64,000 nucleotides of DNA from a virus. Its lineage: Duplodnaviria > Heunggongvirae > Uroviricota > Caudoviricetes. The stretch is taken from the IMG/VR virus record IMGVR_UViG_3300042901_002340; one strand, given 5' to 3'. The notes beneath the pieces were generated by a model. It had not been told where the DNA came from and ran no database searches. It saw only the letters and a list, made by a program, of their open reading frames with translations. Shown piece after piece: positions 1-64,000 of this stretch (positions are counted from its first letter, which is position 1; every line of letters begins with the position of its first letter). The position numbers were made by a program, and so were the translations under genes.

Positions 1-619
1 TATTGTTATACCACCTGGTTCTCCATCTTGCCCCTGTGGACCCAATATTAGACGTGTGAGGTAACCCATATTCAAGATCACCTGAAGGTGTTAAAAACTC
101 CTGAACCACAAAAATCTGTTGGTTCTCATACAACCCAGTAGAAATTGGATCGAAATAGATATTACCTTTGAAATATCCACCGGGTCTATTCTCATAACTG
201 GTTTCAAAATAAACCTGAGTATCATAGCTTATAATACTCTGTCCGAGAAAATAACTCTTAGGTAGAACAACAGTAAAAGTCTGATTCACATTAATTGTAA
301 TTGATCCTAACTTACATTTGAAATTGGTATTTGCAACAGGAATATGACCAGTTAAATATATGGTTGCACCCTTATCCATAAAATCACCAGCTTCGACACA
401 CCATCTAGATAAATTTGTATTGTTTACATCATCTATATTTAAAGTAAGAGTATAATCATCAGGATTTTCTACCCATTGGAAGTAACCAGCAGTAGTTGCA
501 GAATCACTAAGAATATGTGAAAATACAGTATCAAGAGGTGTTGGACCAGTTGGTCCTATGTAATCAAAATTTAACGGATTACCATTTTTGTTATAAAAAT
601 TAAGATTTAGATTTGCCAT
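1..619 (-). CDS. Virion structural protein, probably baseplate wedge/fibre-associated (partial; runs off the left edge)
   Basis: Not in the ORF track. ATG at 619 (MANLNLNFYNKNGNPLNFDYIGPTGPTP...) and the frame stays open to base 1. It follows the baseplate genes. Confidence 0.6.
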   Translation of the reverse strand, partial: MANLNLNFYNKNGNPLNFDYIGPTGPTPLDTVFSHILSDSATTAGYFQWVENPDDYTLTLNIDDVNNTNLSRWCVEAGDFMDKGATIYLTGHIPVANTNFKCKLGSITINVNQTFTVVLPKSYFLGQSIISYDTQVYFETSYENRPGGYFKGNIYFDPISTGLYENQQIFVVQEFLTPSGDLEYGLPHTSNIGSTGARWRTRWYNN

Positions 620-625
620 TTTAAA

Positions 626-1156
626 TTAGAAAACTCTTTTATTGTTTCTTTTAACCGTATAATTAACAAAGTTTTTTATTCCCTTTGTTGATTCAATCAA
701 TCCGTATACTACTCTTTCAAAATAGCTAAGAATTCCCTCCTTGACAGGATCCCTATATATAACATTAGACAAACTTCTTCTAAGAATCTGATCCCTATAA
801 TCGAATCCATTATATAAGTTATCGTTCTGACTATCCCTTACGTCATATAGATTCTGACCTGGATCAAAATCATAATATCTTCTATCAACATTTTCAACCG
901 CCATCTCCTTCATTATTTTTTTATATTCTTCTGATGATGAACAAGGTCCAAACATATATGTGCCGTTAGCATTTGTAGTTATTGCACGATATCCGGAGCA
1001 CCCTATATTATAAGCTCTATTAGTAGCAAGCTCTACTGTACTATAAAGGTCCTTAGAACTATAAAAAGTTGTATTTTTCGTTTTCGGTGTTATACCCTTA
1101 GTCGTATAATCAATCTTAAGAGTGTCGTCAGGAAAAAACGGTGAATATGATTGCAT
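626..1156 (-). CDS. Hypothetical protein (baseplate cluster)
   Basis: 176-aa ORF tightly packed after the gp6-like gene. No recognised motif. Confidence 0.6.
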   Translation of the reverse strand: MQSYSPFFPDDTLKIDYTTKGITPKTKNTTFYSSKDLYSTVELATNRAYNIGCSGYRAITTNANGTYMFGPCSSSEEYKKIMKEMAVENVDRRYYDFDPGQNLYDVRDSQNDNLYNGFDYRDQILRRSLSNVIYRDPVKEGILSYFERVVYGLIESTKGIKNFVNYTVKRNNKRVF

Positions 1157-1161
1157 TGCTA

Positions 1162-2886
1162 TTATTTATTTTGAGCTGCTAATTGTGTCTTAAGTTCGGA
1201 AGTTAGATCACTTCTGAAATTCTTAGGTACCAGAGAAGCAACAGTTATATTAAGAGGTCCAGGTTTACCTGCAACTATACTATCAGTAAAGAATGTTCCG
1301 TTCCTATCAGACCACCCACCTCTGAGTATAACAAGTTCATTTCTTCCTATTAATATATCACCAAAATTATCCATTCCTATAACCTCGTTATATTGGGAAT
1401 CACTAACATTAGAAAGATTCTTTATCGCTATTTGATTGGCTTCGTTTTTCTGTCCTATGAAAAATAAAGAAACTGAATCAACCCCAGCTATACCTTCAAC
1501 TACTGCTATGAGATCAGATTTTGGTATCTTATCCCTTCTTTTATTACCAAGCATATAATCAGAGAATCTTTTTCTTATAGTTTGTTTTATAGTTTCGGGA
1601 TCATAACCTTCAAAAATAGAAATTACGACATTAACAACATATCTTGTTATTATTGGCTCAACTATTTTAACAACAGTTGTTGCTATCATAGATCCAGAGT
1701 CCTGAATCATGTTTATTATTTTTGTTTTTTGTTGCTGTGTCAATAGAAAATCAGCATCGGACACACTGAAGTAATCCTCATTAGTTGTTAAATTTAGAGT
1801 GACATCAGGAACTAAATAAAGGTAAACTATATTATCATCATCCAGATAATCATCATCAAAAGTTGAAAATGCCTGGATTTGAGAGAAAACACCAAATTTG
1901 GTCAAGAATATCTCATAGTTTACTGGATTTGCAAAAACAAAAGATCTACTTGTTTTAGGAGCAACCAATCTTATAAGAGATATACTTTCGGGATTGGTTC
2001 CGAAAGTTGGGTCTATGTTATTCTTAATATCTATATAAAGATTAAGATCAACTTCACCACCAAAAAGATCAGTACCAGTAGTCACAAATTTATATGTAAG
2101 TGGTGTTTCTTTTGTAGAATTTGCATTACCACTTATTCCGCTTGTTTGTAGATATTCAACTCTTATAACAGATCCAGGCGGAGGGACCATACCAAAATTA
2201 GAATTACCAAAATAAATATCAATGCCCTCCTGTATTCCACTTCTAACTAAATATCCCTTACCATTAAGAGGTACGTCATAGAGTGAATCATATCTTTTCC
2301 AAGTTTCCTCGTTAACATAAACATCTATATAAAATTGATCTATATAAGATCCTGCTGTTGAAGGAAGATTATAACTTTGCAAGGCAACACCACTTCCTGT
2401 TAATGTTGCGCTCTCGAAATTACCCTGTACTATTTTTGCAGCTATAGAATTACCTCTTACTAAGGGTATAGTAACTTCGCTACTGCCAAATCTAAGAGAA
2501 TATATTTTACCATTTTGTAGGCATCTTATTTGAGAATTACCTTTTATTATGACAGCACCTCCAGAAACGTCTCCCTCCCTAGTGTTCCAAGATATAGAAA
2601 CCTCGCCCTGAGCAGCGGCTGCCCTACCTGGATCATATCCAGCTATTCTAGCTAAACTTCTCACCGAATAGTCCCTAGTTGCTTCCTGCATATTCAATTC
2701 AGTTATGGAATCCTCAATAAAATATAATATAAGCTGGGAAAGATTCTGAAGAACAAAAAGTATTTGTCCCCATGCAGAAGCAACAGTAAATACGTTTGTT
2801 GTTTGATTATATGTACTTTGGAGAAAAGAAAAAGTATCTCCTAAAAGTCCATCAATAAGTATGTTATTTTTCTTAAATATATTCAT
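1162..2886 (-). CDS. Baseplate wedge subunit, T4 gp6/baseplate J-like
   Basis: SVRSLARIAGYDP, IYFGNSNFGMVPPPGSVIRVEYLQTSG and PESISLIRLVAP motifs are typical of gp6/J-like wedges. Adjacent to a gp25-like gene. Confidence 0.8.
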   Translation of the reverse strand: MNIFKKNNILIDGLLGDTFSFLQSTYNQTTNVFTVASAWGQILFVLQNLSQLILYFIEDSITELNMQEATRDYSVRSLARIAGYDPGRAAAAQGEVSISWNTREGDVSGGAVIIKGNSQIRCLQNGKIYSLRFGSSEVTIPLVRGNSIAAKIVQGNFESATLTGSGVALQSYNLPSTAGSYIDQFYIDVYVNEETWKRYDSLYDVPLNGKGYLVRSGIQEGIDIYFGNSNFGMVPPPGSVIRVEYLQTSGISGNANSTKETPLTYKFVTTGTDLFGGEVDLNLYIDIKNNIDPTFGTNPESISLIRLVAPKTSRSFVFANPVNYEIFLTKFGVFSQIQAFSTFDDDYLDDDNIVYLYLVPDVTLNLTTNEDYFSVSDADFLLTQQQKTKIINMIQDSGSMIATTVVKIVEPIITRYVVNVVISIFEGYDPETIKQTIRKRFSDYMLGNKRRDKIPKSDLIAVVEGIAGVDSVSLFFIGQKNEANQIAIKNLSNVSDSQYNEVIGMDNFGDILIGRNELVILRGGWSDRNGTFFTDSIVAGKPGPLNITVASLVPKNFRSDLTSELKTQLAAQNK

Positions 2887-2891
2887 TTCTG

Positions 2892-3263
2892 TTATGTTAA
2901 TTTTAGTGTTACTAAAGGACTTAAACCTCCATCGGATTGTATATTAAAATCAAGAGTTGCTATATCCCTTTGAGTACCCTGGTAGAATTTCAATTCATAA
3001 GTTCCACCCAATGACGCAAAAAGAGGAACATAGACCTTAAGATTAAGATCAAGTTCCTTTTTTATACTGTATTCAGAAAGTTCCAGATTGAAAATAAGAT
3101 CCTCTAAATTTAAACCGAATTTAGGATCACCCAAAACTTCGCCCTTGTTTGTAAGGAGTAGCATTTTAAGTTGGCCTGTACAGACTTCTATTGGATCTGT
3201 TACCTCTAACTGATAAGGATTGTACTTTGGATCGTCAGGATCTCTATTATATATTTCTCTCAT
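2892..3263 (-). CDS. Baseplate wedge protein, gp25-like
   Basis: LLLTNKGEVLGDPKFGLNLEDLIF matches the gp25/GPW motif T..GER...P.FG..L. Length 123 aa. Confidence 0.8.
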   Translation of the reverse strand: MREIYNRDPDDPKYNPYQLEVTDPIEVCTGQLKMLLLTNKGEVLGDPKFGLNLEDLIFNLELSEYSIKKELDLNLKVYVPLFASLGGTYELKFYQGTQRDIATLDFNIQSDGGLSPLVTLKLT

Positions 3264-3279
3264 AGGGAATTAATTCATC

Positions 3280-3288
3280 CTATATATC
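3280..3288 (-). promoter_or_regulatory. Late promoter motif GATATATA[G/A/C] (representative copy)
   Basis: The same motif occurs about 15-45 nt upstream of starts at 3333(+), 8147, 20618, 22479, 29453, 33268, 36913, 47482, 51202 and 53386, with variants at 20650(+), 58324 and 59720. Confidence 0.75.
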
Positions 3289-3358
3289 AATAAAATTTGA
3301 CGATGATAAATTAAAATAATAAATTCAAATATGATATATAGAGAAAACACACCAAGAT

Positions 3359-4690
3359 ATGAAAAATTTAGAAGAATTAATAGACAAGGAGAAAAATAAG
3401 GAAACCAAAGTTTTAGGTCCATTCCTTAATAAAATGAAACGGGATTCCGGATTGATCTCAGAATTGGAGGAATCAACACGATACCTGGACACAGAATATG
3501 ATAATGTGTCTATAGGACAAAGATTCTATCATGTATGGTTTAATGAGCACAACATAATAAAATGTAAATACTGTGCAAGAAATGCCAAATTTTCAGTGTA
3601 TGATAGATTCTCGGATAAGATTGATAAAAAGGATTCAAACTATTACACACATTGCGGTTCAGTTAGCTGTCTAATAGATGACTTTAAAGAAAGAGGCAAT
3701 AGTAAACAGGGATATGGTTCGCTAATAGGAAAAATATCAGGAGACACAGATACTAGAAATGAACTGCTTTCGCTGACTAGCTTCCTGGATGAAGAATATA
3801 CAAACATAAGTGATTCACAAAGATTCTATCATGTATTTTTTAATAAAATGGAGTTGGAATTGTGTGAATTTTGTGGGAAACCAAGGAAATATGGCTTTAT
3901 GAATAAATTCTCAGAAATACGAGATAAAAGAGATTCGAACTATTGCAGGACATGCATCGAAAAAAAATGTTTAATAATGGCAAATATTAAATATTCCAAA
4001 ATTGGATTAATGAATAATCACGGGGTTCAAAATCAATGGGATATACCAGGATATAGGGAAAGTATAGAAACGACGAATATGGAGAGGTACGGGAATAAAT
4101 ATTATACCACCACAAATCAATTCAAAGAAAAATGTACAGAAAAATACAATCTAGATTGGAACGGGAAACATCCAACAAGCCACCAATCAACAAAGGATAA
4201 AAAATATAAAACCAATCTTGGGAAATATGGGTTTAAGTGCGCATTAATGGATAAGGAGCTTATGAAAAAATCAATGCTTGAAAAGTACGGTGTTGAACAC
4301 AATATGAGGATCCCAGAAATACACGAAAAAGCAATGGTAACAATGAGAAGATATTACGATTATACATTACCGAGTGGAAAAATCATAAAACTTCAGGGTT
4401 ACGAAAAGTTTGCAATGGATATATTATTGACCCGATTCGAGGAGAATGATATACTTACAGATATGCATGATATATCAAATATAACCGGCCAAATAATATA
4501 CAATGGTGGAAATAGATATTACCCAGATATCTATATAAAATCAATAAATAAAATATTGGAAGTTAAAAGCCCATATACTTATAAAATGCACGAAAATAAA
4601 AATATAATGAAAATGCAAAGATGTCTCGAAATGGGTATGGATTTTGAATTCATGATATTTGATAGCAAAGGTAATCTAGTAAATATATAA
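3359..4690 (+). CDS. Free-standing putative homing endonuclease (Zn-ribbon repeats, TNxxKYG repeats, C-terminal PD-(D/E)xK domain)
   Basis: Opposite strand to its neighbours. C-terminal YYPDIYIKSINKILEVKS motif, repeated TNMERYG/TNLGKYG/MLEKYG units, and two CxxC...CxxxxC modules. Confidence 0.7.
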   Translation: MKNLEELIDKEKNKETKVLGPFLNKMKRDSGLISELEESTRYLDTEYDNVSIGQRFYHVWFNEHNIIKCKYCARNAKFSVYDRFSDKIDKKDSNYYTHCGSVSCLIDDFKERGNSKQGYGSLIGKISGDTDTRNELLSLTSFLDEEYTNISDSQRFYHVFFNKMELELCEFCGKPRKYGFMNKFSEIRDKRDSNYCRTCIEKKCLIMANIKYSKIGLMNNHGVQNQWDIPGYRESIETTNMERYGNKYYTTTNQFKEKCTEKYNLDWNGKHPTSHQSTKDKKYKTNLGKYGFKCALMDKELMKKSMLEKYGVEHNMRIPEIHEKAMVTMRRYYDYTLPSGKIIKLQGYEKFAMDILLTRFEENDILTDMHDISNITGQIIYNGGNRYYPDIYIKSINKILEVKSPYTYKMHENKNIMKMQRCLEMGMDFEFMIFDSKGNLVNI

Positions 4691-4744
4691 AAATAATTAC
4701 ATTATTAACAATATTTCTACAGTATTATTAGAAATACCGTTAAA

Positions 4745-5533
4745 TTAATTCCATTGCAAGAAATAACTTGCGGTTGATTCCCCATTTATCATGTCCATTA
4801 CCTCCTGAAGCTCGGTAGTTCCCTGATTTCCTATCTCGCCAGCGTTTATAGTAACACCACCAGGAAGATTATATGTGAACACACTAAGCATTTGGGAAAG
4901 AGCTATCTTCGATTTGGCTATGCAATATCTCACAAAAAGTTCATCATCAAAAAGATATTCGTCAGGAATAGCAACGTGACATCTAACAGAAACATCAATA
5001 CCACCAACGCCGAATCCTTGGGCAAGTTGACTTCCCTGTCCACTCTTTCCTGATCTATTAGGATCTCTACCCAATATGGTTAAGGCTTTTGTGTTTTTGT
5101 TGTATTTATAAGCAAACGTGTTTAGCAGGTATGCTTTTGCAAGATCGAAATATGAGTACATAACTGTTCTATAAACCATATTATCTCCCATAAAGGGCGA
5201 AAGTAACAATTCAGAACCAAGTAATTTCGAATCACCAAAGTCTCTATCTGGGGTTCCGGACAAACCAGACCCACCAAGTTCTCTAACCTCATATACACCA
5301 ATTATGGAAGGGGGAAGAACTATTTGTCTGGTTCTTTTAAACTCCGGATGTGCAAATATGCTATTGGCTATAACAAAAACTCTATCCTCAACCGCATATT
5401 GATAATTGTCATAAAACCAAGCTTTAGCTCTTTTTATTATCCTCTCAATCTCGGTTGCATTCAAGCTATATGGTAATGCACAACTAAAATTTAATGCATC
5501 CTCGATTTCCTGTACTAATTCTTCCTGTGTCAT
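4745..5533 (-). CDS. Neck protein, T4 gp13-like
   Basis: 262 aa. C-terminal YCIAKSKIALSQMLSVFTYNLPGGVTINAGEI resembles the gp13 LPGGVTLNG motif. Confidence 0.7.
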   Translation of the reverse strand: MTQEELVQEIEDALNFSCALPYSLNATEIERIIKRAKAWFYDNYQYAVEDRVFVIANSIFAHPEFKRTRQIVLPPSIIGVYEVRELGGSGLSGTPDRDFGDSKLLGSELLLSPFMGDNMVYRTVMYSYFDLAKAYLLNTFAYKYNKNTKALTILGRDPNRSGKSGQGSQLAQGFGVGGIDVSVRCHVAIPDEYLFDDELFVRYCIAKSKIALSQMLSVFTYNLPGGVTINAGEIGNQGTTELQEVMDMINGESTASYFLQWN

Positions 5534-5547
5534 TTTGGGTTTTTATT

Positions 5548-6954
5548 TTAATAGTTCATGTTTCCAAACTTGGAACCACCGTAACGATCATTAAGATTTT
5601 TAAGTCTACTATCAGTAACAAATCTAGTCATTCTAATATCTTCGGGGGCTTTGACCTTCATGGTTTCCTTACTAACATCAGAATTATCCCCAAGTATTCC
5701 TCCTCTAAAAACACCACCAACTATTTTGCAGTTTATGTTTTTATTTTCACAATCTATGAAGCAATCTTTTAATTCATTACTGAAATCAACTATCGTTGAT
5801 TTAACCTTAGATGCTATAACCTTTGTTCCACCGAAAATGACAGAATCTTCAACACATGATTTTTTTATAGAACAATTATAGATGTTACAGTTTCTAATCG
5901 TAGCATTTTTTATATCACACAATATGAGATCAACCCCATCAATCTCAAATGCACCTCTACTCCTAGCTTCCTTAACTTGTGATCTACCTGTGGTTGTATC
6001 ATAATTGAAATAACATGATGTTATATTTCCATCAACTATTAAATCAAAGATTTTATCCCTTATAGCAAAGAAATAGGTTTTAATATTTTCATCCCAACCT
6101 TTAAGATCGACAAAAATATGAAAATCAGGATAGTTTCTAAAAAATATATCGGGATCGCTGAAAGATCTAACAACCTTAGCATACCTATTCATCATGGATT
6201 GCAAAGTAGCAAGATCCTGTTTTGTGTACCCAGATATTCTTCCACTTAAAAGATCATATAAATAAAGAATAATATAATCTATTATTTCTCTTATATCCTT
6301 TATTTTCTTTTGATAATCCCTATTACCGAGATATCTGAATTCTATGTAGCCCTTTGGTATTTTTGTAAAATTCACACCATAATATTTGTCCTCAGGTACT
6401 CTGTACATTTTAGGATCTATAGTGGAAATGTTTTCAAGAACGGAAAATCTATTTCTAGGAAGTACTTTTTTTACAGATTTTGCATAGACGTTTTTTTCTC
6501 TTGAACCAAACTTAGAATATATTAGGTCTTCATCAAGACCTAATATAAACTTAAGCTTATCTATGGTTTCAATTTTATTCTTTACGTCTTTCCTGTTCTT
6601 ATCGAAGCTTACTGAGAATTGGAATGCACATCTATCATTAGTCCATCCATTTTCATCTATCCATTTTAATATCTTTATTAAAATTGGAATTGCCTCCATG
6701 TAAGGAAGTGGTCCGGTGATAAGCTCAACCATTTTATTACCCCCAGAATAGTCTGGTTCGAGTTTAAAGTTGTTTGAATCAACCGGTGTTTTTGAGTGAT
6801 ATTTTTCGGAAACTATAACTTTCTTTTTGACAAGTTGGGATAATGCTTCAGCAGCCTTACCTTTTAAAAGGTCGGTGTAAAATTCAAATTCGAAACCAAT
6901 TACCGCTGAACTAAGTGCATTAAGCTTATCAAAATGTGTTCTATTATCCGACAT
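5548..6954 (-). CDS. Amidoligase-like (COOH-NH2 ligase type 2) protein with a C-terminal beta-helix-like region
   Basis: IGFEFEF, LEPDYS, ELITGPL, KYYGVNF and IEFRYLG motifs. The C-terminus has short repeats (IKNATIRNCNIYNCSIKKSCVEDS). Confidence 0.6.
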   Translation of the reverse strand: MSDNRTHFDKLNALSSAVIGFEFEFYTDLLKGKAAEALSQLVKKKVIVSEKYHSKTPVDSNNFKLEPDYSGGNKMVELITGPLPYMEAIPILIKILKWIDENGWTNDRCAFQFSVSFDKNRKDVKNKIETIDKLKFILGLDEDLIYSKFGSREKNVYAKSVKKVLPRNRFSVLENISTIDPKMYRVPEDKYYGVNFTKIPKGYIEFRYLGNRDYQKKIKDIREIIDYIILYLYDLLSGRISGYTKQDLATLQSMMNRYAKVVRSFSDPDIFFRNYPDFHIFVDLKGWDENIKTYFFAIRDKIFDLIVDGNITSCYFNYDTTTGRSQVKEARSRGAFEIDGVDLILCDIKNATIRNCNIYNCSIKKSCVEDSVIFGGTKVIASKVKSTIVDFSNELKDCFIDCENKNINCKIVGGVFRGGILGDNSDVSKETMKVKAPEDIRMTRFVTDSRLKNLNDRYGGSKFGNMNY

Positions 6955-8104
6955 CTACTACTTTAACATATATTTTTCCCGAGATTGTTTCAACCTCATA
7001 AGGAATAACAGTAACGTCGTCACCAACTCTTATGTTATTTCCCTTTCTACCAAGTTTATCCTGTGGTATTAATGCCAAAAGACCAATTTCCTGAAGCTCC
7101 ACTAAAGCCCCATTTTTTCTTTTGTGTTTAACCTTCGCTTCCATGGGTTCAACGGTTCCTTCATTTACCTGAGATTCAAGATCCTGAATAATTACATTTC
7201 TTTCCAACGGCTGATCCAGCGTAAGAGTTAATCTATTATTGTCTTTTATTTCCTTAACGTAGAATTCAATTTCTATACCAGGAGAAAGAGCTGCTAGACT
7301 ATTACCCTCTGCAAATTCGGTTTTGTGAATAAGTCCAGTGTAAACATCGTCCCACTCAACAAATACTCCAAAGTCACTAGTTCCAGTAACATATCCTCTA
7401 TACTTCTTAGTAAGATCAAGTTCCTGTATTTTGGAATCCATGATTCTATTAAGATACTTCTTATATGATACAATAAATATATCTTTAGCTTCAACATAGC
7501 CCTCTATCATAACGTGCATTTCCTTACCGATGTATGATTCGAAATCCGTTATCTTGTTTGCAGCTGCAAGTGATCCTGGCATGAAACATTTAATACCCGA
7601 TAATTCAGCAATATATCCACCCTTGTTTATACTAACAATTTTAACAAGATAAGCATTACTTTCCTTTTTAATTTGCTCGAATAACTCAACTCTAAGGCTG
7701 TGTATATAATATTCTATAATTGAACCGGAATAACTTCCGTTTATTTTTCTAACTCTTGCTTTAAGTTCTTCACCAGGATAGAAACCTATTCCCGTTATAT
7801 TCAGTTTTTCAGCATCTCTTCTTTCTCTCTTGAGATCAATATAGATTGTCTGACCTGAATTGGTCTGAGCTAAAGCCTCGTCAGCTTTAACGCTTATAAT
7901 TGTACAAGGATAAACCCCTCCATCGGTAAGATCTTTAGATCCACCATCAAATTTATCATTACTTGTAAAATAAAGTTTCGCTAGTTCCTCAGCGTAAGGT
8001 TCATGGCAATATATTTTAGATCCTGCCGGGGATTTGATTTTAGAATTGATAGATAAACCATTTGGTAAATCCCATTCGAAGTTTTCTAGTGAATCAAAAT
8101 TCAT
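6944..8104 (-). CDS. rpsA: Ribosomal protein S1-like protein (about 4 S1/OB domains)
   Basis: INKGGYIAELSGIKCFMPGSL (S1 domain 2-like) and GYVTGTSDFGVFVEWDDVYTGLIHKTE (S1 domain 3-like), plus flanking OB-like domains. Confidence 0.8.
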   Translation of the reverse strand: MNFDSLENFEWDLPNGLSINSKIKSPAGSKIYCHEPYAEELAKLYFTSNDKFDGGSKDLTDGGVYPCTIISVKADEALAQTNSGQTIYIDLKRERRDAEKLNITGIGFYPGEELKARVRKINGSYSGSIIEYYIHSLRVELFEQIKKESNAYLVKIVSINKGGYIAELSGIKCFMPGSLAAANKITDFESYIGKEMHVMIEGYVEAKDIFIVSYKKYLNRIMDSKIQELDLTKKYRGYVTGTSDFGVFVEWDDVYTGLIHKTEFAEGNSLAALSPGIEIEFYVKEIKDNNRLTLTLDQPLERNVIIQDLESQVNEGTVEPMEAKVKHKRKNGALVELQEIGLLALIPQDKLGRKGNNIRVGDDVTVIPYEVETISGKIYVKVVDVG

Positions 8105-8187
8105 TTTTTTTAAGTTTTAGATGATTATACATTACTATTAATTATACTATATATCACATCTTTAGTTCCTTTAAATCGCGGAATTTT

Positions 8188-9999
8188 TTAATAAACCAAA
8201 GGCACGAATCCTATCATCGGTATGGGACCATTTGGTCCAGGTATACCACCACGATATATGAATTTTAATTCAAGTAAATGCATAGAAAAAGAATAAGCAA
8301 GCGCTGAAGCTATCATTTTGGCAGCAATTTGTTTTTCCGGTGGTTTAGTAAATCTTTTTCCAGTATTGAATGCTCTCTTTATATTATTACCAAGCATCGT
8401 CTGGCTACCATAATATATCGGAGTATAAAGTCCACCCTGAGGTGCGGAGATCACACAAGGCGGAGCAGCAGGTTCATTCCTCAGTGGCTGTTGAACACAC
8501 GATTTCCAATAATCAATTACACCTTTAGCCATTACATTATAACCATCCTCTGGCTTATTAGGATCCTCATTTTTTCTTGCTGCCTCAGCTATCTCGTTTA
8601 TCCAACGTATTCTAAGATTCCTGTATCTTTCCTCCTCCTGTGCATAAGCTATAATTTTTCTTGCATTACGCTGTGCTCTTATAATTCGTAGATTATAGGA
8701 GTTATTACTACTACCGAAACCATTATTAAATCCACCGATATTTGACGATCCGATGGATCCTATATTACCACCAAAAATGCTATTAAACCCACCGGAATAC
8801 GAGGGACCAGATGAATCCCTTATGGGGTTTCTAGAAAACAATCTAATAATCTCATTACCATATTGGAAATTTTCCTCAAAATCAATCTCTGCTTGATCTA
8901 TTAAGGTATCCGAGAAATTTTGTTGTCTTAACATCTCTCTGAGATATCCACTATCAGCGTTAGTGTATGTGAAATTAATTATAAAACTTGAGGTCAGATA
9001 ATCGGGAATTTTATTAGGATTACTTCGATGCTGTTCCTGAAAAATCCGATCCGTTATGCTAACGGAAGGCAAATTATCAGTTATATCCTTAATGGCAATC
9101 TTACGATTAACAGTATCTGGCATTAATTCTTTAATGAATGTCCTATTATACTGTTTACTAAAATATGAAACCATTATTTTCTGAACACCTCTGGACGTAG
9201 AAACAGAGACTACCTTACCATTTATCAAGTCGCCTTTCCAAAATCCATCACGTTCAGATCTTGATGTCCTTTTCTTATAAGTATCACTATATTCATCGGT
9301 ATTATCAACATTAATATCACCCTTAATGGACTCAAATACATCAGGAGAAAAATTGGATGTTTCCGTTTTGTTTCTATATTTAGCATAGCCTCTGACAGTG
9401 TCCCCAGGCTGAAGTGGTCTATCAACCTCAATTCTTAAAATTTTAATAACCTCGTCCATTATTAGGTTTCCCCAGTCTGAATAAGAACCTGTTCTTAATG
9501 AATACATCCACTGTAAATATGAGGATTCACCATTAAATTCATGCAATATCTTTCTTGCAATTTCAATAGTAGATTGTTTTTTATTCTTTGGAAAATTTGG
9601 ATATTGTGAAAAAAACTGTGAATAAACAAAAGGTGGTATGGTTGCCTTATTTTCCTCCGTCCAATCTCTAAAATCTAAATCGACCTGATCAGCAGCATCA
9701 GACACATCGATCGTTGGTGGCTGAACATCAAGATCCGCATATGCAGGACTTGTTTTTTTATCTTCAAAAGTTAAATCCCCACCTTCGTAAAGTATTTTAA
9801 ATCCTTTCCTAAATCCATCAAACATGATATTATCACTTCCACGAACATGTGTCTGGCCATATGGTGATGCTGCTTTACCAACAGTCGCGGAAATATATTC
9901 CATTCTAAGGAAATCTGCCATTTCCTCATATGATCCAATGGATTGGGACGTTAGTTTGTCACTAACTTTGGTTATAAATGTTCCCCAGTCTGCTGCCAT
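8188..9999 (-). CDS. Hypothetical structural protein (downstream of the spike gene)
   Basis: 603-aa ORF starting 2 nt after the gp5-like stop, with a G/S/N-rich low-complexity insert. Confidence 0.55.
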   Translation of the reverse strand: MAADWGTFITKVSDKLTSQSIGSYEEMADFLRMEYISATVGKAASPYGQTHVRGSDNIMFDGFRKGFKILYEGGDLTFEDKKTSPAYADLDVQPPTIDVSDAADQVDLDFRDWTEENKATIPPFVYSQFFSQYPNFPKNKKQSTIEIARKILHEFNGESSYLQWMYSLRTGSYSDWGNLIMDEVIKILRIEVDRPLQPGDTVRGYAKYRNKTETSNFSPDVFESIKGDINVDNTDEYSDTYKKRTSRSERDGFWKGDLINGKVVSVSTSRGVQKIMVSYFSKQYNRTFIKELMPDTVNRKIAIKDITDNLPSVSITDRIFQEQHRSNPNKIPDYLTSSFIINFTYTNADSGYLREMLRQQNFSDTLIDQAEIDFEENFQYGNEIIRLFSRNPIRDSSGPSYSGGFNSIFGGNIGSIGSSNIGGFNNGFGSSNNSYNLRIIRAQRNARKIIAYAQEEERYRNLRIRWINEIAEAARKNEDPNKPEDGYNVMAKGVIDYWKSCVQQPLRNEPAAPPCVISAPQGGLYTPIYYGSQTMLGNNIKRAFNTGKRFTKPPEKQIAAKMIASALAYSFSMHLLELKFIYRGGIPGPNGPIPMIGFVPLVY

Positions 10000-10001
10000 T
10001 G

Positions 10002-10679
10002 TTATTTAGTTTTTGATACTTGACTTAAATGCTGCGGATCGGTCATGGGAACTATGGGGGTTCCGGATGGACCAACCCCAGTTGGATGTGTATGAGAATT
10101 GAAATAAGTTAAAAATGTGCTACCCTTAACAAGTTTTTCAACTGCCCCCTCACCGAGTTCTATATTGTTACATTTTACTATAACTTTGCTTTGTTCCATT
10201 CTTATTTCGTCCTCTCCCATTTTTACAACTATTCTAAGCTCTCCACCATTCTGAGTATCTAATTGAACCTTAGCGTCTCCGAGTGATATAACAAGACCTT
10301 TTTTTCTTGTGTATATTATTTTAAGTGCTCCTGGTAGTGCCTCGCCATCATAAACAAGGGATTGAGTACCCTCATAAGAATTTTCCTCCTGAAGCTCAGC
10401 AAGAATATCCTGTGATTGTTCCTTTATATACTCATATGTTATTTTATAGTAATTTTCACCTTCAAAATGTACAGATACAACTGCACCCAATCTAGGAACC
10501 GTTATATTACCACCACCATAGTTTGCACCAAAAGATAAACCTGGCATCTGCTCAGCCCATGGTATATTCTCAACTGGTATATCATCAAAAATCCCAAATA
10601 CAGAAACTTTAGCTCTCCCCTTCTTAAGAGGATCGTTAATATCTACTATCCTTCCAAGGTAGGTTTTTTCACTAGCCAT
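10002..10679 (-). CDS. Baseplate central spike, gp5/gpV-like (no lysozyme domain)
   Basis: N-terminal OB fold GRIVDINDPLKKGRAKVSVFG...IPWA...VPRLGAVVSVHF. C-terminal HTH apex motif (HTHPTGVGPSGTP). Confidence 0.85.
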   Translation of the reverse strand: MASEKTYLGRIVDINDPLKKGRAKVSVFGIFDDIPVENIPWAEQMPGLSFGANYGGGNITVPRLGAVVSVHFEGENYYKITYEYIKEQSQDILAELQEENSYEGTQSLVYDGEALPGALKIIYTRKKGLVISLGDAKVQLDTQNGGELRIVVKMGEDEIRMEQSKVIVKCNNIELGEGAVEKLVKGSTFLTYFNSHTHPTGVGPSGTPIVPMTDPQHLSQVSKTK

Positions 10680-10681
10680 AA

Positions 10682-13201
10682 TTATACAAAGTCATTTTTA
10701 TCAGAATTAAGTCCATCGGTACTTATATTATATTTAGTATTAGGTTTTAGGTTTCCAAGATTTTTAGGTTTTTCTATTGCAAAATCTCCACTGGTGGATG
10801 GATAAACTTTATCAAGATCACCTCTAGATATAGTATTTGTATTAATCGGAGGTGCTGAATATATGCTTCCTGGTGGTTGCTGAAAATTATTATTCGTGTT
10901 TATTAATTGTCCACTATTGGAAACCACGCCCTGATTTGGGTAGACGTTTTCATTAACCCCACCGTATGCTCTATTAGGAAGTCCAAGATCATTCCCAGGG
11001 ACTCCAGAATATTCATCACCAGAGGGGTCAGGATATATTCTACCCGGTGCTCCGAGATCATTTCCGGGGACTCCAGAATATTCATCACCAGAGGGGTCAG
11101 GATATATTCTAGCAGGAGTTCCAAGATCAGGTCCTGGCGAGGTTGGGTATTCGTCACCACCCGGTGCTGGATAAATTCTATTAGGAACTCCTAAATCTGG
11201 TCCTGGCGAGGTTGGATATACATCACCAGTGGTTGGAGGATAAACCCTGTCTGGAGCTCCAAGATCTGGGCCTGGAGAGGTTGGATACACATCACCAGTG
11301 GTTGGAGGATAAACCCTGTCTGGAGCTCCAAGATCTGGGCCTGGAGAGGTTGGATACACATCACCAGTGGTTGGAGGATAAACCCTGTCTGGAGCTCCAA
11401 GATCTGGCCCAGGAGAAGTTGGGTATTCGTCACCACCTGGTGCTGGATAAATTCTATTAGGAACTCCTAAATCTGGCCCAGGAGAAGTTGGGTATTCGTC
11501 ACCACTTGGTGCTGGATAAACCCTGCCGGGAGCTCCAAGATCCGGACCTGGCGAGGTTGGATAAGCATCACCAGAAGGTGCATTATAAATTCTATTTGGT
11601 AAACCAAGGTCACCACCAGGAGATGTTGGATAAGCATCACCAGAAGGTGCATTATAAATTCTCTGTGGCAAACCAAGGTCACCACCAGGAGATGTTGGAT
11701 AAGCATCACCAGAAGGTGCATTATAAACCCTATTTGGTGGACCACCGAGACCCATAGATTGCGGATTTGGTAACTCAGTTTTCGTTATTCCTATATTTGC
11801 ACCGCCTAGTTGTGACAGAAAATCTTGTGCAGTATTAAAAGATAGGTTAGATAAAAGCTCACTTGGATTGAAGCTGTATGCGTTACCAAGAACTGCTTTA
11901 TCTAGACCCTGAAGATTCTTTGCAAAATTTGCAACTCCCTCATTTATAAGGTCATTTAGTGAATTACTAACGAAATTTGTTAGTAACTCACCACCTAAAC
12001 TTAGTATGTCGTTGCTATTATCCGCTGGATTTGCCTGAACTGACGATCTAGCAGCATCCCAACTATCACCAAGGATTAAAGGTTTTCCATCCAATCTTAT
12101 ATTTGGGTATTGGTTTCTCATTCTAACCCTACCTACATGTATCTTGAATTTTTGTGACTCTGGAGTTGCACTTCCCGAAGCAGTACCTGCATAAAGTTCA
12201 CTTTGTATAGGAGTACTTTCCGTAAAATCAAATTCGCAATTTTTACATTCAAAAACAAGCATAGGTTTTATTCCTGACTGATCCTGCTGATTTTTTAGAA
12301 GTGAGAAATCATTATCAAGTCCAGCCTGATTAAATATATTACCGACAAAAGAATTAAAAGAACTTGCTGGATTAATGCTACTCGAACTTCCATTACTAAA
12401 ATTACCATTTTGTTGGTCTGCAACATTAGTAGCAGCAGCTATGCTACTCCCAGGATTATTTCCGGAGCCCAAAAGAGAAGAAAGATCATCAATAGCGGTT
12501 AAAGCTGCGGACGATCCAATAAGTCTAGAGGTCTTAAAAAAGTTTCTTATCTCAGAAACGAATATGTACATCGTAAATTTTCTAAGATTTCTAGGAACTA
12601 ATTCTCTCATGTAATCATAGTCAAATGTTGCTTGATTATAAAGATCCGCAAGAGCGGTAACCCTAAGGTTCATGGATTCAAGAGTATTAAACGTTAATGT
12701 CTTCCCAGCGGTTCTCTGTGAACTGAAAGTTGAACTTGCTTCCGTTTGTGTTTGATATCCACCTCTTGGTACCTTCATAAGATCATCCAGTCCACCTATA
12801 GATTGAATAAACCAGGGTGAATTTGTTAGTAAATCATTGAAAGTAATTCTAAATTGTCTAAGCATATCCGCTCTTTTCTTACCGTATGGAAAATCAAATT
12901 CTCTCTCCTCCAAATAACGGGAAGCACTATAATAACTAACTGCTCTTTGAGTTCTGAACTCATACTGGGGTTGTCCAAAAGGATTGCTCGCGAAAAAGTC
13001 ATTCCCAGCACCTATTTCATAATTGGTGTCTCTGAAAAGTGGACTTGGTGGTAATCCATCCTCCGGGTTGATAGGAAGTGTACCAAAATCTATAACGATT
13101 TTAAATCCAAGATATGTTGGATCCTCGTATTGACCCTGTTTGGAAAGCTTAAATCCTTTTAGAAATAAACTTCTTTGTTTGTCTGTTGCTCCTAATGACA
13201 T
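10682..13201 (-). CDS. Baseplate/tail-tube-associated protein with Pro/Gly-rich 23-aa repeats
   Basis: 839 aa, between the hub and spike genes. The N-terminal part is globular and possibly tube-like. The C-terminal part is a tandem repeat array. Confidence 0.5.
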   Translation of the reverse strand: MSLGATDKQRSLFLKGFKLSKQGQYEDPTYLGFKIVIDFGTLPINPEDGLPPSPLFRDTNYEIGAGNDFFASNPFGQPQYEFRTQRAVSYYSASRYLEEREFDFPYGKKRADMLRQFRITFNDLLTNSPWFIQSIGGLDDLMKVPRGGYQTQTEASSTFSSQRTAGKTLTFNTLESMNLRVTALADLYNQATFDYDYMRELVPRNLRKFTMYIFVSEIRNFFKTSRLIGSSAALTAIDDLSSLLGSGNNPGSSIAAATNVADQQNGNFSNGSSSSINPASSFNSFVGNIFNQAGLDNDFSLLKNQQDQSGIKPMLVFECKNCEFDFTESTPIQSELYAGTASGSATPESQKFKIHVGRVRMRNQYPNIRLDGKPLILGDSWDAARSSVQANPADNSNDILSLGGELLTNFVSNSLNDLINEGVANFAKNLQGLDKAVLGNAYSFNPSELLSNLSFNTAQDFLSQLGGANIGITKTELPNPQSMGLGGPPNRVYNAPSGDAYPTSPGGDLGLPQRIYNAPSGDAYPTSPGGDLGLPNRIYNAPSGDAYPTSPGPDLGAPGRVYPAPSGDEYPTSPGPDLGVPNRIYPAPGGDEYPTSPGPDLGAPDRVYPPTTGDVYPTSPGPDLGAPDRVYPPTTGDVYPTSPGPDLGAPDRVYPPTTGDVYPTSPGPDLGVPNRIYPAPGGDEYPTSPGPDLGTPARIYPDPSGDEYSGVPGNDLGAPGRIYPDPSGDEYSGVPGNDLGLPNRAYGGVNENVYPNQGVVSNSGQLINTNNNFQQPPGSIYSAPPINTNTISRGDLDKVYPSTSGDFAIEKPKNLGNLKPNTKYNISTDGLNSDKNDFV
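10940..11752 (-). repeat. Coding tandem repeat, 69 bp / 23 aa, about 11-12 units
   Basis: DLG[ALVT]PxR[IV]YPxPxGD[AEV]YPTSPG units, including three identical DLGAPDRVYPPTTGDVYPTSPGP copies. Confidence 0.95.
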
Positions 13202-13210
13202 TCTGTTATT

Positions 13211-14749
13211 TTATTTTTTTATTACACTATTGGGGAAAGCCTTAGGTGCTGCACCAGAAGAATTAGCCTGCCATGTTCTTTTAGATAATATAAGTTTTTC
13301 TCTCATTCCACCCGTACGAGTCCAATAAACATCCATACCCATAACTACATAGTTTCCAGAAAGAAATGAATCAAGGGTTGGTTGCAAATCTGTATTTGCT
13401 TTATTATTTGGTGATTGCCCAGCATTTTGCTGACGATTTCCACCTTTACTGATGTATATTGCAACAGGTATAACCTGACCTCTTATTATTCCCGGATAAT
13501 ATGTTGATAGCTCAACCTCCAGTGTTAATTTAGTTACGTCATTAATATTTATAAGATTCTGATATTTGGCATGCAGATAATTCTGGTGAACCCCTGATCC
13601 GTCCGAGAATCTATTAAGTACACCAAGCCATTCAGTTCTTGTTTCATCCTTATACTCATCACTTCTAACTCTACCCTTCTGTAGCATCGTCCCAGTCGAT
13701 ACATTATCTGTTGTTATAGATTCAATATCATATTTGACGTACTTTTCAGAAGGATTTTCTGGATTATCCACATCATCATAAAATCCTATATTAGTTATGT
13801 AACCCATTTGATTAGAATTGTTACCTGCTCTAGAAGTTAATGTATAACCATTTATGAAGAAAGGAGTTACTTGAGATCCAGCAAAATTAGTTAGAATCAG
13901 CGGAACTGATGTTGTTTCTGGAGTAGATGTTCCAGGAATAGTATCAACCTTGGGACTTTTTGGTGTATAGCCAGGAACAAAATATCCAACCTCCTTAGAT
14001 TGTCCTTCAAATGCAAACTGACTACCCAAATTTACAAAATTAAGATTGTAGTATGAATCTATCCAACAATCATAAAAGCTTGTCTCGTCGTCTTTATATG
14101 CTCTCAACGAAATCTCCTGTATAAAGTCATAATACGAATAGTTTGGACATATCCAAGACATTAGATCGTTTGTTGAATTATCGTTCGTAGAAAAGCCTAA
14201 ATTGATGTCCTGCGAAACTTCTAACAATGTATCAACCGAAGTCATACTTGAAAATGCCTTTATTCTTTGTTTATACAATCCAGGTATATAGCATTCCGCT
14301 ATAACGGTAAACTTAAAATATTCACCCTCAGGATCAGATCCCTCCTTAGAATAGTAACTTGATACATCACCTACAACACTGAGAATAAGAAAATCCATTC
14401 TAAATGGCTTATAGTAATTATCCGCAGATCTTATATAAACAGAAACTATATCACCATCCTTTGGGTAATTCACTGACATAAATATAGTATCAGCAGCAGC
14501 AAAGGTAAACCTGATAACAGGAATAAACCCAGAAAGATCCAAACTAAAATTACTCATAAATCTGGAAACATTATATCCGTTTATGGAGACATACGGGGAA
14601 ATAAGACCAGTAGATTTCTCCTCGGATGCATTGGTTTCCCTTTGTACGGTTTCATCATTAGAACCCTCCGCATTATCAACCTTAATTAATTCATCAAGTT
14701 TGATATTATTGAGTGCTATTGAATTTATTTTTATATCATTAGCTGTCAT
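13211..14749 (-). CDS. Baseplate hub protein, gp27-like
   Basis: 512 aa upstream of the spike gene. C-terminal IIRGQVIPV...FLSGNYVVMGMDVYW...KLILSKR resembles hub/GPD C-termini. Confidence 0.55.
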   Translation of the reverse strand: MTANDIKINSIALNNIKLDELIKVDNAEGSNDETVQRETNASEEKSTGLISPYVSINGYNVSRFMSNFSLDLSGFIPVIRFTFAAADTIFMSVNYPKDGDIVSVYIRSADNYYKPFRMDFLILSVVGDVSSYYSKEGSDPEGEYFKFTVIAECYIPGLYKQRIKAFSSMTSVDTLLEVSQDINLGFSTNDNSTNDLMSWICPNYSYYDFIQEISLRAYKDDETSFYDCWIDSYYNLNFVNLGSQFAFEGQSKEVGYFVPGYTPKSPKVDTIPGTSTPETTSVPLILTNFAGSQVTPFFINGYTLTSRAGNNSNQMGYITNIGFYDDVDNPENPSEKYVKYDIESITTDNVSTGTMLQKGRVRSDEYKDETRTEWLGVLNRFSDGSGVHQNYLHAKYQNLININDVTKLTLEVELSTYYPGIIRGQVIPVAIYISKGGNRQQNAGQSPNNKANTDLQPTLDSFLSGNYVVMGMDVYWTRTGGMREKLILSKRTWQANSSGAAPKAFPNSVIKK

Positions 14750-14751
14750 CC

Positions 14752-15345
14752 TTAATTGGTAGGTTTATTAAATCCTCCACCCCCTGCACTAGGAGCAAAT
14801 ATAAGATATCCGTTCTCCTTCAATATTGTTTTATCTTCCGGTTGAAGTACGTTGGGAGGAAGAACGATATTAGGTTGGTTCTTAATTTTTTGTTCAAGAA
14901 ATTTTCTTCTAGAATCGCTAACCTTAAATTTCTTACTTTCCTGATTTTTCTTAAATTGTGTGTTGGTGTTAGTGTTTGTATTGTTACTAGAAAGAGCCTG
15001 TGCTTGACTTAATTTTTTTCTGGTGGAAAAAGAATCTTCGATCGATCTAGAATTTGGTATTAAAAGAACATTTCCTTCCATTATAGAAAATGGATTACTT
15101 ATCCTATTAAACTTTAAGAGAGATCCAACCATTCCCTGATCGCCATATTTTATAGCAGCAATAATATCAGGTCTCATCTGATAATATTCAGTAACAACAA
15201 AGAAATCATCAAGACTCATCCCGCTTGCGTAATTAACAGAAGATTGGGTAAGATTCCATATTCCAAATCCATTAGAATTTTCAGATGGGTTTGGATTGAA
15301 TATCGTTTTATTTCTCGATAATGTATCTATAAGAAAACTAGACAT
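14752..15345 (-). CDS. Baseplate wedge protein, gp53/LysM-like
   Basis: MRPDIIAAIKYGD...LLKFNRISNPFSIMEGNVLLIP is the gp53/LysM-like pattern. Confidence 0.7.
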   Translation of the reverse strand: MSSFLIDTLSRNKTIFNPNPSENSNGFGIWNLTQSSVNYASGMSLDDFFVVTEYYQMRPDIIAAIKYGDQGMVGSLLKFNRISNPFSIMEGNVLLIPNSRSIEDSFSTRKKLSQAQALSSNNTNTNTNTQFKKNQESKKFKVSDSRRKFLEQKIKNQPNIVLPPNVLQPEDKTILKENGYLIFAPSAGGGGFNKPTN

Positions 15346-15361
15346 TTTAAATTATTTATTT

Positions 15362-17218
15362 TTATCCACCAGGGGATGCCTGGTTATTTGCAGAAGTTCC
15401 ATACGACTCCTGGTTAAAATATGAATTAACAGCATTTTTAAGATTCTTACCATCGACTGTTGCAATCGCATCATAGGATTGAGCATTGGATGTTGTCGGC
15501 ATAGAAGATTGATACAATCTACCATCACCTCTATTGAAGATGCTTTCTATCTCCCCTCTTTCTCTATCTCTTCCGTGTTTTAATGTGAAAACAGCCTTGA
15601 TCGAGGTCGGAAAATCATCAGGTCCTAATGCTTCACCAAAATCTATTTTAACACCCTCGCATATAAGATTCCCTATCATTGCTATGGGATTGCATGGATT
15701 ACCGACAACAAGATGCCATTCTCCTATTGGTGCTCCCGTTAGAAGACTCGCAGGAAACTGATAGTTCTCAAATAATGTAGGAGTTAAAGTTAATTGTAGT
15801 AATCTATCAGCAGCATCACCAAATTCTTTTTTTAAAGAATCAACTATGGCTGATGGACTAGCTCCACTTTTAGTTAACATTTCCATAGAATTTCTGAGTT
15901 TATCGGTATCGCCCGTATCAAAACTACCCCTATTCATATCAGAAGCTGCTGATTTTGAACTCTCAGCTGGATTAGCTAATTTTGTACCAAATTCTGTTAA
16001 AAATTTAAGAGGTTCTTTGAAAAACATTTCATAACCTCTATTACCACCAGGAAAACCAAAAGCTGGAAAGTTTGCATTATATCTAAAATCTGGAGTTAGA
16101 AAGGATCCATAATTTGTGCCTATACTTAATAAATTACCCATTATATCAAGCATCGAAGCTTTAGTATTTACCTCACCAACCGATGTTAGATCGTACTCAA
16201 ACGTTACTGATATAGAACCAGCATTACCCCAGGTGAACGGCAATCCCACACCTCTAATGTGAGTAGTGTTAACAACATCAACAGAGGTCCAGATATATTC
16301 ACTGAAAAGACCAGCGCCTTTCATACTTGGATCCTTCATCATGTCCCTGAATTTCATGTATTTTGTATTTTCTATGCTCGTATTATTTGGATCCGATGCT
16401 ATTGCTACAGCCTCTAGTATTGCTTTAGTATTCTTAATTGCATCAGTATCACCAAGTCCACTGAAAACATCACCAAATATATTTGATGCGTCCTGGATAA
16501 AACCCTGAGTCATAGATTGCTGATTCAAGACAGACTCCTGTTCCTTGGTGTTCCATTTTATACCAGCACTAAATGATAAGATGTCATTAAGTTTGTTACC
16601 GGTATTACCACCAAACCAGGTCACGGCTTGAGCGACCGGTCTTCCCGCACCCTCGACATTGAACGAACCACTACTTTTAATCGCTCCCGGCACGGAAAGA
16701 TTGTCAAGCGTGGGAGTAGGAAATCTCCTCAGAGTTATCATATAATTGTTTGGTATGGTTGCATAATATTTACAGAAAAGAAAATCTTTCCAGTAATATG
16801 GTGCTGCAAGTCCACCTATTATACTTTTCTCGAAGTTAGAAGTGAATCCATTTAATATGCTGTCACAGTTAGCAGATATAGCCTCAAGAGCAAAGGTTTC
16901 TCTAACTAGATGTCCAGCCGATGGATTTTTAGATTTTCTTGATGATATTGATCTGTTATATTCCCTATTTTCAGATCTGTAATAGGCATCTATAAAATTA
17001 TTTTCATGATTACCTAGAGAGTAGAATAAAAACTGACCATATTTACCAGGTCTTCTTTTACCAGCTTCATAAAAAAGAGTTCTCGCGGTTGGACCTTTGA
17101 AGACGTTACCCGAACCTATATTACTCCATCTCTGTACTAGGTCATTTACTACTCCCTTACCTCTTAATTCCTCAAGGGCAGGAGCGCTAGTTCCAGTATT
17201 TATTATAGAATTTATCAT
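15362..17218 (-). CDS. Putative baseplate/tail-tube cap protein
   Basis: 618 aa upstream of the gp53-like gene. C-terminal WHLVVGNP...IGNLICEGVKIDF...FPTSIKAVFTLK resembles gp48-like tube-fold termini. Largely positional. Confidence 0.4.
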   Translation of the reverse strand: MINSIINTGTSAPALEELRGKGVVNDLVQRWSNIGSGNVFKGPTARTLFYEAGKRRPGKYGQFLFYSLGNHENNFIDAYYRSENREYNRSISSRKSKNPSAGHLVRETFALEAISANCDSILNGFTSNFEKSIIGGLAAPYYWKDFLFCKYYATIPNNYMITLRRFPTPTLDNLSVPGAIKSSGSFNVEGAGRPVAQAVTWFGGNTGNKLNDILSFSAGIKWNTKEQESVLNQQSMTQGFIQDASNIFGDVFSGLGDTDAIKNTKAILEAVAIASDPNNTSIENTKYMKFRDMMKDPSMKGAGLFSEYIWTSVDVVNTTHIRGVGLPFTWGNAGSISVTFEYDLTSVGEVNTKASMLDIMGNLLSIGTNYGSFLTPDFRYNANFPAFGFPGGNRGYEMFFKEPLKFLTEFGTKLANPAESSKSAASDMNRGSFDTGDTDKLRNSMEMLTKSGASPSAIVDSLKKEFGDAADRLLQLTLTPTLFENYQFPASLLTGAPIGEWHLVVGNPCNPIAMIGNLICEGVKIDFGEALGPDDFPTSIKAVFTLKHGRDRERGEIESIFNRGDGRLYQSSMPTTSNAQSYDAIATVDGKNLKNAVNSYFNQESYGTSANNQASPGG

Positions 17219-17234
17219 ATGTCACTAATCTTTT

Positions 17235-17561
17235 TTAAAGATCGTGAATAGCATACTGTATTTCTTCGTGGTGTTCGTCTAATAGATTTTCAAGATTCTC
17301 TATGAAATCCTGATTTATATTCTTATAGCACACAAGTATACCATCACACTTTGTACTATATATTCCTTGTAGTATTTTCTTTCGAATAGTGTAGTTTATT
17401 ACAAATTCGGATTCTCTAGTTAAATTATCAAGTTCATAGCCAAGATCCCTTATTATTTTGGATATATCCACAACATAGAAATCAGAACCGATGGTAGATC
17501 TTTTTTTGGCTTCCTTCGGAGAATATTTGGATAAATAAAAATTTACTTTAATTTCCTGCAT
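17235..17561 (-). CDS. Hypothetical protein
   Basis: 108-aa ORF overlapping the upstream gene by 14 nt. Confidence 0.55.
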   Translation of the reverse strand: MQEIKVNFYLSKYSPKEAKKRSTIGSDFYVVDISKIIRDLGYELDNLTRESEFVINYTIRKKILQGIYSTKCDGILVCYKNINQDFIENLENLLDEHHEEIQYAIHDL

Positions 17562-17838
17562 TATTATCTTTTGATTCTATGGTATCCCAATCTTTGTTGA
17601 TCAGCATGGATTGGAATGAGAAATATTCAGAATCCTGTTGTCTGTACATAAAGAAATTATCACCAGAATCTTCCACATTTTCTTTTTTTAATTGGTCATT
17701 CTTAACCTTTTGCAAATGAATTCTATGTTTATTTTTTCCCTCCTCTATTTTTGCTTTATTGTCAAAAGGATCTTTTTTAGATATATTTAATAGACCCATA
17801 GATTTTAAAATCTGTCTTCTTTGTCTTCTGTTACTCAT
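17548..17838 (-). CDS. Hypothetical protein (basic N-terminus)
   Basis: 96-aa ORF starting MSNRRQRRQILKSMG. Confidence 0.55.
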   Translation of the reverse strand: MSNRRQRRQILKSMGLLNISKKDPFDNKAKIEEGKNKHRIHLQKVKNDQLKKENVEDSGDNFFMYRQQDSEYFSFQSMLINKDWDTIESKDNNAGN

Positions 17839-17849
17839 GGAATAAATAA

Positions 17850-18434
17850 TTAAATTTCAACGTCTTTGAATCCACTCTCCTCGCCGAAAACGGAATCTTC
17901 TCGGTTATATAAATCCATACCAACTACAAACTTGAACAATTTTAAAAATAATCCAGGAATAAATATATCCTTGGCCTTAACTACATCGTTGGCTGGTATG
18001 AAATGAAATACTGCATTTTTTTCTTGTTCGGATCCATCCCCCTCAGCCTTCCCTTTCTCAATCCCAGTAACATCAACTGCAAATGCTGGATACTCCTTAT
18101 CCACAAATTTATTACCAGAAACTGTACCTAAGAAATACCATTTTTTGCTATCCTGTATATCGTAGCCTGACTCCTCCAATAATTCTCTTTTAGCTGTTGC
18201 TAAATAATCAGGATCCTCCTCGTCACAGGTACCCGTTATTAAGCTTTGTGCATTTCCACCATCTCTAAAAAGATTTTTCTCCTTGAGAACACCGATCATC
18301 AAAGGAAGTCCCTGATCATCACTTATGAAAGGTAATATCATAACGGTTTCAACCCTCGATACAATACCTGGTTTTTCTTCCCTCTCGACAACGTCGAATT
18401 TTGGAGTTTCTAGTAATATTTTTTCTTTATTCAT
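17850..18434 (-). CDS. NUDIX hydrolase (ADP-ribose pyrophosphatase-like)
   Basis: Nudix box GTCDEEDPDYLATAKRELLEESGY. Confidence 0.85.
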   Translation of the reverse strand: MNKEKILLETPKFDVVEREEKPGIVSRVETVMILPFISDDQGLPLMIGVLKEKNLFRDGGNAQSLITGTCDEEDPDYLATAKRELLEESGYDIQDSKKWYFLGTVSGNKFVDKEYPAFAVDVTGIEKGKAEGDGSEQEKNAVFHFIPANDVVKAKDIFIPGLFLKLFKFVVGMDLYNREDSVFGEESGFKDVEI

Positions 18435-19083
18435 TATTTTCTTTTTTATTTGACTGGGATCTAGGAGATTTTACAGTTTCTTTCTTATCCGAAAGGTAGT
18501 ACGTTTTTCTTATAGATTCAGAGAGAGATGCCTTTATATCATCTATATCAACTCCACATAATACAAAATCTATTATCTCCTTCTCCGCGTCATCAAAAGA
18601 AGTCGATAAAACCTCATACAACTCCTTCGAAGGTAGATTGAGTTTAATTTTTATACCAACTTCAACAGCATTCTTCTTTTGTTTTTTTAACAGTTTATAT
18701 ATCGGTGATTCATCTTCACCATTTTTAACTGTAGGGTCACTATAAATGATAGAGGTTACACTAGATGGCTTTGATACCTCGATAAATTCAGCCCTTATAC
18801 CTAGATCCTGTTTAGGCGGAGCTGGATAGTACATAAGAAATTCATCAATAATATTAATATTCATTCTTTTACCACTAGCGAATTCAACAAAAAAGTCGCT
18901 ACCTGATAACGAGACGTTTTTATAATTTTCAATAGATCCAACGTCATCACCTTTAATCCATTGAAACTCCATGTTGCTATACATAGATTTTAATTCATCG
19001 ATGCTTTTAATTTCAGCTAAATTCATTCTTTTCGGTTTTTTATTTTTTGACGAAAAAAGATTTGTAATATTGAAGTTTACCAT
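18427..19083 (-). CDS. Hypothetical protein
   Basis: 218-aa ORF overlapping the Nudix start. Confidence 0.6.
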   Translation of the reverse strand: MVNFNITNLFSSKNKKPKRMNLAEIKSIDELKSMYSNMEFQWIKGDDVGSIENYKNVSLSGSDFFVEFASGKRMNINIIDEFLMYYPAPPKQDLGIRAEFIEVSKPSSVTSIIYSDPTVKNGEDESPIYKLLKKQKKNAVEVGIKIKLNLPSKELYEVLSTSFDDAEKEIIDFVLCGVDIDDIKASLSESIRKTYYLSDKKETVKSPRSQSNKKENNE

Positions 19084-19123
19084 TTGTATTTTCTTTTTCC
19101 TTTTCGAGTCTTATCCATACAAG

Positions 19124-19163
19124 AACTCCATTACATAAACATTGTAGATTATATAATGGAGTT
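19124..19163. repeat. Intergenic inverted repeat (15-bp stem, one G.U pair on the minus-strand RNA)
   Basis: aactccattacataa ... ttatataatggagtt. No U-tract follows, and it overlaps a candidate ECF-type promoter. Confidence 0.7.
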
Positions 19164-19181
19164 TTGTTTCGTTATTTATGA

Positions 19182-20144
19182 CTAATTTACTAAGTTTTTT
19201 GGAAATATTTTTATTATTTTGTCTTCAGTAGTAAAAGTGTTTGCAATATTTCTAAGATCCTTCAGTTTCTTTCCGTCCTCAATTCTAGATTTTTTAATTT
19301 CTGGACTTAAGTTTTCGCCATTCTCATTTTTAAAAGCAGAAGATCTTTTCTCAAAGTGATCATAGAAATTCTGTCTGTCCTCAGAATCATCAACACCTAA
19401 TGATTTCTTAAGAAGGAAATATAATCTATGATTTTTTTTAACGTCACTCAGATCAGATTCATCCTCAAGGTTTGGTAGATCTTCATTATAAAAATAGAAA
19501 TTATGTTTACCATCTTTGCTTTTTATCTCCACTGAAGGCGAGGTTTCACCATTATTTCTGTACATCTTGAAATTACCAAGAAGCTGTTTAGATGATTTTT
19601 TATTCACATCTATAGAAATACCATTATCAAGTAGAACCTCATATTCATTATCACCTGTCATCTTCTTAACATCCGATATCTCACACGGTATCCCTATTAT
19701 ATCCATTATATGATAGATATCATTCCTTATGGTGTCGACAATGTCACCGGAATATAGTTTGTCTCTCATCTTGCTATTGTATAGATCCTCTATAAAATCC
19801 TCAAGCTTTGCCCTATTTTCCTCTGTGTTCAACCAATTACTTTCACCGGATATCGTAATCTTGCATGATTCATCACTGGTATTCTTTATTTCGCAGTGTT
19901 CCTTGGGTATCCACAGATCCTTCATTTTTTTACCCATATAGTTATGAAACGATAATCTAACATTTTTTGGGGAATCCTTTGTAAGTAAAATTTTTCCGAA
20001 AGGTGGATCCATGTTACCATCATCAAATCTTTCAGCCTCTAATTCATACCCATCATCGGATATCGAATTTACACCTGGAATTTCCTCGTAGATTTGGGAA
20101 GTACCCTCATTTAGGATAAAATCTTTAAATTTTAAAAATCTCAT
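19182..20144 (-). CDS. Putative capsid-internal protein
   Basis: N-terminus MRFLKFKDFILNE resembles the T4 capsid-targeting sequence plus a protease site. Confidence 0.5.
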   Translation of the reverse strand: MRFLKFKDFILNEGTSQIYEEIPGVNSISDDGYELEAERFDDGNMDPPFGKILLTKDSPKNVRLSFHNYMGKKMKDLWIPKEHCEIKNTSDESCKITISGESNWLNTEENRAKLEDFIEDLYNSKMRDKLYSGDIVDTIRNDIYHIMDIIGIPCEISDVKKMTGDNEYEVLLDNGISIDVNKKSSKQLLGNFKMYRNNGETSPSVEIKSKDGKHNFYFYNEDLPNLEDESDLSDVKKNHRLYFLLKKSLGVDDSEDRQNFYDHFEKRSSAFKNENGENLSPEIKKSRIEDGKKLKDLRNIANTFTTEDKIIKIFPKNLVN

Positions 20145-20152
20145 ACTTTTAG

Positions 20153-20599
20153 TTAGGATCCGAAGACCACAGTTATTTTGAAATTTCTAGCTTCCGTTGA
20201 TTTACTCATATCAATAGAAATAGATTTAGGGTAAGTAGGTATAAGTACCTCCCCCTTTTCAATCAATATTTGGTTATAATCTATAGTCCTACCTGGGATT
20301 AGATCCATGTCAAATTCTTTAGATTCGTTAGGATAATCATCAACCTCGAAATCAAGTTCCATTGAATTAACGGTTATATCCATGCTATCAATTCCTGATT
20401 TTTTTATAACCAGATTAACAGAATAATCTATAAAAATTTTAGCATCGGAAATATCATCATATTCCTCAGGTCTATTTACTATATCTATATCAGTGTATCC
20501 CAATTCGATACCAAAAGTGTAGTCATTTGTATTAGCTGGCTTCTTGCTATCATTAAAAGCGGAATAATCGTAAATTCTTCCCTCGTTGATTCTTTTCAT
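20153..20599 (-). CDS. Hypothetical late protein
   Basis: 148 aa starting MKRINEG. GATATATAC lies upstream. Confidence 0.55.
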   Translation of the reverse strand: MKRINEGRIYDYSAFNDSKKPANTNDYTFGIELGYTDIDIVNRPEEYDDISDAKIFIDYSVNLVIKKSGIDSMDITVNSMELDFEVDDYPNESKEFDMDLIPGRTIDYNQILIEKGEVLIPTYPKSISIDMSKSTEARNFKITVVFGS

Positions 20600-20684
20600 T
20601 TATGGAATTCTTTTAAAGTATATATCCATTTAGAAAAAATTAGAACGTAAATATATAAGGAGATCAAACTTTTAAAAGTTAAAG

Positions 20685-21410
20685 ATGAAAAATTTAAGCA
20701 CCATTTGGTTTATAAAGGAACCAATAGACACAGAGCACAAAGAATACGTTCTCTTAGATTACTTGAAATCGATAAGTAGAAACATAAATTCAAAAAATTG
20801 CTATCCCATATTAAGGTCTGTTTCAAAAATAGTCAAGTCGCTCAACGAGTTTAAAAAAAATAGTTCAATAGGAGCTGGAATAATCTCTCAATTAAACGAT
20901 GACGAAAAGGAGTATATAAAAAACTTTGACTTCAACAAGTTAGAAAAATCCAAGAGGGATATAATAATAGCCATAATAGAATCCTCGCTAGAAACACTAT
21001 ACGAATATTCGGAGATATTTCTTGATATGCTGAAGGAAGAGGAATCTAAGATAAAGATATTCAAGGTACAATCCAAATTTAATTCTGAAAAAGAGGAACC
21101 AGCGAATTCTGGTATATTGATAATCAGAAATATGGTGACTGATAAAATTATACCATACTATTGGCAAGGATCAGTTACTCTAAAAACGGAGAATGGTAAT
21201 AAACAAATATGTGTATTGAAAAAAATAATTCTTAGAAATTCTAGATATTCTATGAATTATGAATTTATATACCATGAAATTCTTGATGAATTTTCAATAG
21301 AAAAAAACGTATCTCCCGAACTTTTCGTTATAGAGATCTACGAGGATTTCGACGAAAATTCTGACATTTACAAATTAGCCAAAGAAAAATTCATAGAAAC
21401 CATCACATAA
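20685..21410 (+). CDS. Hypothetical protein
   Basis: 241-aa plus-strand ORF with AATATATAA upstream and a bidirectional terminator downstream. Confidence 0.65.
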   Translation: MKNLSTIWFIKEPIDTEHKEYVLLDYLKSISRNINSKNCYPILRSVSKIVKSLNEFKKNSSIGAGIISQLNDDEKEYIKNFDFNKLEKSKRDIIIAIIESSLETLYEYSEIFLDMLKEEESKIKIFKVQSKFNSEKEEPANSGILIIRNMVTDKIIPYYWQGSVTLKTENGNKQICVLKKIILRNSRYSMNYEFIYHEILDEFSIEKNVSPELFVIEIYEDFDENSDIYKLAKEKFIETIT

Positions 21411-21439
21411 AAAAAGAGAGCAAATGCTCTCTTTTTTTT
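21411..21439. terminator. Bidirectional intrinsic terminator
   Basis: aaaaagagagca-aa-tgctctcttttt between convergent genes. Confidence 0.85.
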
Positions 21440-21452
21440 ATTGTATATGATT

Positions 21453-21788
21453 TTAGAAATCTGATAATTTCTTAATGAAGCTATCATTATTTTCAGATTC
21501 GCTTGTATTAAAAGCAGTACCAAATGATCCAGCATCAGCCATTCCTGATTTTCCATCAACATCAACTCTATATCCAGGTACATCTATTTTAGATTGGTTC
21601 CCAAACACTGCATCTGCATACCCAACGAAATCATATCTGGGTTCTCTTTTTATTTTTGATAATCCATTAGCATCATTACCATTCGTTTGGTTTGCTGGTG
21701 CAAATGGTTTATATTTGTCATCATGAACTTTTGTTAAAAATTTATCAAAGTCCAATATATCCCTTTTGCTTACGTCTTTCTGATTCAT
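21453..21788 (-). CDS. Small putative head-internal protein
   Basis: 111 aa, with ILDFDKFL near the N-terminus and IKKLSDF at the C-terminus. Confidence 0.5.
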   Translation of the reverse strand: MNQKDVSKRDILDFDKFLTKVHDDKYKPFAPANQTNGNDANGLSKIKREPRYDFVGYADAVFGNQSKIDVPGYRVDVDGKSGMADAGSFGTAFNTSESENNDSFIKKLSDF

Positions 21789-21803
21789 TTCCTATATTTT
21801 ATT

Positions 21804-22460
21804 TTATGCTACTGATGCTACCGAGTTATTACCGCCTAACAATCCGCCTAATATATTACCAACGAAAGATTCTCCACCGTCTGATCCTCCACCATCCTGT
21901 GGTTTATAATCTGTTCTTTTACCGGCTACCTTAGAAAGAGCATCACTAAATTGTTGTTTGTCTTTCTTATCCAGTGATGAAATCAGATTACCCCCAACGT
22001 TTTCCTCACCAAAAAGATCAAAAAGGAACTTTTCGATCCTTTCTTTTCCTGTTGCCTTATCTTGTATAGTATTTACTATCGTTCTTACTATCAATCCATT
22101 GGGTTCAAGACCAATAGAATCGGTAATTCCCTCAAATCCCTTTCTTTCTAATGTGAATTGTATGGCTTCTGCAATTTTAGGGATGAAGAATTTCATATTT
22201 CTATTATCACCACTAAGTATACCTGGCCATTCTTTCATATCTATACTAGAAACTACCTGTTGTAAAAACTCAGAAGCAATAGATTTTTCTCTTATCCCTA
22301 GCTTTTCCATAAGCATAGCGACGAATTTTTGTTTTATCGTATCAATAAAACCATCACCTAAATATCCAATGGTTTTACCTAGTAATCCCATTACATCAAA
22401 GTCTTCATGAATTTGTTCCTCATTAGAGAAAGAATCAAAATCTTTAACTATTCTTGTCAT
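21804..22460 (-). CDS. Putative capsid-internal protein
   Basis: The likely start is 22460 (MTRIVKDFDSFSNEEQIHE), downstream of GATATATAC at 22479-22487, rather than 22490. Confidence 0.5.
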   Translation of the reverse strand: MTRIVKDFDSFSNEEQIHEDFDVMGLLGKTIGYLGDGFIDTIKQKFVAMLMEKLGIREKSIASEFLQQVVSSIDMKEWPGILSGDNRNMKFFIPKIAEAIQFTLERKGFEGITDSIGLEPNGLIVRTIVNTIQDKATGKERIEKFLFDLFGEENVGGNLISSLDKKDKQQFSDALSKVAGKRTDYKPQDGGGSDGGESFVGNILGGLLGGNNSVASVA

Positions 22461-22511
22461 TCTTAGATTTTTATTTATGTATATATCCAAGAAGATTCAG
22501 ATTAATAAAGA

Positions 22512-23918
22512 CTATGATTTAGATAGAAATAAATCAACAGCTTTTTGTCTATAAGCCAATTTATCCTCCTTTATCTCTGGATTTTTCAATGCTTCTTTCC
22601 TTCTATTAACAACAGAATCAGGAAGCATAGGACCGAAGGTGTCCTTAAGTATTTTTTTGTCGGTTCTCCATTCCAATGGAAGATGCATAGCAAATCGAAC
22701 TATATCATTATTCAAAAAGGGTGATCTTAATTCAAGGGTATGTGCCATTGACATTTTATCTAATCTAGGAAGGTGATAGAAACTAAGTTCCTGGAATATA
22801 TCAGATTTCTGTGAATCGTACTCGTGTATGCGAGAGTACCCTCCGAATAGCTCGTCAGATCCATCCCCACTGATAACTATTCTATAATCTGTATTTTTTC
22901 TAATGGATTCAAATAAATGATATTGTGGAATCACAGAGCCAAGATCTATTGGTGATTCGTTCCATTGAGCGTATATAAGAGCATTTTTTTCCGGATCCAT
23001 ATCATATTCTAGAAAATTTGTAGAAGTGCCTAAATGAGCTTCTAAATCATTAACAAAGGGGGTTTCTCCATTCTCTATGCTGAACCATTTGACATCAGCA
23101 CCAGTTTCCTTAAGAATTGCTGCTATTATTGCGGAATCAAGACCACCAGAGACCAATATTGATATTGGATAGTTTCTAGAAACAAGTCTATTATTAACAC
23201 TTTCGAACATCTTGTCCCATAGCCAATCCTTATGCGTTTCGTAATCCTCACCAACAAGTTCAGGTATAGGGGTATCCCAGATTCTATAGTATTCGTTATA
23301 AGTCTGCTCAAACATAGGGGATTCCATATTCCAGGAATATATTGTATTTGGCAACAATCTTTTTATGTTTGTGTAAGAAGTCCTATTATCGGTATTATAA
23401 CCAAATTTTCTAACAGTACTTATGAATTTTTCATCTATTCTGGAGTTATTTGTATATAGGCCCTTAATCTCTGAGCAAACCTCACCAAGCTCATTTTTAT
23501 ATAGACATTTCTTTCCGAGAGGATCAGTAAATGCTATAACTTGTCCAGTTACTGTGCTGTATAAAACTATTGACCAGAATCCATCCCATGTGCAAATATG
23601 CGGAATGTACATTGCGGAAAAGAATTCAAGGTAAGTCCCACCGAGTTTAGAAAACAAATTACAAAGATATTCTGTATCGGAAGAAAATAGATTCCGATCA
23701 TAATTAAATATCTCACCGTTAAACATCATATAGATATCCTTAGAGACATTAATCGGCTGACCCCAATCATCACCATCCAAAGTTTGAATTGGTAGTCTAT
23801 GATGACATAACGTCACATTACCGAAGGTCTCGGTATGACTCTCTATACCTCTATGCTTTATAGAATCTAATATTTCGGGATTTGTCTTAGCCCCAGTAGT
23901 TAATATTATACCGCACAT
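22512..23918 (-). CDS. asnB: Asparagine-synthase-like glutamine amidotransferase
   Basis: N-terminal MCGI (Ntn Cys), HRG, FNGEIFNY, SDTE, PP-loop SGGLDS, SGDGSDELFGGY and DKMSMAHTLELRSPFL. Confidence 0.9.
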   Translation of the reverse strand: MCGIILTTGAKTNPEILDSIKHRGIESHTETFGNVTLCHHRLPIQTLDGDDWGQPINVSKDIYMMFNGEIFNYDRNLFSSDTEYLCNLFSKLGGTYLEFFSAMYIPHICTWDGFWSIVLYSTVTGQVIAFTDPLGKKCLYKNELGEVCSEIKGLYTNNSRIDEKFISTVRKFGYNTDNRTSYTNIKRLLPNTIYSWNMESPMFEQTYNEYYRIWDTPIPELVGEDYETHKDWLWDKMFESVNNRLVSRNYPISILVSGGLDSAIIAAILKETGADVKWFSIENGETPFVNDLEAHLGTSTNFLEYDMDPEKNALIYAQWNESPIDLGSVIPQYHLFESIRKNTDYRIVISGDGSDELFGGYSRIHEYDSQKSDIFQELSFYHLPRLDKMSMAHTLELRSPFLNNDIVRFAMHLPLEWRTDKKILKDTFGPMLPDSVVNRRKEALKNPEIKEDKLAYRQKAVDLFLSKS

Positions 23919-23928
23919 ATATTTCTAT

Positions 23929-24483
23929 TTAATCGTTTATGTAAATTTTTAATCTCTCGACACTATCATCATCGAATTTATTCTCAAATATCTTTATGTT
24001 TTGGAATCCAAGTTCCACGAATTTAAAAATAACAAAATTAAAAGCGGATCTCTCTTTATCGTCAAATTCTGCATAATCCCACTGATCCTTGTTTCTGTCC
24101 GATTTATCCGGATTATCACCCTTTATGTAAATAACGGTGATTTCTGACATAAGATCATGTTTCTTAATGTATTCAATTTGTTTTATAACATCATCCTCAG
24201 TTATTCTATTCTCCGATAAACCCCAAGCTAAAACTGTCAATATTCCTCTATCGTGTATATAGTCAGGAAGAGATCTTTTAAGATCCCTTGCTATTTGCAT
24301 TATCATAAGTTCTTTACCCATAGAAAATGAGTGGGCTTCCCTGTTATCCTTACTCGACAATTCTAACATATTAAAGTAACTACCAAAATCAAATTGAAAT
24401 CTTGGTATAATTAGATTTGTCTCCATTGCTTTGGAAAGATAACTCTTTCCAGAATTTCTAGGTCCTTCAAATACGTATATCAT
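23929..24483 (-). CDS. Deoxynucleoside monophosphate kinase (thymidylate-kinase-like P-loop)
   Basis: IYVFEGPRNSGKS P-loop and HDRG motif. Confidence 0.7.
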   Translation of the reverse strand: MIYVFEGPRNSGKSYLSKAMETNLIIPRFQFDFGSYFNMLELSSKDNREAHSFSMGKELMIMQIARDLKRSLPDYIHDRGILTVLAWGLSENRITEDDVIKQIEYIKKHDLMSEITVIYIKGDNPDKSDRNKDQWDYAEFDDKERSAFNFVIFKFVELGFQNIKIFENKFDDDSVERLKIYIND

Positions 24484-24534
24484 AAATATTATAGAGGTAA
24501 AAATTAATTTGATTTCGACCCTGTAAAATTACAC

Positions 24535-24565
24535 AAAAAAAAGGAGGATTTTTAAGATCCTCCTT
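24535..24565 (-). terminator. Intrinsic terminator
   Basis: aaggaggat/atcctcctt stem next to an A8 tract (U-tract on the minus strand). Confidence 0.8.
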
Positions 24566-24587
24566 GATTAATTTATTTAACTGTGTA

Positions 24588-27104
24588 TTATTTTACCTCT
24601 ATACATTTGTTTGGATACACCTGTGGGAAATTCTTAAACTCGGTAGTATTTACTCTTTTGCAAAAGGTTGAAACTGCCGGATAGATTGTTTTTGTGATTC
24701 TTCTAAGATTTAGTATAACTATACCCTTTCCTGTCTTCATACCAGTATTAGGTTTATACTTAATAATTGAATTAAAAGATGCTAAATCCCTTGCTGACTT
24801 AAATCCGTCCTCATTTTTCTTAAGGAGTATTGAATCTATCTCACTTCTCTTAGGAGCAATCAAGGTATCACCGCTAAAAGTTAATAGAACACCGTCCCTT
24901 GCTTGATCCTTAATAAGTCTATCGTCAGCTATTCTCTGACAAACATCCTCGGTTAAAACATTATCAGCAACCCATTTAATACACGGAATGAATTTTTTTC
25001 CATCCACGTCATAGGTTACGCAATTTGATATACCAACTAGAAGACTATTCAATAAGGTAAATTCATAAGTTCCCATATCCGGGTCGCTAGAGTCCACGTC
25101 TAGAGCAATATCAAATGCTCTTTTTACATCACCCTTCATATCATCCATAGATATAAAAGGAACCTCCTTATTTACTAGTATCGATTTCATCCTGGATGCT
25201 ATGTTTTTAAATGTATCTTCCTTTGATATGGATCCTATAAATTTATCCAGAGCATCATATCTTTTTTTATGGTTTATAAAACCAAGGGTAGCAAACTGAT
25301 TTATGTTATTTTTTATAAATAGAGTCACATCATCCTTCTCATCAACCTTCTCAAATTTGGACCAGTTCGATGGTGATTTTAGTGAAGTATCTTTGCTATT
25401 AATCTTATATAGTCCTCCTTCATTAAAGAAGTAAGTGAATTCCTTAGGCGAAGCTTCCACTCCTTCCAAAGCTTTCAACCACGCTTTTATAAATTTTGCA
25501 TCATACGATGGCTTAAGAGATCCATTATCTCTAGTAAAATGACTTCCCTCTACTTTTATATTATATACACTTCTAAGTTTTTCAGCAAGTTTATTTACAT
25601 CGCCCGAAGCTTTACCTGCTTCTACCTCATCATTTTCCTCACCTTCTTTTGGTGATTTACCTTTGTCTGTGGCAAGAGGCTCACTAGAAACAGTTTCCTT
25701 ATATTGGACATCCAATTCCTTCTCGAAATCATCATTGTTAATTACAATCTTTTTTTCGTTAATTTTATTGGAGTTTGCAAAATCACTAAAAGAAAAGACT
25801 GTAGATAGACCCTCATTCATTTTAACTTTAGCAATATCAAGTGCTTTATGTATTGCTTTTTTATTCTCATCAGAAACCCAATCGGATGAAAGTATATCTG
25901 AAAGTAATGCCTGATCTATTTCACCATTAACGTTCTTATTTCCCTCCATTTTTTGGATAGTTGAAATAACTGATTTTGTAGCAGGACCATATTTGCCATT
26001 AGGACCACCTTTGGACTTTATCAATTTTCCAGCTGCTGGTATACCATCACATAATGCCTTCTGTATAGCAAATATTAAACCGCTATCCTTGAATTTGTCA
26101 TCAGCGTCAGTATTACCTCTCGTTATAGGAAATAACGTTTTATTAAAAACTTCTTCCTTCTCCTTATGTTCGTCTTTTATAACTGTTAAAGCAGTAGCAT
26201 ATTGGGAATCTGCTCTTGTTTTTAACAATTTAGCTTCATCACAAAGTGTGTTAACGTCACCATAAGCTCCATTAAGTTCCTCGTCATTTGCTACTGCGGT
26301 TAAAGATTTATCGATTGCAGCATTGGAAGCTTTTATAAATTCAAGTCTATATTTATCTACTTGTTTTTCTAATTCATCAAGTGCTTTTTTGTCCTTCTCT
26401 CCGAATGCACCCTTTGATGTATCCAGGGTTTTTCTTTTTTCGTCAAGATCAATAAAAGTCGTTTGCCAGTCCCTTCCGTATCCATTCTTTGATGTCTTAT
26501 CCTTAGATGATAATATAAGATTAGCCAATATCTTTCTAAGATCCTCGACTCTACCTTTATAACCAGTAAATATACCGCTCTCATAAAGTGCTGTAAGCTC
26601 GCCGTTAAAATAGAATGATTCAGAATCATTTATTTTTGCATCATTTTCCTCCTTAGCAGATTTTGCTAAATATTCGGTTGTTCTTTGTTTAACCTGAGCT
26701 CCCGCCTTTATGTAATCAAGTATAAATTTTTCATTGGCTTTATTTATTTTACATGCACTTATTAGAGCCTCTGTATATTTCTCAAGAGCCTGAAGATATA
26801 GATTTTTACTATCAGCATAGGAAGGTGTCTTAATCCCAGCCTCCGCTGAATCATTTCTAAGAACCGCAACAACGCTCTCAATATCATTAGCATCGATAAG
26901 AGGAGAAAGTTTAGTTCTTGTTCCCTTCGGATTTCTTTCCCTGTTTGGAGCCATATCAAAAACAATTTTCTGATATATGTCAAGGCAGGCATCAGAAATT
27001 GTTCTTAAAACGCCATCAACTGCTTCATTTTCAAATAGTCTCCCGGTTCTATCGCTTTCGAATATTGCTCTAGCTACTGGATTATTTCTTAAATATTGAT
27101 TCAT
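24588..27104 (-). CDS. Large virion/ejection-like protein with a peptidoglycan-binding-like domain
   Basis: AIQKAL...GPNGKYGPATKSVISTIQKMEG...NGEIDQALL resembles PG_binding_1. Contains several [ILM]xE protease-like sites. Confidence 0.55.
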   Translation of the reverse strand: MNQYLRNNPVARAIFESDRTGRLFENEAVDGVLRTISDACLDIYQKIVFDMAPNRERNPKGTRTKLSPLIDANDIESVVAVLRNDSAEAGIKTPSYADSKNLYLQALEKYTEALISACKINKANEKFILDYIKAGAQVKQRTTEYLAKSAKEENDAKINDSESFYFNGELTALYESGIFTGYKGRVEDLRKILANLILSSKDKTSKNGYGRDWQTTFIDLDEKRKTLDTSKGAFGEKDKKALDELEKQVDKYRLEFIKASNAAIDKSLTAVANDEELNGAYGDVNTLCDEAKLLKTRADSQYATALTVIKDEHKEKEEVFNKTLFPITRGNTDADDKFKDSGLIFAIQKALCDGIPAAGKLIKSKGGPNGKYGPATKSVISTIQKMEGNKNVNGEIDQALLSDILSSDWVSDENKKAIHKALDIAKVKMNEGLSTVFSFSDFANSNKINEKKIVINNDDFEKELDVQYKETVSSEPLATDKGKSPKEGEENDEVEAGKASGDVNKLAEKLRSVYNIKVEGSHFTRDNGSLKPSYDAKFIKAWLKALEGVEASPKEFTYFFNEGGLYKINSKDTSLKSPSNWSKFEKVDEKDDVTLFIKNNINQFATLGFINHKKRYDALDKFIGSISKEDTFKNIASRMKSILVNKEVPFISMDDMKGDVKRAFDIALDVDSSDPDMGTYEFTLLNSLLVGISNCVTYDVDGKKFIPCIKWVADNVLTEDVCQRIADDRLIKDQARDGVLLTFSGDTLIAPKRSEIDSILLKKNEDGFKSARDLASFNSIIKYKPNTGMKTGKGIVILNLRRITKTIYPAVSTFCKRVNTTEFKNFPQVYPNKCIEVK

Positions 27105-27114
27105 ATCTTATATT

Positions 27115-27375
27115 TTATGTTGTAGTAGGCGGTGCTACTGTTGTTTGTTGTTTCTTAATTTCGGCAGAAAGAGCTTTCATTGTGTTTGAAATCTGGATGT
27201 AAACGGCAGCTTGTTTATCAAGACTTGCTGATTCCGAAGCAGCATCTCCTTCTTTCTTAAGTGACTTAGCTTCCGTTATTTCATCAAAATTTTGAGATAA
27301 TTGTAATCTAAGTTGCTGAACCTTAGTTGCTTCAGACTCGGCCTCAAGCAATCTAAAAGAATTAAATGTTATCAT
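27115..27375 (-). CDS. Small putative head-internal protein
   Basis: MITFNSFRLLE N-terminus. Predicted helical by eye. Confidence 0.5.
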   Translation of the reverse strand: MITFNSFRLLEAESEATKVQQLRLQLSQNFDEITEAKSLKKEGDAASESASLDKQAAVYIQISNTMKALSAEIKKQQTTVAPPTTT

Positions 27376-28274
27376 CTTCTAACAATCGTTATTTTTCCTC
27401 TCAAATCCCTGATTTTATCCATGTACTTATCACGGATTTCTTTAAGTTTGGTTGCTGCACTTTCTTTTGTAGCTCCAGCACCCTGTTTTTTAGATATTAA
27501 TTCATTAAGAGCATCTCTTTCCGTATCCATCTGAACATAGAGATCATTTCTTTTTCTTATCAGAAAGGAAACAAGTTCTCTGATATCTCCCCTTTCCATA
27601 GTTCTAACTTCCTTAGCAAATTCTGTTATTTGCATGTTTATGAAATGTTCCATCTGTGAATCACTCAAACCTGTTGATCCTCCACCAGGAACCCTAGAGT
27701 TTGGCTCATTTTCACCGGTTCTACCTGTACCACCTATTAGATCACCATAAAGCTTTCTGAATTCAGAATCTTTTTCCTTAGCCTTTATAACGGTCGCTTT
27801 GTATTTATTATAAAGGGATTTACCTAAAGTTGCATCAGCCAGATTCTTTGCTCTCTTGTACATATCTTCAGCAACCTCTGCATCAACCTTTGTTTTATTG
27901 AATTCCCAATATTTCTTAAGTTTAGTATCGCCATTAATTTCCTGCTTTACCTTACTCATAAGCATATCTATTCTCTTTGCATGTGCCTTCTCACCAGCTT
28001 CGATTGCATGTGTATTTTTATCTATGAATTTTTCGATTCTTTTAAGCTCAGCAGGATCACTTTTTGTTTGACCTTTTTCAAGATCCAATTTATCTAGCTC
28101 ACTTTGTAGTTTCTCCCATTCATCAACATAATCACTTTCAGCAGATCTATATTCCTCTACGATATCGTCGATTTTACCTATAGGACCACCAAATTTGCTA
28201 CTAAACCAGTTTTTTACTTTGTCTATTATACTAGCCTCATTAATATGATCCCACTCTTTAAATTTTAAAGTCAT
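27372..28274 (-). CDS. Coiled-coil putative head-internal protein
   Basis: MTLKFKEWDHINE N-terminus. K/E-rich. Confidence 0.5.
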   Translation of the reverse strand: MTLKFKEWDHINEASIIDKVKNWFSSKFGGPIGKIDDIVEEYRSAESDYVDEWEKLQSELDKLDLEKGQTKSDPAELKRIEKFIDKNTHAIEAGEKAHAKRIDMLMSKVKQEINGDTKLKKYWEFNKTKVDAEVAEDMYKRAKNLADATLGKSLYNKYKATVIKAKEKDSEFRKLYGDLIGGTGRTGENEPNSRVPGGGSTGLSDSQMEHFINMQITEFAKEVRTMERGDIRELVSFLIRKRNDLYVQMDTERDALNELISKKQGAGATKESAATKLKEIRDKYMDKIRDLRGKITIVRR

Positions 28275-28276
28275 GG

Positions 28277-29431
28277 TTATTTATTTAATTTTTCTTTAAG
28301 CTTATCTATAATTCCAGTAGTTAGAACTCCAGATTTACCGATACCAACGGTAGAAAATGCATCTCTAAAGGCCTTTAATATCTCACCTTTTATCTGTTTA
28401 GCATTTCCTGCACCTTTGTTTATTTTATCAATAGCTTCCTTGAAATCTTTATTATTATCCAACGATTTCTCAATCTCCTCTGCATTTTTACCAAGATTTC
28501 TAAAAGTCAGCAATAGTTCTTTCTTGTAATCTAAAGATGTTGCCATCTCTATTAGATCAAGCTTGGAATTTTCCAGATATCTTTCAGTTAGAGGTTTTGA
28601 TGATTTTTTTATTTTATTTAAAATCTGATTTAATTTTCTCTCCATATCGGATTTAATATCAGCTATTTCTTTTTCCAATTCATTCTTCCTTTTGATGATA
28701 TCCCCGCCTTTTCTTCTGGATATAATCTTTTTCTCCCTCTCCACATCCATAGAAATATCAGCTTTAGGTTCTCTAGGTTCCTTTTCACCCTCCTCTTTCA
28801 TCTGATTCTCTATCTCCTTGGCTTTAGCCTCAGCTTCTTCTTTAGCTTTAGCCACTCTTTCTTCATAAGCTCTTAGTGCTGTTTGATCCTCGGATCTTTC
28901 CTTAGCTAATTTATATTCGAGCTCAGCCATTTCTATCTCATTCTCAGCATAACAAGAATCAAGATATTCCTTTCTTCTTGAATTGCCATTAACTATTTGC
29001 TTAACAAGATCCTTTGCCTTTTTAAGCTTAAGATTTTGAGCTTTTTCGTATGTATCAAATTCGTTGGTTTTAGCTTCCCTTTCCTTAGATACTGCACCAA
29101 TCTTATCCTTGTTTCCTTCCTTAGCTAATTGATCTATCTGTTCATCAAATTTAGCTAATTCCTTCTTGAAATCACTACCTTTTTTAATAAGGTCGAGTTC
29201 AAGTGCAAGTATGGTTTTAATTGCCTCGTCTATCATACCCACACCAGAAAAAGAACCAAGCAAAAATCTTGATAATTTATTGGTTAAAAAATTGGATATT
29301 CTTCCCTCATTTACTTGTGTAACATTTTCAGGTATTTCGATAGATCTTAGTTCCTTGAGTAGAGCAGGGTCAAGATTTTCTATAAGGCCCTCATATTCTT
29401 CAAAATCCTCAAAAGATGGAATAATTTTCAT
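28277..29431 (-). CDS. Coiled-coil putative head-internal protein
   Basis: MKIIPSFEDFEEYEGLIE N-terminus and a VNE site. GATATATAG lies upstream. Confidence 0.5.
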   Translation of the reverse strand: MKIIPSFEDFEEYEGLIENLDPALLKELRSIEIPENVTQVNEGRISNFLTNKLSRFLLGSFSGVGMIDEAIKTILALELDLIKKGSDFKKELAKFDEQIDQLAKEGNKDKIGAVSKEREAKTNEFDTYEKAQNLKLKKAKDLVKQIVNGNSRRKEYLDSCYAENEIEMAELEYKLAKERSEDQTALRAYEERVAKAKEEAEAKAKEIENQMKEEGEKEPREPKADISMDVEREKKIISRRKGGDIIKRKNELEKEIADIKSDMERKLNQILNKIKKSSKPLTERYLENSKLDLIEMATSLDYKKELLLTFRNLGKNAEEIEKSLDNNKDFKEAIDKINKGAGNAKQIKGEILKAFRDAFSTVGIGKSGVLTTGIIDKLKEKLNK

Positions 29432-29495
29432 AGATTGATTTATTTTTATTATCTATATATCCCAACATAGATTTTTTTATTTAAGCTTAGACCAT

Positions 29496-29525
29496 AAAAA
29501 AAAGTCCCAGATATCTGGGACTTTT
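29496..29525 (-). terminator. Intrinsic terminator after the major capsid gene
   Basis: aaaagtcccaga-ta-tctgggactttt with an A-tract. Confidence 0.85.
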
Positions 29526-29547
29526 GGTATATTTGTTAATCTAAAGA

Positions 29548-31272
29548 TTATGCTAAACCACCAGCAGGTATGTTAACATAGAATGTTAAATACATAGTTT
29601 CAGGTAAGAAACCAGCTTCTACTAAAGCATATCTAGATTTAACTGCGATCTTAGGTGACATAGTACCTTCAGAGATTGTCTGAATAGACTCCGCCATCAT
29701 GTAAGGCATGAATTTTAATCCTGGTTCGTCATCACCACCTTTTCTTCCGATTAACACTCTCGTATCATTGTAGTTCATGTTCTGATCTACATATACTGTC
29801 ATACCAGCAAGAGAACCTACAGGGTATAAAGTACCGTTGTTTTGAGTTAATGTGTTAGAGAATGGTGCGAAAGTGAACTGAGAGATATCTTGAAGTGCAC
29901 TTGCTACTGCAGCGTTAGTAACAACGAAGTTAGCAGGACCTCTTCTACCTCTGTTAGCTACTACGTTTGCAGCTGCAAGGATTCTAGAGAATAATCTTCT
30001 TTGAAGAGTTGATAAGTTCTCATATCCACCTGATGCAGGACCATTAGGAATTGGCATAACAACACCAGTATTAGATTTATTTACGTATGCAGCAGTATTA
30101 CCAGCATTTGTACTACCTAAAACAAGGTTTAAGTTTAAGTTTTGTTGTTCAACATTGTTGAATTGAACGTGGTTAGACCAACCTAATGCAAACGCTCTTG
30201 ATAAGATGTGTTTGTTAATAGATTGAGATACCTCATTAACCAATGCGTTCTCGATCATTGAAATAACGTCGATACCGAATTGTTTGTTAAGGTCTTGTAT
30301 TTGCTCTGTTGTAACAGAAGCAGCTACTTGGAATGTCTCAGCTTCAACAAATTTAGTGAAAGTCGAAAGACCCATTGAGTTAAAGTAAGTAGACTCACCA
30401 ACTCCTCTTAACATAGGATCATAATTTTTAGTACCATCTACGTAAGGACCTTGCCAGTCATTAGTGTTGTTAAAACCAGCACCAGAGAAACCTTGGATGT
30501 GATCTTCTAAAGCTTTAACTAATTGAGCAGCAAATCCATTTGGAGAATAAGAAGCTCCAGTTGATAATGCAGGACCAGCAATACCGAAGTTAGTAAGTGC
30601 AGTTGGAGTACCATTGATATAAGAAGCAACGTTAGATCCAGCAGCCATACCCATTACTTCAAATATTGGGAAACCGTCAATTCTAGAAAGACCAACAAAT
30701 GTTAATTGTAATGTACCGATGTTACCAGTAGCACCAACAGTTGGGAATGAAGCTGCAGTAGCACCAGTAGCACCAGTAGCACCTGATCCAGTATAAACTG
30801 GGAATTTGATCATTGTAGGGGCAGTAGCTAATTGTTCAGCAGCCGTACCCGCAGCAGCAGCACCAATTTTACCACCAGCGTATACATAGTCTAAGTATGA
30901 TAAGATACCAGTTGGACCTGACATAGGAATAACAGGAACGATATCAAAACCGATTGTTTTTGCAGCAACTTGAATTGCTAAAGGTAATAAAGATGGGAAT
31001 TTATCTCCAGATCCTTGGTTACCAGTGTTATAGAAACCTGCATTAGCATTACCACCTTGGAATGAAGCCATTCCTGGATAAGCTGGGGGAGCAACGCTAC
31101 CCATACCATTAACAACACCTAAAGAGTTATAAGCTCCAGCAGACTCGTTTAATGAGTGATAGTGGCAATATTTAGTTAACCACCCTTTTTTTCCTTCATC
31201 TGTGATACCAGCTTTGCTCTCGATAAGCGGTGACCATGTATCGTAGATTTCTTGTTCGTTAATCAATTTCAT
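29548..31272 (-). CDS. Major capsid protein, T4 gp23-like
   Basis: IGFDIVPVIPMSGPTG, TTEQIQDL...GID, RGRRGPANFVV, GLKFMPY and TMSPKIAVKSRYAL motifs. Confidence 0.92.
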   Translation of the reverse strand: MKLINEQEIYDTWSPLIESKAGITDEGKKGWLTKYCHYHSLNESAGAYNSLGVVNGMGSVAPPAYPGMASFQGGNANAGFYNTGNQGSGDKFPSLLPLAIQVAAKTIGFDIVPVIPMSGPTGILSYLDYVYAGGKIGAAAAGTAAEQLATAPTMIKFPVYTGSGATGATGATAASFPTVGATGNIGTLQLTFVGLSRIDGFPIFEVMGMAAGSNVASYINGTPTALTNFGIAGPALSTGASYSPNGFAAQLVKALEDHIQGFSGAGFNNTNDWQGPYVDGTKNYDPMLRGVGESTYFNSMGLSTFTKFVEAETFQVAASVTTEQIQDLNKQFGIDVISMIENALVNEVSQSINKHILSRAFALGWSNHVQFNNVEQQNLNLNLVLGSTNAGNTAAYVNKSNTGVVMPIPNGPASGGYENLSTLQRRLFSRILAAANVVANRGRRGPANFVVTNAAVASALQDISQFTFAPFSNTLTQNNGTLYPVGSLAGMTVYVDQNMNYNDTRVLIGRKGGDDEPGLKFMPYMMAESIQTISEGTMSPKIAVKSRYALVEAGFLPETMYLTFYVNIPAGGLA

Positions 31273-31289
31273 GATTTATTTAATTTTTT

Positions 31290-33254
31290 TTATCTTGTTT
31301 GAAATTTTTTCTCCAATGCAGAAGCAATAGCATTCATATATTCATTAGAATAACCATTTGCTTGTGTATTAGGCATTGCGATATTTTCGCTCTCATCTAA
31401 TTTTTGAACTCCAACATTAGCAGTTCCTAGTTGACGTGTTGACCAGAAGTTTTTCACTTGGTAAGGTGTATCTAATCTATAGAAGCTACTCTGAGCAATA
31501 ATTGATTGCTTGTGTCCTTCAGTAAGTGATTCCCAAACTTGTGTGTATTCTTCAGGCATTGTATCAATAAAATAAAGACCTGTTTTGTTTTTGTTCTCAC
31601 CTTCGTTAAGAACTTCATCTGCCTTTTGTGTGTTGGCTGGTTGCCCCATCGATCTGGAAGCTTCGTTTATATTTGATTCAGTTTTTTGTGTTTTAACTGA
31701 TTCTATCAAACTATCTATTTTTGTTGTAAGATCCGTATAATCTCCAGCGAATCCGGATTCGTTTAATCCAGCTGAAGCTGAAAGATCTACGCTTTCTCTT
31801 AATGAATCTGTAGCTTTGTATTTACCAGTATTAACTGTTTCAGCTATATACTCACTATAAGAGATTGATTTTTTTAATTTTTCTGCTAGGTAATCAGAAT
31901 AATCTAAACCTTTATTAACATTTTCAGCTAAGTAATCGGAATATTGAATGTTTTTATTAAGATTCTCCGCAAGGTATTCAGAATACTCGATACCGTCGTT
32001 TAATTTTTCTGCTAAGTACTCAGAGTAAGCTATACCTTTATCTAAGTTTTCACCAAGATACTCAGAATAAGAAATACCTTTATCTAAGTTTTCCGCTAAA
32101 TACTCAGAGTATTGAATATTCTGATCCAATTTCTCAGCAAGATATTTAGTATACTCTATACCTTTATCTGTTGATTCAGCAACATACTCAGTATAAGAGA
32201 TCGATTTATCAACATTTTCAGCTAAATATTTAGAGTAAGAAATATTCTTATCTAAGTTTTCAGCAAGATATTTACTATAGCTTATACTTTCATCTAAGTT
32301 TTCAGCAAGATATTCACCATATTTAATAGCGTTATCCAAATTCTCAGCTAAATACTCAGAATATTTTTCTAACTTAGCAACTCTTTCTTCAAGGTTTGAA
32401 TTTTTATCTTCAAAGCTAGATTCTGTTAATACTTGCTTTTGTTCTTTAATTTCTGCAATTTTAGAATTCATTGCTTCCATTTCTTTTTTCAAGAAAACAG
32501 AATATTGGTTTAATTCTTCTGCAGTCACAAATTCATTATTCTCCATGAGGATCGTCTTATTTTTATCTGATTTTGATACGAGATTATTAAATTCTTCGTT
32601 ATTTTCAACTTTATATATCTTCACACCTGAATCATTTTTTAGACCTAATGATTCATTTACACAAAGAAGATCGTTAGTAACACTTTTATTTCTCATTTCG
32701 AAGAAATCACTAAAATGATAACCAGCGCTTTCGTAAACTCTTTCTAGTTGTGCATCCTGAAATCCAGGATCAGCAACTAGATCATATGTGAATATTTTTT
32801 TAATTTGAACTTTCTTATCGTTACCAACGGAACCAGCTGCTCTGGAAGAAATAGATAAGGGTACTCCAGCATCAACAAGATTCTTAGCTATCTGTCCCAT
32901 AGGTGTATCTAAGAGTCTAACCTTAATTTTAATTTCTCTCCCTCCCTTATCATAATCGAGTTTCTCAATTATGTGTGAAATGTTCTTAAGAGAGACATCA
33001 AATTTTTCAGGGTGATCCAATTCACCAACTAATCTTCTTTGAGCTATTTTCTCATTAAGGTAGTTCAAGTGGGGAAGATATTCAGCTTCTTCGTAGATTC
33101 TATTGTTGTTGTTTTCCTTTCCGAAAACAGCAGCAGTACCTTCTAGTACATAATCATCGTTGTCTGTCCTTGAAGATTCGAGAACGGATGATTGTCTCTC
33201 CAGAATGAAAACCAATTCTTCGTTTAAATTTTTAGTTGTTGGCATTTTATACAT
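31290..33254 (-). CDS. Prohead protease (gp21-like) fused to a scaffold/core domain (gp22-like)
   Basis: N-terminal NNNNRIY, GELDHP, ISH, LDTPMG, ISSRAAGS and TYDLVADPG motifs. The C-terminal half is a coiled coil of 14-aa repeats. Confidence 0.88.
   Translation of the reverse strand: MYKMPTTKNLNEELVFILERQSSVLESSRTDNDDYVLEGTAAVFGKENNNNRIYEEAEYLPHLNYLNEKIAQRRLVGELDHPEKFDVSLKNISHIIEKLDYDKGGREIKIKVRLLDTPMGQIAKNLVDAGVPLSISSRAAGSVGNDKKVQIKKIFTYDLVADPGFQDAQLERVYESAGYHFSDFFEMRNKSVTNDLLCVNESLGLKNDSGVKIYKVENNEEFNNLVSKSDKNKTILMENNEFVTAEELNQYSVFLKKEMEAMNSKIAEIKEQKQVLTESSFEDKNSNLEERVAKLEKYSEYLAENLDNAIKYGEYLAENLDESISYSKYLAENLDKNISYSKYLAENVDKSISYTEYVAESTDKGIEYTKYLAEKLDQNIQYSEYLAENLDKGISYSEYLGENLDKGIAYSEYLAEKLNDGIEYSEYLAENLNKNIQYSDYLAENVNKGLDYSDYLAEKLKKSISYSEYIAETVNTGKYKATDSLRESVDLSASAGLNESGFAGDYTDLTTKIDSLIESVKTQKTESNINEASRSMGQPANTQKADEVLNEGENKNKTGLYFIDTMPEEYTQVWESLTEGHKQSIIAQSSFYRLDTPYQVKNFWSTRQLGTANVGVQKLDESENIAMPNTQANGYSNEYMNAIASALEKKFQTR
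31834..32370 (-). repeat. Coding repeat, 42 bp / 14 aa, about 13 units
   Basis: xYSEYLAENLDKxI repeated about 13 times. Confidence 0.9.
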
Positions 33255-33313
33255 ATTTTTATGTTACTTATATATCAACGGATATATCAGTATTTTTTCG
33301 ATTTTTTATCGAA

Positions 33314-36073
33314 TTATTGAAATTTTATTCTATCCTCCACTTCTTTAGCGAATTTTTTAGCAATTTGGAATGCTTCTCCGTCCTGAACTTCGTAGGTTTT
33401 TACTGTATTAAACATCGGAGCATACCTATTTTTAAGCTTAACCTTTATCACTTCACCCTGTCCATTCATAAAAGTTTTAGCTAAAGTTACTGCTTTCCAA
33501 GTAGGTATTCCGAGTACCTCTTTCTCTTTATCTGTAAGGAACTCATCAACAATATTTATACCACCCTTAAAGTTTTTATCTCTTATGACGGTAGCATTCT
33601 TTCTGTTTTTAATACTGATATCATCAGGATCAGCGGTAATGAAATAATCATCCTTATTTGGTGTATTCTCATCGTTACCAGTATCTACATCTTCGTCATC
33701 CTTTTTATCCAGTTCTGGATTTACCTCAGGTTCAGTTTTTACTTTCTCCTCCTCCTTCTCTTTCTCCTTGTATTCATAAACTCCTCTTCTAGGATCTATT
33801 AGAGTTTCGACTGTACTTACCCCAACTTCTATACTTGATCCCTCCTTAGCATCAAAATCATCCGGACCTATGATAAAATACTTATATCCAGTATCTGATG
33901 CTGCATATTTTCTATCCGCTGGATTTGCATATTCCATATCAGTTATGACATAAACAGCAACCTTAGCCGGTCCTGATGCTTCCTCAGGTGTCAGTATTAA
34001 TGTGTCCTCACCTTCCTTCTCGTTCAATTGGGAATATTCTGGTAATTTTCCGGTAGAATTTACATATTCAAGAACATCCTCAAATTCAGCGAATTTTCTT
34101 ATAACTAATCCTTTCTTATTTGTTTCATTAACCATGGGGGTTAACCAAAGATCTCTATTGTTTTCAGAGTCATTAACATTGGAAGATCCGGTTGCACCTT
34201 TTTTCTCTTTGAATTTATCGAGATCTTTTATGTCTTCCTTCTTATTTTTCTCCTCCTTCTTAGGCTTTGTATTGTTCACCTTTTTATTGCCACTAGCAAA
34301 CATTTCTTGTATATCTTCACTACTTTTAGATCCAAGTTGTTCATCAGTAAGCAATTTACCAGCAGCATTAACGTAATCATTCTGGGTTGTTTGGTAATAG
34401 TATTCATAGGTCTCTGGAGCATCACCATCGGAAACTATATACTGGTCTGATGCATTATCATAATACTCCATAAGTGTAGTCCAGTCACATATTCCCATAA
34501 AATTAAAACTTGATGCTATCTTTTCAGGTTCGTCCATATAAGCTACCTCTACGTCCATATCTTCGTTATCGAAAGCTCTTGTTATCGTATTAAGAACACC
34601 TTCCTGCGCATTTATAGGGCCATTCTTAATTGATACCAGAACTGCAGCATGATTTGATAAGGCTTTCTGATATTCTTTAGAGTTAATTGCTGTTAATATA
34701 AATATGGAGGAGGATCCATCGTTAGATTTTCCAATCTTAAATAACTGAGCAGTTGTTCTTGTATCATTATTATAAAGGAAGCTGGTAGCTATACCAAGAC
34801 CTGTTCCTGCTGGTTGTCTCCAACATATGGTAATTTCTGTACCATCAGCAATTTTTCCAGGATCAAATTCTTTGTTGCCTTTACCAGGTGCAATTGTGTC
34901 CTCTATTTCTGTCCATTTTGGGGCTTGGTTGTCACTAAACCAGTTAAATGTTGATCCAATCGCATCAATCGCAAGTAGAACCTCGCCAACAAATGGTATC
35001 CATCTAGCAGCTCCTTTAGCACCACCAACAGCAGCAATTTTTGTCGCTCCTCTACTAAATCCTCTCGCTATAACCTTAGAGGCTGGACTCTTTATTGCAT
35101 ATACTCCAGCTTTTCCAGTTATTGCTGCCTTAGTTCCAAGGTAGGCACCTTTAGCTGCATTTCTTATATTTTTAAATTTAGCAAGATCAACCAATCCACT
35201 TCCTAAAACTTTGATTCTACTTATTCCACCAGCTCCTACTTTCTTAAGAAAAGATCCGGCCTTTCCTAAAGCTCCACCAGTTCTTGCAACCTGAGCTCCC
35301 CCAGCTGCTGGGGCAAGATCAGATATTTTCTTTAAAGCATATGCTCCAGCCAGCGAATAACCAGCTCTTCTCAATATAGCCCAGGTTACACCTACACCTG
35401 CACCTATAGCTGCATACTCTCCAGCTGTTTTTAGCATGTCTGCAATTAATTGTTGCATGTTTGTATCAGGATCAACAGGACCACCAGGAAGAGATTCCTT
35501 AATGGAAACTATTTTTACCTTGGAATCTGCTGATCCAGGAAGACCTACCATTTTAAAAGCTTTTAATGTCTCGTCTATGCTCGTCTTTGTTTCTGGATCG
35601 TCCATACTAACAAAAACAGCTTTTTCTATTCCGTTTGGAAGATCAGAATCAACTGATGTGATATCATTTAATTTTCCATCGGCTTTTAGTTTATTATATG
35701 CATAATGAAATTTTATACCAATTTTAGCTTCGTCAGATATTGCAGGGTCAGCATACTCGTTAATTGCATCGTACTCATTGAATGATAGAACATCAGACTC
35801 GTTAGTATCGCTACCAAAATTATAATAACCACTATTTTCCTTTATAAGATCGGTTAACGTGCTCCCGTATTTGGTCATTTCCTCAGAATCAGCTACCCAT
35901 GATCTCTTATTTTTATCTAGCCATTTTTTAAACTCGCTAGACTCTGCCCACCACTGGAAATCGTCAAATGTCTTTTTTTCCGGATTAAGCTCGGAAAGAT
36001 CCGTAGGTATGCTTATCATTGGAAATTCATCACCGATTTTATATTTTCCCGATTTAGGTAAAATTATATTCAT
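33314..36073 (-). CDS. Large putative virion-internal/ejection protein
   Basis: 919 aa with a central Gly/Ala-rich hydrophobic region ending WIPFVGEVLLAIDAIG. Internal VLSFNEY..INE and IRKFAEF motifs. Confidence 0.45.
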   Translation of the reverse strand: MNIILPKSGKYKIGDEFPMISIPTDLSELNPEKKTFDDFQWWAESSEFKKWLDKNKRSWVADSEEMTKYGSTLTDLIKENSGYYNFGSDTNESDVLSFNEYDAINEYADPAISDEAKIGIKFHYAYNKLKADGKLNDITSVDSDLPNGIEKAVFVSMDDPETKTSIDETLKAFKMVGLPGSADSKVKIVSIKESLPGGPVDPDTNMQQLIADMLKTAGEYAAIGAGVGVTWAILRRAGYSLAGAYALKKISDLAPAAGGAQVARTGGALGKAGSFLKKVGAGGISRIKVLGSGLVDLAKFKNIRNAAKGAYLGTKAAITGKAGVYAIKSPASKVIARGFSRGATKIAAVGGAKGAARWIPFVGEVLLAIDAIGSTFNWFSDNQAPKWTEIEDTIAPGKGNKEFDPGKIADGTEITICWRQPAGTGLGIATSFLYNNDTRTTAQLFKIGKSNDGSSSIFILTAINSKEYQKALSNHAAVLVSIKNGPINAQEGVLNTITRAFDNEDMDVEVAYMDEPEKIASSFNFMGICDWTTLMEYYDNASDQYIVSDGDAPETYEYYYQTTQNDYVNAAGKLLTDEQLGSKSSEDIQEMFASGNKKVNNTKPKKEEKNKKEDIKDLDKFKEKKGATGSSNVNDSENNRDLWLTPMVNETNKKGLVIRKFAEFEDVLEYVNSTGKLPEYSQLNEKEGEDTLILTPEEASGPAKVAVYVITDMEYANPADRKYAASDTGYKYFIIGPDDFDAKEGSSIEVGVSTVETLIDPRRGVYEYKEKEKEEEKVKTEPEVNPELDKKDDEDVDTGNDENTPNKDDYFITADPDDISIKNRKNATVIRDKNFKGGINIVDEFLTDKEKEVLGIPTWKAVTLAKTFMNGQGEVIKVKLKNRYAPMFNTVKTYEVQDGEAFQIAKKFAKEVEDRIKFQ

Positions 36074-36081
36074 AATTCAAA

Positions 36082-36897
36082 TTATTTTTCTGTGTAAATT
36101 TTATCGTATGATTTAGATATGGTATCTATCAATTTTTCTATATATCCCTCATTTCTTAGCTTTTTGAAGACTAAATTTCCTATAGACATCTCGCCATCTC
36201 TGGAAAGACTTTCTTTCCTCATTTTTTGGATCTTATCCTTAAGTTTAAGACATCTTTTATATAATGACTTGGCATTACTTGGTAGATCCGAAAGATCCCT
36301 TAATTTTGTTTGTAATTTGTCTATTTCGGAAGAAATTGAATCATATTTTTTATCAACATCCATCTCATCTATAACGGGGGGATTAAAAATGGGAGTTTTT
36401 ATCCATTCATTATTAAGTAATGAAAATAAACCACTGGAATCATGAGGTTCGTCCTCGCTCTGTAGATATAGCTCGGTGTCATAGCCTCTAATAGATATGT
36501 TATGTCTAAGATTCCATATAAATCTTATACCATCTATAGCAGCTTTAAGTATCTTAGGATTCTCGTCATCTATACCTTCCAGATTTACAAGAACATGTAC
36601 ATCAAGATCCGAGAAGTTTGTGTAATTATAGTTAGATAGAGATCCGGTTAATTGGATATCCTTTATAACTCTCCCCTTAAGTAGTTCGGGAAATTTTTCG
36701 TAGAAGTCTTTAGCTATTCTTAGAAGCTTCCTTCTAACTCTTTGGTCAAATACCCATTCGATACGACCTTCCTTATCCCTTTTCTTTTTCCAAAAAATAG
36801 GGTTTAGTTCATCGTGGTAAAAAGCACCAACCTCCTTCTCGAAGATCTCTTTACCATCATTTTCTATAAATAAATTAAAATTGTATATTTTGTCCAC
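36082..36897 (-). CDS. Nucleotidyltransferase (Pol-beta superfamily)
   Basis: LTGSLSNYNYTNFSDLDVHV (hGS...DxD) and a third acidic residue in TELY. GTG start. Confidence 0.8.
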   Translation of the reverse strand: MDKIYNFNLFIENDGKEIFEKEVGAFYHDELNPIFWKKKRDKEGRIEWVFDQRVRRKLLRIAKDFYEKFPELLKGRVIKDIQLTGSLSNYNYTNFSDLDVHVLVNLEGIDDENPKILKAAIDGIRFIWNLRHNISIRGYDTELYLQSEDEPHDSSGLFSLLNNEWIKTPIFNPPVIDEMDVDKKYDSISSEIDKLQTKLRDLSDLPSNAKSLYKRCLKLKDKIQKMRKESLSRDGEMSIGNLVFKKLRNEGYIEKLIDTISKSYDKIYTEK

Positions 36898-36934
36898 AAA
36901 AAAAGCTTTCCTTTATATATCCAAGGAAAGCTTT
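36898..36934 (-). terminator. Intrinsic terminator whose loop contains a late-promoter motif
   Basis: aaagctttcctt-tatatatcc-aaggaaagcttt with an A7 tract. Confidence 0.8.
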
Positions 36935-36951
36935 AATGTATTTGATTATTT

Positions 36952-37650
36952 TTAGAAGCAGACTTTCTGAAGAACATCCATCACTGTTCTGACGTCAATC
37001 TCACAATAATCCTTTATTTCTTCATATGCTTGATTGTTCCAAAAGTATTCATTAACTTTCGACCCGTCCATATTTTCTTTAGGAGATTTAACACCAAGAG
37101 AACACGAGAGAAGATCAAGACTTAGATATTTTTGTTGCGTCCAACTACCGAATGCAAAAACATCGGATGTATCAATGTATGGAATTTCCCAAGGTTTTTT
37201 ATCCCAGACTTGTAGATTCATCGATGGGTTTATTCCATTATAAACCATTCTCTTACCAAGGCAAGGAACATCGAAACCTTTTATATTATGTCCGCATAAT
37301 TTGAAATTTTTTGCCATCGCATTATTGAACACCTTATTACTTTTTTCAAGTATATCGATCTCGTCGACACCATAAAAAGATTTAAAAACTTTCTCACCGT
37401 TACTAAAAGAACCAAAAGAAACACAAACAATTCTGGAGAATTCGGGTTCAAGTGATGCTTTAGCTAAATAAACATCATCATCACTCCAATGGGATATCTC
37501 AGGATTAGCTCCTCTGTAATAAGTAGCTCTTTTTTTCCAAAGCTCAGCAAGTCTTGGATTTTTTTTCTGTAGTGTAACAAGATTCTTCTCAGAGCAAACA
37601 GTTTCTACATCAAAGTAGAGGTAATTCTCTATTGTTTCTAATTTAAACAT
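36952..37650 (-). CDS. 3'-5' exonuclease (PolB-exonuclease-like, DEDD)
   Basis: YFDVET, GHNIKGFDVP, IDT and YCEIDV motifs. Confidence 0.85.
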   Translation of the reverse strand: MFKLETIENYLYFDVETVCSEKNLVTLQKKNPRLAELWKKRATYYRGANPEISHWSDDDVYLAKASLEPEFSRIVCVSFGSFSNGEKVFKSFYGVDEIDILEKSNKVFNNAMAKNFKLCGHNIKGFDVPCLGKRMVYNGINPSMNLQVWDKKPWEIPYIDTSDVFAFGSWTQQKYLSLDLLSCSLGVKSPKENMDGSKVNEYFWNNQAYEEIKDYCEIDVRTVMDVLQKVCF

Positions 37651-37665
37651 AATTATATTTTTCTA

Positions 37666-37686
37666 CAAATATAATTAATTATCACG
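37666..37686 (-). promoter_or_regulatory. Host-type (Bacteroidota TAnnTTTG) early promoter
   Basis: Minus strand CGT-N10-TATATTTGTA upstream of the exonuclease. Confidence 0.7.
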
Positions 37687-37697
37687 AAAATAAAAAA

Positions 37698-38603
37698 TTA
37701 TTTCTTTGAAATTTTATTGATAACAGTTGGTGGAAGTCCTCTATGGGATTTTAAATACCCCAGATAACACAACTCTCTATTTGGTGAATCTATTATAACA
37801 TCCAGATCTAATCCAAAAGTAGGTATCCTCATTGTTAATGATTCGGAACAATCTGGAGATAAAGCCTTTCCGTTATCATCAACATCAGATGCTTCGGAAT
37901 GGAAAAAGAATGGCTTCGTATTAACCTTCCATGTAGAAGCAGCAAGAAACATGGCCTCCCTTATCGATAATCCTCCATCATTAAACTGATGTGGTAATAT
38001 TCTAAAACATAGAGGTATCCCAGTTTCGTAATAAACACCGGATAATAAATCTGTTATAGAGAAAAGACTTGGCTTTTCGTCATTCATAACAGTTAATCTT
38101 TTTATCGTTGATTGGTTCAACCTATTAACAACGGTGCAGAATTCTTTCATCGTTTTCTTTCTATTCCCATATGCTGATCCTATCCTTATAACTATGGAAG
38201 GACCATTCATACCAATAACTTCCATTACTTCCGATAACTTATTTAAAAGTTTAATTGTTTTTTCTCTAACCTCATTCAATTGGCTTCCAAGAAAGTAATC
38301 CTTACCTATAAAAAATATAACCCTCATGGAGCTTTTATTTATTATTGAATTTATCTCGTTGATTTTTTCGGATATTATTGGATCTTCCTCCTCTATAAAA
38401 TTGCTATTTATAAATTCGGTTGTCATCTCCAATTCACCAAGATTTAAGCAAACAATTCTGGAGGATATTTTAGAATTGATTATGCACAGTGCTAGAATAA
38501 GATCGAGGATATCCTCATATGAGTATATCCTCTTATCTGTTGTTATTGATTTCTTGGGAATACCAAGATACGATATATTTGCTTGATTGTGTCCGAATAT
38601 CAT
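37698..38603 (-). CDS. uvsE: UV-damage endonuclease (UvsE/UVDE) homologue, catalytic residues degenerate
   Basis: RLTVMNDEKPSLFSITDL, GIPLCF, GGLS..EAM.LA.STW and PTFGLDLDV align with UvsE, but the His/Glu ligands are replaced. Confidence 0.7.
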   Translation of the reverse strand: MIFGHNQANISYLGIPKKSITTDKRIYSYEDILDLILALCIINSKISSRIVCLNLGELEMTTEFINSNFIEEEDPIISEKINEINSIINKSSMRVIFFIGKDYFLGSQLNEVREKTIKLLNKLSEVMEVIGMNGPSIVIRIGSAYGNRKKTMKEFCTVVNRLNQSTIKRLTVMNDEKPSLFSITDLLSGVYYETGIPLCFRILPHQFNDGGLSIREAMFLAASTWKVNTKPFFFHSEASDVDDNGKALSPDCSESLTMRIPTFGLDLDVIIDSPNRELCYLGYLKSHRGLPPTVINKISKK

Positions 38604-38649
38604 CTATAGGGTTTCTTATTTGTACTATAAATGATTGGATTGGTTTCTT

Positions 38650-39129
38650 CTAAACGTTGTTTTCTTGTCCTAATTCACTAGAACCATATACACTTTTAGA
38701 ATTATAAACAGATCCTGGTAATTCACTAGCCTTAGATTTAGATATGGTTTCCATGTTACCATGATCTCCACCGTCTACAAATTTTATGCAGTCAGATTTT
38801 ATTTCTATGACTTTTTTGCTTTTTTTACCCTTTAGTTGCGCTTGGATAAAATATCTGTATTGCTGATTGTCCGGGTTTCTAAAACATCTAACAATAACAC
38901 CAATAACCTTTTTCTTTGAATCAATCGGTTGTGATTCAACTACATCACCAAGTTGAAACTCTGAGCCTTTTACTGTTCTATCAACGTTTGGATCCGGACC
39001 AACAGAAACCGATAAATCGCTATAAGGTTTATAACTAACCTTCATAACTCCATTTCCACTTCCTAATCCATAGGTGTCACCAAATACTCCCCCGTCAAGG
39101 TATTCATATATGCTCTTAATGTGTTTCAT
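38650..39129 (-). CDS. Hypothetical protein (SH3/KOW-like central domain)
   Basis: MKHIKSIYEYLD N-terminus and FQLGDVV...GVIV. Confidence 0.5.
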   Translation of the reverse strand: MKHIKSIYEYLDGGVFGDTYGLGSGNGVMKVSYKPYSDLSVSVGPDPNVDRTVKGSEFQLGDVVESQPIDSKKKVIGVIVRCFRNPDNQQYRYFIQAQLKGKKSKKVIEIKSDCIKFVDGGDHGNMETISKSKASELPGSVYNSKSVYGSSELGQENNV

Positions 39130-39142
39130 TTGTAGTTTTATT

Positions 39143-39679
39143 TTAATTCTGATCTTTCTGTAGGTTGATCACATCTCTTATTTTAGCTGCAAGCTCAAAT
39201 TTCTCATCACCCAAAGCTTTATTTAACATTTTATCTAAAGTATCAGAATCGGTAATTTCTGCATCCTGCTTATTTTTCAGATTATTAGCTATAATATACA
39301 TTCTCTGTGGTGAATATATAACCTCGAGAGTTGGATCTAAAACAAGATCACTGATCAAATCTTCTCCCTCCTCCTCCATTTCTTCCTTTATCTCGTTTAG
39401 GTATTCCTCGGTCCATACTGGATTATTCCAAAAGATCATCCAATATCCATATATAAGTTCTGGTATATTGTTATCTATGACATATTTAAGAAGACTTTTC
39501 AGTTCATTTTTTAGATCATTCTTAGTTATACCGTCAGCAAATGCTTTTCTTTTAACCCCAGGAATAACTGATACTCCGTCGCCAACTCCATGTTTAAAAC
39601 ATTTGTTAACCTCAAATATGACATCCCAATCCATCCCAGAAAGGATCTTGTCGATTATTTTATCAGTTTCCTTTTTCAT
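39143..39679 (-). CDS. Protein with a C-terminal UVR (UvrB/C) motif
   Basis: LDKMLNKALGDEKFELAAKIRDVI. Confidence 0.7.
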   Translation of the reverse strand: MKKETDKIIDKILSGMDWDVIFEVNKCFKHGVGDGVSVIPGVKRKAFADGITKNDLKNELKSLLKYVIDNNIPELIYGYWMIFWNNPVWTEEYLNEIKEEMEEEGEDLISDLVLDPTLEVIYSPQRMYIIANNLKNKQDAEITDSDTLDKMLNKALGDEKFELAAKIRDVINLQKDQN

Positions 39680-39690
39680 CCTCTATATAT

Positions 39691-40113
39691 CTATTTTTTT
39701 AAACCTATCTGATCAGAAACATCTATCATCCAAGCGTTATATTTATCCGGATAGAATTCTTTTAATTGGGAAAGATCCCTTCTGGATATCCTATATCTAT
39801 CACAGATAAAAATTTCAACCTCACTATAATCAGAGGTTTTAGTTTTTTTCCCCACACTTTCCTTCTTTATTGTTTTAGTGTATATCCAGGATGGGGGTTT
39901 GGAAAATCTATTTGATAATGTATTCCTCCACCAATCGACCACAAAATGAGGGGTTACTCTCATTTTGTTAAATTGGTTTGCCTGTACTGGAAACTGTATA
40001 GACATGATTCTATTTATCATGAAGAAGTTTCGTGTCTTATCGTTCTTGCCGACTGAATCCCAGGTTCTTTGATTTTTTGAGAATATATTTTTTACTATAT
40101 CAAAAAGCTCCAT
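39691..40113 (-). CDS. Putative clamp-loader small subunit (gp62-like)
   Basis: ELFDIVKNIF...FFMINRIMS...ANQFN pattern, in the clamp-loader operon. Confidence 0.5.
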   Translation of the reverse strand: MELFDIVKNIFSKNQRTWDSVGKNDKTRNFFMINRIMSIQFPVQANQFNKMRVTPHFVVDWWRNTLSNRFSKPPSWIYTKTIKKESVGKKTKTSDYSEVEIFICDRYRISRRDLSQLKEFYPDKYNAWMIDVSDQIGLKK

Positions 40114-41270
40114 TATTGTAAGTATGAAAAAGGATCAAATCCTTTAGGTTGATATCCAGTTGTTACCCATTCACTTCCCTCTAATATCTTTATTCTGTCG
40201 AGTGTAACATTTTTCTTTTGCATTTCCATTCCTCTAGATATTTCTTGCGATGCACCCTTTATAACAAATGGTGGTATAACTTTATGATTTAACCACATAA
40301 GTATCAGATTTCTTTCAAAATTAAGAGCAACTTTTTTTCTATTTTCTGTTTTATCAACATCCTTTGTTGTTCTTAATATCAATCCGCCAATCCAATTAAG
40401 AAACTCTTCATTTTTAATAAGTGCATCAAAAGGTATATTTACCCATTCAGTTTCAAGAAAAGCAGAATAAACCTTCTTGGCCTTACTATCAGTGAATCTA
40501 ACAACCTTATCCTCACCATCCTTGTTTTTAACCACATATTCCCAAACACTGGGAACCGAGTCTCCATCATCGCCGATTAATATCTTATGAAATATGAATG
40601 CATAGCTATCAATCTCCTCTATATTTACCTTCTTTAAGAATTCCTTAAATTTATCCTTCTCCGGTGAAATAGCGGATGACATATTAAATATACTCATACC
40701 AACAGATTCGTTTTTATTAAGCCATTCGTTCTCCCATCCGGTATGGACAGAAATCATATTTTTCTTGGAATTTGTATTCCAGACAGCGGTCCAAGCTTTA
40801 TCATTCATTTTTGCCAACTGGTGCATATCATGATCTCCACTTATAATAAGACAATTTTCACCGTTTAAATTAAAATAATCAGACCAGAACATTAAAAGAT
40901 CATCACCCTCGGCTCCTTCAGATCTCGAGAATATAAACCCCATTTTTTCTAGCTGCTCTCCAAAAGCTGACATAAGTTCAAAAAATATTGTCCAATCAAC
41001 AGTTTCGTCTTTTACCCTTCCGGACTTATATCCACCATCCTCTATCTCGACATCTTTTCTCCAGCTTCTACTATCTGCTGTAAATACCATTCTTCCCCCT
41101 TGTGGAAGCATCTTAAGTGAAGCACATAAATCAGTAGCAACTTTTCTTATAAAAGCTGCTTGTTCAGATTTTTCTTTCAGTACCTTACCTGGATCCATGT
41201 TACCATAACCAGCAAATACACCAAATGTCTTATGGAAATGATGATTACCGTCTATACATATGTTTATCAT
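40113..41270 (-). CDS. 5'-3' exonuclease / T4 RNase H-like flap endonuclease
   Basis: IDGN, DSRSWRK, YKSGR, EGDD, SGDHD and ILIGDDGDSVP motifs. Confidence 0.88.
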   Translation of the reverse strand: MINICIDGNHHFHKTFGVFAGYGNMDPGKVLKEKSEQAAFIRKVATDLCASLKMLPQGGRMVFTADSRSWRKDVEIEDGGYKSGRVKDETVDWTIFFELMSAFGEQLEKMGFIFSRSEGAEGDDLLMFWSDYFNLNGENCLIISGDHDMHQLAKMNDKAWTAVWNTNSKKNMISVHTGWENEWLNKNESVGMSIFNMSSAISPEKDKFKEFLKKVNIEEIDSYAFIFHKILIGDDGDSVPSVWEYVVKNKDGEDKVVRFTDSKAKKVYSAFLETEWVNIPFDALIKNEEFLNWIGGLILRTTKDVDKTENRKKVALNFERNLILMWLNHKVIPPFVIKGASQEISRGMEMQKKNVTLDRIKILEGSEWVTTGYQPKGFDPFSYLQ

Positions 41271-41272
41271 TA

Positions 41273-41806
41273 TTAATTTTTTAATTGTTTATCTAGATTG
41301 ATCCGTACAAATTCACTATCTATGACGAAATTGGGATCATTTATTCTATAATCAAAATCAGTAAAGTTTTCAAAATCTCTCTCATCAGCAGCTAACCTTC
41401 TATCCACATTATCAGCATCGTTGCGTTTAAGAAGTCTCTCTCTTCTGATATTTTCCAAAATGTCGATATAAACTATAAATGATTCCTTCCTATCGTCAGG
41501 TTTTAATTTATTTATTCCGCCGGGAGTCATTATGAACAAATTAGATTTTTCAAATTCATCCAGTGAAGTACCATATATCCATCCATTAAACTCGACATAT
41601 TCATAGAAAAGATTCTTTGCCACATAATGATGTATGGCAGAATCCAAACTTATGAAATAGTAATCAACACCATCGAGTTCATCTTTTCTTGGAGGTCTGG
41701 TTGTGTGAGATACACAGTATCTATATCCAAAATTTTCAAATTGTTGTCTAGCGTAATCTTTTCCTGATGCAGCTTTTCCAACAAGTATTAGTCTTCTATT
41801 GTCCAT
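41273..41806 (-). CDS. gmk: Guanylate kinase
   Basis: GKAASGKD, VSHTTRPPRKDELDGVDYYFIS and FNGWIYGT. Confidence 0.9.
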   Translation of the reverse strand: MDNRRLILVGKAASGKDYARQQFENFGYRYCVSHTTRPPRKDELDGVDYYFISLDSAIHHYVAKNLFYEYVEFNGWIYGTSLDEFEKSNLFIMTPGGINKLKPDDRKESFIVYIDILENIRRERLLKRNDADNVDRRLAADERDFENFTDFDYRINDPNFVIDSEFVRINLDKQLKN

Positions 41807-42750
41807 TATTCCATAAGTTTTTGGATCTGAAAAAATAAGGATAACAGAGAAACCATCGGATCTATCACTTGTGTTCTCTGTGCCTGATGATCCGCAACAA
41901 GAACTATAACTGCAGGTATAATCTTGGATAATTCTGGTTTATTGTTTATAATCCAGTTTATAAATTCCTCACCAAGAGCAGACATAACATCATCAGTTTT
42001 TCCCTGATATTCACCAACAATCATCTGGTAATTTTTAACAGGATCTTTGGATGTAACTAAAAGATTATATAGGTGCTCATAAGACCACCCAAACTCTTTA
42101 ACCCTGGCTGAGTCTATATTATTGACACCCTCGATCATCCATGCTTGAATCTTATTTAGTGCTGCTCTGAAATCCGGATAGTAGCTTTTCTGAAATTCAG
42201 AAAGTGCTTCATCCTCTATAGTAACATTAATCTTACCAAGTATAAATTTTACTCTAGTTGACCACTCGTTCTTAAGATCCTCGTCTTCCGATGTACTTAT
42301 TGGATTGAAATCTATAACTTCAAATCTACTCTGTATGGCATCTGGAACCTTATTTATATAGTTACATGTTGCTATGAATCTTGTATTTGATGCATATTTC
42401 TCAACAGTTCCTCTTAATGCTTTATAAAACTGATCCGATGCACCATCAAACTCATCAAGTACCACAACCTTTTTAGAAGATTTCCCATCCATAACAGATA
42501 TAGTCGAACAGAAATCAGTTATCTTGGTTCTAATAGTTTCAACAGAGCTTTCATCGGAAACATTTATAAATAAATGTGGAAATGGAGCTGCTAATATTTT
42601 TGCTAGGGTTGTTTTACCACATCCAGGGGATCCGCTAAGTAGAACATTCTGGCCTAATCCATTCTCAAAAACCTTAGATATCCTAGATGGTAATATCATA
42701 TGCTCCAGTTTCTTTGGTCTGAGCTTTTCTGTTAATAATTCTTGTATCAT
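41806..42750 (-). CDS. Clamp-loader large subunit (RFC/gp44-like AAA+)
   Basis: EKLRPK, GSPGCGKTT, VVLDEFD, FIATCN, IQSRF and PDFR. Confidence 0.92.
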   Translation of the reverse strand: MIQELLTEKLRPKKLEHMILPSRISKVFENGLGQNVLLSGSPGCGKTTLAKILAAPFPHLFINVSDESSVETIRTKITDFCSTISVMDGKSSKKVVVLDEFDGASDQFYKALRGTVEKYASNTRFIATCNYINKVPDAIQSRFEVIDFNPISTSEDEDLKNEWSTRVKFILGKINVTIEDEALSEFQKSYYPDFRAALNKIQAWMIEGVNNIDSARVKEFGWSYEHLYNLLVTSKDPVKNYQMIVGEYQGKTDDVMSALGEEFINWIINNKPELSKIIPAVIVLVADHQAQRTQVIDPMVSLLSLFFQIQKLME

Positions 42751-42757
42751 GTATTAA

Positions 42758-44095
42758 TTAAAATTTATTACTTAAATCGTCAGCAGTATCTTTATCATTT
42801 CTTATTTCTATAAATCTGGGTAAAAATAATGATCGGTTACCATGTTTATCCTCTATGGTAACATTATATTGGACTGCTATTATTTTACCAATATGTTCAT
42901 CCGGGGTTTCACTTAAAGTTTTAAGATCATTGTCAGTAAACCCAGATCCCACTTTAACGTTCAGAGTACCAGAAGCATCGGTACAAATAAATCCACCAAT
43001 ATATCCCTCTCTTTTTCCCTCCCCTGGATACCATCCACTAACAACAAGATCACAATCATTAACTTCCTTAAGTTTTATCCAGGTTTTGGATCTTTTACAT
43101 TCATAAACAGAATTACTTTTACATATAACACCCTCCCCACCATCAGCAACTATTTTTTTATAAATTTCAGTAACATCAGCAGAATTATCAAGTTCCCACA
43201 TTTTTGCAAGAACAACCGGACTATTTTCTGGTAGAAATGATATTACTTTTTCTAAGGTTGCTCTTCTTGTAAGATAATCAAGAATACCAAAACCGTGTGT
43301 TAATGTTGCAACCTCTTCAAAATCAAATACATTAAACAACATACTGTCATCTATGTTCTTTGGTGCGGTACCTTTTAATATCTGAGTTACTTTACCACTC
43401 ACTGATTTTCTATTTAGATCTGTTAATTCACCATCAAAGAACCAATCACCAAGTATTCCCTGTCCACTGTTTATCATTGCAGTTTTTAGAGAAAAAGTTA
43501 TTCGAGAAAGACATGTTGGATCCAATTCATTAAAAGCCCTAGTAAAGTAGGATATCTCTCCACCTTTACATATTGCGATAACTCTTACGCCATCATATTT
43601 CTCTTCACAATATATTTTTTTCCAGCTTTCTATAGTTTCCTGATCGTCAGTAGCAAGCATAACCGAAGGATCAGGTATAAGTTCATACGATAGAGCTTTG
43701 TTTATAAGTTTAGCCCCAATACCTATATTCATTCTTTTAGTTATGATTTTCATAAGTACAGATCTTAATTCAAAGTCCTCATTTGAATCCTCACTGAGTC
43801 TATATGAAATTAAATCACAAGCCCTACCTCTTAGAATATCATTTGCTGCTGGCGCGGTTTTAAGCTCCTCTAGTAGTGATTTAAAGTCTTCCCATAGATT
43901 ATGATTGCTTTCGGATAAAGTATCGTTAAAATTAATCTTATGGAGTTTTGTTGTTATGAATGGGTTGAAGCAAATATCCAATATGTACTTCAGTTCATCA
44001 TCAATGTTGGATTTTATCAGATCCTGTTTGGATTTCTGTGATCCATTTCCCGTTAGGGATTCAAGTTGTTTAAATAGTCTTAATTTCTCTATCAT
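42758..44095 (-). CDS. lig: ATP-dependent DNA ligase
   Basis: EEKYDGVR, DGEL, FNVFD, EGVICK, WIKLK, VGSGF and LFLPRF. The likely start is 44095 (MIEKL), downstream of the promoter. Confidence 0.93.
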   Translation of the reverse strand: MIEKLRLFKQLESLTGNGSQKSKQDLIKSNIDDELKYILDICFNPFITTKLHKINFNDTLSESNHNLWEDFKSLLEELKTAPAANDILRGRACDLISYRLSEDSNEDFELRSVLMKIITKRMNIGIGAKLINKALSYELIPDPSVMLATDDQETIESWKKIYCEEKYDGVRVIAICKGGEISYFTRAFNELDPTCLSRITFSLKTAMINSGQGILGDWFFDGELTDLNRKSVSGKVTQILKGTAPKNIDDSMLFNVFDFEEVATLTHGFGILDYLTRRATLEKVISFLPENSPVVLAKMWELDNSADVTEIYKKIVADGGEGVICKSNSVYECKRSKTWIKLKEVNDCDLVVSGWYPGEGKREGYIGGFICTDASGTLNVKVGSGFTDNDLKTLSETPDEHIGKIIAVQYNVTIEDKHGNRSLFLPRFIEIRNDKDTADDLSNKF

Positions 44096-44116
44096 GTTCA
44101 ATATTTTTAATTTGTA

Positions 44117-44137
44117 CAAAAGTAATAAAATTATACG
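44117..44137 (-). promoter_or_regulatory. Host-type (TAnnTTTG) early promoter
   Basis: Minus strand CGT-N10-TACTTTTGTA upstream of the ligase operon. Confidence 0.7.
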
Positions 44138-44156
44138 GTTTAAAAAAATAAAACAC

Positions 44157-44188
44157 AAAAAAAAGGAATATTTTCATATTCCTTTTTT
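44157..44188 (-). terminator. Intrinsic terminator after the portal genes
   Basis: aaaaaaggaatat-tttc-atattcctttttt. Confidence 0.8.
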
Positions 44189-44191
44189 ATT

Positions 44192-45841
44192 CTATAGAGT
44201 TACTTGTGGGGGTTTTTCTTCGCCCTCTCCCGCGGGCGGTGTTTCCTCAGTGGCTCCTGGTGCAGGCTGTTCACCTCCTCCTTCAGCCGGAGCTGGAGCA
44301 GCCGCTGCTTTCTCCTCATTCTTCTTATATTCGTCATTCAATTTAAGTTGGTCTGGTGACATACCTAAAAATCTCTGTATAAGGAAATCATTATCGAAAT
44401 ATGGTACATCCTCCTCACCAGATTTCACTTTAAGATCCGCAAGACCCACTATAAATTCACCTTTCTTTTTAAGATTTGTCATTTCAACCTGATCCTCGAA
44501 TTCAAGATCTCTATTAAAATCTAAACCGATATTGGATTTAAAATTTCTATCTTTGGCTAATTCAGGATAATCGAGACACATTTGTATATAAAGGGGTTTT
44601 ACTAATATTTCCTGAAAAATCGATCTAAGTCTTCTTAAGAATTTCTCAAATCTTATCTCATCTCTCTCCAATTGATCTATGGCTATCTGATAGTTAGCCG
44701 GGGTTCCGTTTTTTGCTGCAAATCTTGCATAAGGAATTTTAGAATCCATCTTTAACTTATTAAAGAAATAAAGAACATTGTCCATCACATTAAAATCTGG
44801 TCCAGCAGGATTAAGAGAAGATATTTCAGGAGAAACTCCATTCTGTTCAGGAAATAAATAATTCTTATAGAATTGTACCTTAGGTCTACCATTAACTGTT
44901 AATTCCCCCGATGAGTCATTTATACTAATTTCCTCCTTATAATTGGACATAAGTTGTCCAAGGGTCTGCATAGCCTTTTGTGGTGATTGTGTACCGATCG
45001 GTATAATGAATTTCATTCGGTAACTAGCATTCATAACATTCCAAATAACCCTGGAATTTTCCATTATTCTTAGAATATTATAAGATCTAACAAGTCTTTC
45101 AACGTAACTAGTTCTTGATATGGTATTACCCTTAGCATATGAGATGTATATTATTTGTTCATTAGTAAGCTTTCTATACATCTGTGGATTACCCGGATAT
45201 TGAATCCAGAATTGTTTATATTCACTCTCTCCAACTCTTTCAACCACAGGTTCAAGCGAAGCTGCATCCAATTCCTTGAATCCTATTATTTCCTTGCCCT
45301 TACTATCATAAATAATCTCAAATGCTAGAAACCCATCTATGATAAACTGTCTAAAATATTGCCAACCTAAAACTGTATTTTGAAACTGAAATATATTATA
45401 GATTCTATTAAAATGAGACATTACTTTTTCTTTCACCTTATCTTTCAGATCCAGATTTGAAAATGAAGGTTGTGCAAAATAATTTCTGTCATCATAAACT
45501 ATAGCCTCGTCAGTTATTATATCAAGTATAAATTCAATCTCTCCATTTATTGAGAATTTTCTAAGGTAGTTTCTTTTTTCGATATATGACTTATCGAAAT
45601 ATGCTATATACTTTCTTACCTTTGTGTCATGGTAGGAAGCGGTCCATTGAAATGCACTATCCTTTGTATATCCTGTTCCCTCCTGATTAAAAAAAGCTCC
45701 CTCGGTCCTACCTATAGCCTGCGAGTTCCTAACAATCATATCATCATATTGCATACCAAACTTGGAAATATTACCAAGATTTTTCAATATGTTACCTAAT
45801 GCTGCTTGATTTGGTTTTAAATAGTCTAAAAATCCTGCCAT
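44192..45841 (-). CDS. Portal protein, gp20-like (paralogue B)
   Basis: EIEFILDIITDEAI, FRQFIIDG, SYVERLVRSYNILRIMENSRVIW, YFFNKL..DSKIP and RDEIRFEKFLRRLRSIF. Confidence 0.88.
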   Translation of the reverse strand: MAGFLDYLKPNQAALGNILKNLGNISKFGMQYDDMIVRNSQAIGRTEGAFFNQEGTGYTKDSAFQWTASYHDTKVRKYIAYFDKSYIEKRNYLRKFSINGEIEFILDIITDEAIVYDDRNYFAQPSFSNLDLKDKVKEKVMSHFNRIYNIFQFQNTVLGWQYFRQFIIDGFLAFEIIYDSKGKEIIGFKELDAASLEPVVERVGESEYKQFWIQYPGNPQMYRKLTNEQIIYISYAKGNTISRTSYVERLVRSYNILRIMENSRVIWNVMNASYRMKFIIPIGTQSPQKAMQTLGQLMSNYKEEISINDSSGELTVNGRPKVQFYKNYLFPEQNGVSPEISSLNPAGPDFNVMDNVLYFFNKLKMDSKIPYARFAAKNGTPANYQIAIDQLERDEIRFEKFLRRLRSIFQEILVKPLYIQMCLDYPELAKDRNFKSNIGLDFNRDLEFEDQVEMTNLKKKGEFIVGLADLKVKSGEEDVPYFDNDFLIQRFLGMSPDQLKLNDEYKKNEEKAAAAPAPAEGGGEQPAPGATEETPPAGEGEEKPPQVTL

Positions 45842-45845
45842 CTTA

Positions 45846-47462
45846 TTATAATGTTACTTGAGGTGGTTTTTCTTCTCCTCCTTCTTTTTTGCCTTCCTCG
45901 CCTTCTTTAGGTTTCTCTGCCTTTGCTTTTTCTTTCGCTTTTCTTTCTTTGGCTTCCTTATTTGCTGTTATATCTTGCTTCGACATCCCTAGATATTCCT
46001 CAATAAGGAAAGCATTAGAGAAGAAAGGTTTTCCTTCGTCATTTAGAAGTCCTCCAAGACCAGTTATGGTCTCTTTCCTTTGTGCCATCTTTGCTATTTC
46101 CTGATTCTCTTTAAATGGATTATCCGACCAATAGCTAAGACCCAATTGACTTTTAAAAAGGAAATCTTTCTCCAGTTGCGGATACTTATTAACCATCTGT
46201 ATCCACATAGGCTTAACTAATATTTCCTGGAAAACAGATCTAAGTCTAGAAATAAATTTATAAAATCTTATCTCTTCTTTATCTAGACCTTCCGCACCAT
46301 TCGAATATGGAGATGTACTACCACCATCAGGATTGTGAAATCTCGAAGGAGGAACTTTAGACTCAAGTATAAACTTATCAAAGAAATATGTCAATGGAGC
46401 AGGATCATTAAGATTAGGACCCTCCGTATTAATAGGCTCTATAGTTGGTGTACCATTAACTCCAGAAGGCATAAGGTAGTTTTTATAGAATTGTATTTTA
46501 GGTCTACCATCAACTGTAAGTTCACCACTCTCATCATTAAGTTGTATATCTTCTTTATAAACACTCATAAGTTCACCCAATGTTTGCATACCTTTTTGTT
46601 GAGATTTAGTCCCGATTGGAACAGTCATCTTCAATTTAAAGGAAGCATTCATAACAGACCATATGACTCTCGTATATTCTATTATTCTCAATATATTATA
46701 GGGTCTTATTAATCTCTCGATGTAACTAACCCTAGATATAGAGTTTCCTTTAGCATATGAGATATAGATTATCTGAGGATCATAAAGGGTTCTTTTCTTC
46801 TTGGGATCCTGTGGATATTGTGTCCATGTGCTAACAAAACTACCATCCAGTTGTTTTTCAACACTTGGTATTAAAGTTACAGGATCAAGTTCCTTGAAAC
46901 CAACTATTTTTTTACCGGTATCGTCATAAACGATCTCAAACGAAAGAAATCCGTCTATAATGAATTGTCTAAAGTATTGCCATGCAGTTATATCATCAGA
47001 GAATCCCCATATATCATACAGATTTTTATAAACATCATAGAGTTCATCCTTGACTTTCTCGTTTACGTCAGTCAAATCTATAAAATCTGGATATGCAAAA
47101 AAGTTTGCTGGATCATAAGTTATAGCTTCATCACAGATTGTATCAAGAACCCATTCAACCTCCGGATTAAGAGAAAACATTCTTAAAAAGTCCCTCTTTC
47201 CCTTATAATCTTTATCAAAATAACCTATAAATTGTCTGGTGGTAACATCCTGCTTTGCAAGAGCCCATAACATACTCTCGTCCTCGACATTTGACTTATT
47301 TTTATTAAGAAATGCTGCTTCAGTTACACCGACAGCTTGCGAATTTCTTATTACCATATCATCATACTTCATACCAAAGGTACTCAGTTTTTTAACTGAT
47401 TCCCTTATTCTCTGTACAACCGGTGATTCCGATGGCTTATTATTATCTACAAAACCTGCCAT
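45846..47462 (-). CDS. Portal protein, gp20-like (paralogue A)
   Basis: PEVEWVLDTICDEAI, FRQFIIDG, SYIERLIRPYNILRIIE, SKVPPSRF and EEIRFYKFISRLRSVF. Confidence 0.88.
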   Translation of the reverse strand: MAGFVDNNKPSESPVVQRIRESVKKLSTFGMKYDDMVIRNSQAVGVTEAAFLNKNKSNVEDESMLWALAKQDVTTRQFIGYFDKDYKGKRDFLRMFSLNPEVEWVLDTICDEAITYDPANFFAYPDFIDLTDVNEKVKDELYDVYKNLYDIWGFSDDITAWQYFRQFIIDGFLSFEIVYDDTGKKIVGFKELDPVTLIPSVEKQLDGSFVSTWTQYPQDPKKKRTLYDPQIIYISYAKGNSISRVSYIERLIRPYNILRIIEYTRVIWSVMNASFKLKMTVPIGTKSQQKGMQTLGELMSVYKEDIQLNDESGELTVDGRPKIQFYKNYLMPSGVNGTPTIEPINTEGPNLNDPAPLTYFFDKFILESKVPPSRFHNPDGGSTSPYSNGAEGLDKEEIRFYKFISRLRSVFQEILVKPMWIQMVNKYPQLEKDFLFKSQLGLSYWSDNPFKENQEIAKMAQRKETITGLGGLLNDEGKPFFSNAFLIEEYLGMSKQDITANKEAKERKAKEKAKAEKPKEGEEGKKEGGEEKPPQVTL

Positions 47463-47499
47463 TTATTTTATTTTTTGATATTTATATATCGAGATTCCA

Positions 47500-47985
47500 C
47501 TATCTACTCTTAAATAAAAAATTCTCGTCTATAACCCCGAATCTGTAGCCCCTCTTATCAGCCCATTCTTTAGCTGCCTTAAATTTGGCCTGGTTTGTTA
47601 TCCAAATTTGCATATTTCTATTATAGGATTTCAACTTAGCCATTGTTACTACACCTTCCATTATGGGTTTAATGGTTTGCTTTTCTGGTTTTATTTCTAT
47701 TATCCATTCCTGTTCATTGGTATCCTCCTTTAAGACTTTAATGTAAAAATCAACATTGTAATTATGATCCTTCTTATCAAGAGGATTGTAATAAGGTATA
47801 ACAACAGGTTCGGAACTCCACTTTAGTATTGCTTCGTTGGTGTCACAATACGTACAAAATCTATATTCCCATGATGATCTATAAATGATATTATGGATAT
47901 CACCTATGTACTTATCGGGATTTTTCGGGTCGTATTTTCCCGATTTATATTCACCGTTAGGTTTTATCTTCTTAATATCTGGCAT
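47500..47985 (-). CDS. Head completion nuclease, T4 gp4-like
   Basis: GKYDPKNPDKYIGD..IIYRSSWE, WSSE...IPY, YNVDF, IEIKP and NQAKFKAA. Confidence 0.88.
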   Translation of the reverse strand: MPDIKKIKPNGEYKSGKYDPKNPDKYIGDIHNIIYRSSWEYRFCTYCDTNEAILKWSSEPVVIPYYNPLDKKDHNYNVDFYIKVLKEDTNEQEWIIEIKPEKQTIKPIMEGVVTMAKLKSYNRNMQIWITNQAKFKAAKEWADKRGYRFGVIDENFLFKSR

Positions 47986-47988
47986 AAA

Positions 47989-48348
47989 CTAAATATTATA
48001 TGAGTTATCATCACCCGTTATATAACTAAATGGTATAGTAACTGGATTTTTTGGTGGATGTAATTTTTTCCAACCTTTCGCGAATCCATGCTTTGCTATT
48101 TGAGTAAAATAAGCAAATGGATTATTAGATTTCTCAGGATTAAATCTATTCCAGTATTTGCAAAGATCCTCCATGGCAAAGGCCATACAGTCCTCCTTAT
48201 CCTCCGGATCCTTATATGACATTTTTTTAGATATGCCCTCAATCATAAGATTGAACATTTCTATTGTCGCTGGTGTTAATTTCCCGGCATTTTTTGATTC
48301 TATAACTGCTGCCATTAGCTCGCTGTTCTTTACATAAACTTTCGCCAT
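47989..48348 (-). CDS. Late-transcription sigma factor, T4 gp55-like
   Basis: YVKNSEL, FNPEKSNNPFAYFTQIA. Length 119 aa. Confidence 0.85.
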   Translation of the reverse strand: MAKVYVKNSELMAAVIESKNAGKLTPATIEMFNLMIEGISKKMSYKDPEDKEDCMAFAMEDLCKYWNRFNPEKSNNPFAYFTQIAKHGFAKGWKKLHPPKNPVTIPFSYITGDDNSYNI

Positions 48349-48378
48349 TAATTGTTGATTATATTTGGATATTTAGTA

Positions 48379-48406
48379 TTTTAGTTAGTTAATACTAAAA
48401 GATTTC
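48379..48406 (-). promoter_or_regulatory. Candidate ECF-type middle promoter upstream of the gp55-like sigma gene
   Basis: GAAAT-N17-CTAAAA. Related G[AG]AA[CT]-N16-18-[GC]TA[CT]AA sites occur at 8142-8169, 19142-19170, 24489-24516, 38620-38647 and 55305-55331. Confidence 0.5.
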
Positions 48407-48412
48407 ATTCAC

Positions 48413-48447
48413 AAAAAAAGAATGTAGTAAAAAATACTACATTCTTC
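48413..48447 (-). terminator. Intrinsic terminator
   Basis: aagaatgtagta-aaaaa-tactacattctt next to an A-tract, directly after the TAA at 48454. Confidence 0.85.
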
Positions 48448-48453
48448 TTTTAA

Positions 48454-48620
48454 TTATTGTTTCTTTTCACCAGAATCGTCGTTATCGTCCTCAATTTCTT
48501 CAGTTTTACCTGTTGGTGCTTTAGCAAATTTTCCTTTCATCGATTGTACAAAAGGCTTACCTGGTTTATTTTGATCTTCACCCTTTGGAGCGAAATAGAA
48601 GTTGCGGCTTAGTTTTTTTT
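48454..48620 (-). other. Putative -1 frameshift extension (52 aa) of the 856-aa protein
   Basis: GTA AAA AAA AAC TAA (A_AAA_AAC heptamer). The -1 frame reads LSRNFYFAPKGEDQNKPGKPFVQSMKGKFAKAPTGKTEEIEDDNDDSGEKKQ*. Confidence 0.7.
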
Positions 48621-51179
48621 TACTTCCTCGGATTCTTTAATATTATATCCACCACCATAAACTTCACGATCCTTTATATCAGAAGCTTCAAACCTAAAAT
48701 CACCATTCTTGTCATCAGGTGCTGATCTAAGATTATCCTTGCCTAATTCTTTACCATTTACTTTATTATGATTTCCAGGAGCAGCAGCTAAATTCTTTTT
48801 AGCGTTTGCGTTTTTACCTTTACCCATTGCATCATCACCAGGAGCATCGGAAAAATTAGGATCAGTTGTACCTTTAGTTAACTTGGATTTACCCTTTTTA
48901 TCAGGAGCATTAACTAGAGTTTTATTTTTAATAGCTGAAGCAGGAGCTTTTTTGTCATTTCCAGGGGCTTTAGAATAATTAGTTTTAGGTGTTCCGTTTT
49001 TAAGATCAGCCTTAGCCTCATTCATTGTTCTGTTATATCCATGTAATGAATCACCATCCATATCTATCTTTTCGTTGTCCGAAACAGGTGCTTTAGAGAA
49101 TCCGTGCATACCAGCAAGTTTCTTTAACATTTTCTTTTGTTCGCTTTCAGGAAGATCTGATTTATTAAGATTGTTTGATTCTTTAACCTCACCATTCTCA
49201 TCATTATTATCCTGAGAATCCGCAGACTCTTCATTGTTATCAGCAGCTTTATTTAAAGCTTCGTCCAAATCAGCAAGTTCATTTATCTGATGGTCAGCAG
49301 TTTTACCGCTATCCAAAAGAACTGTATATCTTCCGGATGAACCATCAATAGATATAACTTTACCTGTTTCCCCAGATTCCTTAACTTTTACAAAAGAACC
49401 AATATTGAATTTCTGATCCTCAAATAAATCTGGATTTGGTTGTAATTCTATATCCTCATCAATTTTTTGAATCTCTATATTTATTTGGTTCCATTTGGTT
49501 TTGAGTGACTGTAATTCTTTCTCCAACATCAAATGAGCAGCCTGTATTTCCTTCGAATTTTTATAAAGAGGATTAGATTCCATAAGCGTTTCAACTTTGG
49601 TAATTTCACCTTCTATTTTAGAAATATTCTCAAGTACTTTGTTTCTATCGTTAACCATAACAGATTTAACCTTAGATTCTCCATCAAGAAATTCCGTTAA
49701 TCCCTCAGATATATCATATCTCATAAAGTTTTTAACAAGTGCAACTGCCTGAGATCCATTAACCTCATAAAGGGAGTTTTCCCTCATAGCCTCATTTATT
49801 TTCTGAAGATAAATCTGGCCGTTCCATTTAAAAAGATTTATAGAAAGACCTTCATAAACATTTGATGTTATAGATTTAGCAAAATCCAATTCTACTATAT
49901 CGGAATAGTTTGTATAAAGAGTCATTATATCTCCAACAACTTCAGATTCATTAACACCAAAATATGAAGAGGATTCAAGACCTATTATTTTAGCAAGTCC
50001 TACTGAATCGCCAAATCTAAGTTTATCCTTCCCAAGATAAACAGCTACGTTATTATTTTCCTCCACCATGGTAACTATTTTTTTACCAAGCTTAACTGAG
50101 ATACCCGATTCGTTTATTCTAACGTGGGGTTTCATTGTGGTTAAGGAAAGTCTTAAATAATTTTCAGAAAGAGATGAATATTCATTTTTAGATAACTTTC
50201 TTAGTGAATTAGACGTAGCCTCAAAGATACATCCACCAATGAAGAAGAATGTTCTACCGTTTTCGAAAAGAACCGGAGAATAAACTTTAGAAACGCTTGA
50301 CTCTCCCTGGATGTTAACAGGTACTTCTAATTTTCTACCATCTGAGCTTTCATGTATGTTTAGAAAGTTTATAAGATTTTTAATAACAGGATTGAAACTA
50401 AATTTAGAAATATTTCTTACTAGCAATCCGTTTGATTTATTTTCAGAAACCAACCACTCATTAAGTGTTTCTGACAATTCAGAATAAAATGATGAGCTAC
50501 CGCTATTTTTAATAGATTCAAGAACTTTAGCAACCTCTATTTCTCTGGAGAATGATTTTGCTTTCTCTTTTAGTTCCTCAGCAATAGGTGCTATAGAAGA
50601 ATCCCAAGAAAAAGATGCAAGTTCATTAACAAAATTATTTATAAGTGAAAATTCAGGAATATTTTTATTATCCAAAAGATATTGATATTGTTCGCAAACC
50701 ATTTTTGCCTTAGGGTATGTATAGATTGAAGATTCTTTTATCTTCTCTATAGCACTTCTAATACCAAGATTCTTTATCCCTTGTGTTTCCACAAAAGATT
50801 TTGCAGCAAGATCAGAAGTTCCTAAATTGCTAATGCTCTCATATAAGGAATTTTCAGCATCCTTATTTTCTTTTGGTTTGTCTGAATAAGATCCACTATT
50901 ATTACCGGAGGTAGATTTTCCTAGACCTCCCCATGATTCCATTAGTGAAGCAGCAGCTTTTTTAGAGATCTCTGACTCCTCTTTTTTTATTAAATCCATA
51001 TGATTTTGTATGTTATTTCCGGTATTATCCAAATCCATAGACGTGTTATGTTCGTTAATCAAAACTACCAATTTCTCCTTAGAAATAGAACCACCACTAA
51101 GGTAGCTTTCACATAAAGCTCTAACTTCAGGGGATTTTGTAATTTCTTTTACTTTCTTAACTTGATCTATAAAGTCCAT
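48609..51179 (-). CDS. Large putative prohead core/head protein
   Basis: 856 aa under a late promoter, with many [ILV]xES protease-like sites, a coiled coil, an SH3-like domain and C-terminal xxAP repeats. Confidence 0.5.
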   Translation of the reverse strand: MDFIDQVKKVKEITKSPEVRALCESYLSGGSISKEKLVVLINEHNTSMDLDNTGNNIQNHMDLIKKEESEISKKAAASLMESWGGLGKSTSGNNSGSYSDKPKENKDAENSLYESISNLGTSDLAAKSFVETQGIKNLGIRSAIEKIKESSIYTYPKAKMVCEQYQYLLDNKNIPEFSLINNFVNELASFSWDSSIAPIAEELKEKAKSFSREIEVAKVLESIKNSGSSSFYSELSETLNEWLVSENKSNGLLVRNISKFSFNPVIKNLINFLNIHESSDGRKLEVPVNIQGESSVSKVYSPVLFENGRTFFFIGGCIFEATSNSLRKLSKNEYSSLSENYLRLSLTTMKPHVRINESGISVKLGKKIVTMVEENNNVAVYLGKDKLRFGDSVGLAKIIGLESSSYFGVNESEVVGDIMTLYTNYSDIVELDFAKSITSNVYEGLSINLFKWNGQIYLQKINEAMRENSLYEVNGSQAVALVKNFMRYDISEGLTEFLDGESKVKSVMVNDRNKVLENISKIEGEITKVETLMESNPLYKNSKEIQAAHLMLEKELQSLKTKWNQINIEIQKIDEDIELQPNPDLFEDQKFNIGSFVKVKESGETGKVISIDGSSGRYTVLLDSGKTADHQINELADLDEALNKAADNNEESADSQDNNDENGEVKESNNLNKSDLPESEQKKMLKKLAGMHGFSKAPVSDNEKIDMDGDSLHGYNRTMNEAKADLKNGTPKTNYSKAPGNDKKAPASAIKNKTLVNAPDKKGKSKLTKGTTDPNFSDAPGDDAMGKGKNANAKKNLAAAPGNHNKVNGKELGKDNLRSAPDDKNGDFRFEASDIKDREVYGGGYNIKESEEVKKN

Positions 51180-51262
51180 GGTTTACTTTTTTTTTTATTG
51201 ATTATATATCCATACAAGGACAAGAAACTTTTTACTATATATTTGATAAGAGAAATATTTTA

Positions 51263-51748
51263 TCACCTTCCTATTAATATCTCCAGTTTTATCTGAAAGT
51301 CATTATGCGGGTTGTTAAATATCATTCCTCCGTTATTTAAGTATTCATTAGGTTTTGCTAAATTCCAGCCCTCATAAGAAGAATCTGTAGTATATTGCTT
51401 ACTTCCAGAAAGTATCATCAATTCTCCCATATTCATAACTTGGCCATTATATGTCCAAGTTAGATATTTTTTAGATTCAACAACAGTAGTAGGAAATTTT
51501 GCTTTTATAGCAATGAAAGAAACATAACCCATTTCATCACCTATAGCTCCCTGACTTAATAGGAATGATTCCCCCGCATTAAGAGAAACCCGACTTTTAG
51601 AAAATGATTCAACACCTATAAAGAGATCCTTCATGGAAAGATATTTGGGTGGTGATGACTTTGTTCCGTCATCTAAAACTAAATTTTCTTTATAAAATCT
51701 AAATCCTTCCGGTGTTTGATAAGGACATTCTACTGGTCTTGTTGCCAT
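51263..51748 (-). CDS. Hypothetical structural protein (paralogue of the next gene)
   Basis: MGELMILSG...GWN...NGGMIFNNP, shared with 51750..52439. Confidence 0.55.
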   Translation of the reverse strand: MATRPVECPYQTPEGFRFYKENLVLDDGTKSSPPKYLSMKDLFIGVESFSKSRVSLNAGESFLLSQGAIGDEMGYVSFIAIKAKFPTTVVESKKYLTWTYNGQVMNMGELMILSGSKQYTTDSSYEGWNLAKPNEYLNNGGMIFNNPHNDFQIKLEILIGR

Positions 51749-51749
51749 A

Positions 51750-52439
51750 TTAATTTGCTGTTATTATTGTTAATTTCACAACTAATTCTGTTGGGTTAGT
51801 AAATATAAATCCACCATTAGCGCTATTGGGTAAATCGGAGTGATTATATGTGCTGAATGGATCTATATCCCATCCTTTCCAATTGACCCCCTCCTTTATT
51901 GCTCCGGTTAAAACCATAAAATCACCCATCAAATTTCTTTGTGATCCTAGATAATCCCAGAATAATACTCTATCATCATCCTTAGCTTCCGGTAAATATT
52001 CAGCTCTTGCAATTAGCATAGATATCTCCCCGTTTGTATCCATAAATGATCCTGGATCCAGATTGAAAGATGTTGTTGGATTTATTATTATTGTTTGTTT
52101 CTGGTAATTTGAAAAACTCTGAAGAGGATGGAAAAATTCAGCAACATCAATAAAATCCAAAACCTGTGATTGGTAAACAACGTCGAATGACTCCTTTATA
52201 AATTTAATACCAACAGGATCATTAAATCGCTGAAAAGTTGCTTCTATCTGTTTAAATTGACTTGTGTCTAATGCTATATTTCTATACTCCGTCTTAAAAG
52301 ATCCAGTAGCACCATTTGTTGGTTCCTGATTGGGGCTTATAGGGAAACCTGAACCACCTCCGGATATCTCATTACCGCCAGGAAATACAGATGATCCACC
52401 ATCGTAATTATTTATGCTAGGATTTTCTAAATTTTGCAC
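51750..52439 (-). CDS. Hypothetical structural protein (paralogue)
   Basis: MGDFMVLTG...GWD...NGGFIFTNP. GTG start. Confidence 0.55.
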   Translation of the reverse strand: MQNLENPSINNYDGGSSVFPGGNEISGGGSGFPISPNQEPTNGATGSFKTEYRNIALDTSQFKQIEATFQRFNDPVGIKFIKESFDVVYQSQVLDFIDVAEFFHPLQSFSNYQKQTIIINPTTSFNLDPGSFMDTNGEISMLIARAEYLPEAKDDDRVLFWDYLGSQRNLMGDFMVLTGAIKEGVNWKGWDIDPFSTYNHSDLPNSANGGFIFTNPTELVVKLTIITAN

Positions 52440-52453
52440 AATCTTCTATTATT

Positions 52454-53080
52454 TTATTTTATTCTGGTAGGATCCTGATGAGGAGTCTCCCTGTAGACAA
52501 GGTCCCTTAAACTTACCTGCTGATGATCTTCCACCGGTTGAATTTCATTAGTAATATCAATATTTACTGGTTCTTCATTCAGTGCAGATGTATCTAAATT
52601 TTCAGAATCATCACCCTCTGGATTTTTGTTAGTCTCTTCTGCTTCCGGTCTTATGTAATCAACCAAAGACTTTATAAATCCTAGAGAAACAAGGGGTAAT
52701 ATAGCACCACTTATTATGGAAAGAATTCTTTTCTGATAAATTGGGTCCTCGTCAACCAGTCCAAATAATTCTATCCATCCAGCAAAATCATTCAGGTGTG
52801 AATATGCATAGTAAGTATTACCCATAGCTTGAACCAGTGTTAGAATTATAAATAAACTCCATACTACAAATTTATTCATCTTATCCAAAACAACCAATGA
52901 CGCAAGCGATGCCGCAGCTCCCACCTCGAAAGCTAATGCTAAAGATATAGCTAACCATTCAGGATTCGATAATCTGAAAAAATCTATAACGTGTATAGTT
53001 GATATAATAGAAACAATCAGATATAAAACAACAAAAGTTGTTATAACAAACCCGCTAACTAATTTGCTTTTATTCGTCAT
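52454..53080 (-). CDS. Integral membrane protein (about 4 TM helices; possible holin-like)
   Basis: Four hydrophobic segments followed by an acidic tail. Confidence 0.55.
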   Translation of the reverse strand: MTNKSKLVSGFVITTFVVLYLIVSIISTIHVIDFFRLSNPEWLAISLALAFEVGAAASLASLVVLDKMNKFVVWSLFIILTLVQAMGNTYYAYSHLNDFAGWIELFGLVDEDPIYQKRILSIISGAILPLVSLGFIKSLVDYIRPEAEETNKNPEGDDSENLDTSALNEEPVNIDITNEIQPVEDHQQVSLRDLVYRETPHQDPTRIK

Positions 53081-53087
53081 GTTATTT

Positions 53088-53360
53088 TTATTTTACTAAA
53101 CCTATTTCCTTATCTATTTCGCTTTGTCTATTAACATCGAGAATTTTTCTATCCGTTGATTGTATCATTCTTTTCTCAACTCTAAGACCCTCAATTCTAA
53201 TATCCCTATCGGTAGGTAAACTATCAACCTTCGCTTCAATCCTGGATTCTTGCTTTTTCAGTGCTTTTAGATCGGATCCATTTCCACAGGATTTAAAGTA
53301 TATCAGAACCAAAAGTCCAATAATTATTTTATTACCGTGTTCCTTAAAAAAGTTATTCAT
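53088..53360 (-). CDS. Membrane-anchored or lipoprotein-like coiled-coil protein
   Basis: KIIIGLLVLIYFKSCG hydrophobic segment ending in Cys. A late promoter lies upstream. Confidence 0.5.
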   Translation of the reverse strand: MNNFFKEHGNKIIIGLLVLIYFKSCGNGSDLKALKKQESRIEAKVDSLPTDRDIRIEGLRVEKRMIQSTDRKILDVNRQSEIDKEIGLVK

Positions 53361-53409
53361 AATTATATGTTTAAAAATTTATCTACTATATATCTGAAAA
53401 AATAAACAC

Positions 53410-53436
53410 AAAAAAAGCCAGACTATGTCTGGCTTT
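53410..53436 (-). terminator. Intrinsic terminator
   Basis: aaagccagac-tat-gtctggcttt with an A-tract. Confidence 0.85.
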
Positions 53437-53459
53437 AATTTTTCTATATAATCTGAATA

Positions 53460-54050
53460 TTACCCCAGAGTCATTCCTTGCATTGCTGCATTAAGTTGGG
53501 CCTCTATATCTTTAACATCAGATGCATCTTTTTTAGCATCAGATAAAGCCTGATCAAAAGCTTTATATAACGTGATGAATTCGTTTGCACTTTCAAGACC
53601 GGTACCTCTAGATTTTGATATAAAATAGTGGCTAGCCTCTAAGGGAAGAGCACCAAGATAAATGACATCATCTTTTATTCCGTCCTTCGCTATTTTTTGT
53701 ATCTCTTTATTGATTTGAATCACACCAAGAGCTTCAGTGGATGTCCATTCTGCTTTATTTACTACGAAATCTTTATACAATTCAAAAATTTCCTTGGTAC
53801 AAGAAACCGCATAAACTTTCGTTCTGATTTCGGTTTTCTTTTCCTCTAGTTTTTCCTTTAATTCTCCAATTAGAGCATCATCTAAATTACTGATGAAATC
53901 ATTTTCATTAAAATCAACAGTGGATGATGCATCAGGACCCATGCTTATTGTCTCGATTTTTTCTGCTTCTTTCTTATTGTTTTTTGACATAATATTTTTA
54001 TATTTTATATTTTTAGTATTTTTTTTGTTTTTGTTTCTATGATAAATCAA
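53460..54050 (-). CDS. Hypothetical protein
   Basis: Helical ORF. The true start is probably the internal MSKNNKK. Confidence 0.55.
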   Translation of the reverse strand: MIYHRNKNKKNTKNIKYKNIMSKNNKKEAEKIETISMGPDASSTVDFNENDFISNLDDALIGELKEKLEEKKTEIRTKVYAVSCTKEIFELYKDFVVNKAEWTSTEALGVIQINKEIQKIAKDGIKDDVIYLGALPLEASHYFISKSRGTGLESANEFITLYKAFDQALSDAKKDASDVKDIEAQLNAAMQGMTLG

Positions 54051-54882
54051 AAATATCTAGATTATTACATCTATTTTGATCCAAATATGCTCTTAAAGGT
54101 TCTCTTAGGTCTTTAGCAGGATATATCTTAGGTTCGCTTTCTGGTCCTATATGACACAAAAAACCACTTTCTGTCTCTATCCCAAGTTCATCTTCCAATA
54201 TGAGTCTATAAAGTGATATCTGTATAGAATATTCATTGTGGTGATTTTCATACAAAAAACTAAACGGTCTAAGTAGCTTTTTATATTTTCCTTTCGGGTG
54301 GTTATCATCCTTAAACTCACCATTTGTCTTCCAATCACCTAATATAAAAAGTACCTTATTTCTCTTAGAATCCCAGAATAAGAATGGCTGATCTATGGTA
54401 CCAGCTAATCTCCACTTTTTTGAAAATATCCTCAATTCAGATTTTAATGGGACTAGAGAATGAAATTTCCTATTGTATAGGTCCATAAATTTATCAACTC
54501 TGGATCTATATTCAGTATCAGCATCGGGTAATTGCGGATCTAATCCACTCCAGAAATCCTCTATAAACTTATGTACTTTAGTTCCAAGTTCATTAGCGAC
54601 GTCGCCTTTTTCTTTCCATTCGTTCAATATAACAGATTGCTCAACTCCACGCTCTCTAGCTTTTTTCTTGGACCAATATTCCTTATCAAATGGGGTTTTA
54701 AAAGTTTTAAGATACGTAGTAACAGAATCAAACTTTACACCATTGTATCTATAAACGTGGCTAGGTTCGTCAAAATCGAATCTATTGTCATTAAAGAATT
54801 TTAGTTTATCGTTTATCTCATTCTTCGCCTTCTCTATAGCTTCTACCATGGAAGATGTAATAGATTGGATACGTAATCCCAT
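54037..54882 (-). CDS. PD-(D/E)xK exonuclease (lambda-exo/Cas4-like fold)
   Basis: SVTT, GTKVHKFIE, SE..I....LAGTID, DWKT and Y.IQISLY. The likely start is 54849 (MVEAIEK). Confidence 0.8.
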   Translation of the reverse strand: MGLRIQSITSSMVEAIEKAKNEINDKLKFFNDNRFDFDEPSHVYRYNGVKFDSVTTYLKTFKTPFDKEYWSKKKARERGVEQSVILNEWKEKGDVANELGTKVHKFIEDFWSGLDPQLPDADTEYRSRVDKFMDLYNRKFHSLVPLKSELRIFSKKWRLAGTIDQPFLFWDSKRNKVLFILGDWKTNGEFKDDNHPKGKYKKLLRPFSFLYENHHNEYSIQISLYRLILEDELGIETESGFLCHIGPESEPKIYPAKDLREPLRAYLDQNRCNNLDIFDLS

Positions 54883-55289
54883 TTAATATAAATTAGTAAT
54901 ATTAAAGCAATTTCCGATATGAATCTAAATATCCAGATCCAGCTAATTTCTCTGAAAACGAATTGGTAAACAACAAGATATGACTCGTCATTTGTACCCT
55001 TTACAGGATCTATCCATAAAGTCAATATCTCCTCAAGGTTTAACGACTTCAGATAAGCATTTATTGGTTTTATTTCATTCAATACAAAGGAAGGTCTAGC
55101 TTCCTTGGGAAGATCATTAGACATCAATACCTCAGGTGGTAAATTAACAACTGTGTATATTCTATTAAGATAATCTCTCCTTAAATTCTTCCTACTCCAT
55201 AGAGGGGAGTTAAGTTCCTCCGATTTTATTTGTTTAACATATTCTCTATATAGAGATATCTCCTTTAGGACTCTGAGCAATCTAAACAT
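54843..55289 (-). CDS. Hypothetical protein with a C-terminal TM segment
   Basis: 148 aa with a hydrophobic C-terminus. Confidence 0.55.
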   Translation of the reverse strand: MFRLLRVLKEISLYREYVKQIKSEELNSPLWSRKNLRRDYLNRIYTVVNLPPEVLMSNDLPKEARPSFVLNEIKPINAYLKSLNLEEILTLWIDPVKGTNDESYLVVYQFVFREISWIWIFRFISEIALILLIYIKWDYVSNLLHLPW

Positions 55290-55321
55290 AACATTTTTAT
55301 TATTTTATACTGGAAAACAAA

Positions 55322-56002
55322 TCAAAGTTTCTCAGATGGTAATTTTGATGGTGAATTATTTGTTTTGCATCTACTTTTCCCAGTAATAATTTCAACAGAT
55401 TCAGGACCAACATTTTTTGTTATCTTATTTCTCGCTCTTCTTATTCTGGTAGCTACCGATCTCTTCTTAAGATCATACTTTTCCGCTATATCCTTATATT
55501 TCATATTATTGATTTCCCTATCAATCATTATGTTTTTATAAAGGTCAGGAAGATTCTCTATTTCCTCTATAACAGATCCATATATCTCATCAAATTTGTT
55601 AGTTTCATTAAAAAATGAATTTGATTGATCCTCCTCCATATTATATGTTCCCCCAACATCACCAATTTCATTATTCGATGAAAAGAATTCCATTTCTAAA
55701 CTTGTTCTCGCGTTATATTTCTTCTCCTCCTTCATTAAAAGAAGAGTTTCGTTTCTTGCTATATTATAGCACCATGTTGAAAAATTACCTCTCTCGTCAT
55801 TATACTGATCTATTTTTTGCCATATCTTGGACATGGTGTTCAGGAAGGCATCCTCCGCTAGAGAAGGATCCTTCACTATTAAAAAACAGTGATTAAGTAT
55901 GCCAGGTTTTAATCTTTCAAAGAGATCTCTGAATGATTTATCAGATTTTTGTTTTATAAATTCTCCCGCTAATTTTTGTATATTTTTTTCCTTTCCTTGC
56001 AT
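55322..56002 (-). CDS. RNA polymerase sigma factor, sigma70/ECF family
   Basis: Region 2 AEDAFLNTMSKIWQKIDQY...NFSTWCYNIARN and region 4 LPDLYK...MKYKDIAEKYDL..RSVATRIRRAR. Confidence 0.9.
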   Translation of the reverse strand: MQGKEKNIQKLAGEFIKQKSDKSFRDLFERLKPGILNHCFLIVKDPSLAEDAFLNTMSKIWQKIDQYNDERGNFSTWCYNIARNETLLLMKEEKKYNARTSLEMEFFSSNNEIGDVGGTYNMEEDQSNSFFNETNKFDEIYGSVIEEIENLPDLYKNIMIDREINNMKYKDIAEKYDLKKRSVATRIRRARNKITKNVGPESVEIITGKSRCKTNNSPSKLPSEKL

Positions 56003-56003
56003 A

Positions 56004-56579
56004 TTATTGTTTTTTTCTTAAGATTTCTATTCCTGCTTCAGCAAGGAAAGCTATTGATTCTGGTTTTCTGTAAATTTCTGAAAATACCACTCTTCTAATA
56101 CCTGATTGTATTATTAGTTTAGAACATTCGTAACATGGGGATAGAGTTACATATAATGTTGACCCATCGGAGCTTTGTGTTCCTCTCGCTAATTTTGTTA
56201 TTGCATTAGCTTCAGCGTGTAGCACATACGGTAATGTAACATCATTAACCTCGCATATATTGGGAAACCCGCTAGGAGATCCATTGTATCCATCCGATAT
56301 TATTGACTTATCCTTGACTATAAGAGAACCAACCTGCATTCTTTTGCATTTAGAATTCTTCGACCAAACTTGAGCCATCTCCATGTATATCGAGTCTTTT
56401 TCATGTTGCTTTGGTTCAGTAAATTTTATATTTGGGTCATCCGAATAGAACACTTCATAACTGATGGTGGAATCATATCCAGACAAAGATTTAATTATTT
56501 TTCTTTCAATCTTCCAGGTGGGTTTTTTTAGAAAATCCTCTGTTATAAAAGAGGTATCTCCGTGGATTTCAAATTTCAT
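56004..56579 (-). CDS. dCMP deaminase
   Basis: SKCKRMQVG, GYNGSPSG, HAEANAI and LSPCYEC. Confidence 0.92.
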   Translation of the reverse strand: MKFEIHGDTSFITEDFLKKPTWKIERKIIKSLSGYDSTISYEVFYSDDPNIKFTEPKQHEKDSIYMEMAQVWSKNSKCKRMQVGSLIVKDKSIISDGYNGSPSGFPNICEVNDVTLPYVLHAEANAITKLARGTQSSDGSTLYVTLSPCYECSKLIIQSGIRRVVFSEIYRKPESIAFLAEAGIEILRKKQ

Positions 56580-56602
56580 GGGGCAGATTTTTTAATATCT
56601 TA

Positions 56603-56623
56603 CAAATATAAATCAAAAATACG
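56603..56623 (-). promoter_or_regulatory. Host-type (TAnnTTTG) early promoter driving the dCMP deaminase-ECF sigma operon
   Basis: Minus strand CGT-N10-TATATTTGTA. Confidence 0.7.
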
Positions 56624-56652
56624 GGATAAAAAAATAAATTTGGAATTATTTT

Positions 56653-58311
56653 CTAAATTCTTCTAGAATCAGGCCTCATTGGAGAATCAAGAGAAGTTAC
56701 ACTTAATGGACCTTCTAACAGAGACCCCATTCTACTGAGTGCAGCTATAATAGTATCAATATCCTTCCTTGTAATGGAACCTCCACTGGATGCATTATCT
56801 TCACTCTTTGGTGCACTACTACTATCTGTTGTTGATGCACCTTCGGTATTTGATTCAGTTGAATTACCGGAAGCTTCTTTTACTGGAGATGTCACAGGCT
56901 CAGGAACAGGGGCAGCTTTTTGTGCTGGTTCAGCTTTGGTCTTAGATAAAGATACATTCGACAAGGAGGGTAAGTTCTTTTTAATATCACCACCAGAAAT
57001 ACCAGGATTCTCAACGTTTTCCTTTGAACCTTTCTTAAGAAAAGAAAGACCAGGATTCTCAACGTTTTCATTTGAACCTTTCTTAAGAAAAGAAAGACCG
57101 GAGGTTAAAGAACTCTTAGCAATATCGGGTATATTGAGATCCGACTTATTTATTAGTGTATCTGCAGATCCCTTTAGAGTTCCAGTTAATTTATCCTTTA
57201 ATCCACCACCTAATAATCCAGAAGCCCCGGATTCTATTTTTCCAGCTACACCCTTAATATTATCTTTAGAGAATGTCTTAGAAAAAAGACCTGGTTTTTT
57301 CTCAACCATCTCCGGAGAATTCTTACTAGTCTCTAAATTGGAAGATTCGTCTTTTTTTGGTATTTCGGATTTACCAGAAACTATACTTTCGGGTTTAGTA
57401 ACAACCTTAGGTTCAACGGAAGATAAACTTTCAGATTTATTAGCTGGTTTACCTAGCTTTGCTATATCCTCCTTAGTAAAAGTTTTTTGTTCGCTCTTAA
57501 TCCTATAGTTTTCTATATAATACTCAAGTTCATCATTAAGTTCATCCGGATCCGAATAAAAAACGGGATCCTCACTTAAAAGTTGACTTCTCTTCTCATC
57601 AATCTCCTCCTTGGATGGATACTTGGTACCATTTTTTTTCTTAAGCTTGTCGTTGATCGATGAAGGCTTCTCTGATAATATTGCTTCAGTCTTATCATTA
57701 GGTATAACAGTAGTATCTTTAGGAAGTTTAGCAATTTCAGGACCTCCCTCGCCCACAAGATAAGCTCCAGGAATTTCAACCTTACCACCACTCTTAAATC
57801 CACCAAGTATACCCTTCCCTATGTTCCCAACAGACCCAGATATAAAATCCTTAACACCAGAGCCGGAGGTAAGGTTCTTAGCCATCCCGCCAAGATCCAT
57901 ATTTTTAAGATCGGAAACTCCCTTAAATGATTCAGTTATTCCCTTTACATCAAATCCTTTCAGACCCTCAGTTATACCTTTGAAATCAAGTCCCTTTAAT
58001 CCCTTTTCAAGTCCTTTGAAATCAAGGCTTTTAATGCCATTTTCAAGGCCTTTAAAGTCCAACTTATCTATACCCTTTAATCCATCTTTAAGTCCCTTAA
58101 ATTCATCCTTAAGTCCCTTAAAATCGAGGGATTTTAATCCCTCCGCTATCTTTGCTGCATCCTTTGATTCAGATGGAGCTTTACTTTCAACAGAATCAGC
58201 TTTTACTAGATCCTTATTAACGGTTGTATTCTTTTTTACCTCACCAGAAAGTTTATCTATGTTTCTGCTAAGATCTAGTAATTGAGAAATAAGTTTTGGG
58301 TCGGTAGCCAT
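56653..58311 (-). CDS. Baseplate hub/tape-measure-like protein (gp29-like position)
   Basis: GGKV..PGAYLVGEGGPEI motif seen in tail/tape-measure proteins, amphipathic LDFKGLxxGLK repeats, and position after the chaperone-like genes. Confidence 0.5.
   Translation of the reverse strand: MATDPKLISQLLDLSRNIDKLSGEVKKNTTVNKDLVKADSVESKAPSESKDAAKIAEGLKSLDFKGLKDEFKGLKDGLKGIDKLDFKGLENGIKSLDFKGLEKGLKGLDFKGITEGLKGFDVKGITESFKGVSDLKNMDLGGMAKNLTSGSGVKDFISGSVGNIGKGILGGFKSGGKVEIPGAYLVGEGGPEIAKLPKDTTVIPNDKTEAILSEKPSSINDKLKKKNGTKYPSKEEIDEKRSQLLSEDPVFYSDPDELNDELEYYIENYRIKSEQKTFTKEDIAKLGKPANKSESLSSVEPKVVTKPESIVSGKSEIPKKDESSNLETSKNSPEMVEKKPGLFSKTFSKDNIKGVAGKIESGASGLLGGGLKDKLTGTLKGSADTLINKSDLNIPDIAKSSLTSGLSFLKKGSNENVENPGLSFLKKGSKENVENPGISGGDIKKNLPSLSNVSLSKTKAEPAQKAAPVPEPVTSPVKEASGNSTESNTEGASTTDSSSAPKSEDNASSGGSITRKDIDTIIAALSRMGSLLEGPLSVTSLDSPMRPDSRRI
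57001..57096 (-). repeat. 48-bp tandem duplication (one mismatch)
   Basis: Encodes LSFLKKGS[N/K]ENVENPG twice. Confidence 0.9.
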
Positions 58312-58339
58312 TTTATGTTTATTCTATATATTTTAAAAT

Positions 58340-58600
58340 TTACTTGGAAAAATTAAATAGTTGTTTAAGACCTTCACTTTCCTGATTCTCCAGATTTTCC
58401 GCTTCAATCTTTTTATTTAGATTAGCAAGAAATATTTGATACTCGTAATACGGAACATTCTCAACCCAATTCATATCCAAATCATGCTCGTAAAAAAGCC
58501 TAAATTTAATCTCCAAGTAATTCTCTAAAGATATCTGAAATAACGAAAAGAGATCTGAGCCCTGAGGGAAAGGCAATATCCGCAGTGACCTCCTTACCAC
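58340..58600 (-). CDS. Small baseplate-hub/tail assembly protein (gp51-like C-module); probably made by frameshift
   Basis: SLENYLEIKFRL..EH.....VENVPYYEYQIF resembles the small ORF that follows gp26 in T4-like phages. It overlaps the upstream gene and has no convincing start of its own. Confidence 0.55.
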   Translation of the reverse strand: MVRRSLRILPFPQGSDLFSLFQISLENYLEIKFRLFYEHDLDMNWVENVPYYEYQIFLANLNKKIEAENLENQESEGLKQLFNFSK

Positions 58601-59702
58601 AAACCGGACAAACCTGTTTTACATCAATCTCGGTACCAATCTTTATCTTCTCAGAAAGACCAAAGTATAGGCTATATTCTTCCTTCGACCAATAATCAGA
58701 CTCTCTCATCCTCATAAGGATCTTTTCATTCGTTAATCCCCTCCATTCTTTTAGAATAAATGGAGCAATCTCTAAAAACCCTTCGTCTATATCTATATTT
58801 CTAGCAGAGCAATATACAACAAAGTCGCTTATTGCACTGTTTATACCTATAGTAGGAACAGTCATTTCTATACTTTTACCTATTTTCTTAACGTCAAATA
58901 CAAAACTTCTTGTTGTTGGATTATAGTATTTTACAATTCTATCCTCCAACTCATAGGATCTTAATCCTCCAGTCCTTAATTCTATACCATTAGAAAATGG
59001 ACACTCCGATTTGTTTTCACATTTTGTTTTAGGCATAAGAATTATCGAGTTTTCACCACTTATAAATGTTAAATCCCTTATCGCCATAATTGCAAAGAAT
59101 CTATCCTCCTGAATAAGATCCTTAAATGACACTACACCCTCCCCTGGGTAATCCATTCTTAGACATCTATCTATAACATATCCAAGTTTTTCCTCGATGT
59201 CCAATCTATCATCTTCATCGATTGCTGAAAAGTGTCTTATCTCCTTTACTTCAGCTGCTCTAATAGCTATTTTTGTTCCCTCTGGATAAAACATACCTTT
59301 CGATGGAAGCAATCCGACAGGTAGATTTTTCCATCCCAAATCGAATGATGGAGAATCAACGTATGATTGTGCTTTACCAAATGATGTTATTGGTTCTGGC
59401 TGGATTTTACCGTCATTTATATTTCCGAGATTTACAACAGGTTCAGGTTGTCTAAATATAGGTTGTTCCTGTTCCTTTATAGCAACAGATTCATGCTGTC
59501 TAAATATAGGTTGTTCTTGTTCCTTTATAGCAATAGGTTCAGGCTGTCTAAATATAGGTTGTTCTTGTTTCTCCATCGGAGCAGAAATTGTTTGTTCGGT
59601 TATATGAACTTGTTCATCCTCCATCGGATCATCATATACCATTCCACTTTGTTCCTCTCTCATTTTTAATATCTCTTCCGGTGATATATCTAAATTACTC
59701 AT
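58506..59702 (-). CDS. Baseplate hub assembly / tail chaperone, gp26-like
   Basis: LPSKGMFY, DL..EDRFFAIMAIR and a C-terminal CPVCG zinc finger. Located between the tube genes and the gp29-like gene. Confidence 0.7.
   Translation of the reverse strand: MSNLDISPEEILKMREEQSGMVYDDPMEDEQVHITEQTISAPMEKQEQPIFRQPEPIAIKEQEQPIFRQHESVAIKEQEQPIFRQPEPVVNLGNINDGKIQPEPITSFGKAQSYVDSPSFDLGWKNLPVGLLPSKGMFYPEGTKIAIRAAEVKEIRHFSAIDEDDRLDIEEKLGYVIDRCLRMDYPGEGVVSFKDLIQEDRFFAIMAIRDLTFISGENSIILMPKTKCENKSECPFSNGIELRTGGLRSYELEDRIVKYYNPTTRSFVFDVKKIGKSIEMTVPTIGINSAISDFVVYCSARNIDIDEGFLEIAPFILKEWRGLTNEKILMRMRESDYWSKEEYSLYFGLSEKIKIGTEIDVKQVCPVCGKEVTADIAFPSGLRSLFVISDIFRELLGD
59440..59570 (-). repeat. 48-bp / 16-aa coding repeat, about 3 units
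   Basis: EQPIFRQPEPIAIKEQ-type units. Confidence 0.85.
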
Positions 59703-59735
59703 AAAAAATTAATTTTATTCTATATAACACAACAC

Positions 59736-59762
59736 AAAAAAAAAGGCCAAAATTTGACCTTA
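59736..59762 (-). terminator. Intrinsic terminator after the tube genes
   Basis: Minus strand aaggtcaa-attt-ttggcctt (one G.U pair) followed by a U-tract. Confidence 0.7.
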
Positions 59763-59781
59763 ATTTTAGAATTATCTTTTA

Positions 59782-60357
59782 TTATAAAAATAGATCCTCC
59801 CAGTAATCACAAACCCATGATGTTCTTATGGTATAGATAGCAGGAGTTTCATAATCAAGATCCATTGCGTTTATAGGTTCACTTATGAAGCAAGAAGGAA
59901 TTCTTATTCTTCTAAAAACATCACCTTGTTTATTAAATATTGAAATTAGGATGGATCCAACATAGTCATTTTTAAGACCCATCGCTCCAGTTAGAGGATT
60001 ATAGATCAAATCAGACCATTGTCTAAGTATTTTGTAAAGCTCCATAGAATTGGAGTTATTAAGGTTGACCTCAAATTCCATGGAAAGATTCATATCACTA
60101 GTTTGAGGTTCACCTCCAGCATATCTTCTGGTAGCAAACTTATAGTTTTGATTTACCGTCTGTGCAGGAGCAATATCAACAGCTAATCCTGTTATAGATT
60201 TAACCTGCTGAGTCAATATGCTTTCACCATTAAAAGTTGTACTAGCCGAAACTATAGCAGCAGGTGGGCTTATCAGTACTTCAAACTGATTAAGAAATAC
60301 AGGCTCAAAATTATTTATACCTGCAAGTGAATTTGTAAAATGTGGTAATCCAGCCAT
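59782..60357 (-). CDS. Tail tube protein (paralogue 2)
   Basis: 191 aa downstream of the sheath. EPVFLNQFEV, RQWSDLIYNPLTG and DYW. Confidence 0.85.
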   Translation of the reverse strand: MAGLPHFTNSLAGINNFEPVFLNQFEVLISPPAAIVSASTTFNGESILTQQVKSITGLAVDIAPAQTVNQNYKFATRRYAGGEPQTSDMNLSMEFEVNLNNSNSMELYKILRQWSDLIYNPLTGAMGLKNDYVGSILISIFNKQGDVFRRIRIPSCFISEPINAMDLDYETPAIYTIRTSWVCDYWEDLFL

Positions 60358-60371
60358 TTATATTTTTTATT

Positions 60372-60926
60372 TTATAGGAATAGATCGTCCCAATAATCAA
60401 CGGCAAATACCATATCATCTATCTTATATAGATCAGTACTTGTGTAGTTTAGATTCATTGGTGAGATAGGTTTAGTCGGAAACGTATCCTTGCATGTTAT
60501 TCTCCTATAAACGTCACCAGCTTTATTGAAAACCGAAATAATTATAGTTCCAGTGTAGTCATTTTTAAGACCCATCGCTCCAGTTAGAGGATTATAGATC
60601 AAATCAGACCACTGTCTTAAAGTTTTAAAGACGTACATGGAATTTGCATCATTAAGGTTGACGCTGAACGTTATACTAAGATCCATAAAGGTATTCTCAG
60701 GTTTCGATCCCGCATAATTCCTTTTAGCAAATTTATATTTCTGTTGAACCGTTCCTGGATTTTTATCTAGAGAAAGTCCATTAACCTTGCTAACGTGTTG
60801 TAATAAAATGTTACCACCCGCTATAGCAGCCGGTGGTATTATTGTTACCTCGAATTGATTCAGATAAACAGGTTCATACTTGTTTATCGATGATAGTGAA
60901 TTTTGATAATGTGATAGTCCTGCCAT
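60372..60926 (-). CDS. Tail tube protein (paralogue 1)
   Basis: 184 aa directly after the sheath, with the same motifs. Confidence 0.85.
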   Translation of the reverse strand: MAGLSHYQNSLSSINKYEPVYLNQFEVTIIPPAAIAGGNILLQHVSKVNGLSLDKNPGTVQQKYKFAKRNYAGSKPENTFMDLSITFSVNLNDANSMYVFKTLRQWSDLIYNPLTGAMGLKNDYTGTIIISVFNKAGDVYRRITCKDTFPTKPISPMNLNYTSTDLYKIDDMVFAVDYWDDLFL

Positions 60927-60966
60927 AATTACTTATATTTATCTTCGTTGTCCAAAAAGAATGAAA

Positions 60967-63900
60967 TTATACAAATTGTATAAATCCTCCAGCAGCTATT
61001 CCTCCTGTTCTAGTAACGGTAATTCTATTTATGAATTTATGTATACCCCTAGCAGGTTCGATTATAATATCGATTATACCCATATTCATATCTATAATAG
61101 CCGGTGTATTATTTGACGAGTCCATTATTGTCTGATAAGCGTAAATACCACCACCAGATCTAACACCATCAAGATAATTATCAACCAATGTTTTAATTTC
61201 CAATCTTATCGAATCCTCATTGAAGTCGAAAAGATAGTTTGAAAGTATTTCCTGAGCGTCGTTTTCTATACTAATTAAAAGGTCTCTAACATGAACTAAA
61301 TTAAATGCAGAGTTTACTTGCTGATATGCTGTTTGATTACCAAATATAACAACACCAATACCTCTTCTTTTTATTATAGGGTTGATACCAAATGTTTCAA
61401 GATTTCCTCTGTCCTCATCGGTAAAATCATACTCAGTACCAACTATGTTACCACCACTTATTATACCTCTTTTCTGTCCTGCTACAATAGCATAAGGTTC
61501 ACCGTTTGCAAATTTTCTAATAAAATTATTCGATACGTATGCTGCGGGCGGAACGTTGATGTTTTTATTTCCACTTCTTATAACTATATAAGGTGAGTAG
61601 AATGCACAGAATTTAGATCCCTCTTCCTCTTTGGGTAAACCAAAAGTGTAACTTGGATTAAGTGATAAATTACCACCCTCTACAATATATCCGGTATTCA
61701 AAGGTGGATACGGATTAACAGCAGTAGGAGCTTCAGTAAATAAAGGATCAGTACTAGCTCTAAATTGTGCCATCGAAGGGGCATTTATAATAGCTAACGC
61801 CTGTTGTCTCATTTTTGCAAGTCTACTGAATTGCCATTTGGATTCAGGACCAATTATACCGCTAAATGTATCAACGATATATCTGAATGATATAACATCC
61901 TTAGAAGCAAGGGTTTTAGCAATATTAGTATCATAAATAACAGCCAATATCTCCTCCAGTCTAGCATCAGTCCCATTTGGTCTGTGTCTTTCCTTCATAG
62001 TAAATCCTTTAAGGAATGTAAAATCGAAAGATGTTGTAAACTGAGGTATAGATTTGAATTTCTGTACCCTAAGAGCTTCACCACTAGCGGAATAATATAG
62101 AACTGGTCTTGCAGTTTCAACTCTTAGTAAACCAAATGTCGAAGTCTTTGAAACAGACGTAACTCTAGTAAGCCTGTTTTGTCTATTACCAGTTTCAGGT
62201 TCACATATATCAAGATCAGTAGAAACTACCCAATCACCCACAGCTAAAGGGGAAATCCCACTAACCATATTAACATTAAATTTAGTAACATCAACTCTAG
62301 TACAATCAATAAACTTGTTTATAGATCCTATTTGTGATATTATATCCAATTTCTGCGCACTTACAGGAAGACCTATATTATCCGAGGAGTAAGAAGTTCC
62401 AAATCCTGCAATATCCAATATGGTATTATTATCAAAAGTATCCTGTTGTGAATATGCTCTTGAATAGGTTAAACGGAATTGATCTTTATCAACGGTATTT
62501 TGGAATCCTATATATTGCCCAGAAGGAGTACCTGTCGGTGTGGTCCATATTGAATCCCCATCCTCAAGCTCGTTATATTTACGATTCTGATAGAATGTCG
62601 ATGCGTTATATGCAACAACAGAATTAGTATATCCAGTTGGAGCACCAGGTCCAGTAGCACCGTTAGGTGTTGCTAAACTGATTATATCAAAATAATCAGA
62701 ATTACCAAATTGATAGGAGCCATTATAGTAAGGTTTATTACTTCCAGATGCACCAGTATTATAAGTTGCTAGATCGAATGTAGGTTTAACTGTAACGCCC
62801 TGCGATCTATACTGAGCAGTATCCAGCGGATGTGTCCACCAGATAAGAAGTTGTCCGCTTACGTCTTTAGTACCAGTAACTTTAAGTTTAACTATATCTG
62901 CCTCATTAAATTGGCTTATTAAAGAACCTGTTAATCCAGCAACCCCACTAACAACACCCAATATAAATTTCTCGTCATCAGAAGAAGAAACATTAAGGAA
63001 AGATTTTAATTGGGCTCTTTGTGCAGCATTTACTAGATTTCCTGGTGTTCCTATACCGAAAGCACCACTTGTCGGGGTCTTTGTTTGAAGATAATGCATA
63101 CCTGTATCAAAAGCATTGGGATCATACGTAACAAAAGATCCCTGAGATACCCCTGCAGTTGCACCGGTTATAGTAAACAGTGTACCAACTTTAGTACCAG
63201 ACGTAAATCCAGTAATACCAGCGGGACTAACAAATCCGGTAGCACCAGTTATACCAACAACATTCTGAGTGTATAGATAATCTGCCTGTAATGCTTGATC
63301 ATAACTTAGGAAGTTTATTCTAGGATTAGGAAGATCTCTATTTCCACTAAGCTCATCGATTAGATGATTACCAATCAGATCAATTTTTGAAGAATTGTTA
63401 CAAATATCATCAAATGCTTGTTCATCTACAGCACAGAATAACCCCGTTGATGCAGTATTATTGTTTATTAAAGTTTGTATGTATCTATTGGTACCGTTAA
63501 GGTCTACGAAATCTGGTATAATACATCCAGTAACGGATGTAACTATAGAAACATTTGGATTTGCAAGAAATTGATCTATCTTGGATTTTACAAATCCGTT
63601 ATTTGTAAAGTAGGTAGCCCATAAAGGATCTTGATGAAGAGCTTCGTAGTTTGTCCAATCTCCATATACCGCGATAACATCAACAAAATAATCACTCATA
63701 TAATCATAAGGATGCATAAAGGATGGTACATTATTAGCACCATACCAATCAATCGCAAATATATTATATCCACTTAGAGGTGCTGTCGAATCGGTAGATT
63801 TTCTAACGATTACACTCATAGGGGATTTTCCAAGATTTGTTAGATTAAATAATTTTCCTTGATCCGATATACTTAGTGTGGCTAAGAAATAATTAGGATC

Positions 63901-64000
63901 AGCAAACCAAAATCTTTCCTTGTTATAGTAGGAAGAATATAGTTCGCTGGTAACAACACCATTGTATTCCTCAGTATCAACTGAGAATGATCTATACGTA
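60967..64000 (-). CDS. Tail sheath protein, gp18-like (partial; the frame stays open beyond the right edge)
   Basis: VPPAAYV, AGQKRG, GINPI, IFGNQT, VHVRDLL, FDFNE and DSSNNTPAIID. The frame is open from 63819 to 63999. Confidence 0.92.
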   Translation of the reverse strand, partial: TYRSFSVDTEEYNGVVTSELYSSYYNKERFWFADPNYFLATLSISDQGKLFNLTNLGKSPMSVIVRKSTDSTAPLSGYNIFAIDWYGANNVPSFMHPYDYMSDYFVDVIAVYGDWTNYEALHQDPLWATYFTNNGFVKSKIDQFLANPNVSIVTSVTGCIIPDFVDLNGTNRYIQTLINNNTASTGLFCAVDEQAFDDICNNSSKIDLIGNHLIDELSGNRDLPNPRINFLSYDQALQADYLYTQNVVGITGATGFVSPAGITGFTSGTKVGTLFTITGATAGVSQGSFVTYDPNAFDTGMHYLQTKTPTSGAFGIGTPGNLVNAAQRAQLKSFLNVSSSDDEKFILGVVSGVAGLTGSLISQFNEADIVKLKVTGTKDVSGQLLIWWTHPLDTAQYRSQGVTVKPTFDLATYNTGASGSNKPYYNGSYQFGNSDYFDIISLATPNGATGPGAPTGYTNSVVAYNASTFYQNRKYNELEDGDSIWTTPTGTPSGQYIGFQNTVDKDQFRLTYSRAYSQQDTFDNNTILDIAGFGTSYSSDNIGLPVSAQKLDIISQIGSINKFIDCTRVDVTKFNVNMVSGISPLAVGDWVVSTDLDICEPETGNRQNRLTRVTSVSKTSTFGLLRVETARPVLYYSASGEALRVQKFKSIPQFTTSFDFTFLKGFTMKERHRPNGTDARLEEILAVIYDTNIAKTLASKDVISFRYIVDTFSGIIGPESKWQFSRLAKMRQQALAIINAPSMAQFRASTDPLFTEAPTAVNPYPPLNTGYIVEGGNLSLNPSYTFGLPKEEEGSKFCAFYSPYIVIRSGNKNINVPPAAYVSNNFIRKFANGEPYAIVAGQKRGIISGGNIVGTEYDFTDEDRGNLETFGINPIIKRRGIGVVIFGNQTAYQQVNSAFNLVHVRDLLISIENDAQEILSNYLFDFNEDSIRLEIKTLVDNYLDGVRSGGGIYAYQTIMDSSNNTPAIIDMNMGIIDIIIEPARGIHKFINRITVTRTGGIAAGGFIQFV

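Follow-up and report, generated by a model that had tools for sequence, protein, structure and literature searches.

The locus described here carries two portal genes in tandem, and it raises the question of whether a tailed phage can build its DNA-entry ring from two kinds of subunit. To our knowledge, few features of tailed phages and herpesviruses vary as little as the homododecameric portal encoded by one gene. The 12-fold portal ring meets a 5-fold capsid vertex, a pentameric terminase and a 6-fold tail, and it is central to long-standing questions about these symmetry mismatches. The window analyzed is a stretch of 64,000 nucleotides from an uncultured giant phage, whose 430,120-bp genome is a complete contig with direct terminal repeats. 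In the whole genome, the portal family PF07230 (Portal_T4) has two matches and no others, and these two genes are here called A and B. The presence of two conserved, diverged portal genes suggests a DNA-entry ring of two subunit kinds.

Two portal genes and their transcription unit

The features of the locus are as follows, with positions counted in the window.

47500..47985, minus strand: T4 gp4-like head completion/closure gene (PHROG 218, E 5e-48), adjoining the pair upstream
47479..47490, minus strand: late-promoter-like motif GATATATAAATA, which includes the T4-type TATAAATA, 17 nt 5′ of the A start codon
45846..47462, minus strand: portal paralogue A, upstream gene, 538 aa (PF07230, E 2e-56)
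45849..45878, minus strand: codons of the A C-terminal decapeptide GEEKPPQVTL
45842..45845, minus strand: A/B spacer of 4 nt (A stop TAA-taag-ATG start of B)
44192..45841, minus strand: portal paralogue B, downstream gene, 549 aa (PF07230, E 3e-68)
44195..44224, minus strand: codons of the B C-terminal decapeptide GEEKPPQVTL
44148..44195 (core 44160-44187), minus strand: intrinsic-terminator-like hairpin and U-run, directly 3′ of the B stop codon

A reading of the sequence alone had described two intact and diverged gp20-like reading frames lying 4 nt apart, and this description is confirmed. A and B are 48% identical over their full length, and both match PF07230 (192 bits for A and 230.8 bits for B, cut-off 22.9) and the portal family PHROG 213 (E 2e-54 and 2e-68, respectively). 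Blocks common to the two proteins include WQYFRQFIIDGFL, QIIYISYAKGN and QFYKNYL. The shared MAGF start that had been noticed is present in both, but it is not specific to the pair, being family-wide and also the majority form in single-portal relatives. Likewise, the C-termini are indeed identical, but the shared peptide is of 10 residues rather than the nine first counted; its codons in A and B agree at 25 of 30 nucleotides, and every difference is synonymous.

The AlphaFold2 model of the A monomer (pLDDT 85.2, pTM 0.80) has T4 gp20 chains as its top 13 Foldseek matches (9MKB, 9LU7, 6UZC and 3JA7; E 3e-18 to 2e-14, target TM up to 0.71); other phage portals rank next. B residues 94-459 match T4 gp20 (3JA7) with an E value of 2e-21 in phmmer. 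We also modeled a natural in-frame A-stop-B fusion with AlphaFold2 (L012, TAA read as G, 43 paired rows). The fusion model has a pLDDT of 52.6 and a pTM of 0.36, with stem and clip below 50, and at this confidence it carries no information on an A-B interface; within it, the secondary-structure elements of B follow one another as they do in A. Using the portal domain limits of PMC4493910, we have found every segment in each of A and B, i.e., wing, stem helices, clip, tunnel loop, crown and acidic tail (aligned to gp20 residues 80-465 and beyond). By family match and, for A, by predicted fold, A and B are full-length T4 gp20-type portals. Portals of this type are normally encoded by one gene, whereas this genome has two paralogous genes, which are kept across two large, related clades.

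The suggestion that the pair lies under one late promoter is borne out. Of 51 clade-II loci, 50 keep the motif before A, as do the nearest relatives in clade I. In the window, GATATATA is seen 15 times (7.3 expected), with 14 copies on the coding strand, most of them directly 5′ of late-gene starts, and the same count found none inside A or B. The hairpin after B has a minimum free energy of −14.7 kcal/mol (z = −4.4), and none of 200 shuffles folds as well. A and B are thus predicted to be co-transcribed in one late operon, i.e., from one mRNA at the same time. A read-through or fusion product was considered and rejected. The spacer in the window is out of frame, and among the spacers of relatives, which range from −1 to 23 nt, those in frame usually have two stop codons. 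The gene neighborhood is that of late head and neck genes, with gp4-like head completion and gp55-like late sigma genes upstream and protease/scaffold, capsid, sheath and tube genes in the same window.

Origin and retention of the pair

A and B are reciprocally monophyletic, each clade with a support of 100. In the joint tree, the A copies of clades I and II group together (IA+IIA, support 98), as do the B copies (IB+IIB, support 96); A and B are united with a support of 94, and every single-portal sequence falls outside. Independent duplications are rejected (P = 0.0008, AU test). The mirrored A and B clades, together with the AU test, show that the duplication happened once, and the sequences support the origin of A and B from one T4 gp20-type portal gene by an ancient duplication in tandem. 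Whether the two copies form old and stable clades had been posed as a question for phylogeny, and the tree answers it positively.

In clade I, 73 loci have complete copies of both genes, and every one of them has A upstream and B downstream; so do 79 of the 80 loci of clade II. No loss of A or B was found among about 150 complete loci, at divergence down to about 50% identity, which argues that each copy is individually needed. In scans of IMG/VR with 50%-cluster representatives, P0127 gave no match and P0123 only two truncated loci. Contigs of the lineage are abundant in freshwater samples. The nearest relatives have one portal, and some of them have larger genomes. We further searched 1,324 gp20-positive phage records, each of which has one portal gene save for one 735-kb genome, represented by two records, with an extra 101-aa fragment. 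No report of duplicated or heteromeric phage portals was found in a non-exhaustive search of the literature.

Relaxed selection on one paralogue, which had been named as evidence that would count against a joint role, is not seen. The dN/dS ratio is 0.01-0.04 for both A and B (dS saturated), dN of A and dN of B are closely correlated (r = 0.965, slope 0.91), and the stems of the A and B clades have lengths of 0.44 and 0.45. The divergence of the two copies is therefore estimated to be symmetric, with equal rates and strong, equal purifying selection. A set of 20 single portals has 205 conserved columns; A and B both retain 97 of these, A alone retains 2 and B alone 3. On these counts, ancestral residues are seldom lost in a complementary way, and residue-level subfunctionalization is minimal under strict thresholds.

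One mixed ring or two rings

Within clade I, A and B are fixed for different residues at 27 of 199 columns in the stem, clip, tunnel loop and helix alpha8, versus 5 of 350 elsewhere (P = 1e-8; P = 4e-4 when compared with shared-conserved columns). Only seven such sites hold across both clades, six of them in this core (enrichment not significant versus conserved columns, P = 0.12), and all seven changes are conservative (M/F, T/S, L/V and D/E). A charge-swap or incompatibility signature was looked for among the paralogue-specific sites and none was found; the changes being conservative, there is no sign of forbidden homomers. The stem, clip, tunnel loop and alpha8 region makes the tightest subunit-subunit contact in T4 gp20, for which seven salt bridges between subunits are listed (PMC4493910), and the arms of T4 gp13 insert between adjacent gp20 clip helices (PMC12929587). 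Conserved columns shared by A and B include 51 in the wing and 36 in the clip. The capsid-facing wing and the terminase- and neck-facing clip are thus common to both copies, which argues against stacked or relocated rings.

Between a mixed ring and a second ring or vertex, both of which the first reading had offered, the indirect evidence leans toward the mixed ring. Duplicated homomers hetero-oligomerize by default, and adjacent co-translated genes favor co-assembly. In this reading, A and B would be built together into one hetero-oligomeric ring at the unique vertex of the capsid, in the simplest case as A6B6. The paralogue-specific residues lie mostly along the stem, clip and tunnel, and there the chemical symmetry of the ring would be six-fold instead of twelve-fold. 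The acidic tail, which is flexible and has a hydrophobic-x-hydrophobic end, may serve for docking inside the capsid, onto a putative target that could be the scaffold/core or another internal partner, and it would be needed per ring and not per subunit. We give this reading, a mixed and most simply alternating A6B6 portal ring with an internal docking tail needed once per ring, a probability of about one half. A more specific version falls somewhat short of even odds. There, the A6B6 hetero-dodecamer would be obligate and alternating, its symmetry, lowered genetically from twelve-fold to six-fold at the clip and tunnel, would match that of the six-fold neck and tail, a docking tail on one subunit type would be enough, and the tube duplication described below would belong to the same remodeling of the DNA conduit.

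The distribution of the tail motif bears on these readings. Single portals end in VDLGF, DIDF or EFEF, from which the acidic tail with a hydrophobic-x-hydrophobic end is judged to be ancestral. Depending on the clade, the motif is carried by B alone (20 genomes), by A alone (48) or by both copies (33), and each of 108 genomes has a hydrophobic end on at least one copy. In the genomes with two motifs, tail positions −10 to −4 show 63% identity within a genome versus 39-42% between genomes (a comparison that ignores phylogeny), and these tails appear to evolve in concert. Both the motif distribution and the concerted tail evolution are new here. The earlier proposal that the two tails bind the same partner gains partial support from this concerted evolution, but in whole clades the motif is on one copy alone, the copy differing by clade. 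A need that A or B can satisfy agrees with a single assembly shared by both. The motif, a docking-type C-terminus able to sit on either paralogue, marks a likely and previously uncharacterized contact between the portal and an internal partner.

It is rather unlikely, in our estimate, that A and B each assemble into a homo-dodecamer of their own, with a distinct and individually essential role. One ring could then be, for example, the classical portal for packaging and tail attachment, and the other could act at another site or stage, whether in nucleating the prohead core, at a second special vertex, or in a division of DNA entry from DNA exit like that of mimivirus. The retention of both copies, each with clade-specific conserved residues, agrees with this proposal as with any non-redundant pair. 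Mimivirus, with its distinct packaging and exit portals, provides a precedent (PMC2430901), and physical co-assembly of A and B is a proposal from sequence, on which the low-confidence fusion model (pTM 0.36) is silent. However, A and B have their wing and clip residues in common and retain almost every ancestrally conserved position. They also evolve symmetrically and at equal rates, whereas repurposing usually accelerates a copy. The ancestral tail motif, found on A or on B by clade, is also hard to fit to a fixed division of labor.

Two coaxially stacked rings, with one 12-mer in the capsid vertex and the other on top of it as an inner extension or adaptor, are improbable. Both proteins would be ring-forming and made together, and a longer channel might benefit giant capsids. 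However, such stacking should have led to loss of wing or clip constraints, and both copies retain both. Furthermore, single-portal relatives have genomes of equal or larger size (about 280-735 kb), so that capsid size does not demand a second ring; the idea that larger genomes need two portals was rejected, single-portal relatives reaching 462-735 kb. Very improbable is the use of A and B as alternative portals, each virion having A12 or B12, either as two particle types or as a backup against portal-sensing host defenses. A and B share all surfaces needed to act alone, and host defense systems that sense portal proteins do exist (the Avs-type sensors), but losses should be common if either copy sufficed, and none is seen in about 150 loci; both genes would also be expressed from one mRNA at the same time. 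An assembly artefact or a decaying pseudogene copy, for which nothing was found in favor, is refuted by the 48% identity of copies on a complete contig with terminal repeats, by the recurrence of the pair in more than 150 independent assemblies and by the low dN/dS of both copies.

A wider duplication of structural subunits had also been proposed, from the tail tube genes and the pair at 51263/51750. The tube genes are the following.

60372..60926, minus strand: tail tube paralogue 1, the conservative copy
59782..60357, minus strand: tail tube paralogue 2, the more derived copy (53% identity to paralogue 1)

The tube pair is genuine, and its distribution follows that of the portal pair: among the records checked, the genomes with two tube genes are exactly those with two portals. 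It is asymmetric, however, and looks like a usual tube protein plus a specialized tube paralogue, and the 51263/51750 pair has only 28% identity over 96 aa, so the proposal is weak overall. The tail tube tree (190 columns) gave no resolution for dating the tube duplication.

If the A6B6 ring is true, it would be the first tailed-virus portal made from two gene products. A mixed ring would mean that twelve identical subunits are not required, and it would reveal where in the portal a six-fold chemistry is tolerated or put to use. A large and abundant lineage that has needed two portal paralogues since one ancient duplication represents a natural experiment.

Comparison with known systems

T4 gp20 (PF07230; PDB 3JA7, 6UZC, 9MKB, 9LU6/9LU7) is matched by A and B over the full length of the family model, and the A structure prediction superposes best on it. 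The likeness extends to the domain order (wing, stem, clip, tunnel loop, crown and acidic C-terminus), late expression and the gp4-like neighbor gene. T4 has one gene and a homododecamer, and gp20 rings have been produced recombinantly, whereas two paralogues are kept in tandem here. A and B are about 16% identical to gp20 in structural alignment and 48% to each other.

The T4 major capsid protein gp23 and its vertex paralogue gp24 are both retained and occupy non-equivalent positions in one assembly. Like the portal pair, they represent the duplication of a structural gene in a T4-like head module with both copies retained. Unlike the portal pair, which is symmetric in rate and domain content, gp24 is a specialized and asymmetrically diverged pentamer protein. 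Myophages also have paralogues of the tail tube, such as T4 gp19 with gp3, gp48 and gp54, and the second tube gene of the window resembles a derived tube-fold paralogue beside the main tube gene; the T4 proteins are much further apart than the tube pair of the window.

Mimivirus, a virus with two different portals, for packaging and for exit (PMC2430901), is a precedent that bears on the reading of two separate rings. Its proteins and lineage are unrelated, and its portals are not paralogous rings of one fold. Hetero-oligomeric rings that arose from a duplicated homomeric ring subunit include the thermosome/CCT, the proteasome and the V-ATPase proteolipid ring. Their heteromers are shown biochemically, whereas the co-assembly of A and B is what the genes suggest. 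In each case a ring subunit has been duplicated, and the portal pair is like them in having two indispensable copies, equal constraint and conservative paralogue-specific changes, which in the portals may lie near the interfaces.

Portal genes A and B and their operon

The window corresponds to the minus strand of a 430,120-bp IMG/VR record with direct terminal repeats (bases 255430-319429), and its two portal genes lie in tandem:

45846-47462 (-), portal A, ORF of 538 aa
44192-45841 (-), portal B, ORF of 549 aa

A and B both cover the whole Pfam Portal_T4 model (E = 2e-56 and 3e-68, respectively), match PHROG 213 (portal) and, by sequence, solved T4 gp20 structures, and are the only portal matches in the whole genome. 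The monomer model of A is confident (pLDDT 85.2, pTM 0.80); in structure it most resembles T4 gp20 chains, with other portals next. These results firmly show that both are complete portals. The sequence-only reading had described two full-length tandem portal ORFs with shared sequence blocks; these blocks are present in both proteins, and A and B are 48% identical from end to end. The identical C-terminal peptide that it reported is present in both proteins, but is ten residues long (GEEKPPQVTL) rather than nine; its codons differ by five synonymous and no non-synonymous changes.

A and B are firmly shown to be co-expressed. The A stop codon (TAA) is followed by four bases and the B ATG. The A start codon is preceded, at a distance of 17 nt, by a GATATATAAATA motif that includes the T4-type late TATAAATA. 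The late-promoter-like motif GATATATA is enriched in the window (15 matches versus 7.3 expected). Fourteen of the 15 belong to the coding strand, where the usual position is 5-25 nt upstream of a start codon and before late genes, and a scan of the window found none inside the A-B pair:

29454-29461, 33269-33276, 36914-36921, 39684-39691, 47483-47490, 51203-51210, examples of GATATATA sites

A strong hairpin with a U-run (z = -4.4) follows the B stop codon. Genes for a gp55-like late sigma factor and a gp4-like head completion protein flank the pair upstream, and DNA ligase and clamp loader genes flank it downstream.

One ancient duplication under equal constraint

Using B as the query, we found 80 loci in IMG/VR (93% to 65% identity to B; clade I), and A lies upstream of B at every locus with sufficient upstream DNA. 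Both genes are complete at 73 loci, representing 56 distinct pairs, with a steady A-B identity (about 48-52%) and spacers of -1 to 23 nt. In-frame spacers usually contain two stop codons, which indicates that A and B are separate proteins. Among representatives of clusters at 50% identity, one sequence proved to be sister to clade A, and its relatives at 80 IMG/VR loci form clade II. Here 79 of the 80 loci carry the tandem pair, an A-like gene upstream of a B-like gene. The exception, L136 (IMGVR_UViG_3300033571_004955), has A broken into two ORFs (327 and 178 aa), which may reflect a frameshift or sequencing error; it is the sole locus among about 150 with a non-intact portal copy.

A single portal is found in the nearest relatives, namely the 462-kb LR756500, the 635-735-kb LR7565xx genomes, the Lak phages and 26 IMG/VR loci (42-49% identity). 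Since single-portal relatives reach such sizes, genome size fails to explain the second portal. A gp20-like match occurs in 1,324 phage records, and only two of these, both from one 735-kb genome, contain a second match, a 101-aa fragment. In this single-portal phage (LR756501.1:15166-15351), the extra ORF aligns with the portal model only in its C-terminal region (positions 374-431, E = 1.8e-5) and is remote from the real portal gene. In Prevotella phage Lak-A1, the portal ORF is interrupted by 10 in-frame TAG codons, in line with the stop-codon recoding known in Lak phages; the portal genes of the window's phage contain none.

In a site-heterogeneous tree, IA groups with IIA (support 98), IB with IIB (96) and A with B (94), and every single-portal sequence falls outside A+B. 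The separate A and B clades envisaged by the sequence-only reading are thus recovered. Independent duplications, in which A and B of clade I would group together, are rejected (AU test, P = 0.0008), and a single ancient duplication is firmly shown. Synonymous sites are saturated even against the nearest relatives. The dN of A and that of B are correlated (r = 0.965, slope 0.91, 1,596 genome pairs), and the stem branch lengths are 0.44 and 0.45. With dN/dS at 0.01-0.04 for A and B alike, none of these measures reveals relaxation or acceleration of either copy, including the relaxed selection that had been raised as an objection. It is firmly shown that both genes are indispensable and equally constrained; an assembly artefact or pseudogene is refuted by this dN/dS and by the recurrence of the pair across clades I and II.

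Paralogue-specific residues and the C-terminal tail

Within each paralogue of clade I, 32 columns reach a conservation of at least 90% but carry residues that differ between A and B. Twenty-seven are located within stem helix alpha5, the clip, stem helix alpha7, the tunnel loop and helix alpha8, and one lies in the N-terminal wing of 157 columns (P = 1e-8 versus all columns and 4e-4 versus shared-conserved columns, Fisher test). In T4, the corresponding region contains neighbouring tunnel loops and a beta-sheet that forms between subunits (PMC4493910), and gp13 arms insert there between the clip helices of subunits that lie side by side (PMC12929587). At greater depth the signal becomes weaker: across both clades only 7 sites remain, including 6 in the core, and every one of these changes is conservative. 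Nearly all residues that single portals conserve are retained in both paralogues: of 205 such columns, A and B both retain 97, A alone 2 and B alone 3, so that complementary loss of ancestral residues is minimal under the strict thresholds used. A natural A-B read-through fusion (locus L012) folds poorly (pLDDT 52.6, pTM 0.36) and is uninformative on the interface.

In single-portal relatives, too, the protein ends in a hydrophobic-x-hydrophobic C-terminus (VDLGF, DIDF, EFEF) preceded by a linker that is acidic or rich in glycine, which indicates that the tail motif is ancestral.

Tail motif in 108 distinct two-portal genomes
Clade I: B only, 20; A only, 0; both, 33; strict on A with a weak B end, 2; weak on both, 2
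Clade II: B only, 0; A only, 48; both, 0; weak, on A only or both, 3

The hydrophobic C-terminal residue is missing from both copies in none of the 108. In genomes with the motif on A and B alike, the two tails share 63% identity at positions -10 to -4; comparisons between genomes give 42% (A with B) and 39% (A with A), and these values ignore phylogeny. Identical tail runs contain 77 synonymous differences in 181 codons, and their DNA is fully identical in one genome. These results indicate that the tails are homogenised, whether through occasional short conversion, shared selection or the two together.

A proposed mixed portal ring and the paired tube genes

The need for a tail motif can be satisfied by either paralogue, which best fits A and B in the same assembly. 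Together with their symmetric divergence, common wing and clip, and paralogue-specific sites clustered at the ring core, this shifting motif suggests that A and B assemble together as a single mixed ring, in its simplest form A6B6, to which we give a probability of about 0.5. Two separate essential rings are a tentative and rather unlikely alternative, stacked rings are improbable, and the use of A and B as alternative portals is slightly more improbable still.

The window also encodes sheath, protease-scaffold and major capsid genes and two tube genes:

60372-60926 (-), upstream tail tube paralogue, conservative copy
59782-60357 (-), downstream tail tube paralogue, more derived copy

The paired tube genes proposed from the sequence are real (53% identity to each other); the tandem pair occurs in 6 of 6 two-portal records checked, and a single tube gene in 5 of 5 single-portal records. 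The pair is asymmetric, the upstream copy being 45-49% and the downstream copy 37-44% identical to single tubes; the tube tree gives no answer on one versus several tube duplications. The pair resembles a main tube accompanied by a specialised paralogue with the tube fold, as is usual in myophages. The other proposed paralogue pair, 51750-52439 (-) and 51263-51748 (-), shares only 28% identity over 96 aa (E = 5e-7), and neither protein has a PHROG match.

Outside the window, the major capsid protein has a paralogue of 301 aa (genome C1:73784-74689; 27% identity over 266 aa), which is encoded about 215 kb from the capsid gene at 29548-31272 (-) and may be a gp24-like vertex protein. Small proteins of 113-195 aa with 23-46% identity make up a multi-copy family, which has both tandem arrays and dispersed copies (genome C1:25607-28596, 48211-49356, 68813-69178 and 147964-148775). 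An 836-aa ORF just outside the window (genome C1:250906-251073) gives the sole neck-like match in the genome, a weak one to PF11649 (T4 neck; 24.2 bits, slightly below the cut-off), and no paralogue of it was seen.

A full-text literature search, which was not exhaustive, revealed no account of phage portals that are duplicated or heteromeric. New here are clade II, together with an explicit test of tree topology, the analysis of the tail motif, the negative outcome for complementary loss of residues and the asymmetry of the tube pair. Compared with the ordinary phage portal, a homododecamer from one gene, the A6B6 ring would alternate subunits of A and B.
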